Source: Coraliomargarita sp. (GTDB lineage Bacteria > Verrucomicrobiota > Verrucomicrobiia > Opitutales > Coraliomargaritaceae). From it: 64,000 nucleotides of DNA. This document shows positions 1-64,000 of this stretch, piece after piece (within the stretch, counting starts at the first letter, position 1; each line of letters begins with the position of its first letter). The position numbers and the translations under genes are program-made. The stretch lies in contig OZ244160.1 of assembly GCA_965216325.1 (NCBI GenBank), forward strand, positions 1,312,001 to 1,376,000, written 5' to 3'. The notes below the pieces were generated by a model. That model saw only the letters and a list, made by a program, of their open reading frames with translations, did no database searches and had not been told where the DNA came from.

Positions 1-2
1 TC

Positions 3-167
3 TTCGACTTCTGTGAACTCCCACAACCGGGTGCCGACAACAGCGCCTTCCATGAAAAGCTTTCGGGCGTCGGCGTGGTGCACCACACCAATCGCTATGG
101 AAACTTCCAAATTATCGAGGACGTCTGCCGCACAAAAATGCAACGCTTCAGCTACCTAAACCAATAA
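3..167 (+). CDS. 3' end of a CDS entering from the left edge, product unknown
   Basis: Open frame FDFCELPQPG...MQRFSYLNQ* ends in TAA at 165-167, 3 nt before the SDR start. Confidence 0.55.
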   Translation, partial: FDFCELPQPGADNSAFHEKLSGVGVVHHTNRYGNFQIIEDVCRTKMQRFSYLNQ

Positions 168-170
168 GAG

Positions 171-968
171 ATGCCTATGAATCGTAAACTCCCTGAGTTC
201 TCGACTCTGGTGATCACCGGAGGCTCCTCTGGCATCGGCCTAGGCATTTTGGAAACCTTTCTGCGTGAGTATCCCAGGGCTCAGGCAATTAGCCTGTCGC
301 GTAACGCACCGAAGTTGCAGAAAGATCAAGAACGCGTGCACCACATAACCGCCGACTTGGCGGATCCGCGCTCACGAACCGATGCGATTCAACAACTCCT
401 CGATCATCTCGAAGCTCACACCCACGGTCCAATACTATTGGTGAATAACAGTGGCATCGGAACCCACGAACCCGTCCAAACGAGCGACCGGAAAATACAG
501 CTCAAAACGATCGACCTCAACATCTCGGGCACCGTGCACCTGAGCACCACGCTGCTGCCCACACTTCTGGAACGGGGCGGATGGCTCACCACCACCTGCT
601 CCACCAGCGCCTTTCAGCCCATCCCGGAAATGACCACCTACGGCGCGACCAAGTGCTTCTTACTCCACTGGACACTCGCACTGGGCAACGAACTGCGCGG
701 CAGCAAGGTGCGCACACTGGCGCTCTGCCCCGGACTCACCGAAACCCCGTTCATCCCACAAGCTGGCTTTGAAAAGCCCGTGCGCGCTCCCTGGGGAGTG
801 CAAACGGTGAATGAGGTAGTGCAGAGCTTTTACCACGGCCTCAGTCACGGCCGATCGATGGTCATCTCCGGACGACGCAACTGGGTGGTCGCACAGATTT
901 CATCCATTGCGCCACTTTGGCTCTCCACTCGCGTTGCCGGTTGGCTCATGCGCTACGCCAAGGCCTAG
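171..968 (+). CDS. Short-chain dehydrogenase/reductase (SDR) oxidoreductase
   Basis: TGGSSGIG Rossmann motif, NNSG, catalytic YGATK (YxxxK). Confidence 0.93.
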   Translation: MPMNRKLPEFSTLVITGGSSGIGLGILETFLREYPRAQAISLSRNAPKLQKDQERVHHITADLADPRSRTDAIQQLLDHLEAHTHGPILLVNNSGIGTHEPVQTSDRKIQLKTIDLNISGTVHLSTTLLPTLLERGGWLTTTCSTSAFQPIPEMTTYGATKCFLLHWTLALGNELRGSKVRTLALCPGLTETPFIPQAGFEKPVRAPWGVQTVNEVVQSFYHGLSHGRSMVISGRRNWVVAQISSIAPLWLSTRVAGWLMRYAKA

Positions 969-1060
969 AAAGCCGACAATCTGTCTCGACCTGCTCACAT
1001 TTTTTTTAAATATTCAACAGCATACCAAGCACCCTTAAGCGAATCCTTACCTAACCTGCC

Positions 1061-3529
1061 ATGAAATATACAGCTGCCAGCACTGGCCTGCTCGCGATTG
1101 CAAGTATCGCCTCATCGATCGCACACGCCGAAGACCCACTCCTTAGCTATAAGGCCGAAATCATCGCCAAAGCACAACCGGATGAGTGCTTTTACGACCT
1201 CTATGACCCCGAAGTCCAAGGCAGCGGCGAGAACATTTACGAAAAGAGCGGAATCGATTGTGAGGACTGCATCAACGGCGGCGGACAACCTAAGATCAAT
1301 CAGGCCTATGTCTGGGGCATGACCCGCAAGGACAACTATCTGTGGTATGGCACGGGGCCCAATGTCAACCGACTCGTGAGCGGCGTATATTATGGCGCTG
1401 AAGATGGAAGCGTTGTAAACAGCCGTGGAATCAATTTCAGTGTGGCCGAATACGCTGACAGCAAGTTCGTGCGAGATGGTGTTTTCGATGTCGAGCAACA
1501 AGTCGGCATCAACGGCGACCTCGGCTACAGTGCCAATCCCGGCGTTGGTGACTGGCGTCCACCAGACGCCTACCGTTTCAACCTCGATACCGAGACGCAG
1601 GAAAACCTGTATGACAACATGGACAAGAGCGAGAAAGAGTGGTTATGGAAAACGCTCGGCCTTCGCTCAGCCGGATACAGCGCCCCGAATACGACGCATA
1701 CCAGCGGATTGGTTTTTCTCGCAGGCCCCAGCATCACTGCCACCGATGACAATGGAGACGGCGTCATCATGTTCGCCTTCGATGCCAACACCGCTGACTG
1801 CGTCGGCGCGCAAAGCTTCCCGACTTACACCAACATCCGCAAATGGAAGCATTATAACGGTCAACTTTACACCGCGATCGCAACCGATAATGGAACTGGC
1901 CAAGTGCTCCGCTGGGTCAATGATCCGAACGACGCGGCATATCCCTTTGAGTTCGAAATCATTGGCAATCTAAATGCAGGCGGTGCTGAACTCGAGGTGC
2001 ACGATGACGGAACAGGTCCACGCCTTTTTGTGAACACTTGGCCAGGAATTGAAGGCAACTTAGACATCGGTGGCGATGTGACTACGATTCAAAACCTAAT
2101 CAACGCACCTGCTGGGCTATGGCGTAGTCCGGTTACCATCGATTCCTTGAATACAAGCCATGCCAACAGCTGGCAACTGGTCTGGAGTGTCGCTGACTAC
2201 GAACCCGACCTAGTTATTGGCTTACACTACGGTGGTGGCGCAATGGCTTCATTCGATGGACACCTCTACTGGGGAACCATGCACGTGCCCGGCACCGCAA
2301 GTTTAGCACATACGATTGGCTATGGCCCAACGCCTGCACCATTGCCACGCCCCGATCCGTATCCCGAGGATCCGAATGATCCTGAGCGCCTAGCTTACGA
2401 AGCTGACGTTCAACGCTGGCGTGCCGAACGTTACGAAGACTTTGTAAACTCCTACCGCGCGATTTCCATCTGGCGCGGCACGAATTTTACCAACAGCGGC
2501 GGTGATATAGACCTACTTTACGGAAACGAAAGCATGCCAGTGCGAATGGAGCGCAGTGTGTTCATGGAAAACAATGACCCACGCGGCACATTCAACAATC
2601 TCTACGGCACTTTCTTTGCCGACAATGTTGGGAATTTACGCAATGTAGCGGACAACACCGATTTCTTTGTCTGGATCTTAAAGGGCACAGTCGTCGACGG
2701 TGGCGACTGGGGCAACGAAGGCGACCCTAACACCGAAGACTCGACGCAACTCGTCCAGAACGTGAGCGGCTTCATTCCGCTCCATGGATCCGAAGGCATC
2801 AGCGAAGCCACTAATAACTATACGTGGACTATGCAGGTTTTCAACGGTAAGCTCTATATCGGAACCATGGATTGGGGCGACCTCAGCAGCCCGGATGACT
2901 TCCCTGGATCTACAGACGGCGCCGACCTTTACTGCATTGCAGCGGCAAACGAGCCTGCTGTAGCAATCACCAAGCACGGTATGGCCAATTGGTCCAGCTA
3001 TGGTGTCCGCACAATTGCAGCAGACGACGACCGCGGCGAACTCTACCTCGGCATGGCGAACGTGCACAATTTGCTCAGCACCAAAGTTGGTGACCCGGAA
3101 GATGGCGGCTGGGAAATTCAGCGAGTCACGCAACGCTTCACGGATGAGGATTTCGATGAACTCGATGACGAATGGGAAGCACTCCACTTCGGCAACACTG
3201 CGTCTGCAACCAGCACCAGTAGCAATACCGACGGCGACCCACTCACCGATGTTGAAGAATGGCTGGCTGGCACCGACCCGAACGACCCCAAGAGCTTCTT
3301 CTTTAAAGTTCTCGAAGAGGGCACGTCCGAAGGGATGCAGCAGATCGAATGGCCATCCATCCCGAATCGCTACTACACCGTCTGCGAGACTGACGACCTA
3401 AACGGCACCTGGAGTCCGGTCGCGACTTTCGAGGGCGATCCTGACAGCGATCCACTGACCTACGAATTTGATCCATCCCTGACGGATGCTAAATTCTTCA
3501 AAGTGATCATCACACCCGATGCGCCTTAG
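1061..3529 (+). CDS. Large secreted acidic protein, probable beta-propeller, with C-terminal Asp-rich Ca-binding-like repeat and terminal beta domain
   Basis: Signal peptide (..SIAHA), repeated LY(W/I)GT blade-like motifs, C-terminal NTDGDPLTDVEEWLAGTDPNDP and ..FFKV tail resembling verrucomicrobial surface proteins. Confidence 0.7.
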   Translation: MKYTAASTGLLAIASIASSIAHAEDPLLSYKAEIIAKAQPDECFYDLYDPEVQGSGENIYEKSGIDCEDCINGGGQPKINQAYVWGMTRKDNYLWYGTGPNVNRLVSGVYYGAEDGSVVNSRGINFSVAEYADSKFVRDGVFDVEQQVGINGDLGYSANPGVGDWRPPDAYRFNLDTETQENLYDNMDKSEKEWLWKTLGLRSAGYSAPNTTHTSGLVFLAGPSITATDDNGDGVIMFAFDANTADCVGAQSFPTYTNIRKWKHYNGQLYTAIATDNGTGQVLRWVNDPNDAAYPFEFEIIGNLNAGGAELEVHDDGTGPRLFVNTWPGIEGNLDIGGDVTTIQNLINAPAGLWRSPVTIDSLNTSHANSWQLVWSVADYEPDLVIGLHYGGGAMASFDGHLYWGTMHVPGTASLAHTIGYGPTPAPLPRPDPYPEDPNDPERLAYEADVQRWRAERYEDFVNSYRAISIWRGTNFTNSGGDIDLLYGNESMPVRMERSVFMENNDPRGTFNNLYGTFFADNVGNLRNVADNTDFFVWILKGTVVDGGDWGNEGDPNTEDSTQLVQNVSGFIPLHGSEGISEATNNYTWTMQVFNGKLYIGTMDWGDLSSPDDFPGSTDGADLYCIAAANEPAVAITKHGMANWSSYGVRTIAADDDRGELYLGMANVHNLLSTKVGDPEDGGWEIQRVTQRFTDEDFDELDDEWEALHFGNTASATSTSSNTDGDPLTDVEEWLAGTDPNDPKSFFFKVLEEGTSEGMQQIEWPSIPNRYYTVCETDDLNGTWSPVATFEGDPDSDPLTYEFDPSLTDAKFFKVIITPDAP

Positions 3530-3545
3530 TGCTTCGCGCTAATCA

Positions 3546-4232
3546 ATGGCACTGATCGAACTTAGAGATGTCTCCCGGTCCTATCTACTCGGCGAAACCC
3601 GAGTGGAGGCCCTCAAGTCGATCAACCTGAACATTGACTCTGGCGAATTTACCGCTCTCTGGGGGCCATCCGGATCCGGAAAGTCATCGCTCTGCCACTT
3701 AATCGGCGCGATTGACCGACCGGACTCGGGAACCGTTTCCATCAACGGCAAAGACCTCAAGACTTTATCTGATGATGCTCTTTCATCCCACCGTAATCGC
3801 TCAGTGGGATTCATTTTTCAGAGCTTCAATTTGGTCAACGTGCTATCCGCACTAGAGAATGTGTTGCTTCCCCTGCAGCTACGTGGCTCTTTTGGGAAAC
3901 GTGACAGCGAGCAGGCCCGCGAACTACTCACCGAGCTAGGACTGGGAAAACATCTCACACACCGCCCAGATAAGCTTTCCGGTGGCCAGCGCCAACGCGT
4001 CGCCATTGCACGAGCACTAATCACCGAAGCACCCATCATCGTTGCCGACGAGCCCACGGCCAATCTTGACTCAGTCAACGCGGAGCAAATCCTTGAAAGC
4101 ATGCGTGGGTTCAATCGCGACCGGGGCACCACCTTCGTCTTTGCGACTCACGACCCGCGACTTCTGGAACAAGCCAACCGTAGAATACAACTCTGCGACG
4201 GCACCATCGAAGAGGACCTCAGCCGAGCATGA
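3546..4232 (+). CDS. ABC transporter ATP-binding protein (LolD/MacB-like)
   Basis: Walker A GPSGSGKS, signature LSGGQRQRVAIARAL, DEPT, H-loop. Confidence 0.95.
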   Translation: MALIELRDVSRSYLLGETRVEALKSINLNIDSGEFTALWGPSGSGKSSLCHLIGAIDRPDSGTVSINGKDLKTLSDDALSSHRNRSVGFIFQSFNLVNVLSALENVLLPLQLRGSFGKRDSEQARELLTELGLGKHLTHRPDKLSGGQRQRVAIARALITEAPIIVADEPTANLDSVNAEQILESMRGFNRDRGTTFVFATHDPRLLEQANRRIQLCDGTIEEDLSRA

Positions 4233-5479
4233 AGATGTGGTTCACTCTAGGCCTGCGAAGCCTGTTAAAGAATCGGCGCCGCTCTTGCTTTACTATCGGA
4301 GCGGTCGCCTTCGGCTTTGCTGCGGTGAACGTGATCGGCGGCTTTATGAACTACGTCTTCCGTGGACTGGAGGAATCGTATGTCTACGCTTTTGGCAATG
4401 CACACCTAACCATCTTCAAGCAAGGCTTCCAAACCGAAGGAAAACTGGAGCCCTCCAATTACCTAATCGACGAAACCAGTCTGCATGCTATCCTCGCAGA
4501 GTGTCAGCAGATTGACGAAGTCTTACTCGCGACTCCTCAAGTTCAAGTCACTGGCCTACTGAGTAATGGCGATGTCTCAACGATCATGGTGGCTCAGGGC
4601 ATCGTGCCCGACGACGCAAAGTTCATCCGGGAGCAGGCTTCGGGTTTTATGAGGAACCTCGAAATGTTTACTGGCGAGGAACTCAGGAACGCCGAAGAAG
4701 CATATATCAGCGTCGCATACGGTTTGGCAGAGAAACTGCACCTGAACCAGGACTCCGATGTCATCACGGTCGCAACCACTGTTGAAGGCTATATGAATGC
4801 GATGGACGCCACCGTCGTGCAGCTTCAAGACGCACCGCTTGAAATCCTAGATGAGATGCTCGTCACCGTGCCCTTCAGCTTTGCACAAGAACTCTATGGA
4901 ACTCAAGGTGCGGATCGCATCTTAATTCTACTGAAGAAAGGACAAGGTCTGGAGGCCATGCGCTCGCGCCTAGAACGTCAGCTACAAGCATCTGGATATG
5001 AGGTCGAAGTCGTCAGCTGGAAGGATTTGCGCGTCTCCTACCGTCGCATCAAAAGCATGTTCAACGTGCTCTTCGCCTTCGTGTTCTCAGTGGTCGCTTT
5101 AATTGTCGCTCTCAGTATTATCAACACGATCAGTATGGCAGTTATGGAGCGCACTCGCGAGATCGGGACCCTTCGCGCACTCGGCCTCAAGCAGCAGGGT
5201 GTCATACTGTTGTTCAGTATTGAAAGTATGCTGCTTGGAACGATTGGAACCCTGATTGGTCTAGGTATACATACAGGCACGCTACTACTCGTTCAAGCGA
5301 TCCACCCCACGTGGATACCACCGAATATTCCAAAACGTGTGCCATGGGAAATCGCCTGGGCACCCAACTTTCTCATTGTCACCGCAATCTGCATGGTGCT
5401 CCTATCTATCTTCGCAGCCGTTATTCCATCACGCAAAGCGAGCCAGATGGAAATTATCGACGCTCTCGGCCACGTATAG
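4229..5479 (+). CDS. ABC transporter permease (FtsX/LolE/MacB-like)
   Basis: N-terminal TM, large periplasmic domain, ERTREIGTLRALG motif, three C-terminal TMs; ATGA overlap with the ATPase. Confidence 0.92.
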   Translation: MKMWFTLGLRSLLKNRRRSCFTIGAVAFGFAAVNVIGGFMNYVFRGLEESYVYAFGNAHLTIFKQGFQTEGKLEPSNYLIDETSLHAILAECQQIDEVLLATPQVQVTGLLSNGDVSTIMVAQGIVPDDAKFIREQASGFMRNLEMFTGEELRNAEEAYISVAYGLAEKLHLNQDSDVITVATTVEGYMNAMDATVVQLQDAPLEILDEMLVTVPFSFAQELYGTQGADRILILLKKGQGLEAMRSRLERQLQASGYEVEVVSWKDLRVSYRRIKSMFNVLFAFVFSVVALIVALSIINTISMAVMERTREIGTLRALGLKQQGVILLFSIESMLLGTIGTLIGLGIHTGTLLLVQAIHPTWIPPNIPKRVPWEIAWAPNFLIVTAICMVLLSIFAAVIPSRKASQMEIIDALGHV

Positions 5480-5497
5480 CCAGCACACAGAATCACT

Positions 5498-6244
5498 ATG
5501 AGACACCGCTTGAAAATCTGCTTCCTACTTTGCGCTGCACTCTTCAGTCAGGTCGCGAGCGCGAGCACACTCAGCCACACCGAGATTCTGGCCAAATGCG
5601 ATGCTGCCCGCGGAAATATGGAAGGCGTCGAGTGGGAAGTGAGCGTCAAAGAAGAATCCGTGGGCAAAAGTGACGAGCGCCGCATTCATGTTCAGGCAAA
5701 AGGCTTCGATATGGTCGCTGAGACCTTGGCACCACCGCGCCAGAAGCAGCACAAGTTGCTGCTCGTGAAAAATAATATGTGGTTCTATAAGCCCGGACTC
5801 AGCAAACCGGTCCCCGTTTCCCTGCGCCAAAAACTAACTGGCCAAGCTGCCAACGGAGATATTGCGTCGACCAACTACGCGAAGGACTACGAGATATTGA
5901 GCACCTCAGCGGCTGAGCACAACGGAGAAGCCTGCACTCTCTATGAGCTGAAAGCGACTAGTAAATCGGTCAGCTATGCACGCATCCACTACTGGGTCTC
6001 CAAGGAACGGCATGTTGGCCTACGCGCAGACTACTACAATGCATCCGGTAGCAAGCGCCTGAAGACTGCAACCATGCGTTACGAGAATGAAGTCGAGCTT
6101 GAGGGCCAACACCGCCCATTCATTTCCGAAATGGAGATTGCCGACACGGCAACCTCCGACACCGTCACACGCTTAAGCTTTTCCAAGCCAAAGCTCGGCA
6201 AGATCTCACCGCGGGCATTCAACCTGCAAGCGCTGACGCGTTAA
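5498..6244 (+). CDS. Outer-membrane lipoprotein-sorting protein (LolA-like family)
   Basis: Signal peptide, MWFYKPG..PVPVSLRQKLTGQAANGDIASTNY pattern, position in a LolCDE-like operon. Confidence 0.8.
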   Translation: MRHRLKICFLLCAALFSQVASASTLSHTEILAKCDAARGNMEGVEWEVSVKEESVGKSDERRIHVQAKGFDMVAETLAPPRQKQHKLLLVKNNMWFYKPGLSKPVPVSLRQKLTGQAANGDIASTNYAKDYEILSTSAAEHNGEACTLYELKATSKSVSYARIHYWVSKERHVGLRADYYNASGSKRLKTATMRYENEVELEGQHRPFISEMEIADTATSDTVTRLSFSKPKLGKISPRAFNLQALTR

Positions 6245-6270
6245 CAAACAACCAGACTGCAACCGACTAC

Positions 6271-7482
6271 ATGAAGCGACTTAGCCTACTGGCACTAATC
6301 GCCGCACATACAAGCGCATATAGCAACAATGCCCTACTAGACTGGTGGGATGAGCATGGCGACTTCACCATTCGCAACTTAAGCTCAGCATTCGCTCAGC
6401 AGCCAGCCGAAATCCCGCTCTATGAAGGCTTGGGATTTTTACTGGGCACCGAGAGTGACAACATCCTGAACCTTCCCGGCTACAGTCTCGTCAACGAATT
6501 TCGCCCCGAAGCCAGCATCAGCTACGAGCACGCCTTCTTGGAAGTGAAACCGCGCTTCGTCGCGCGCCGTGACTATTTTCGCGAAGGTGAATTCGATGGC
6601 AGCGAAGCCAGCGACGACGAATTCTATATCTATGAATGGGTCGCACAATTCTTCCTCACACCGGAGCTATCGATTTCTTATGGTCGTGAAGACCTGCAAT
6701 GGGGGCCCTCGTTCTTACTCTCACCCTCGAACCCCTTCGATAGTGACAACGGCCGTTCAGAACCGAAAGCCGAAGTGGATAGCGCTGATTACGCGAAAGT
6801 CATCTGGACACCAAACTTTAATTGGACGGTCTCAGCTATCGTCAATACCGATGACGGCCGTAAAGACTATCGTATCGATGACCGGCTCCGCCAAGACTTC
6901 CGCGACATCTATGCGCTCAAAGTCGACTACCTCTTTGAACGCGGCAACGCAGCGGTCATTGCCTCGACGACTGACAGCGCGGAAGACATAGATGAGCGAC
7001 TCGGTTATTACATCAGCTACAACCTTACGGATGCATGGATCGGCTACAGTGAAGGCAGCCTATCAAGCGAAGACGAAGAGCTCCTTCTTGGAGCCAGCTA
7101 CACCTTCCAGAGCGGCCTGAGCGTTGCTGCGGAATATTTCTACAATTCCAGTGGAATCGATGATGATATACCCGAAACTGTTTTTGGACTGATCGATCTG
7201 GGCGATTACCTCACCTCCTTGCCAAATCGCGAAACGTTCTTCCGTGAGCATTACGCGCTGCTGCAGATCTACCAAAACGACGTGTATCGAAGCTTAGATC
7301 TGCTCCTGCGTTATACGCACAATATTGACGACAAATCGAACAGCTTGCTCGGCCATGCCGAATACGACCTAAACGATTACGTTCAATTATTCACCTCTGC
7401 GACTCTGAATAGCAACGGAGGAGGTGAACTCGATAGCCTGAGAGAATACTGGGTGCAGATCGGCGTTGAATTCAGCTACTAG
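6271..7482 (+). CDS. Probable outer-membrane beta-barrel protein
   Basis: Signal peptide, alternating aromatic beta strands, GREDLQWG motif, C-terminal VQIGVEFSY beta signal. Confidence 0.7.
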   Translation: MKRLSLLALIAAHTSAYSNNALLDWWDEHGDFTIRNLSSAFAQQPAEIPLYEGLGFLLGTESDNILNLPGYSLVNEFRPEASISYEHAFLEVKPRFVARRDYFREGEFDGSEASDDEFYIYEWVAQFFLTPELSISYGREDLQWGPSFLLSPSNPFDSDNGRSEPKAEVDSADYAKVIWTPNFNWTVSAIVNTDDGRKDYRIDDRLRQDFRDIYALKVDYLFERGNAAVIASTTDSAEDIDERLGYYISYNLTDAWIGYSEGSLSSEDEELLLGASYTFQSGLSVAAEYFYNSSGIDDDIPETVFGLIDLGDYLTSLPNRETFFREHYALLQIYQNDVYRSLDLLLRYTHNIDDKSNSLLGHAEYDLNDYVQLFTSATLNSNGGGELDSLREYWVQIGVEFSY

Positions 7483-7560
7483 GGCACGAATCACCAGCTG
7501 TCAAATTGTAGATGACATGGGCGTTTATCAGGAGCACGGAAGTGCTATGATGATAAACTT

Positions 7561-8649
7561 ATGCAAAACCCCACATCATCTACACGGACAACTAAGAACG
7601 CACTGGGCACAGTAATCAAGCTTGGCATTGACGTGCATGCGAGCACCTACGTGGTGGTCATGAAGATCGATAGCAGCGCCCCTTCACGCGCGAAGCGCAT
7701 GAAGCCTGATATCTTCCTTCGATGGATTAAGCAGCTGAGCACTCAGTGCGAGCAGTTGCAAAGTTGCTACGAGGCCGGTCCTTTTGGTTACAGCCTGCAC
7801 CGCAAGCTCAAGGCGATGGGCGTGAACAACCACGTAATCCGCCCGATCAACTGGGACACTCATGGTAAGAAGGTAAAGACCGACGCGCGTGATGCGTTGC
7901 AAATGGTCTTGAGTCTGGACGGCTATCTGCGGGGCAATGACCGCAGCTTCAGTGTCGTGCGTGTGCCCAGCGAGCAAGAAGAGCGTCACCGCAGCCTAAC
8001 CCGGCAGCGTGAAAGCTTCGTCAAAGAACGTGGCCGTGCGGCCAAGCGTGGTAAGAGTCTGGGACTGTATTACGATCAACCCTTACCCAGCGGCTGGTGG
8101 AAGCCGCGCAAATGGATGCAGCTACTCGAACAGCTCGACGATTTTTTGATCAGCCTGCTGGAGCCACTGCGGTTAAACTGCCTGCACTTTAGCGAGCTAA
8201 TCAGCAACATCGAAGAACGTATCGAAGCGCTCGAGCCGGAACGGGTGCTGCCTAAAGGCATGGGGGTGGTCCTCTATGAACAGATCGAACGTGAGGTCTG
8301 CAACTGGAAGCGATTCAACAACCGCAAGGCGGTCAGTTCCTTTACCGGACTGTGCCCAAGCGAAGACACTAGTGCAAATCGGCGTTTCCAGGGCTCGATC
8401 AACAAACACGGCAGTCCCCGCCTGCGGCATATGCTACAAGAGTGCGCCTGGTTATTGATCCGGTGGAATCCCGGCTACAGTGGGGTGCGTAAATGGCAGG
8501 CCAAGCTCAGCGACGAGACCACCAGTAAGGCGACCCGCAAGAAAATTGCCGTGGCCATCGCCCGGCAGTTCGCCGTGGACTGGTGGCGCATACGCACTGG
8601 CCAATGCAGTCTCGAAGACTTCGGACTGATAAGCAGACAAAACCCATAA
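7561..8649 (+). CDS. IS110-family DEDD recombinase/transposase
   Basis: GIDVH, CYEAG, KTDARDA RuvC-like DEDD residues; C-terminal GLCPSEDTSA serine loop and INKHGSPRLR. Confidence 0.95.
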   Translation: MQNPTSSTRTTKNALGTVIKLGIDVHASTYVVVMKIDSSAPSRAKRMKPDIFLRWIKQLSTQCEQLQSCYEAGPFGYSLHRKLKAMGVNNHVIRPINWDTHGKKVKTDARDALQMVLSLDGYLRGNDRSFSVVRVPSEQEERHRSLTRQRESFVKERGRAAKRGKSLGLYYDQPLPSGWWKPRKWMQLLEQLDDFLISLLEPLRLNCLHFSELISNIEERIEALEPERVLPKGMGVVLYEQIEREVCNWKRFNNRKAVSSFTGLCPSEDTSANRRFQGSINKHGSPRLRHMLQECAWLLIRWNPGYSGVRKWQAKLSDETTSKATRKKIAVAIARQFAVDWWRIRTGQCSLEDFGLISRQNP

Positions 8650-8713
8650 GTCCGAACCAACGCTAAAGGCCTTCACCCTCTGATTTTAACGTTCTTTTGC
8701 AGTTTTCCTTTGT

Positions 8714-8860
8714 GCGGAGTGAGTCTGACCAAGCCCCTGTTGCCAACACAACGATTTTGTAGAATAGGCCACTTCGCCACCAAGCTTTTGAATGACCCAA
8801 TGGATAGGTCATAGTGTGCTCTTCTGAGAAACACTCAGAAACACGGATAGCAGGTTATCC
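8714..8860 (+). ncRNA. Predicted bridge/seek RNA core with target-binding and donor-binding loops; true transcript ends unknown, may span about 8650-8900
   Basis: Stem 8714-8726/8766-8777 encloses AAGCCCCT and TTGTAG (target matches); stem 8802-8807/8855-8860 encloses GTCAT and ATAGCAG (donor matches). Confidence 0.8.
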
Positions 8861-8985
8861 CGGATCATCGAAACTCCGAGGCCATGCGCGGTGGACGCTC
8901 AAAGACGATTGCAATCAAAACAAACCACTTATCTTATGTAAAAACACTCACACGCTTCTACACTCTTGACAGAAACGAACATAGC

Positions 8986-9227
8986 AGGGGCTTTTCAAGC
9001 GAAGCCCGCAAGACGCTAATTGGCCACGAATACCACTTTGGTAAAGGTTCGACCTGGATTCGGGCTTTAGGGACGACAGTCTCTAGCGGTCCGAGAAAAT
9101 AACTACGTTCGGACGCTTGTGGGTATGTGCCCCTACCAAAACCGCCAAACCTTCTTCAAAACAGAAAACGGACTAAACTCCACCATTCAGCCTGAGCTTC
9201 TGATCGAAGGCAAACGAAGCCCCTACG
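8986..9227. repeat. Inverted pair of GTAG-type REP-like palindromes; the left copy is interrupted by the IS110 element
   Basis: (GT)AGGGGCTT-TTCAAGCG-AAGCCCGC at 8986-9009 and, inverted, CGAAGCCCCTACG ending at 9227. Confidence 0.7.
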
Positions 9228-9290
9228 CCTGCAACTCAAACGCTAACTGAGAGGCTTTCAAACAGACAAAGATCTCAATAAAGTTGAGAT

Positions 9291-11204
9291 ATCGAGTAGC
9301 CGGGAGCGGTTGCCTGCTCCAAGCTCTCACACCACCGGACGTACGGTTCACGTATCACGGCGGTTCCGAAGAAGGATTTCGGCTCTCATCAATTCGAGCA
9401 AATCATAGACAGATAGGAGCTTCATTTGCGTGAAGGCTTTGCGTGGGAGGGCTTGGTTCATGTGAGAGGCTCCGCTGTTAAACCACGCCCCGCGTCCGTT
9501 GTAGCTGCTTTTGCGGGCACATTCGGGGCTGAGCCCAAGCTGCACCAGCTTCCTGTAGCGGGTGTGGGGACGTTTCCACTGTCGCCAGAGGATGCACCGC
9601 AAGCGATGTCGCAACCATTCGTCCAGTTCCCCGGCGAAGGTTTTCGTCTGACTCAGGCGGAAGTAGTTCGTCCAGCCGCGTAGCACTGGATTGAGCGTCT
9701 CAGCGATGAAGCGGCGCAGGTTGCGCCCGCGCCCTTTGCGGCAGAGTTTCCGCAGCTTGGACTTCATCTTTTGAGTCGTCTGTTTGGGCACGCGAATGCG
9801 GCTATGCTTGCCCCCAGTGAAGCTGTAGCCGAGGAAGATCCGGCGGCTCGGACGATCCACCGCGCTTTTGAGGTGGTTGACCTTCAGCTTCAGTTTGGTC
9901 TCCAAATAGTTCGTGATCGAAGCGAGCACACGCTCGCCGCTGCGCTGCGTGGCGACGTAAATGTTACAGTCGTCCGCGTAGCGGCAGAAGCTATGGCCGC
10001 GCTTCTCCAGTTCCTTATCCAGATCGTCCAACATGATGTTGGACAGCAGTGGAGAGAGCGGCCCACCCTGAGGCGTGCCTTTCTCCATGGGTTGAACCAG
10101 CCCGCCGATCATCACTCCAGCTTTAAGCCAGGAGCGGATCAGTTTGAGCATGGCTTTGTCTTTCACATGACGGCGCACCCGCGCCATCAGCAGGTCGTGG
10201 TTCACTTCGTCGAAGAAGGCCTTCAAGTCCATGTCCACGACCCAGTTCTTGCCTTCGTGCTGATACTTTTGCGCCTGTTCGACCGCTTGTCCTGCGCTGC
10301 GTCCGGGGCGGAACCCGTAGCTGTGTTCGCTGAACAGGGGGTCGAAGATCGGGCTGAGTATCTGCAAGGCCGCTTGTTGCAGCACACGGTCAACGATCGT
10401 GGGAACGCCCAGCTTGCGGGTGCCCCCGCCCGGCTTTTTGATCTCCAGACGCAGCACTGCCGGGGGACGATACCTCCCGGTCAGCAACTGCGATTCGATC
10501 TGCTCCCAGTGCGCATTTAGATACGCCAGGCTGGCTTCCATGTCGCGCTCGTCGATGCCCGCTCTGCCGCCGTTGCGGCGCACTTTCTTCCACGCGGCTT
10601 TGATATTGCCGCGCTCGGTCACCTGTCGAATCAGGTCGTATTGGTGAGCAACTCGGTTCTCCAAGGCCGATGGCGCGCTTGATGCGCCCGCATGGACTCG
10701 CCCCAGATGCCGTCCGGTTCCTTCCACGCGGGTCTGACGGGTGGTGCCGCCAGCTTCTGCTTCCCTGCTCTCGCTCATGGTCTCAGTCCTTGTTGTCGTT
10801 CTTCGGTTCGATCCTTCGCCCGCGACCTGTGCAGGCTACTATGATCTCGGCTGACTTCTCTAAACACATCCCAGTGCCTCGCGACACTGGTAGCCAGTAG
10901 CATGTTCAGAGACCTCCCCGGGTAATGCGCACTTACCGTCACACTTATGCCTGCCGCATGTACGCCTGCGCTTTCCGGGCAAGTTTCGGACTTTGAAGTT
11001 CTGTGCCTCCTCATCCAACGCAAACGCCTCTTATGCGATTTCTGTTCGTCAGGCCAGTGCTTTGCCATAGGCTTCCTTCCCACGAACACCTCGCGATGCC
11101 GCAGTTGCCCTTCGGCTAACTCTTCCCCTTGCCGGGCGAGTAACAGACTTTCATCAATTTCCATTAATAATCACTGTCGAGTAAGTGCGCCCTGCCGGGC
11201 GCAC
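9291..11204 (-). mobile_element. Group IIC intron, copy 1 (1914 nt)
   Basis: 5' GTGCGCCCGGC, domain V GAACCGCCG..GTACG..CGGTGGTGTG with CGC triad, domain VI ending CTACTCGAT, inserted directly after a terminator hairpin. Confidence 0.95.
9348..10778 (-). CDS. ltrA: Group II intron reverse transcriptase/maturase, no endonuclease domain
   Basis: RKLGVPTIVDR, SYGFRPGRS, GTPQGGPLSP, YADD, X-domain LRGWTNYF. Confidence 0.95.
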   Translation of the reverse strand: MSESREAEAGGTTRQTRVEGTGRHLGRVHAGASSAPSALENRVAHQYDLIRQVTERGNIKAAWKKVRRNGGRAGIDERDMEASLAYLNAHWEQIESQLLTGRYRPPAVLRLEIKKPGGGTRKLGVPTIVDRVLQQAALQILSPIFDPLFSEHSYGFRPGRSAGQAVEQAQKYQHEGKNWVVDMDLKAFFDEVNHDLLMARVRRHVKDKAMLKLIRSWLKAGVMIGGLVQPMEKGTPQGGPLSPLLSNIMLDDLDKELEKRGHSFCRYADDCNIYVATQRSGERVLASITNYLETKLKLKVNHLKSAVDRPSRRIFLGYSFTGGKHSRIRVPKQTTQKMKSKLRKLCRKGRGRNLRRFIAETLNPVLRGWTNYFRLSQTKTFAGELDEWLRHRLRCILWRQWKRPHTRYRKLVQLGLSPECARKSSYNGRGAWFNSGASHMNQALPRKAFTQMKLLSVYDLLELMRAEILLRNRRDT

Positions 11205-11206
11205 AC

Positions 11207-11240
11207 AAAAAGGCCCTCCAGTGAAAACTGGAGGGCCTTT
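11207..11240 (-). terminator. Intrinsic terminator of the porin gene; intron copy 1 target
   Basis: AGGCCCTCCA-loop-TGGAGGGCCT followed by a T tract. Confidence 0.9.
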
Positions 11241-11264
11241 GATCAGAATATAAAAAGAGCTATC

Positions 11265-12503
11265 TTAGAAAGAGAAGATCAGCTCAACAGCACCGATGAG
11301 TTCATCATACTCTGCATCACCACCACCGGTCAGCACACCACCCGCATCAGCACCGAGATCGCCGTCGCCTTCAGCATAGCTTACTTCAAGCACAAGCAGC
11401 AGGTTATCAGTGAATGCGTAGTTGTGGGCCAGTGTGAACTTAAGCATGTCTGCCTCGATGTCAGCGTCAGCTGAGATTGGTGTGCTTACGTCACCTTCAA
11501 TCTCGTAATCAACATAGCTGATACGACCAGTCACAGATGCCTTCTCGCTGTATGCCCAGTTGGCCATGATCAGACCACCAAGGGAATCAGTTTCGATGTC
11601 AGCAAGAACACCAGAAACCCCTGGCGCATCTGTAGTGTCATCCCACTCATTGTTGCCGTAGAAGAATTCTGCAGCAAAGAACCATGCACCCATTTCATAA
11701 GTAACATAGGTGTTGAAGGTGTAGCTGGTTGTGTCACCGGTATCGATTGCGTCACCAGAGAGACCATCACCGTCTTCATAAGCGAGGCCAACGAACCATG
11801 TGAAGTCTTCAGTTACGTTCCAAGCACCTGCAAGTTCAGCGCCCCAACCGCCACCGTCGACGGACTCGGAACCACCAAGACGGCTGTCGTAGTTTTTGTC
11901 ACCGTCAAGTAGCGAGGCACCAAAGAAGAACTCGTCGCTCTCATATGTGTATTTTACACCTTGAGAGTAGTTTGCGCCAATCGGGAAGATTGTGCCAGTC
12001 AACGCTGCGATATCCTCACCGCCAAGGTCATCAGGAAGGAAGCCAAGACCAAGGTCAAGAAGCTCAGAACCTGCAAAAGGAAGCGAATATGCAGTAGAGT
12101 ATTGGTAAAGACCTGTTGGCTCGAAAGCTTCGAAACCAAGCATCGATGCGAAGCGACCAGCTGTGATCGCACTGCCACCGTCGAAGTGGTAAGTCGCGAA
12201 TGCCTCTTCTACTTCAAGGTCATCACCAGCTTCTTCATATTCAAGATCGATTTGAGCAGTTACCTTGTCGAAGTCGAACAACCAGCTGATTTCAACCTGA
12301 TCTACAGCGAAACTGTTGTCGGAGAAGTCTTCATCAAAGACGTTACCAACGCCGTCAACGTCAGCTTCAGCACTGCCGTCGGCGTGAACGTAGGACATAT
12401 CGATAAAGCCCTCGAAGGAAAGGAAGTCATTGATGACGATCTCACCATACGAAAGGCTGCAAGCCGCAAATGCTGCGGATGTAAGCGCAAGTTTCTTATT
12501 CAT
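11265..12503 (-). CDS. Outer-membrane porin/beta-barrel protein
   Basis: Signal peptide, EGFIDMSY, GRFASMLGFEAFEP, very acidic, ends ELIFSF. Confidence 0.85.
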   Translation of the reverse strand: MNKKLALTSAAFAACSLSYGEIVINDFLSFEGFIDMSYVHADGSAEADVDGVGNVFDEDFSDNSFAVDQVEISWLFDFDKVTAQIDLEYEEAGDDLEVEEAFATYHFDGGSAITAGRFASMLGFEAFEPTGLYQYSTAYSLPFAGSELLDLGLGFLPDDLGGEDIAALTGTIFPIGANYSQGVKYTYESDEFFFGASLLDGDKNYDSRLGGSESVDGGGWGAELAGAWNVTEDFTWFVGLAYEDGDGLSGDAIDTGDTTSYTFNTYVTYEMGAWFFAAEFFYGNNEWDDTTDAPGVSGVLADIETDSLGGLIMANWAYSEKASVTGRISYVDYEIEGDVSTPISADADIEADMLKFTLAHNYAFTDNLLLVLEVSYAEGDGDLGADAGGVLTGGGDAEYDELIGAVELIFSF

Positions 12504-12719
12504 TAGTGTAGTGTTCTTTGGTTTGTTTGTCGTGAACCCTCATAAATGAGAAATTCAACGAGCAAAATCTGCCCCAAAAACGTTAGAAAGTGAAGCTTTT
12601 TTTTATGAATCAAACACCTCAAAAAAGAGACACCTAGACACCTCATAAAGCTGTCACGAATAAGGCCGCCCAGCTCAATTAACTAAGCATGAGGCAGGCA
12701 GTGGCTTCCCCTCACCAAC

Positions 12720-13424
12720 TTAGGCATACACAATGCAAGCGCACTGATCGCAGAAGTGAGGCTCCCCTGAATCGAGCGCCTCTCGAGAGACCTCATTCGA
12801 CACGCGCAAATGGCAACGCGCACAAACGTGCGCTTCAATCCTTGCGACATACGGTGCCCGCTTCACCAATTTACGCACACGATCATAGTGCTCGATGTAG
12901 GACTCTTGAATGCCTTCGCGTGACGCAGCCAGCGCTGCCTTGGCGTCATCAATCGAGTCTTTAAGATTCTGCTCTTTCTGAGCCAAGAGCTCAATGTGAC
13001 GACGCTGCTCCTGAATACGGAGCTCAATCTCGGCCTTATCGGCATTGAACTGCTCGGTGACTTCGTCGATTTCGAGCATCAGCTCGATTTCCTGCTCCTC
13101 GAGTGTCGAAATTTCAGTCTCAGTCTGCTCAATCTGCTGAGTCATCGCCCGATACTCGTCGTTTTTCTTAATTTCGAGCTGCTGGGTGCGAAATTTGGCC
13201 ACGGCGGCCTCTTTGGCCTTCACCTCTGTGTCGAGTTCACTGCGCTGCACCTCTTTTTCCTTCAGTGTCTGGCGAGCGGCCTCAACATTGGCCTCTTCCG
13301 CTGCGATCTTGCTTTCGATTAAGGCGCGCTCTTTGGGAATACGCGTGAGCTCTTGCTCGATTTTTTGCAGCGAAGTGTCGCGATCTTGAACGATTAGGAG
13401 CTTTTCGATTTGCGGGTCAGGCAT
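12720..13424 (-). CDS. Coiled-coil plus C4 zinc-ribbon protein (CT398/DUF164-like)
   Basis: Long coiled coil, C-terminal CARCH...CDQC. Confidence 0.9.
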   Translation of the reverse strand: MPDPQIEKLLIVQDRDTSLQKIEQELTRIPKERALIESKIAAEEANVEAARQTLKEKEVQRSELDTEVKAKEAAVAKFRTQQLEIKKNDEYRAMTQQIEQTETEISTLEEQEIELMLEIDEVTEQFNADKAEIELRIQEQRRHIELLAQKEQNLKDSIDDAKAALAASREGIQESYIEHYDRVRKLVKRAPYVARIEAHVCARCHLRVSNEVSREALDSGEPHFCDQCACIVYA

Positions 13425-13474
13425 GTCTGCACACTGTCACCATCAGCGACCCACAGAGCAACCTAAAACCACGC

Positions 13475-13831
13475 ATGAGCGACACTTCTCTCCAAGACCA
13501 AATCGACGACGCCACTTTTGATTTCACCATGGGCGACTGCGCCACAGCAATCGAAAAGCTGCAGGCGATTACCGCCCAGAATGCGGACTGCTTTGCCGCA
13601 TGGCATGCCCTCACTGAGGTGCTGTTTTCAGAACAACAACTTAACGCTGCACTTGAGGCCGCCGAACACGCCCACAGTTTGGACGCCAACGACATCCACA
13701 TCAACACCAGCCTATCGCGCATCTGGGTGGCCCTCGGCGACAAAGAAAAAGCCGAACACTTTGGTGCCCAAGCACGTATGCTCGGCTGGAAAGATGAACT
13801 AAAATCTCCGCCCAAAACGGATGAATTTTAA
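13475..13831 (+). CDS. Small TPR-repeat protein
   Basis: Helical TPR-like pattern (AWHAL..., NTSLSRIWVALGDKEKAE). Confidence 0.75.
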   Translation: MSDTSLQDQIDDATFDFTMGDCATAIEKLQAITAQNADCFAAWHALTEVLFSEQQLNAALEAAEHAHSLDANDIHINTSLSRIWVALGDKEKAEHFGAQARMLGWKDELKSPPKTDEF

Positions 13832-13857
13832 CCCCAAGAACCGAGCGATTCGCGGCA

Positions 13858-13886
13858 TTGACAGGCCAGATTTCGCTTAACTTAAT
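13858..13886 (+). promoter_or_regulatory. Putative sigma70-type promoter of accA
   Basis: TTGACA, 17 nt, CTTAAT, 9 nt before the ATG. Confidence 0.6.
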
Positions 13887-13895
13887 CGTCACAAC

Positions 13896-14888
13896 ATGGA
13901 AGACGCTACCTACACGCTAGAATTTGAAAAACCACTGCGCGAGCTAACCAAGCAACTTCAGACACTCCAAACCGTGTCTGAGGAATCGAAAGTGGACGTT
14001 GCCAGCGAAATTGAGGCAATTGAAAAGAAGATCGAAGCCATGAAGGCCGACATCTACTCGAACCTGACTCCATGGCAGCGCGTGCAACTCTCCCGCCACC
14101 CCAAGCGCCCCTACGCACTCGACTACATCGAGCGCATTTTTACCGATTTTCAGGAGTTACACGGCGACCGCCGCTTCAAGGACGACGCCGCAATCGTAGG
14201 TGGCCCTGCCTTTCTGGATGGCAAGCCAGTGATGGTAATCGGCCAGCAAAAAGGCCGCAACACCAAGGACAACCTCAAGCGCAACTTCGGCTGTCCACAC
14301 CCGGAAGGCTACCGTAAAGCGATGCGCTTGATGGAAATGGCAGACAAGTTCGACATGCCAATCGTCACGCTTATCGACACTCCAGGCGCCTACCCTGGCA
14401 TCGGTGCTGAGGAACGCCACGTTGCAGAAGCCATCGCAGTCAACATCCGCGACATGAGTGCACTCAAAGTGCCGATCATCAGCATCGTTATTGGCGAAGG
14501 TGGCTCAGGCGGTGCGCTCGGTATGGCTGTAGCGGACGAAGTGATGATTCTTGAAAACGGCTACTACTCGGTAATTTCACCAGAGGGCTGTGCAGCCATT
14601 CTTTGGAAGGACCGCGCCGCGGCACCAAAGGCCGCTGAAGCATTGAAGTTCAGCCCGAGCGATTTGATCAAGTTCGGTGTTGTTGACCAGATTCTAAAAG
14701 AGCCAGTTGGCGGCGCCCACCGTGACTACGCAGAAGCTGCAGCCACAATGAAGACCGCGATCGTTGATTCACTCAAGGGGCTCTCCAAGAAGAGCGACAA
14801 GAAGCTACTCGACGATCGCTACGACCGCTTCCGCAAGCTCGGCGTCTTCGAAGAAAAAGCCACTGCAGAAGCCTCAACTGAGGCCTAA
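13896..14888 (+). CDS. accA: Acetyl-CoA carboxylase carboxyltransferase alpha subunit
   Basis: LEFEKP, ELHGDR, PEGYRKA, IDTPGAYPGIGAEER, GEGGSGGAL, YSVISPEGCAAILW. Confidence 0.98.
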   Translation: MEDATYTLEFEKPLRELTKQLQTLQTVSEESKVDVASEIEAIEKKIEAMKADIYSNLTPWQRVQLSRHPKRPYALDYIERIFTDFQELHGDRRFKDDAAIVGGPAFLDGKPVMVIGQQKGRNTKDNLKRNFGCPHPEGYRKAMRLMEMADKFDMPIVTLIDTPGAYPGIGAEERHVAEAIAVNIRDMSALKVPIISIVIGEGGSGGALGMAVADEVMILENGYYSVISPEGCAAILWKDRAAAPKAAEALKFSPSDLIKFGVVDQILKEPVGGAHRDYAEAAATMKTAIVDSLKGLSKKSDKKLLDDRYDRFRKLGVFEEKATAEASTEA

Positions 14889-14909
14889 GCGGCAAAGCTG
14901 GAAAGCGAA

Positions 14910-15689
14910 CTACCAACTGACACGCAGACCATCGTAAGCCAAGCGGATGTTCTCCGGCAACTCAGCTTCGGTAGCCTCGTGGTCGACCATGTAGGTCATG
15001 TGAGTCAGGAAAGACATGGGCGCATCCATTTCCTTGGCCACCTGAGTCGCTTCCGCAACCGTCATATGCGAAGGATGTGGCTGAGGGCGTAGACCATCCA
15101 AAACCACAATGTCTGCGTCCTCCGCAATTAAACGCGCCTCCTCGCCGACCTCCTTGCAATCGGTGTAATACGCGAGCGATTTACCAGTGTCCTTCTCGGT
15201 AAAGACCAGGCCGAGCACCTGCATGTTACCATGCGGCAGATAAACGGTCTCAATGAGGCCACCGGGTAGTTCCAACTGCTGAGGCATCTCATGCAGTTGA
15301 AATGCCGGGTAGCCCTTGACCACCGGCTTATCCAAAATCGCATAGGGAAAGATCTCGCGAATGCGCGCCAAGCCGTGAGGGCTACTGTAAACAGGCAGCG
15401 CCTCGCCTCCCTTCAAATCACAGAAACGGCGCAAATCATCCATGCCCAGGATGTGATCTGCGTGCGGATGGGTAAGCACGAAGGTATCGATTTGGTCGAG
15501 CCCCGCCTGAATACATTGCATCCGAAACTCTGGCGCAGCATCTACCTGAATGTGATGCCCCCCCATTTCGACGTGAATCGAAGTGCGCGTGCGCCAATTT
15601 TTGGGATTCTCAAGATCACAACCGCCCTCAGGTTGCGCAATCATGGGGACGCCCTGTGAGGTCCCTGTGCCTAAAAAGATAACTTCCAT
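14910..15689 (-). CDS. MBL-fold metallohydrolase (PhnP-like)
   Basis: FLGTGTSQGVP, THPHADHILG, LAYDG. Confidence 0.92.
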   Translation of the reverse strand: MEVIFLGTGTSQGVPMIAQPEGGCDLENPKNWRTRTSIHVEMGGHHIQVDAAPEFRMQCIQAGLDQIDTFVLTHPHADHILGMDDLRRFCDLKGGEALPVYSSPHGLARIREIFPYAILDKPVVKGYPAFQLHEMPQQLELPGGLIETVYLPHGNMQVLGLVFTEKDTGKSLAYYTDCKEVGEEARLIAEDADIVVLDGLRPQPHPSHMTVAEATQVAKEMDAPMSFLTHMTYMVDHEATEAELPENIRLAYDGLRVSW

Positions 15690-15765
15690 ACAAGTCTGCA
15701 GCCTGAGGATTCACCTCCGACAATCAATAGAGTAAAGCTCATCAGCCGATTAAATTACGGCACTG

Positions 15766-16695
15766 TCACTTAGCAGGCACCGAATCCGTCTCGCTCACAA
15801 TCAAATCCAAATACAAGAGTCGGTGGTCACTCCCACGCAGCATTCCCGGTTCATCGACAATAAGGGCACGTCCGGCTTCAATTTGTGGTCCCAACTCGGG
15901 TGACGCGACAAAGCCATCGAAGGTCAAATATTGGCTCTGCTTCTCATAGAACAGAGTCCAGACTTCACCACGCGAATCCGCAGCTGGCACACGTGCTCCA
16001 ATCGACAACTCGCCCCGCTTGTAAAAACGGCGCAGCGTTGCGCTGCCCGGATGGTCGTTGAAATCGCCCGCAATAAGAAAGCGATCCTGCGACAAATCAT
16101 AGCTGCGCTCCACAATACGATTCCGACACGCCTCAGCCTCTCGGGTGCGCCTTAAAGTAGAATTCGGATCCTCCTCAACGTCCGACCAATGGCTCTTAAG
16201 GTGAACTACAAATAACTGAAACGCCCCTCCATCGCCAAATGGGAATACAACTTCCAATAAACCACGCCTGACCTTCTCGCGTCCGTCAATATAGTTAAAA
16301 TCAAGATCGTCATGCTTGACCACTACCTCGGGAGCAATCCGTGAAAGCACTGCAATATGCCGCACTGAATCATCGGCGCGCATGTGAATCGCATACTCGT
16401 AGTGAAGTCCTTCCTGAGCCAGATCCGCCCGCAACTCCTCCAAGAAGGGAAGCCCTCCGATCTCCTGCAGGGCCAGAATGTCCGGGCTCACGGAAAGGAT
16501 CGCATTACGTACAGCAGCCTTCTCCGCCTCTGGCTTAGGATAGGCTGGACGCCATTTCGCACCGACATAGCGATCCATGACTAAATAGTTTTCGAGATTA
16601 TACGTCGCGATCCGTATCGACTGGACTGCGACCAGAGATGTCCCGAGCCATAAATAAGCCCAACACAGGTAGACAATCTGGCAGCACAATTTCAT
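15766..16695 (-). CDS. Secreted endonuclease/exonuclease/phosphatase family protein
   Basis: ATYNLENY, LQE, VHLKS, GDFND, SDH. Confidence 0.9.
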   Translation of the reverse strand: MKLCCQIVYLCWAYLWLGTSLVAVQSIRIATYNLENYLVMDRYVGAKWRPAYPKPEAEKAAVRNAILSVSPDILALQEIGGLPFLEELRADLAQEGLHYEYAIHMRADDSVRHIAVLSRIAPEVVVKHDDLDFNYIDGREKVRRGLLEVVFPFGDGGAFQLFVVHLKSHWSDVEEDPNSTLRRTREAEACRNRIVERSYDLSQDRFLIAGDFNDHPGSATLRRFYKRGELSIGARVPAADSRGEVWTLFYEKQSQYLTFDGFVASPELGPQIEAGRALIVDEPGMLRGSDHRLLYLDLIVSETDSVPAK

Positions 16696-16702
16696 TAAAG
16701 TA

Positions 16703-17953
16703 TCACTCGCGCCTCAACGAGGCCTCACGCTCCAGCAAGGTCGGGTGCGAATAATGAAAGCTGCTGTATAAGGGGTGTGGCGTCAAATTGCTGAGATTCT
16801 CTTTATGCAATTTCCGTAAGGAACGGACCAGCGGCTCATAGGAATTCATCGCGTCACGAGCAAAGGCATCTGCTTCATACTCATGCTTACGCGACAGGCG
16901 GCTGCTCAACGGGGAGAGCCAGAAAGTGACCAACCCACTCAAGAGCATAAACAAAATTAACACCGGCACCAATGCCCCCGATGCGGACTCACTAAAGCCA
17001 AATGCCTGAGCAAACCATAGACTATTGGCCAGCCATCCAAGTGCAGCAAACATTCCCAGTGTCATCACACCAGACACAGCGATCATCTTCGGAATGTGCC
17101 CTAATTTGTAGTGTCCGATCTCGTGCGCTAAAACCGCCTCCAGCTCCTCGGCCTCCATTTGCTCGATCAGCGTATCGAACAATACGATACGACGAAACTT
17201 CCCAAAGCCGGCGAAGAATGCATTCGAATGCCCGGAACGCTTGCTCCCATCCATCACCAAAATGGTTTGTGCAAGGAAGCCCGTGCGATCAGCCAGCGCA
17301 AAGAGGCGATCTTTGAGCTCCCCCTCCTCGATCGGCTCCATTTTGTTAAACAGTGGCATGATGAACATCGGATACGCGACTACCATGACTAACTGAAAGA
17401 TAAAGAACACCGCAAAGCCCCAGACCCACCAGAGTGCACCAGCGGACTGCACCAAGAATATCAGCAGCGCCAACAAGGGATAGCCGATCACAAAGCCGAT
17501 CAGGAGGCCCTTAATCTTATCGATTACCCAAAGCTGTTTCGTGCTTTTGTTGAAACCAAAGCGTTCCTCCAACTTAAACGTGCTCCACCAATCAAAAGGA
17601 ATACCGGGCATCCCAAGTGCAATTGCAATTAGGAACAAGACCAAGGCCTGCCCCCAGACTCCTATACCAAGCGGCGCAGTAAGAAGCTCATAGAGCCATG
17701 GCAATAGGCCTGAGACAATCACCACGACCAAAATCAGCGCATCATAGAGATCATTCACGATGCCAAAGCGAGTCTTAGCCACCGTGTATTCGATCGACTT
17801 CGCATAGCTTTCCGCATCCATAAAATCACGAAAACTCTCAGGCACTTCGGCAGACTGTTTCGCGGCATGGCGCATATTAATCCAGTCCAGCCATATGCTG
17901 GTTGCTGTTTTCACAACAAGAAGAACGAGAAACGTAAGCAGAATTGTATTCAT
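16703..17953 (-). CDS. M48 family (Ste24-like) membrane zinc metallopeptidase
   Basis: [29 protein letters not shown], multiple TMs. Confidence 0.95.
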
Positions 17954-17995
17954 TTAGAGGGCACCAAGAGACATGGATTCGAGTAGCGGGTAAAC

Positions 17996-18026
17996 AAAAA
18001 ACCCGCAGCCAAAGCTGCGGGTTCTT
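17996..18026 (-). terminator. Intrinsic terminator after pilC
   Basis: AACCCGCAGC/GCTGCGGGTT hairpin with a T tract. Confidence 0.85.
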
Positions 18027-18046
18027 GAAAGTCGGATCTGCCCGTA

Positions 18047-19297
18047 TCAACCGGAAAGCTGCTTGATAATTTCCACAATTGGCAGGAAGAGCGCAATAAC
18101 GATGAAACCGACAACAAGCGCGAGGAAGACGATCATGATCGGTTCAATGATCGAAGTGATACCTGCAACTGCATTGTCCACGTCTTCATCATAGTTATCG
18201 GCGACACGATTCAACATCTCCGCGAGTTCACCAGTTTCCTCACCAACATCGACCATACTAGTCACCATATTCGGGAAAACTTTCTCGCGCCCCATTGGCG
18301 CCGACAAAGATTCACCATCACGAACGGAGTCGTGAATACTGGTGAGCGCTTTGGCAAAATATACATTACCAGTGATATCTTTGGTAATGTTAATCGCTTC
18401 AAGGATCGGCACACCACTGGACAGCAAGGTGCCGAATGTGCGGGTAATGCGCCCGATGTTCACCTTACGCGCCAGATCGCCAACCTTAGGAAGATTCAAG
18501 GCACACCAGTTAAACATCTTACTACCTGGCCCAGTGCGCAGGAAGAATTTGATTCCAAAGAACACCGCCACCACAAGACCCAGTGTGATCAGGATGTTGT
18601 CCTTCATGAAATTACTGATGTTGATCACCAACTGTGTCGGAGCCGGCAGCGCAGCACCATCGAGCATTTCGTCGAAAATGGACTGAAACTTGGGAACCAC
18701 AACCACCATGAGCAAGACCACAATCGAAACAGCAACACCAACCACAACAATCGGATAGACCATTGCTGACTTAACCTTCTTCTTGGTCTTGAGGCTTTTT
18801 TCCATAAAGCCAGCCAAACGTGAAAGAACAACGTCCAAAACACCACCTGCTTCACCTGCGCGAATCATATTCACATACAGGCGGTCAAAGGTCTTCGGGT
18901 GCTGCGCCAAGCCATCTGAAAAAGAATTACCTGACTTCACTTGGTCGGCAATCTGCTCAAGCACAGCCTTAAAGCGAAGGTTCTTTTCCTGTCGAATCAT
19001 CACCTCGAGGGAACGCAACAACGGCAATCCAGCCTGAAGCAAGGTGGCCAACTGGCGCGTAAACGTCGTCAACTCCGCCGGCTTAATCACTTTGCCAAAA
19101 CCACCAGCCTTCTTCGGAGCCTTGGTTTTCGCCTTCGTAGCTTTCGCGGAACCACCACCCGCAACCTCGCCCACACTCGTTGGCATAAGGCCCATCCCGC
19201 TGAGCTTCGCGTTCGCATCATCAGTAGACGCGGCACTAATCGTGCCGTTCTTTTGCTTACCATTTTGGTCAATGGCAGAGTATTTGAATTTTGGCAT
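18047..19297 (-). CDS. pilC: Type IV pilus/T2SS platform protein (PilC/GspF)
   Basis: [35 protein letters not shown]. Confidence 0.93.
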
Positions 19298-19314
19298 AAC
19301 AGAAAAATGGGGCT

Positions 19315-21003
19315 CTAAGTATACTTAAGCACTTCTTCAATGGTTGCGTTACCGTCGAAAATTGCACGCAGGCCATCATCACGCAAGCTTCTCATGCCCT
19401 GTTCAAGCGCTTTTTGCTTAATCGCTAGAGTCGGCGCTTTCTGGTTGATCAGTTCACGGATGGCATCCGTAACAACGACCATCTCAAACAGGCCAATACG
19501 CCCGCGGTAACCGGTATTACTACACTCTGGGCAACCTTCACCGTAATAGAAGTCCTTGTCCGCAATCTCCAGCGGGTCGACATCGAGCATATCAATCAAC
19601 TCCGGACCAGGCTCGTATGCACTGCGGCAACTACGGCAGATGCGACGCAAGAGGCGCTGCGCAAGAATGGCTTCCAGAGAAGCAGAAATCAGGAAGGCAT
19701 CGAGCCCCATATCAATCAGACGTGTCACTGCGCCAGGAGCATCATTGGTGTGCAGGGTACTCAACACAACGTGACCAGTCAGCGAGGCCTGCACTGCAAT
19801 CTGGGCAGTCTCAAGGTCACGAATCTCCCCAACCATGATCTTGTCAGGGTCTTGGCGCAGGAACGCACGCAAGGCACGGGCGAAATCGAGCCCGACCTGG
19901 TGATTCACCGCAACCTGCATAATGCCGTCGATCTCATACTCGACCGGATCTTCAGCGGTAAGAATCTTGGTTTCGACCTTATTAACCTCCCGCAACGCAC
20001 TATAAAGTGTAGTCGTCTTACCTGAGCCAGTCGGTCCGGTAACGATGAAGATACCATTGGGTCGTGCAACCAGCTCGCGAATCTTAGCCAAAATATCATC
20101 CGGCAAGGTCAGTGCCTCCAAGTCCAGATTGACCACAGACTTATCCAGAACACGCAACACAACACTCTCCCCGAACTGGGTCGGCAAAGTCGAAACACGC
20201 AGGTCCACCGGACGACCAGCAATGGTCATCTTAATACGACCGTCCTGCGGAATACGCGTTTCCGAAATATTCATATTCGAAAGTACCTTAATACGCGAAA
20301 TAACTGGCACCGCCAAGTTGCGTGGCGGTGGCGCCATTTCATAGAGCGCACCGTCAATACGATAGCGAATACGGAATTGGTCCTCAAAGGGCTCAAAGTG
20401 GATATCTGAAGCCTTATCTTTAATCGCCTGCTGCAGAACCAGATTTACGAAACGGATAATTGGCGTCTGATTCGCCACATCCGTAAGGTCCATCTCCGAG
20501 GCATCCTCCTCGATATCCGCTATGCTAGCACCTATGTCGTCAAGGATATCGTCAATCGAAGAGTCTTCTTCACCATAAGTATTAATCAACAGCGACTCAA
20601 CCTGCTCGGGGTTACACACCGCAATGTTGATATCCTTGTTCAAGGCAAAGGTGAGATCATCGATAATACTCGAATTAAACGGATCGTGAGCCAGCAAGGT
20701 AACCGAAGTCTCGCTTGCGGTGTAGGGGACAACCGCATACATACGCGCCACCGAACTTTTGACAACGGACGCAACATCGATATCAATCGTCGAAGGCATC
20801 TCAGCCACATAGTCGTAACCAAGATAATCTGCGACGGCACTCAAGATCGCATCGCGCTCCACCAGCCCGGAATCCACAACAGCATCAGCCAACGACTTAC
20901 CAGTATGTAAGTGGCTTTCGTTCAGCTCTTCAAGAGTGGCGGGCTCGAGCAATTCGGCTGAGCTAATAATTTCGTAAACGGTCTCGTTATGATCTTCAAA
21001 CAT
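19315..21003 (-). CDS. pilB: Type IV pilus assembly ATPase (PilB/GspE family)
   Basis: [33 protein letters not shown], terminal CxxC. Confidence 0.92.
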
Positions 21004-21047
21004 GCGGGGACTTACCGTGAATAGAATAAAGTTATTTCAATAGATTG

Positions 21048-22127
21048 TTAAGTAGTCAGCGTCGCTCCCGCCTCCATCAGCTTTTCGCGCATCGTATCGG
21101 GCAACTGTGACTTCGACAAGGCCTCGTCGCCCGAGATAAGACCTCGGTTGAACAAGCTCATCAAGTGCGCATCCAAACCAATCATTCCGTGTTTTGACCC
21201 CGTCTGAATATCGGAAGCAATACGGTAGGTTTTGTTTTCACGAATCAATTGAGCAATTGAAGTCGTCGTAATCATGATTTCAAAGGCAGCTACACGGCCA
21301 CCGCCCACCTTTTTACAAAGCACCTGGGAAATCACCGCAACGATAGAGGATGCCAACTGAGTGCGAATCTGGTCCTTCATATCCGCTGGAAATGCATCCA
21401 CAATACGGTCCACCGTGCGCGCGGCCCCGGTCGTATGCAAGGTAGCAAAGACCAAGTGGCCCGTTTCAGCAGCTCCGATGGCAGCCTCCACGGTCTCCAA
21501 ATCACGCATTTCACCCACCAAAATAACATCCGGATCCTGACGCAGCGCACCGCGAATGGCATCAGAGAAACTCGACACATCATTCCCGACTTCGCGCTGG
21601 GTCATAATGCAATTCTTGTGCTCATGGAAATACTCAATCGGATCTTCAATCGTGATGATGTGGCCATCACGGTTGCGATTAATCCAATCGATCATCGATG
21701 CCAAGGTCGTCGACTTACCTGAGCCCGTCGGCCCCGTCACCAGAATCAACCCGCGCGGTCGGCTAATTAACTCCTTAATTTTGTCGGGGAGTCCGATATC
21801 CGCCAACGAGAACAAATCATTGGGAATTTGGCGCAGCACCATTCCATACGCGCCCTTGGCACGCAGGACACTCACACGAAAGCGAGCTTTACCTAAAAAC
21901 GAAAAGCCGAAGTCAGCCCCACCGGTCGTCTTCAAACGCTCCTGATTCGTGGCCGACGTAATCGCCTTCATCAGATCTTCCGTTTGCTGCGGATCCAGCA
22001 ACGGTCCCTCGACCTGAGTCATGGTTCCATGAATACGCAAGGTCGGCGCCTGACCAACTTGGATGTGCAAGTCGGAAGCGCCTTGCTCTACCATTAACTC
22101 TAGTAAGTCATTGATTTCGTAGCTCAT
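21048..22127 (-). CDS. pilT: Pilus retraction ATPase
   Basis: [33 protein letters not shown] (AIRNLIRE-like). Confidence 0.95.
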
Positions 22128-22168
22128 GGGTAATCAGAAACAGGGGTTATTGTTAATCAAGAGGAAAG

Positions 22169-23902
22169 CTAGGAGGGATCTTCTACAGTAACGTGGAGCA
22201 CCTCTTCTGAGGTGGTGACACCTGCCATAATCTTACGGATACCATCCTCACGCATCGTGCGCATGCCCATTTCACGAGACTTATTACGCAGGGCCACCAA
22301 ACTTGCATTTTCGTAGACCATCTGCTGCAACTCCTCATTCATAGTAAACATCTCGAAAATACCGACACGTCCACGGAAACCAGTCCCATTACACTTCGGA
22401 CAACCTGCACCACGCGAGAAATTGGCATCTGCGGTCTGGTCTGGACGAATACCCAGCGAATTGAGCAAACGCTCATCAGGCTCGTCCTCAGTCTTACAAT
22501 TTTGGCAAATCCGGCGCACAAGGCGCTGAGCCAGAGCAGCACGAAGCGAGGCCGAAACAAGGAATGGCTTAATGCCAATATCCACCAAACGACTGACCGC
22601 ACTCGGAGCGTCATTCGTGTGCAAGGTGCTGAACACCATGTGCCCGGTAAGCGAGGCATTCACCGCAATCTCAGCCGTTTCCTTGTCTCGAATCTCCCCG
22701 ACCATGATGATATTAGGCGCCTGACGGAGCATTGAGCGAAGCGCTGCAACAAATGTCATCCCGACGTCACGTCGGACCTGCACCTGATTGATACCAGCCA
22801 TCTCATACTCGACTGGATCTTCAACAGTGATGATCTTACGGTCCGGATGGTTAATGTAGTTGAGGGCCGAATATAGCGTGGTCGACTTACCGGAACCAGT
22901 CGGCCCCGTAACTAGAAAGATACCATCCGGCATCGCAATGATGCGCTCGAAGGTGGCTTGGTCATCACTAAAAAAACCAAGCTGGGGCAGACCAAGATTC
23001 AACCCCTCCTTGTCGAGAATACGCATAACAATACTCTCACCAAAGGCAGTAGGAAGGGTCGATACACGCAAGTCGATCACCTTAGCCCCAACCTTAATAT
23101 TGATACGGCCGTCAAGCGGCACACGCTTTTCCGCGATGCTCACATTCGACATCAGCTTGATACGCGAAACGATTGAAGGCTGCAAACGCTTGGGCGGATT
23201 CTCCACCTCATGCAACACACCATCAATACGATAACGCACGCGAAAACGCTTCTCCAGTGGCTCCATGTGAATATCAGAGGCACGTCGCTTAAGCGCTTCT
23301 GAAATCACCATGTGCACATATCGAATAATCGGCGCTTCGTCATCACCAGCGACACCGCCGCCACCAATTTCAACTTCGATTTCATCATCGATCTTCGTGC
23401 CGGAGTCATCTTCCATCCCGGCAAAAATATCGTCAACCTCCTGCATCTTCGCACCGTCATAATACTGATGAATCGCGTGTTCGACATCTGCCAGCGGCGC
23501 AACAACCGTGTTGATTGTGCGCTTAACCACATAACCGATGCTGTCGATCGCATCCATATCAAGCGGATCACAAATTGCCAACTGAACCTCAGTCTCATCG
23601 GCATGAATCGGGAAGACCTTATACTTATTCGCCAGATCGTAGCTAATTAAGTCAATTGCAGCAGTATCCACGCGGACATCCGCCAAATCGACGACATCCA
23701 TACTAAACTCGTCTGCAAGCACCTGCGCGACTTGCATCGGCTCGAGATGGTGCTCCGCGAGAAGCACATCCAGCGTCGCAGAGTCCACATCACCATCGAG
23801 ACCCTTCTCAATCGCATGCTCACGCGCAGCATCAATCGTATCCTGACCTACGATTGCTTTATCAATTAACAGTTGGAGGACAAAATCGTCAGCTGAGGTC
23901 AC
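22169..23902 (-). CDS. pilB: Second PilB/GspE-family ATPase
   Basis: [31 protein letters not shown] start. Confidence 0.92.
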
Positions 23903-23941
23903 TTATATTACTGGGTGGGGATGGAATTTTGAAAAGTAGAA

Positions 23942-25861
23942 CTAACGTGAAACGCTCATCAGGAATTCCGCATTGTTGCTAGTCTTCTTGATTCGTTGGA
24001 TAAGCATTTCCATAGCATCCACGGACGGTATGCCTTTCATAGCCCTACGCAATGAATAAATTTTGAGCATTTCGTCTGGGTGGTAGAGCAATTCCTCCTT
24101 ACGGGTGCCGCTCTTTTCCATGCTTAGGGCTGGGAAAATGCGCTTATCGGAGAGGCCACGATCGAGGTGCAACTCCATGTTACCCGTGCCCTTGAACTCC
24201 TCGAAAATCACCTCGTCCATCTTACTACCAGTCTCGACCAAAGCAGTTGCCAGAATCGTCAGACTGCCGCCGTCCTCGATATTACGTGCAGAGCCGAAGA
24301 AACGCTTAGGTCGTTGCAGCGCATTCGCTTCCACACCACCGGAGAGAATCTTACCGCTATTCGGCATCATGGTATTGTAGGCACGGGCCAAACGGGTGAC
24401 CGAGTCGAGCAGAATCACCACATCGCGACCGACCTCCACCATGCGACGAGCCTTCTCGATCACCATCTCTGCAGCGTGCACGTGACTTTCAGCAGACTCA
24501 TCAAAAGTCGAGCTAATCACCTCACCATGCACCTGCCTACGGAAGTCGGTCACCTCCTCCGGGCGCTCGTCGATTAACAAAATTATTAAATGTGCGTCGG
24601 GGTAGCTCTGCTGAATCGCGTTGGCCATCCCCTGCATCAGAACTGTCTTACCGGTGCGTGGCGGCGCCACGATCAAACCACGCTGACCAAAACCAACTGG
24701 AGTCAAGCAGTCAACGACACGCATCGAAAGGTTGTCCCACTTCGACTCGGAACTGGTCTCCAAAAGAATTCGGCTGGTTGGGTAATAAGGCACACGCTCA
24801 GTGAATGGCACAATTTCCGCCAAAGTCTCGGGATCACGGTCCATCACCTGGTTAACACGAACCACAAACGGACAAGTCTCGCCCTCACGGTGCGGGTGTA
24901 ATTGGGCCTGAACGATATGCCCACGCTGCAGGCCATAACGTTCAATCAAAACCTGGGGCACAAAAGCGCTCAACCCTCGCTGACGGTAGCTATCGCGCTC
25001 GTACACGAGGACACCGCCCTCATCATCCTCCAAGACATCCAGCACACCAGTCGTTGTAATCGCGACTTTCTGCTCACCTGCCGCAGCAATCATAGCGTCC
25101 AAGATCTGCTCTCGATTCGCTGCTGGCGCCGTCTTCACCCCGCTCGCTTCAACTTCGGCACGAAGCTCAGGTAGCGGCAAGTCGTAGATACGGTTGAAGT
25201 CCAAGCCCTCACCCTCGCCAGACTTCAACTCATCCGCCTTCGCGCAAATCGCCTCAAAATCCTCAAATAGCTCGTAGTCCGGAAGGTCGCCATAGTTGAA
25301 ACTTGAGCCCTCCTCCTTGATCACCTTCTTCTTATTCTTCTGCCAACGCGCCTTCTTCTTGCTTGGTTGATTCTTGTTCTTGTTGAACTTGTTATTGCGA
25401 TTTTGGCGATCGTTCTGGTGACGACCATGCTTCGGGTGCGGCTTCTTGCCATGGCCCTGCCCCTGAGACTTTGACGCATCAACCGGGTCTGGCTTCGCCT
25501 CCCCAGCCGGCTTATCTTCAGCAGCAGGCTTCGCATCCTCACGCGGCGTAGGAGGATCAATCGGCCCCGGCACGAAGCTATTTTGCTCAATCATGTCATC
25601 ATCCGAAGTGCTAAAGCTGGTTGGAATCTCGCCTTTATCATCCACCGGAGATGGCTTGCTAAAATCAGAACCGCCGCCGATCTCAAGCTGCTCAGGCTCC
25701 GCCGCTTTGGCTACTTTTTTAGCAGCGCGCTTCTTCGCAGACTTCTTCTTCGCCGCCTTCTTCGCAGACTTCTTTTTCGCCGCACGCTTCTTCACCGGCG
25801 TTTCCACGGCCTCTGCAGGCACAATTTCTTCAATGGGGGTGTTTTCTTCGTCTAAGCTCAT
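23942..25861 (-). CDS. rho: Transcription termination factor Rho with long low-complexity N-terminal extension
   Basis: [47 protein letters not shown]; start chosen at MSLDEEN. Confidence 0.97.
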
Positions 25862-25928
25862 AGCTTGTAAAAATGAGGATTGGAACCACTTACCCGGCAC
25901 TTACCGATAGTGTGCACGGGCACGGCAC

Positions 25929-26510
25929 TTACGCATGCCGAATTTGTTCGATCAAATGAGTCGTTTGCAATTTAAGAAAATCTAAGCTTCCATTATTCGA
26001 GATGACGTGATGCGCACGGACAACTTTCTCTTCGAGAGGCATTTGTCGCTGGCGTCGCTGTTCAACTTCATCACCAGAATATCCCCGGTTCACCATACGG
26101 CGATCTATAACAGCAGCGGTACAACTAACACACACAGTTAAATCGAATTCTGTTTCAAGCCTTTTTTCAAACAGAAGTGGTATCTCGACGAGCCAATCCG
26201 CCTCAGGATCTGCAGCAACCTTCGACTTCCATGCATCCCGCACCAGTGGATGCAGAAGCCCCTCTAGCCAGCGCAGTTCAGCGTCGTCTGCAAACACGCG
26301 CTCAGCGATTGCCTTGCGATCAACCTGCCCGGCAGCATCAAACACCGCCACACCCCAATGCCCTCTCAAAGCCGTATGCACGTGCGGATCAGACCGTAAA
26401 AGCTCCCGCACGACTTCGTCACTTTCGATCGTTCGCCAGCCAGCTTCAGCAAAAAAACGCACAACGGTTGATTTTCCACAACCAATCCCTCCTGTAAGTC
26501 CAACACGCAT
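25929..26510 (-). CDS. coaE: Dephospho-CoA kinase
   Basis: [34 protein letters not shown]. Confidence 0.95.
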
Positions 26511-26603
26511 TGAATGAGTAAAAATAGATCCAGCCAAGGACAGGCCAACGATATAAAGAAGTGACAAACGCCGCAACTTGCGCACGCTCTTAAAATTAGA
26601 TTT

Positions 26604-28151
26604 ATGCTGGGAATTACACAATCAGCCGCACTAGTCGGCGTCGACGCTCATCCCGTTCAGGTTGAAGTCAATACGGGCGAAGCCGGCGAACTCAAATTTA
26701 TTTTGGTCGGCCTGCCCGATACCGCGGTCAAAGAGTCGCAAGACCGCGTATTTTCAGCAATCAACAACAGTGGCTACCGCATGCCCGCAACTCGCACCAC
26801 GATAAATCTTGCTCCGGGCGGCTTACGCAAAGAAGGCCCGGCCTACGACCTGCCAATCGCGCTCGGTATCCTCGCCTCGATGAAACAGTGCGAATCCAGC
26901 CGCCTCGACAACTTTCTAATCGCGGGCGAACTTAGTCTGTCAGGCAAGACACGCCCCGTAAAGGGCGCATTGGCAATGGCGATGCTCGCCCGCAAGCTTG
27001 GCAAGCAAGGGCTCATCATCCCCTCAGAATCCGTCGACGAAGCCGCGTTAGTCAACGACATCGCCGTTTATCCCGTCGGCAGCCTGGACGAAACAGTTCG
27101 TTTCCTCAATGGCGAGCGTGAGTTACTGCCAGCAAGGCGCGGCCAGAGCCATTATTTTCAAGAACGTCCCGAAGCCCAGCAACTGGACTTCTCGGAAGTC
27201 AAAGGCCAGCACGCGGTGCGCCGCGCAGTCGAAATCGCCGTCAGCGGTGGTCACAATCTCCTGATGATCGGGAGCCCTGGATCCGGCAAGTCCATGATCG
27301 CCAAACGCATCCCAACCATCATGCCGAGGCCAGGCATCGATGAATTCCTAGAGATTCTCAGCATTCAATCCGCGGCAGGAGCCACTCTGGATGCAGCGAG
27401 CCGCCACTATGAACGCCCCTTCAGATCGCCACACCACACGATATCAGACGTAGGGCTACTCGGCGGCGGCACTATCCCCGGCCCGGGCGAAATCTCGCTG
27501 GCACACAACGGAGTGCTCTTTCTCGATGAACTGCCGGAATTCAAGCGCTCCGCCCTAGAAGTGCTTCGCCAACCCCTAGAAGATGGCAAAGTTACCATCT
27601 CACGCAGCGCCGGCAAAATCACCCTCCCCTGCTCTGTCATGCTGGTCGCAGCCATGAACCCCTGCCCCTGCGGCTACACCGGTGACAATAGCCGCGAGTG
27701 TCGCTGCACCGTGCCGCAGATCCAACGCTATCGCTCGAAAATCAGCGGCCCCCTTCTCGACCGCATCGATTTGCATGTGGAAGCGCCCGCCTTGCGCATC
27801 GAAGAACTCCGTGATGCGACCCCCGGCGAGAGCTCAGCAACCATGCGCGAGCGCTGCGAAGCCGCACGCAACCGTCAATATCGACGTTTCAACGAGCAAG
27901 CAGATGCTGCGAAGCGCTGCAATGCACGCATGTCACACTCTCAAATCCGCAAGTATTGCAACATCAACAAGGAGCAGGGAGATCTACTGCAACAGGCAAT
28001 GGAACAGCTGTCCCTCTCCGCACGTGCCTATGATCGCATTCTAAAAGTGGCTCGAACGATTGCAGATTTGTCAGATTGTGATGAATTAGAGACAGCCCAC
28101 CTTCTAGAGGCGATCCAATACCGGAGTCTCGACCGCTCCCTTTTCTACTAA
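26604..28151 (+). CDS. comM: ComM/YifB Mg-chelatase-like AAA+ helicase
   Basis: [53 protein letters not shown]. Confidence 0.95.
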
Positions 28152-28270
28152 ACTACTTACCTCAGCTGTATTCCGCAAAAGGAACGCATTTATAGAAAAA
28201 TGAGTTTTTCTAGCTAATACAGCTTGCACTAGATGCCCCAATCACTCAGAGAAACTACCTATTAACCAAT

Positions 28271-28358
<88 letters not shown>

Positions 28359-28371
28359 TTTATTTTTATCG

Positions 28372-29016
28372 ATGAAGACCGTCGCAATCATTGAAGACCA
28401 AACTGCCATCCGCGAGATGATGAGCCAAGCGATCTTGAATCGCGACGAATTTGAAGTCGTGCTGGATTGCGGCGATGGCCAACTCGGCTTAGACAAGACA
28501 CTCGAACTGAAGCCAGACTTCGTCATACTCGACGTCATGTTGCCGAACCTGAACGGCACCGAAATCCTTCGCCGCATCGCAAGCGAACTTCCCGACGCAC
28601 GCGTCTTAATCTTTTCCGGTTACCAATCCCCGGGGCTCGTTCGCGAGCTATTACAAGCGGGAGCACATGGCTTCGTCGAAAAGTCCGCCCCCTTGACTGA
28701 GCTCAAAAAAGGTATCGAAATTGTGGCAGGAGGCGGCAGTTATTTTGGCCCCGAAGTAGCCCTACTGCTTCGCGAAGCAATGGCTGACCCAAAATCCAAG
28801 GAGTCTGGTATCAATGTGCTCACCAAGCGTGAACGCCAAATCCTGCAACTGATTGCTGAAAGTAATAGCACTCGCGAGATCGCGGAAAAACTGGATATCA
28901 GTGTAAAGACCGCCGAAAACCACCGCACTAACTTGATGCGCAAGCTCGACCTCCACGACGTCGCCAGCCTGACCCGCTACGCCATCAACCACGGCCTCGT
29001 GGTCATGGGCAGCTAA
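28372..29016 (+). CDS. NarL/LuxR-family response regulator
   Basis: REC domain (ED, LDVMLP, K) plus [22 protein letters not shown]. Confidence 0.95.
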
Positions 29017-29849
29017 CACACTGCCGCCAAGCGGTCAGCAAGTATTTCAAGCAGCAGTGGGTGCTCACCCAGTAGAGGTGTGCGAATGATACTAGTGTAA
29101 GCACCACGTGCGCACAGCTCATCGCAGATCTCGGCAACATCCCCCCCCTCTCCGGCGTGTCGCCCCGGCAGAAGAAAAAACATGGCCGCGAGCAAACTGC
29201 CCCCGGAAAATCCGTCAACTTGATCGACCCGCTCCAATAGTGGCTCATTGAAGTCATATTCAGGGTCATCCCTGCGTTCCATCGACGATGCACAAATACG
29301 CAATTCCGGAAGCCGCTCAGCTAATTGAGCCGCAACTGCATTCCTAAGAGTATTCACTGGCGCATAGGGCGTGCCATGATCCACCAAAGCAACTTTGGCT
29401 TCAGACAAAGCCTCTCGCCCTAAGATCCTACGAACGGAATGCTCCAAGATCTCAGCCAAACGCGGATCCGGAGCGCGCACATCGGCTCCGGCGATCGTTC
29501 CTGCAACAACGACTTCCAAGCCCAAATACTCATCGCCGACCTCATCAATAACCTGAGGCACATAGTCAACGATTGCACGACTGGGCCCCAAAAAGAGCGG
29601 CAGAATAATAAAACGACGCTTCCCCTCCTTAGCAGCAGCACGCAGAGCACGTTTCAGAATCGTTGCTGGCTCGCCCCCCAACTGATCGGGATCAATCTTG
29701 TGTGAATGGAGCAGGCTAACCGGCTGAACCGATGTGCCCAGATGTTCTGAAAGCGCAGCAGCGAGGGCGCGCAAAGCAAGTGTCGCCTGCGGGCGCAGCG
29801 AGCCATTATCGACTAAAAAGATCTCGGGTGATTCTGCCTTGGGCATCAT
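29013..29849 (-). CDS. CbiX/SirB-like chelatase
   Basis: [27 protein letters not shown] two-domain pattern. Confidence 0.8.
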
Positions 29850-29932
29850 GGACTTGTGTTTGAATATTTCTGTCTCTGAGCAAAGGAAAAAGTTTGCGCG
29901 AGACAAACCAAGCACCCACATTTTTCGGCACT

Positions 29933-30526
29933 ATGGTAAAGTCGCTTCGAAACTCTCTCTTCCTGATCATCGCAGCGCTGTTGCTAACAGCCTGCCCCAA
30001 GAAACAAGGCCCCACTCCATCGGGTAACGCAACTGGTGGCGGCATCCCCGCCGAGCGCATTAACGGCGAATTCATTCCGGATGGCGACGGAAGCGGCGAC
30101 TGGGGCATGGACGGTGGCGACCTCGCTGACCTCGGTCGTGACTCGGGCGACATGATTGCCAACGGCATGTATGGCGAATACACCATGGTTGAAAATGTTT
30201 TACCTTCGGTGTTCTTCGGCTTCGACTCCTCGGCAATTTCTGGCACCGAGCGCAGTAAACTCCAGCAAGCAGCCAACTACCTCGCCGACAATCCAGCCGA
30301 AAAACTCCTCCTTGAAGGTCATTGCGACTGGTATGGCACAGCCGAATACAACCTCGCACTCGGCGATCGCCGTGCAATCAGTGCTCGCGACTACCTAATC
30401 ACACTTGGCGTGCAAGCCGACCGCGTTGAAACACTTTCCAAGGGCAGCCTCGAATCAACTGGCGGCCTCTCTAAGACAGAATCCTCTCAAGACCGTCGCG
30501 CGGACGTGATCGTGCTGAGAAAATAA
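29933..30526 (+). CDS. pal: OmpA/Pal-family peptidoglycan-associated lipoprotein
   Basis: Lipobox LLTAC, FFGFDSS, EGHCD..GTAEYNLALGDRRA, DRRAD. Confidence 0.9.
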   Translation: MVKSLRNSLFLIIAALLLTACPKKQGPTPSGNATGGGIPAERINGEFIPDGDGSGDWGMDGGDLADLGRDSGDMIANGMYGEYTMVENVLPSVFFGFDSSAISGTERSKLQQAANYLADNPAEKLLLEGHCDWYGTAEYNLALGDRRAISARDYLITLGVQADRVETLSKGSLESTGGLSKTESSQDRRADVIVLRK

Positions 30527-30546
30527 TCCGACTTTCCGACTTACCA

Positions 30547-30579
30547 GAAAGCCCGCTCTTAACCGAGCGGGCTTTTTTT
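30547..30579 (+). terminator. Intrinsic terminator after pal
   Basis: AAAGCCCGCTC-TTAACC-GAGCGGGCTTTTTTT. Confidence 0.9.
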
Positions 30580-30605
30580 ATGAACTGACAACGCCACGAC
30601 TAACG

Positions 30606-32374
30606 ATGCCTCCGATATTTACCAAACGCCATAGCTGGGCTTGGCTAGTCTGCCTAATCCTGCTTTCCGGATTCCTCCTGACCAGTATTAGCAGTTACCA
30701 CGTAACACGTGGCAACATGCGCGAAACTATCGTCAACAGTACGCTACCGCTCACCTCTGACAACGTCTACTCGGAGATACAGCGCGACTTACTCAGCCCA
30801 GTGTTCATTGCATCACTCATGGCAAACGACACCTTCCTCCGCGACTGGGCGATGAGCGGAGAGCAAGATGTAGAGGCAATTACCCGCTATCTAAACGAGA
30901 TTAAAATCAAATAAAGCACCGTCACTAGCTTCTTCGTCTCAGATAAAACTCATAAATACTACCACGCCCACGGCATACTCAAAGAAGTCAAAGAAAGCGA
31001 TCCGCGCGACAAATGGTATTTTCGTGCACGAGACATTATGGAGCCCTACGAGATCAACGTGGATCCTGATGCTGCCAACGCTGACGAGATGACGATCTTC
31101 ATCAACTACCGAACCTGCGACTATGAAGGAAACCTGCTGGGAGTCACCGGCGTCGGGCTAACTGTAAACAGTGTCAACAATCTCATCAGCCGCCATGAAG
31201 CAAAGTTCAAGCGCCAGATCTATTTCGCAGATCAAGACGGCAACATCGTATTACGCCCCGCCAACAGCTCACTACTTAACTACCCAGACTTAAACTCAAT
31301 CGAAGGACTGAAGAGCCAGCAAACCAAACAGCTGCTCTCTAATAAACGCAGCAAGCTTAGCTACCTACGTGGCGGCGAAACACGCCTTGTTAATTGCCAC
31401 TACGTGCCCGAACTCGACTGGTATCTAATCGTCGAACAAAGCGAGTCGGTAATGCTCGCCCCCATTCGTGAACAGCTTTTCTTCAATATACTGCTCGCCC
31501 TAGCGGTAACCTCAGTGGTGGCATGTATCTGTATCACAGCCATCAATCGCCACCAATCGAAGATTCACCGCCGCAACGACGAACTCATAAAAATCAACCA
31601 AGAGAACGAAGCTCACAAACAAGAACTGCTACAAGCCACTCAGAAACTGGAAAGCGCCAACAAACGCCTGAGCCAATTGAACGCTGAGAAAGACGAATTT
31701 CTCAGTATCGTCGCACATGACTTACGTAGCCCGCTGAATGCAATCATCGGATTCTGTGACATGGCTGAAGCGGAGGATGAAGACGAAGCGTTCGATATCG
31801 GTCCTTTTGTAAGCGACATCAAAGACTCAGGAGAGCGAATGCTCGAACTCACCCAAAAGCTGCTCGAGGTTTCACGCATTGAAGCCTTTCAAGGCATCAT
31901 CGAAACGGAGGAGGTCGACTGGAATGCTGTTATCGAAATCTCTGCGGGGCACTTCGCACGACAAGCCCAAGACAAAAAATCCAAGTCCAGCTATCGCTGG
32001 AAGCCACAACAGGAATCATCACGCAAAGCCGCTCCGATTGGCTGCAAATCTGCATGGGCAACCTAATTAGCAATGCGATCAAATACATGCCTCGCTATGG
32101 ACAACTCTCCATTTACACTCGCCTGCTCGACAACTCGATTAAAATCAATGTCAAAGACAGCGGCCCTGGGATCAGCGAAGAGGACCAAAAGAAAATGTTC
32201 GGCAAGTTCGTTCGCCTAAGCGCGAAGCCTACAGCAAATGAGCCCTCAACCGGACTCGGGCTCTACATCGTGAAGAAAATGTGTGAGCGCCTCGGGCTCG
32301 ACATTCGCGTAAATAGTGCACTAGGCGAAGGCACCGTCTTTACACTGATCCAGCAATTAAGCGCAAACGATTGA
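30606..32374 (+). pseudogene. Cache-domain sensor histidine kinase broken by a nonsense codon and a frameshift
   Basis: ORFs 30606 and 31038 share a frame across TAA 30912-30914; H-box AHDLRSPL; HATPase (NLISNAIKY, DSGPG, GLGL) continues in another frame after the A6 run 31974-31979. Confidence 0.85.
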
Positions 32375-32409
32375 GTTGCAGCCACAGCCCGGACTTCTAG
32401 CCTACCGAT

Positions 32410-33507
32410 ATGGTCGATTTCATCACGCGCTTTCTCGCAAACACTTGGCAACTGGTTGCCGAGATGGCACCCTACTTACTACTCGGCTTTGTAGTCGCTG
32501 GCCTATTGCATCTGCTAATTCGCCGCGAATGGGTGCAACGCTGGCTCGGCAAGCCAGGCCTAGGAGGCGTCGCAAAGGCCTGCCTCGTGGGAGTCCCAAT
32601 GCCATTGTGTTCCTGCTCGGTCATTCCAGTAGCAGCGTCCCTCCGCAAGAGTGGAGCCTCAAAAGGCGCAACAGCATCCTTCTTAAGCTCAACACCGCAG
32701 ACCGGCGTTGATAGCATCTTAGCAACCTATGCATTGATGGGAGGCATGTTTACAATAGTGCGCATCGCCGTTGCCTTCATCAGCGGATTAGTCTCGGGAT
32801 TACTAGTCGACCTTTTCACCAAACAAGATGCGAAGGCCAAGGCACCCTCCATATCTGCTAGTATAAGCCTAACTCCGATTCAGCCAGCAGCCTCGACTTT
32901 TTCAAGCTTAAGCCCCCCCACCCCTACGAAGCAACAGCCCGCAAAAAAACGTACTGTCTACGATGCCTTGCATTACGGGTTGGTCACACTCCCCGCAGAC
33001 TTGGCCAAGGCACTCATCTTCGGACTAGTTCTCGCAGGATTGATTACCACGATCCTACCCGAACAATGGATCAGCGGCAATTGGAGCAGCGGACCTCTCG
33101 CCTTCTTACTTGCGACCGCGATTAGCCTACCTCTCTACGTATGCGCGACCGCATCAATTCCTATGGCATACGCACTGATGGCCGCTGGCCTCTCTCCCGG
33201 CGCAGCTTTGATCTTTCTCATCATGGGGCCAGCAACCAATACCGCCACCGTCGTCGCCGTCTGGCAAATGCTCGGTCGCACAGCCACACTCACTTATCTG
33301 GCTAGCTTACTTGCGATTTCTTGGCTAGCGGCATGGCTATTTAATCACAACAGCCCGAGCATGGACTCTGGCGCGCCCCTCCATGTGCACGCAGAGCATA
33401 CGCTTTCCATGTTACAACATCTTGCGGGCTTGAGCCTGATTGCCCTATTGCTCATCGCAGGTATTCTCAGTAGACGTAAAACCAGTCAAAGCTGCTGCTC
33501 CAACTGA
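32410..33507 (+). CDS. Predicted metal permease (SO_0444/ArsP-like)
   Basis: PLCSCSVIP, STPQTGVDS, LYVCATASIP, GPATN; His/Cys-rich tail. Confidence 0.88.
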   Translation: MVDFITRFLANTWQLVAEMAPYLLLGFVVAGLLHLLIRREWVQRWLGKPGLGGVAKACLVGVPMPLCSCSVIPVAASLRKSGASKGATASFLSSTPQTGVDSILATYALMGGMFTIVRIAVAFISGLVSGLLVDLFTKQDAKAKAPSISASISLTPIQPAASTFSSLSPPTPTKQQPAKKRTVYDALHYGLVTLPADLAKALIFGLVLAGLITTILPEQWISGNWSSGPLAFLLATAISLPLYVCATASIPMAYALMAAGLSPGAALIFLIMGPATNTATVVAVWQMLGRTATLTYLASLLAISWLAAWLFNHNSPSMDSGAPLHVHAEHTLSMLQHLAGLSLIALLLIAGILSRRKTSQSCCSN

Positions 33508-33518
33508 ACATTCCTATC

Positions 33519-62195: not shown

Positions 62196-63110
62196 TTAGA
62201 AGTAACCTTGCTTCTTGCGGTCTTCCATCGCGGTTTCGGAACGCTTGTCGTCGGCACGTGTGCCGCGCTCGGTCTGACGGGCCGCTGCAACTTCACCAAT
62301 GATGTCGTCGAGATTGCTTGCTGTTGAAAGCGCTGCACCCGTGCAGGTCGCATCACCGATCGTGCGGAAGCGCACGGTCATGGTTTCGACCGTTTTCTTC
62401 TCTTCTTCGGTCAGCTCGATGAAATCACAGACACCCATGATAACGCCATTGCGGACAAAGCACTCACGCTCGTGAGAGAAGTAAAGGCTTGGAAGCTCGA
62501 TATTCTCCAGCTTGATGTATTGCCAGATGTCCATCTCGGTCCAATTGGAAAGCGGGAACACGCGGAAGTGCTCTCCATGGTGCTTGCGACCATTGAAAAT
62601 ATTCCAAAGCTCAGGGCGCTGATTCTTCGGGTCCCACTGACCAAACGCATCACGGTGCGAGAAGAAACGTTCCTTGGCACGTGCCTTTTCTTCGTCACGA
62701 CGACCACCGCCAAGCGCAGCATCGTATTGACCTTCTTCAAGGCCTTCGAGCAGTGCGACCGTTTGCAGACCATTGCGACTCGCGTATGGGCCAGTCTCTT
62801 CAACCACCTTACCTTCGTCGATTGCCTTTTGAACAGACGCAACCACGAGCTCTGCACCGAGATCTTCGATGAAGCGGTCACGGTATTCCATCGTCTCAGG
62901 GAAGTTGTGACCGGTGTCGACGTGCATCATTGGGAACGGCAGCTTGGATGGCCAGAAGGCCTTCTTCGCCAAGTGCGCCATGACGATGGAGTCCTTGCCA
63001 CCCGAAAAGAGCAGGACAGGTTTTTCAAACTGAGCTGCGGTCTCGCGAAGGATATAAATCGCTTCGGACTCGAGCTGCTTGAGGTGAGTGATGCTGTAGT
63101 CGTTGTGCAT
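62196..63110 (-). CDS. cysD: Sulfate adenylyltransferase subunit 2
   Basis: FSGGKDS, RRDEEKARAKER, WDPKNQRPELW, KKQGYF. Confidence 0.98.
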   Translation of the reverse strand: MHNDYSITHLKQLESEAIYILRETAAQFEKPVLLFSGGKDSIVMAHLAKKAFWPSKLPFPMMHVDTGHNFPETMEYRDRFIEDLGAELVVASVQKAIDEGKVVEETGPYASRNGLQTVALLEGLEEGQYDAALGGGRRDEEKARAKERFFSHRDAFGQWDPKNQRPELWNIFNGRKHHGEHFRVFPLSNWTEMDIWQYIKLENIELPSLYFSHERECFVRNGVIMGVCDFIELTEEEKKTVETMTVRFRTIGDATCTGAALSTASNLDDIIGEVAAARQTERGTRADDKRSETAMEDRKKQGYF

Positions 63111-63146
63111 GATACTGCTGTGCGTAATAAGAGAAATTTTTGTTTA

Positions 63147-63761
63147 CTATGCTTGTCGTTGAATAATCGGTAACACTTTTTCGAGGAGTGCATTGAGCGA
63201 CTCCTCTTCAGTCTGCTCATCGGTTGAAATAACCCAGTCGGAATCGGTAGCTTCCGGCTCTTCAAAGGAGGAATCCTTGCCCGTAAAATGCTGCACCCCT
63301 CCTGCTGCTGCCTTTGCGTAGAGCCCCTTAACATCGCGCTCAGCACAAGTCTCGAATGAGGCTTTGACATAGACTGGGGTGAAATCCTCTGCGCCAACCA
63401 CACCCGCTGCGTTCGCACGCAATTCGCGCTTCGGCGTAATAAAGGAGGTAAAGACCACAACGCCACTATCCAAAAAGAGACGGGCAACCTCGGAAATACG
63501 GCGGATATTTTCTATGCGGTCCTCATCCGAAAAGCCGAGATCACGATTGAGACCACTGCGAATGTTGTCGCCATCGAGAATCTTGGTCACAAATCCCTGT
63601 TCCGCGAGTTTACGCTCCAAAGCATTGGCCAACGTGCTCTTTCCCGAGCCAGAGAGCCCATAAAACCAGAAAACATGCCCACACTGCTTCAGCTGCGCCT
63701 CCTTGGCGTCGCGCCCAAGCATGCGATGAAATTCGGTATGGATATTTTCTGGAGTGCTCAT
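63147..63761 (-). CDS. cysC: Adenylyl-sulfate kinase
   Basis: GLSGSGKST, LDGDNIR, ENIRR, RDVKGLY. Confidence 0.97.
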   Translation of the reverse strand: MSTPENIHTEFHRMLGRDAKEAQLKQCGHVFWFYGLSGSGKSTLANALERKLAEQGFVTKILDGDNIRSGLNRDLGFSDEDRIENIRRISEVARLFLDSGVVVFTSFITPKRELRANAAGVVGAEDFTPVYVKASFETCAERDVKGLYAKAAAGGVQHFTGKDSSFEEPEATDSDWVISTDEQTEEESLNALLEKVLPIIQRQA

Positions 63762-63889
63762 GGAAAAACGAAGACGCATCAGCAAAGCGCCAAATACGTG
63801 AAAGTAAATGCGTTTTGTTTATCTTTGGTTTTTAAGTCAAGAACCTAATTTACAACCCCCACTACCTCAAGTCGCCCACCGAAATAAAA

Positions 63890-64000
63890 CTACCCCTTGT
63901 TCGGCTTCACGGGCGGCTGCTTCAATTGCCGGGCCTGCATGCCCCAAGAAGACGCTAGCGTGCGCTTACCAAGCTGCTGGGCAATTTTAGATCCGTCCTC
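63890..64000 (-). CDS. Possible 3' end of a CDS entering from the right edge
   Basis: Open frame EDGSKIAQQLGKR...KPNKG* from the window edge. Confidence 0.3.
   Translation of the reverse strand, partial: EDGSKIAQQLGKRTLASSWGMQARQLKQPPVKPNKG

Follow-up and report, generated by a model that had tools for sequence, protein, structure and literature searches.

A 64,000 nt stretch of a Coraliomargarita sp. genome (contig OZ244160.1), referred to here as the window, was found to carry an IS110-family insertion sequence of 1476 bp which splits a REP between its GTAG head and its hairpin. We consider it an active or recently active element that inserts by RNA-guided site-specific recombination at one REP subfamily, a reading to which, taken as a whole, we assign a probability of about 0.85. 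Judging from the sequence, the insertion specificity is most likely set by a bridge/seekRNA that the element itself encodes. The features concerned are listed in Table 1.

Table 1. Features of the insertion sequence, its predicted RNA and its target (positions in the window)
Feature	Position	Strand	Basis
Stem of left end and flank (7507-7526) with transposase codons 2-8 (7565-7584)	7507..7584	+	20 nt, 80% complementary
GTAG head of the interrupted REP, left target	7508..7511	+	last two bases AG are the core; GTAG in 8/9 copies, GAAG in 1/9
IS110-family insertion sequence, IS1111-type layout	7512..8987	+	1476 bp including one AG core; 9 full-length copies, flanks diverge beyond the ends
Candidate left subterminal inverted repeat (ATGGGCGTTTATCAGGAG)	7517..7534	+	aligns with the reverse complement of 8963-8982
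Transposase/recombinase gene, 362 aa	7561..8649	+	Pfam and NCBIfam profiles; D24 (GIDVH), E71 (YEAG), D108 and D111 (KTDARDA), S271 (GLCPSEDTSA)
Target-binding module of predicted bridge/seekRNA	8714..8777	+	stems 8714-8721/8770-8777 and 8723-8727/8765-8769; apical hairpin 8739-8752
Putative right target guide AAGCCCCU	8731..8738	+	complementary to top strand AG+GGGCTT; covaries with relatives' right flanks
Putative left target guide UUGUAG	8757..8762	+	equals top strand TTGT+AG, so pairs with bottom strand
Predicted donor-binding module	8802..8860	+	outer stem 8802-8805/8857-8860, inner hairpin 8815-8845 (helices 4-6)
Candidate right donor guide GUCAU	8808..8812	+	complementary to element start ATGAC
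Putative left donor guide AUAGCAG	8847..8853	+	identical to last 7 nt of element
Outward-facing TTGACA, -35-like	8966..8971	+	would sit 17 nt before left-end TGACAT in a circle junction
Rest of interrupted REP: GGGCTT-TTCAAGCG-AAGCCC palindrome, then GC	8988..9009	+	junction reading, copy flanks, REP census
Unoccupied target-type head, GTAG then GGGCTTCG	9170..9226	-	degenerate long REP variant

Copies, boundaries and the REP target

The left junction in the window reads ...AATTGTAG/ATGACATGG and the right junction ...CATAGCAG/GGGCTTTTCAAGCGAAGCCCGC, which places the element start at 7512 and its end at 8987, the remainder of the REP following at 8988-9009. A search of the element's own genome revealed nine full-length copies, each matching positions 1-1476 of 1476, and besides these a single weak match of 53 nt. 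Eight of the copies are identical to each other, as would follow from a recent burst, and the remaining one has one SNP. In the isolate's sequencing runs the depth over the element was about 8.4-8.6 times that of its flanks, and one marine metagenome carries most of the element, with one difference. Contigs of four public runs compared with positions 7000-9300 contained no joint skipping the element and no circle junction. An orthologous empty site was not found, the left-neighbour gene having matches in three genomes among 40 relatives, at 65-66% nucleotide identity, too distant to reveal one.

All nine copies split the REP at the same point and in the same orientation relative to it. The right flank always begins with GGGCTT, and the left flank always ends in AG, as GTAG in eight copies and GAAG in one. 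This AG is the sole sequence common to flank and element, with no terminal inverted repeats and no target duplication past it. Since the outer flanks of the copies diverge, the element boundaries are fixed to within the shared AG; past GGGCTT the right flanks continue as TTCAAGCG, TGCTTGCG, CGCTTGCGGAG (with a compensating change) or long variants. An earlier note on this DNA had proposed these same ends, with no duplication beyond a 2 nt core, and both proposals are borne out by all nine copies; copies with different ends or non-REP flanks, which it had named as contrary evidence, were looked for and did not occur. The check it had suggested, whether the other copies all lie at GTAG/GGGC, comes out positive for the right side throughout and, the GAAG copy excepted, for the left side. 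The base preceding the head is T or C in 9/9 copies, and a guide U could pair with either (A-U or G-U); this lends little support to pairing, because the background is similar, 29 of 34 unoccupied sites having T or C there.

The element interrupts a genuine REP, as the earlier note had supposed, and the repeat family is a true REP/RAYT system. The genome contains 127 unoccupied short GTAG-headed palindromes, counted by sequence pattern (GTAG + GGG[CT]-N10-14-[GA]CCC); a stricter perfect-palindrome pattern yielded 40 sites only and was replaced, as it misses stems containing G-T pairs. The sequence context after the GTAG head is conserved among the REPs, and the bare 8-mer GTAGGGGC occurs at 193 sites versus 144 expected from composition, a modest excess. 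A RAYT gene (L054:135-710; NF047646, 89.5 bits against a cut-off of 80; also matching PF01797) is bordered on both sides by REP doublets of the element's target type, the arms of a doublet being about 27-30 nt apart, and one GTAG head contains the stop codon of the gene.

By first arm, the 127 short REPs fall into GGGCGC (43), GGGCGT (30), GGGCTT (21) and others (33). Six of the nine insertions are in short REPs, and all six are in the GGGCTT subfamily; were the subfamily irrelevant, the chance of this would be (27/133)^6, about 7e-5. Of the 34 unoccupied GTAG/GGGCTT sites, 21 are short REPs, 8 are long variants and 5 are of other kinds; about 6 occurrences of a 10-mer would be expected in two-strand sequence of 6.1 Mb. 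Among six genomes, the element's own and five others, only the two carrying the element have the target 10-mer in numbers well above a reversed-pattern control. The suggestion that the element uses the host's REP family as landing sites applies to the GGGCTT subfamily and not to the family as a whole. The REPs at 56601(+) and 56681(-) share the GTAGGGGC head and a palindrome with the interrupted one, as had been stated, but belong to a different subfamily, GGGCGCG.... The sequence formerly described as an inverted partner, at 9226(-), has a real GTAGGGGCTTCG head; a degenerate copy of the long variant, it stands about 217 bp away from the interrupted REP, far more than separates the arms of the RAYT-side doublets, and is therefore taken as an unoccupied target-type site, not a demonstrated partner.

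The idea that these are safe intergenic sites fits the positions of the copies. No ORF of at least 120 aa in the real sequence spans an element boundary at seven of the nine, and four lie 8-29 nt downstream of the stop of a long ORF. Stop-to-stop frames of at least 80 aa span six of the nine reconstructed empty sites, and these frames are not assignable as genes. REP sites may be used because they are numerous, intergenic and harmless.

Recombinase and predicted guide RNA

The transposase gene encodes a recombinase with PF02371 (Transposase_20; 52.9 bits, cut-off 21.3) and PF01548 (DEDD_Tnp_IS110; 29.2 bits, cut-off 29), and it scored 137.8 bits against NCBIfam NF033542, just under the cut-off of 140 (E 4.7e-40, profile positions 2-337 of 343). 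The D-E-D-D and serine positions in Table 1 are retained in intact relatives; the motif definition, with the C-terminal serine in G..P....S, is that of PMC11187229. A sequence search of the PDB retrieved no chain at E 0.01 or better, the IS621 recombinase included. The best plasmid-borne IS110-family matches are 26-32% identical and carry only the generic name 'IS110 family transposase', and the relatives found belong to Opitutales-type Verrucomicrobiota, with one Acidobacteriota record. Non-coding DNA amounts to 338 bp downstream of the gene versus 49 bp upstream. By this downstream region and by its guide order, the layout is IS1111-type and not IS621-type.

The 3' non-coding region at 8714-8860 is predicted to fold as two internal-loop modules, and in the RNAalifold consensus both target guides fall in unpaired strands of an internal loop. 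Over 16 aligned sequences, many of which are copies from one genome and hence not independent, 83.3% of cells were paired versus 36-48% with partners slid, two-sided changes occurred in 19 of 32 pairs versus 7-13 when slid, and the covariation score was reached by 0 of 500 shuffles. Since the single-sequence fold of 8690-8900 was no more stable than shuffles (z = -0.11), it is the covariation on which the predicted structure rests. Rfam searches at E up to 1 matched no family in 8650-8987, the matches over 6500-12500 being confined to group II introns and a U7 match due to chance.

Of the two target guides, the one that pairs with the top strand is the more 5', ahead of the one for the bottom strand. 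When the non-coding region was shuffled 200,000 times, an 8-mer and a 6-mer placed as these guides are in the internal loop arose 8 times. The left target is matched over a short stretch of 4-6 nt, and the copy at GAAG is a mismatch to it. The two loop guides being complementary to AG+GGGCTT and identical to TTGT+AG, respectively, would explain why only the GGGCTT subfamily of REPs is used. In the second module, the left donor guide has a counterpart in the relative L032, where AUAGGAG matches that element's own end, ATAGGAG; GUCAU is followed by AG, with no complement to the core.

In the proposed mechanism, the 3' non-coding region would encode a bridge/seekRNA of about 150 nt that would be produced and bound by the recombinase. 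The guides of the first loop would pair with the REP target and those of the second with the element's own joined ends, where AUAGCAG would bind the core and right end and GUCAU the left end. Strand exchange by the DEDD recombinase would then take place at the shared AG, and the landing point would fall between the GTAG head and the hairpin of GGGCTT... REPs, in a single orientation and with only AG duplicated. Experiments on relatives have demonstrated a mechanism of this kind (Siddiquee et al. 2024, PMC11187229; Durrant et al. 2024, PMC11208160).

The element ends contain further candidate signals. The alignment of the subterminal inverted repeat begins 6 nt from each end and is weak (113 of 1000 shuffles score as high), while relatives L023, L026 and L029 have a clearer match in the same placement; the IS1111 group is characterised by subterminal inverted repeats of 7-17 bp. 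The 3' arm of the stem at the left end, CCCACATCATC, is retained in 8 of 12 rows (the window, L022 and six relatives), has one change in L024, L026 and L028 and is missing from L029; a function for this stem would be conjecture. The same CCCACATCATC at the gene start was considered as right donor guide and dropped, as it does not track the flank in relatives. The region of the outward-facing box, CTCTTGAC, is conserved among relatives, and together with the left end the box might form a junction promoter in a circular intermediate. As a promoter scan of 7400-9300 returned 0 sites, this promoter is inferred from the TTGACA itself.

Guide words, flanks and other explanations

Loops were compared with flanks across the relatives: of 14 sequences whose right end is recognisable, nine have a loop that matches the flank over an unbroken 8-10 nt. 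Four loop/flank words were obtained, AAGCCCCU/AGGGGCTT, UGACCCCU/AGGGGTCA, UGACUCCU/AGGAGTCA and CGACACCGCU/AGCGGTGTCG, and a fifth, CUCCCCUCCU/AGGAGGGGAG, belongs to a second IS110-family element, present once in this genome. The match is not clean in the other five (L028, L029, L033, L035 and L036), and some of these may be decayed copies or have ends mis-set by the pattern used to recognise them. Relatives with GAAG or AAAG as left guide, in place of the GUAG found here, have left flanks ending in GAAG or AAAG. The closest non-REP relatives (53-65% protein identity) have UGACCCCU and GAAG in place of AAGCCCCU and GUAG. L022, an element of 72% identity, shares both the guides and the GTAG/GGGCTTC flanks, and its host carries a REP family of its own, GTAGGGGCTTCAC...; the pattern GTAGGGGCTTYGC had 0 matches in that genome, and a shorter head pattern revealed that its REP has a different inner palindrome.

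Recognition of the REP might instead depend chiefly on its DNA structure (a hairpin or cruciform) or on the protein itself, the RNA matches being secondary, or, in a milder form, on a dual match requiring both pairing and hairpin; we regard this as improbable, though more likely than the other alternatives. A palindrome does lie directly right of the core at every occupied site, the target stem-loop of ISPpu10 is described as adding specificity beyond base pairing (bioRxiv 10.64898/2026.03.19.712850), and the GTAG/GGGCTT sites that are not REP-like are unoccupied, 4/4. These last counts (8/38 REP-type versus 0/4 non-REP sites occupied) do not separate structure from RNA guidance. The other evidence favours RNA guidance: three of the nine insertions are in long variants whose palindrome is broken by about 27 nt or different, the GGGCGC (43) and GGGCGT (30) subfamilies have equally good hairpins with another first arm and are never used, and the sites occupied by relatives whose loop words differ are non-palindromic and variable after GGGGTCA.

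It is much less probable still that insertion is non-specific and that only copies in harmless REP sites survive selection. Intergenic insertions are indeed less likely to be harmful; selection, however, does not account for the same nucleotide, orientation and REP subfamily in 9/9 copies or for the match to the element's own loop sequences, and the recent burst indicated by the eight identical copies would leave scant time for sieving. That GTAG and GGGCTT... belong to the element, its boundaries being mis-set and no REP interrupted, is scarcely credible: collapsed-repeat contigs of the isolate runs do reach 7510 and 8994, a few bases past the ends, but the right flanks differ after GGGCTT, 34 intact GTAG/GGGCTT sites exist without the element, and the RAYT gene is flanked by the same REP type.

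Relation to known systems and significance

RNA-guided recombination at a REP thus remains the preferred reading, and it places the element near systems already described. It resembles IS1111-group elements with a seekRNA (ISEc11, ISKpn4, ISPst6 and ISPa11), as presented in PMC11187229, in its DEDD transposase with a long downstream non-coding region, in two short RNA segments of which the one complementary to the top strand is 5' of the bottom-strand one, in the lack of target duplication except for the core, and in a related element with other guide words having another target. ISPa11 itself is reported to target Pseudomonas aeruginosa REPs, all copies at one REP position (Tobes and Pareja 2006, PMC1525189). 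The present element differs in that its protein is distant (26-32% identity to the plasmid matches, 2 bits under the NF033542 cut-off), its serine motif is S-A and not the S/T-G given in PMC11187229, and its subterminal inverted repeat is weak.

IS621, a distant IS110-group element of Escherichia coli and the model system for bridge RNAs, has an RNA with target- and donor-binding internal loops, a left guide pairing with the bottom strand and a right guide pairing with the top strand, overlapping at a 2 nt core, and a REP as natural target, as the earlier note stated (Durrant et al. 2024, PMC11208160). When its published target, ATCAGGCCTAC, is read on the other strand (our own strand flip), the CT core coincides with AG in the GTAG head, as here, and the two elements seem, on this reading, to use the same GTAG-head position. 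By the same account, however, the IS621 RNA lies upstream of the gene with its guides in the opposite order; the palindrome arm, paired by the long guide, is the left target there and the right target in the present element, and the right donor guide of IS621, unlike GUCAU, continues into a complement of the core.

ISPpu9 and ISPpu10 of Pseudomonas putida KT2440 also have all copies at one REP position, with a 2 bp repeat (Tobes and Pareja 2006, PMC1525189; PMC12288879), in another host phylum and another REP family. For ISPpu10, a target stem-loop is described that adjoins the guide-paired bases, as here; it is 5' of the left target, whereas our hairpin starts with the right target (bioRxiv 10.64898/2026.03.19.712850).

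REP targeting (IS621, ISPa11, ISPpu9/10) and guidance by bridge/seekRNAs are already published, and the current understanding is unchanged. The analysis fixes the element ends and the position of the predicted RNA gene, explains nine interrupted REPs in the genome, and adds one REP-targeting lineage with a target-binding loop readable straight from sequence. The relatives share the RNA scaffold and donor ends, and block changes in two loop strands would shift the target from a plain word of 12-14 nt to a REP subfamily's head and first stem arm. This is a clean natural case of re-aimed guides within the IS1111-type branch and beyond the proteobacterial models.

More tentatively, and less likely than not, these observations may be read together: the lineage would have been naturally re-aimed onto the part of the REP that the host's RAYT system keeps constant, and the GTAG head would be a recurrent, convergent core site of IS110/IS1111 elements across phyla. 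If this is true, each insertion would part the head from the hairpin and so disable that REP as a RAYT substrate, and the element would be a parasite of the REP/RAYT system more than a tenant of safe sites.

Boundaries and genomic setting of the element copies

The left flank was found to read ...CAAATTGTAG with the element following as ATGACATGGGCG, and the element end ...GAACATAGCAG was followed by GGGCTTTTCAAGCGAAGCCCGC, so that both junctions lie at 7512 and 8987 as given in the earlier note. A search of the isolate's own 3.06-Mb genome with 7512-8987 revealed nine places matching positions 1-1476 of 1476, and one additional weak match of 53 nt. Eight copies are identical and one has a single-base difference. 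All nine are preceded by AG, the same as the last two bases of the element, and directly followed by GGGCTT; the left flank ends in GTAG in eight and in GAAG in one. The GTAG/GGGC context predicted for the other copies therefore holds throughout on the right, but with one exception on the left. Outside AG, GGGCTT and the head bases the flanks differ from copy to copy, which fixes the element ends to within the shared AG; as had been proposed, nothing beyond this 2-nt core is duplicated in any copy.

The sole GAAG-flanked copy (2070236-2071711, locus L009) is also the only one with a base change, at element position 1331 (window 8842), within the inner hairpin of the predicted donor module. In marine metagenome run X5, a 1332-nt contig of the element corresponds to window 7669-8994 apart from a single C to T change at 7776 and stops in the same right boundary region; therefore, that type of sample contains the element or its host.

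In seven of the nine copies no ORF of at least 120 aa crosses an element boundary. At the copy at genome position 2983896 a 720-aa minus-strand ORF extends 26 nt into the element, and at another copy three ORFs of 127-150 aa span the boundaries. Four copies have a long ORF ending 8-29 nt upstream of their left end, the distance in the window being 29 nt. No orthologous empty site was found in relatives, where the neighbouring gene is only 65-66% identical, and no element-skipping joint was seen in the contigs assembled from runs of the isolate. Among the sequencing runs containing this stretch, none was an RNA run.

A group II intron with a reverse transcriptase/maturase ORF (RVT_1, GIIM) and Rfam matches to D1-D4 and domain V/VI lies near the element. 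Six copies in the genome are full-length (about 1921 nt) and four are derivatives that lack the ORF (about 1162 nt). Immediately upstream of the 5′ junction, all ten have a GC-rich hairpin and T-run, a terminator-like site, as is the behaviour of bacterial class C introns.

Features of the element and its surroundings (window positions unless stated)
Feature	Coordinates	Description
ORF left of the element	6271-7482	403 aa
Left end plus flank, arm of a stem	7507-7526	complementary to 7565-7584
Element	7512-8987	1476 bp
Transposase ORF	7561-8649	362 aa; both IS110-family Pfam domains
Target module (RNAalifold)	8714-8777	two stacked stems closing an internal loop; apical hairpin between loop strands
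AAGCCCCT	8731-8738	reverse complement of AG+GGGCTT
TTGTAG	8757-8762	identical to left flank plus core
Donor module (RNAalifold)	8802-8860	short outer stem; inner hairpin between GGUCAUAG and GAUAGCAGGU
ATAGCAG	8847-8853	identical to last 7 nt of the element
Right flank	8988-9009	GGGCTTTTCAAGCGAAGCCCGC
Group II intron	9291-11211 (-)	ORF 9348-10778
Group II intron, second full copy	58894-60814 (-)	
RAYT ORF	L054:135-710 (own genome 1680034-1680609)	191 aa
Second IS110-family element	L010:463-1997 (own genome, outside window)	1535 bp; single copy

The interrupted REP family

The genome contains 127 unoccupied sites consisting of GTAG and GGG[CT]-N10-14-[GA]CCC. Sorted by the six bases that open the palindrome, these divide into GGGCGC (43), GGGCGT (30), GGGCTT (21), GGGCGA (9), GGGCTC (8), GGGCGG (7) and others (9). 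The bare 8-mer GTAGGGGC occurs 193 times versus 144 expected from composition, only a modest excess; the family is defined by the conserved context after the head, not by the 8-mer. Intact element-free GTAG/GGGCTT sites number 34 (21 short REPs, 8 long variants and 5 others) and serve as paralogous empty sites.

A RAYT (REP-associated tyrosine transposase) gene was also found, scoring 89.5 bits against the NCBIfam RAYT model (cut-off 80) and matching Pfam Y1_Tnp. REP doublets lie on both sides of it. Each pairs REPs of two distinct types, inverted relative to one another (GGGCTTTGC... and GGGTGTTGC...); the type split by the element, GTAGGGGCTTTGCT[TC]GCGAAGCCCGC, comes first in each doublet. 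The TAG stop codon of the gene is located within a GTAG head, and this head is in its own right a perfect site of the target type. On these grounds, we conclude that the interrupted repeats belong to a genuine REP/RAYT system. Sixteen Y1_Tnp matches were found in this genome, which besides the RAYT include several other IS200/IS605-like Y1 transposase genes, among them three identical copies (28229, 588851, 605977) and the tandem pairs 177015/177578 and 2644702/2645371; no GTAG-headed REP was found adjoining these other Y1 genes.

GGGCTT is the site of all six short-REP insertions and all three long-variant insertions. The GGGCGC and GGGCGT subfamilies, though commoner, carry none, and the GGGTGT... 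partner arm of the doublets is likewise unused. Use of the host REP family, as put forward in the earlier note, is thus seen in all nine copies, each splitting a genuine REP, but is confined to the GGGCTT subfamily. The REP pair at 56601(+)/56681(-), likened there to the target, has the same head but is of the GGGCGCG subfamily; the supposed inverted partner at 9226(-) also has the head, but lies about 217 bp away in a degenerate long variant and is not a demonstrated partner. In a few REPs of the targeted subfamily the head is GCAG (e.g. 859308(+), 859383(-), 1165936(+), 1266366(-)), one reading CGTAGCAG, and the right end of the element is ...CATAGCAG; these REPs may be simple sequence variants or remnants of earlier element ends.

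Transposase and predicted guide RNA

The transposase scored 137.8 bits against NF033542, 2 bits below the cut-off, and has the expected acidic residues D24, E71, D108 and D111 and serine S271 in GLCPSEDTSA, by the motif definition of Siddiquee et al. 2024 (PMC11187229). Identity to its best plasmid-borne relatives is only 26-32%, and a PDB sequence search matched no chain. The non-coding region is 338 bp downstream of the gene versus 49 bp upstream, the longer downstream region being the IS1111-type arrangement (Siddiquee et al. 2024, PMC11187229; Durrant et al. 2024, PMC11208160). A subterminal inverted repeat could be aligned 6 nt from each end, at a score reached by 113 of 1000 shuffles (not significant), and is clearer in three relatives.

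The left end and its flank are complementary to codons 2-8 of the transposase gene over 20 nt (80%). The 3′ arm, CCCACATCATC, is kept in 8 of 12 rows including the window, has one change in three and is absent from relative L029; conservation extends to third codon positions, and the 2-nt mismatch is constant. This stem may act in fold-back inhibition of translation in read-through transcripts; a transcript from a circle-junction promoter would lack it.

In the downstream region, AAGCCCCT and, nineteen bases after it, TTGTAG match the two target flanks, a combination at that spacing seen in 8 of 200,000 shuffles of the region. Twenty related loci were fetched (Thalassobacterium, Candidatus Synoicihabitans, other Opitutales and Verrucomicrobiota, and one Candidatus Sulfotelmatobacter), of which 15 were aligned with the window; near-duplicates L031, L037 and L038 and the poorly aligned L039 and L040 were left out. 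RNAalifold predicted two modules, and the internal-loop strands of the target module are the two target-matching words. Pairing in the full 32-pair structure is 83.3% of cells, versus 36-48% with partners slid by 1-3 columns, and both sides change in 19 of 32 pairs versus 7-13; none of 500 shuffles reached the observed covariation score. Single-sequence fold stability does not exceed that of shuffles (z = -0.11), and an Rfam search of the downstream region matched no family. In the Candidatus Synoicihabitans palmerolidicus record, the transposase gene of several related copies (L024, L030, L031, L037) is interrupted by 3-8 in-frame stops or frameshifts, and their RNA region is conserved.

Of the 16 aligned sequences, 14 had a recognisable right end. 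Nine of these have a 5′ loop strand that is perfectly complementary, over 8-10 nt, to the core and right flank; in the other five (L028, L029, L033, L035, L036) it is not. The nine contain four different loop/flank words: AAGCCCCU with AGGGGCTT in the element of the window, UGACCCCU with AGGGGTCA in the Synoicihabitans group, L026 and L034, UGACUCCU with AGGAGTCA in L027, and CGACACCGCU with AGCGGTGTCG in L032. A fifth, CUCCCCUCCU with AGGAGGGGAG, was found in the second IS110-family element of the genome, which has the same RNA scaffold. The insertion point of that element, ...CCCCTCCTCGTCAAG/GAGGGGAGTTTTGGG, is on the loop side of a terminator-like palindrome, a hairpin with a T-run after it.

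The 3′ loop strand is ..UUGUAG in the element and in L022, whose left flank likewise ends in GTAG, and ..UUGAAG or ..AAAG in relatives with left flanks ending in GAAG or AAAG. The right guide extends over the first six palindrome bases. The copy at GAAG implies that a single left-guide mismatch is tolerated. In all nine copies GTAG is preceded by T or C, either of which a guide U could pair through A-U or G-U, but the same holds for 29 of the 34 unoccupied sites, so this is little informative. The donor word AUAGCAG is constant, as is the element end, except in L032, where both are AUAGGAG.

In the bridge RNAs described by Durrant et al. 2024 (PMC11208160), the left guide pairs with the bottom strand and the right guide with the top strand, both including the core; the pattern here is the same, and the guide order, top-strand match first, is that of the IS1111-type seekRNAs described by Siddiquee et al. 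2024 (PMC11187229). The candidate right donor guide GUCAU fits less neatly, being followed by AG and not by the complement of the core.

Distribution and relation to known systems

The 3′ region of the element was found in one of 100 other genomes of the family, at 78% identity, apparently the genome of L022; that genome has its own REP family (GTAGGGGCTTCACTTGTGAAGACCGC). Counted on both strands in the few genomes sampled, with the reversed pattern as control, GTAGGGGCTT occurs 31 times (control 17) in that genome, 8 (8), 4 (11) and 3 (15) in three element-free genomes of the same genus, and 19 (19) in another family member, compared with 34 unoccupied target sites in the own genome.

REP targeting by IS110/IS1111-type elements has been known since the 2000s and is not new here: all copies of ISPa11, ISPpu9 and ISPpu10 were described at one REP position (Tobes and Pareja 2006, PMC1525189), and IS621 was reported to target REPs (Durrant et al. 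2024, PMC11208160), in agreement with the earlier note. The RNA mechanism of the family was shown in 2024 (Siddiquee et al., PMC11187229; Durrant et al., PMC11208160), and a 2026 preprint describes a role for the target stem-loop as well (bioRxiv 10.64898/2026.03.19.712850). As both are already published, the element is a fairly divergent further case of the REP-targeting, RNA-guided kind. It looks like a natural re-aiming onto a REP, with a clearly readable target loop. By our own reading of the strand flip, the published IS621 target, taken on the opposite strand, puts its CT core on the AG of a GTAG head, the same position as in this element, and this common core position may merit a survey.

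Follow-up and report, generated by a model that had tools for sequence, protein, structure and literature searches.

What does the long non-coding 3′ end of an IS110-family insertion sequence encode, and which stretches of DNA do its sequences read? The question is raised by a locus of Coraliomargarita sp. (Verrucomicrobiota; contig OZ244160.1, positions 1,312,001–1,376,000 of the forward strand), where a stretch of 64,000 nucleotides, here called the window, was analysed; all coordinates without another label are those of the window. A sequence-only reading had placed a bridge RNA gene in the right end of the element, with one loop that reads the target, a second loop that reads the element's ends, and an AG core, and this placement is upheld by covariation of both the structure and the guides. 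The interval 7512–8987 is very probably an active-looking insertion sequence (IS) of the IS110 family and IS1111 type, with a bispecific bridge RNA ("long seekRNA") encoded in its 3′ non-coding end. Together with the transposase, this RNA would form the complete, programmable recombinase–RNA pair that had been suggested from the letters of the DNA.

The element and the host DNA at its ends contain the following features.

7506–7511, plus strand: left target half-site TTGT and core AG, in host DNA; read in the sequence and in the flanks of nine copies
7512–8987, plus strand: insertion sequence, 1476 bp including the right-hand core AG; same ends in every copy
7512–7516, plus strand: left end ATGAC, which would be the "right donor" half-site after the ends are joined in a circle
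7517–7534, plus strand: left sub-terminal inverted repeat ATGGGCGTTTATCAGGAG, an imperfect counterpart of 8963–8982 read in reverse complement
7561–8649, plus strand: transposase/recombinase gene, 362 aa; found with Pfam and NCBIfam, a single open reading frame (ORF) filling most of the element
8963–8982, plus strand: right sub-terminal inverted repeat; contains the −35-like TTGACA (8966–8971)
8983–8987, plus strand: right end AGC and core AG; read in the sequence and in all copies
8988–9007, plus strand: right target half-site GGGCTT, the 5′ arm of a REP-like hairpin GGGCTT..AAGCCC

The genome (3.06 Mb in one contig) holds this element in nine places at 100% identity; all nine copies are 1476 bp long without a difference, and each lies in different flanks. 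The junctions read AG/ATGAC...CATAGC-AG/GGGCTT in every copy (slashes mark the boundaries of the element), such that the core AG stands just outside the left end (7510–7511) and, at 8986–8987, closes the right end. The right flank is GGGCTT in nine of nine copies and the left flank GTAG in eight, with GAAG in the ninth; the orientation of insertion relative to GGGCTT is identical in all nine, with AG on both sides, and no target duplication beyond AG was found in the nine copies. Because GGGCTT forms the 5′ arm of a GGGCTT..AAGCCC hairpin in most copies, the target is a REP-like repeat. The genome contains 131 AGGGGCTT sites, where its base composition predicts 118; the element occupies nine of them, 34 stand empty with GTAG in front (GTAG/GGGCTT), and 30 have the hairpin. 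The element is a genuine, young and apparently recently active IS1111-type IS in nine copies.

Upstream of the window copy lie host genes (5498–7482): one encodes a LolA-like protein (PF17131, E 1.6e-28) and the other is an ORF of 403 aa without a Pfam match. The IS begins 28 nt past the stop codon of the latter. Downstream, about 300 nt from the IS, a group II intron occupies 9291–11100 on the minus strand, with domain matches to RF02001 (E 3.5e-27) and RF01998 (E 7.4e-11), a weak match to domain V/VI, and an intact reverse transcriptase/maturase ORF at 9348–10778. Between IS and intron, 230 nt from the IS, an empty target GTAG/GGGCTT is present at 9217–9226 on the minus strand.

The transposase gene leaves 49 nt of non-coding DNA before its start codon and 338 nt after its stop codon. 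Its product matches PF02371 (Transposase_20) at E 4.9e-14, with 52.9 bits against a cut-off of 21.3, and PF01548 (DEDD_Tnp_IS110) at 29.2 bits against a cut-off of 29; the full-length match (21–344 of 362) to NF033542, "IS110 family RNA-guided transposase", scores 137.8 bits, 2.2 below the curated cut-off of 140. Relatives were collected by a one-genome-per-species scan with an alignment of the window protein and seven relatives, which returned 77 loci at 39–72% identity to the window protein, mostly in Verrucomicrobiota (Opitutales and others), and a search within the order added more. Residues D24, E71, D108, D111 and S271 are invariant in the eight-sequence alignment and may correspond to D11, E60, D102, D105 and S241 of IS621, a match made by position only, so that the DEDD and serine chemistry of IS621 and ISCro4 would be shared, as far as conserved residues indicate. 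The finger motif reads GLCPSEDTSA in the window protein and GLCPSExSSG in most relatives. A search of the PDB with the single protein returned nothing at E ≤ 0.01; among solved structures, the specific matches of a profile of the clade were the transposases of ISCro4 (E 9.1e-5) and IS621 (E 0.014) alone, in an alignment that takes in the KTDxxDA and GL.P....SG stretches, and sequence searches of the solved structures turned up no chain of the IS1111 type. Plasmid-borne IS110-family transposases reach at best 31.8% identity, and their annotations gave no IS name, the best matches being labelled "IS110 family transposase" only. The accessible portions of the supplements to the founding papers contain no Opitutales and no IS names for this clade, and the tree table of Durrant et al. 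includes unnamed Verrucomicrobia proteins. By sequence comparison, the transposase is remote from characterised members.

Some relatives occur as two close copies, in tandem or inverted (loci L103, with RNA matches at its positions 3449–3587 and 4963–5101, L115, L095 and L096); at one L103 copy, a REP-like unit separates the right end from the next element.

Guides are named here after Durrant et al. (2024, PMC11208160), whose account of the nomenclature has left guides pair with the bottom strand and right guides with the top strand, the donor being the joined ends of the element. The candidate RNA then has the following parts.

8714–8777, plus strand: bridge RNA loop 1, target-binding, with closing stem, internal loop and inner hairpin; from the minimum-energy fold and covariation
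8731–8738, plus strand: right target guide AAGCCCCT, reverse complement of AG plus GGGCTT (8986–8993); covaries with the right flank
8757–8762, plus strand: left target guide TTGTAG, identical to 7506–7511; follows the left flank
8802–8860, plus strand: bridge RNA loop 2, donor-binding, with outer stem, internal loop, inner stem GTGT..ACAC and hairpin; from RNAalifold and covariation
8808–8812, plus strand: right donor guide GTCAT, reverse complement of the left end ATGAC (7512–7516); its central 3 nt covary
8845–8853, plus strand: left donor guide GGATAGCAG, in which ATAGCAG (8847–8853) is identical to the right end plus core (8981–8987)

The stems and the four short matches from which the RNA had been proposed can all be read directly in the sequence where they were reported: loop 1 is closed by 8714–8726 with 8766–8777, loop 2 has the outer stem GGATAG (8802–8807) with TTATCC (8855–8860) and the hairpin TTCTGAG (8822–8828) with CTCAGAA (8834–8840), and the two loops together span 147 nt. 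Folding of the single sequence is not unusual compared with shuffled sequences (z = +0.90 for 8650–8990 and −1.45 for 8712–8862). Loop 1 is present in both minimum-energy folds, whereas in loop 2 a pair of local hairpins takes the place of the outer stem. A search of 6000–13000 with Rfam at E ≤ 1 gave no family in 8650–8990, the only matches being the group II intron models elsewhere. Folding of one sequence is weak evidence, and we take the comparative evidence to be decisive.

That evidence begins with RNAalifold, which returned exactly the two-internal-loop structure from the six closest RNAs and showed compensation in 10 of its 31 pairs. The same six RNAs gave a covariance model that matched 82 of 90 sources searched (86 matches at E ≤ 1, of which 78 at E < 0.01), and 78 hits lie 2–350 nt (median 34) past the stop codon of the transposase. 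Across 66 distinct relatives, 88.4% of cells pair, against 35–47% when the partner is slid by 1–3 columns, 27 of the 31 base pairs have changed on both sides, and none of 500 shuffles reached the observed score; the 66-sequence alignment was fitted to the covariance model and hence favours the structure, and the relatives are not independent samples. Helices 1–4, in loop 1, are 89–96% paired, with both sides changed in 15 of 17 pairs; in loop 2 the inner helices are 78–98% paired and the outer stem (helix 5) is the weakest, at 71%. About 80 loci, mostly in Verrucomicrobiota, carry the two-internal-loop RNA, and loop 2 persists in almost every relative, as far out as about 40% protein identity. 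Covariation across homologues and their flanks, named at the outset as a check on the proposal, is accordingly present in the structure, and the guides follow the flanking DNA as described below.

For the comparison of guides with flanks, the ends of the relatives were located by motifs (left, AG + 5 nt + ATGRR; right, TTGAC...CAT + 3 nt + AG), since a generic search for inverted repeats had returned mostly unrelated repeats. Since both patterns presuppose conserved ends and an AG core, the counts lack elements with other ends; identical rows were merged, and the left-end pattern mis-calls one locus (L089). Over 42 unique pairs, the right target guide agrees with the right flank of its own element at 5.17 of the 6 nt beyond the core. 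Taken as one representative per guide class (n = 22), the match is 5.09 of 6 to the guide's own flank against 1.97 to the flanks of other classes, and none of 10,000 permutations attained the observed sum. Examples are GGGCTT in the window element and L041, GGGTCA in many relatives, GAGGGGAG in L010, GATGGGCG in L057 and CGCAGC in L081; L017, L060 and L090 are one base off, and L075 matches at only 3 of 6. The left target guide matches the left flank at positions −1, −2, −3 and −4 in 33, 28, 18 and 13 of 35 unique pairs, respectively, and by class (n = 16) at 2.44 of 4 nt against 1.21, again with 0 of 10,000 permutations. It reads, in effect, the core and 2–3 bases, in keeping with the left flanks of the nine local copies, which have only GTAG in common. 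Had homologues at other targets kept one loop sequence, the guide assignment would have been in difficulty; instead, their loop 1 sequences differ and each follows the flanks of its own element, in 22 classes of right guide. The same genome also holds a second, single-copy element of the family (L010, at G000:C1:2769548-2770597; 46% protein identity), which has its own 3′ RNA (37.3 bits) and a right target guide that matches its own flank GAGGGGAG at 8 of 8 positions; as each of the two elements has its own guide, the genome carries two specificities.

It is over loop 2 that the strongest competing explanation arises. Siddiquee et al. (2024, PMC11187229) report for ISEc11 that a short seekRNA sufficed for transposition and state, where they treat the long form, that its role is not established; loop 1 could accordingly guide alone, as an RNA of about 65–90 nt, with loop 2 as a scaffold or processing remnant and with the protein recognising the ends, independently of RNA pairing, through the sub-terminal repeats and the flanking target halves. 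We consider this decidedly improbable for the present element. In its favour, the minimum-energy fold lacks the outer stem of loop 2, the weakest of the helices, and the left donor guide, which faces the right end, is identical in 77 of the 84 RNAs parsed, so most of its match could reflect shared ancestry. Against it, where this guide does change the right end changes with it: 57 loci have ATAGCAG in both guide and end, five (L062, L071, L072, L075 and L081) have ATATTAG in both, and the two forms are never crossed in these 62 loci; three further rows have one mismatch (ATAGAAG twice, from one locus fetched twice, and ATGGCAG once). This covariation seems real but thin, as it comes down to a single two-base event within one clade.

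The right donor guide, which faces the left end, pairs over 3–5 nt only and is mismatched in several clades, a further point for guidance by loop 1 alone; its central bases nevertheless compensate in two clades. The left end ATGAC is common to most relatives and is accompanied by GTCAT (19 loci), ATCAT (13) or GTCAC (2), and also by ATCAA, ATCAC and GTCAA, such that only the central TCA opposite TGA is constant and outer positions are mismatched in several clades (ATCAA or ATCAC against ATGAC). Other clades have the left ends TTAAC, with the guide GATAA (12 loci), ATAAC, with GATAT (4 loci) or GATAC, and ATACC, with AGTAA (4 loci). The central pairings are therefore TCA/TGA, GTA/TAC and, with one mismatch, ATA/TAA: the middle pair has gone from C:G to U:A in two clades (TTAAC/ATAAC and ATACC), the ATACC clade has also exchanged U:A for G:C, and a guide/left-end pair differs as U:A versus A:T between the ATAAC and TTAAC clades, which share a constant A:A mismatch at the second position of the guide. 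In the clade of the window element this guide is followed by AG and not by the core complement CT, which a distant clade does have (GTCAT-CT). Also counted against a passive loop 2 are its retention in nearly all relatives and the passages in which Durrant et al. (PMC11208160) predict donor loops in IS1111 elements. Judged from these comparisons, three of the four guides appear well supported, and the right donor guide, the weakest, is supported only as a 3–5-nt contact, of which the central 3 nt alone hold across the family. The reading in which loop 2 contacts both ends of the element is the more probable one.

A copy of the left end, ATGAC, also lies in the linker between the loops (8792–8796), 12 nt before the right donor guide, with which it pairs in the single-sequence fold. 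It is kept as ATGAC or GTGAC in the nearest relatives only, and it could mask the right donor guide.

Another explanation accepts the bridge-type RNA and its protein and supposes that the element no longer moves, the nine copies belonging to a domesticated or decaying family. Contigs from four DNA runs of one study contained no circle junction, joint or empty-site contig for 7300–9200, a weak negative that is uninformative on mobility because contigs drop rare forms. Set against this are the nine copies without differences over 1476 bp, the intact reading frame with its conserved catalytic positions, and the match of all four guides to current ends and sites, and we regard immobility as very improbable. 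The view that the 3′ end is an ordinary structured untranslated region (a terminator, stability element or protein-binding site) with four chance matches, which the unremarkable folding energy, the shortness of the matches (5–8 nt) and the absence of an Rfam match at E ≤ 1 might suggest, is almost certainly wrong, as it is contradicted by guides that track flanks in 22 and 16 classes (0 of 10,000 permutations each) and by the covarying structure.

The putative bispecific bridge RNA is best understood beside the systems already described. Bridge RNAs were predicted in the right end of 93% of IS1111 elements, according to the relevant section of Durrant et al. (2024, PMC11208160), and Siddiquee et al. 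(2024, PMC11187229), where they compare the two types, place the non-coding region of IS1111 types downstream and describe seekRNAs of the IS1111 family in which the match to the top strand lies 5′ of the match to the bottom strand, the order being reversed in the IS110 type. The order of right guide before left guide, which had been noted as the reverse of that in IS621, is indeed present (8731–8738 precedes 8757–8762); it is not unusual, being the published rule for the IS1111 type. As both this order and the 3′ location have been published for IS1111-type elements, the pair is a known kind of RNA-guided recombinase.

With the IS1111 group as characterised by Siddiquee et al. in their descriptions of individual elements (ISEc11, ISPa11 and ISKpn4), the window element shares a long non-coding region 3′ of the transposase gene and a guide complementary to the top strand 5′ of one complementary to the bottom strand; its two-loop span of 147 nt falls within the 145–170 nt given there for long seekRNAs, and its REP-like hairpin target has a counterpart in that of ISPa11. 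Also shared are a −35 box in the right end for a putative junction promoter and candidate sub-terminal repeats with short terminal extensions, features that the same source covers. Sub-terminal inverted repeats of the group are 7–17 bp long, whereas that of the window copy is weak: the pairing of 7517–7534 with 8963–8982 in the single element is not above chance (538 of 2000 shuffles). Relatives carry the blocks ATGGG(G)/CCCCAT and GTCAGGAG/CTCTTGAC at the same offsets, 5 nt and 3 nt plus core from the ends. The GL-P----S motif of the transposases is common to both, ending in S-A in the window protein and S-G in relatives; at 362 aa this protein is just outside the 330–350 aa quoted for IS1111 transposases (PMC11187229), and the host lineage, Verrucomicrobiota, is different.

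IS621 and ISCro4 (Durrant et al., 2024; Hiraizumi et al., 2024, PMC11208158) likewise rely on a single RNA in which a target loop precedes a donor loop, each loop reading both strands around a 2-nt core, and likewise target REP sequences. Their RNA lies in the left end and their core is CT, whereas the window element has its RNA in the right end, an AG core and the reverse guide order in each loop; protein similarity is detectable by profile only. All four guides of IS621 include the core, as stated where its guides are defined (PMC11208160), unlike the right donor guide of the window's clade. ISPpu9 of Pseudomonas putida resembles the window IS in its invariant AG recombination, its insertion at REP sequences and its several copies per genome, as set out in passages of the report on that element (PMC12288879). 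The same passages place ISPpu9 in the IS110 group (without end repeats), with its own promoter and a regulated 5′ UTR, in which it differs; moreover, ISPpu9 circles are there described as making no stronger promoter, unlike the junction promoter proposed here.

By analogy with ISEc11 and IS621, the element would excise as a circle, joining ...CATAGC-AG-ATGAC.... Transcription, processing, protein binding, circle and catalysis are in this scheme what we infer from the analysis; every step has a precedent in the literature (PMC11187229, PMC11208160, PMC12288879). In the circle joint, 17 nt would lie between the −35 TTGACA at the right end and the left-end TGACAT (7513–7518), the −10 of the proposed junction promoter, which agrees with TATAAT at 3 of 6 positions. 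In relatives TTGAC stands at the same distance from the end, and positions 2–7 of the left end are T[G/A]ACAT or TACCAT in every clade; a scan of the integrated element gave no sigma-70-like promoter, and a search for RNA runs that include 7480–9020 returned none. A junction promoter has been described for ISEc11 and IS621, and that of IS1111 types has been proposed to give a single transcript out of which the RNA is processed, as noted in parts of two reports (PMC11187229, PMC12288879). Here, too, transcription from such a promoter would run through the transposase gene into the RNA downstream, and the RNA would then be cut out of this joint transcript. The transposase would bind this RNA, loop 1 pairing with the two target strands and loop 2 with those of the circle joint, and strand exchange at the AG core would give landing in one orientation, with no target duplication, at the 5′ foot of the REP-like hairpin.

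The left junction has a further property. Positions 7507–7526 (TGT, AG and the first 15 nt of the element) are 80% complementary to 7565–7584, transposase codons 2–8, which encode a conserved PTSS peptide. A similar pairing of left terminus and ORF start is found in L042, L043, L045, L013 and L051, and other clades pair the terminus with +41 to +57 (33 rows). Transcripts from the junction promoter would be without the 5′ arm of this pairing and read-through transcripts would carry it; the pairing may be a block on translation from outside transcription. In a wider reading, which we put forward as an unlikely one, the clade would comprise deep-branching, mostly verrucomicrobial, IS1111-like bridge recombinases with an almost frozen donor code and a free target code, in which the 3–5-nt, core-skipping left-end guide, the ATGAC mask at 8792–8796 and the pairing of mRNA start with left junction would together act as an RNA switch between excision, expression and insertion.

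For the host, the IS accounts for nine identical repeats at REP-like sites of the genome. For the family, the locus adds a compact pair of recombinase (362 aa) and RNA (about 150 nt) from a phylum without characterised examples; among the matches listed by a literature search, none was found that joins IS110, IS1111 or bridge RNA with Verrucomicrobia or Opitutales. The roughly 80 relatives constitute a natural reprogramming series, in which one scaffold bears 22 classes of right guide and 16 of left guide and from which the guide rules of the IS1111 type can usefully be learned. They also give comparative support to the view that loop 2 of IS1111-type long seekRNAs reads the ends of the element, a point left open where Siddiquee et al. 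discuss the long form (PMC11187229).
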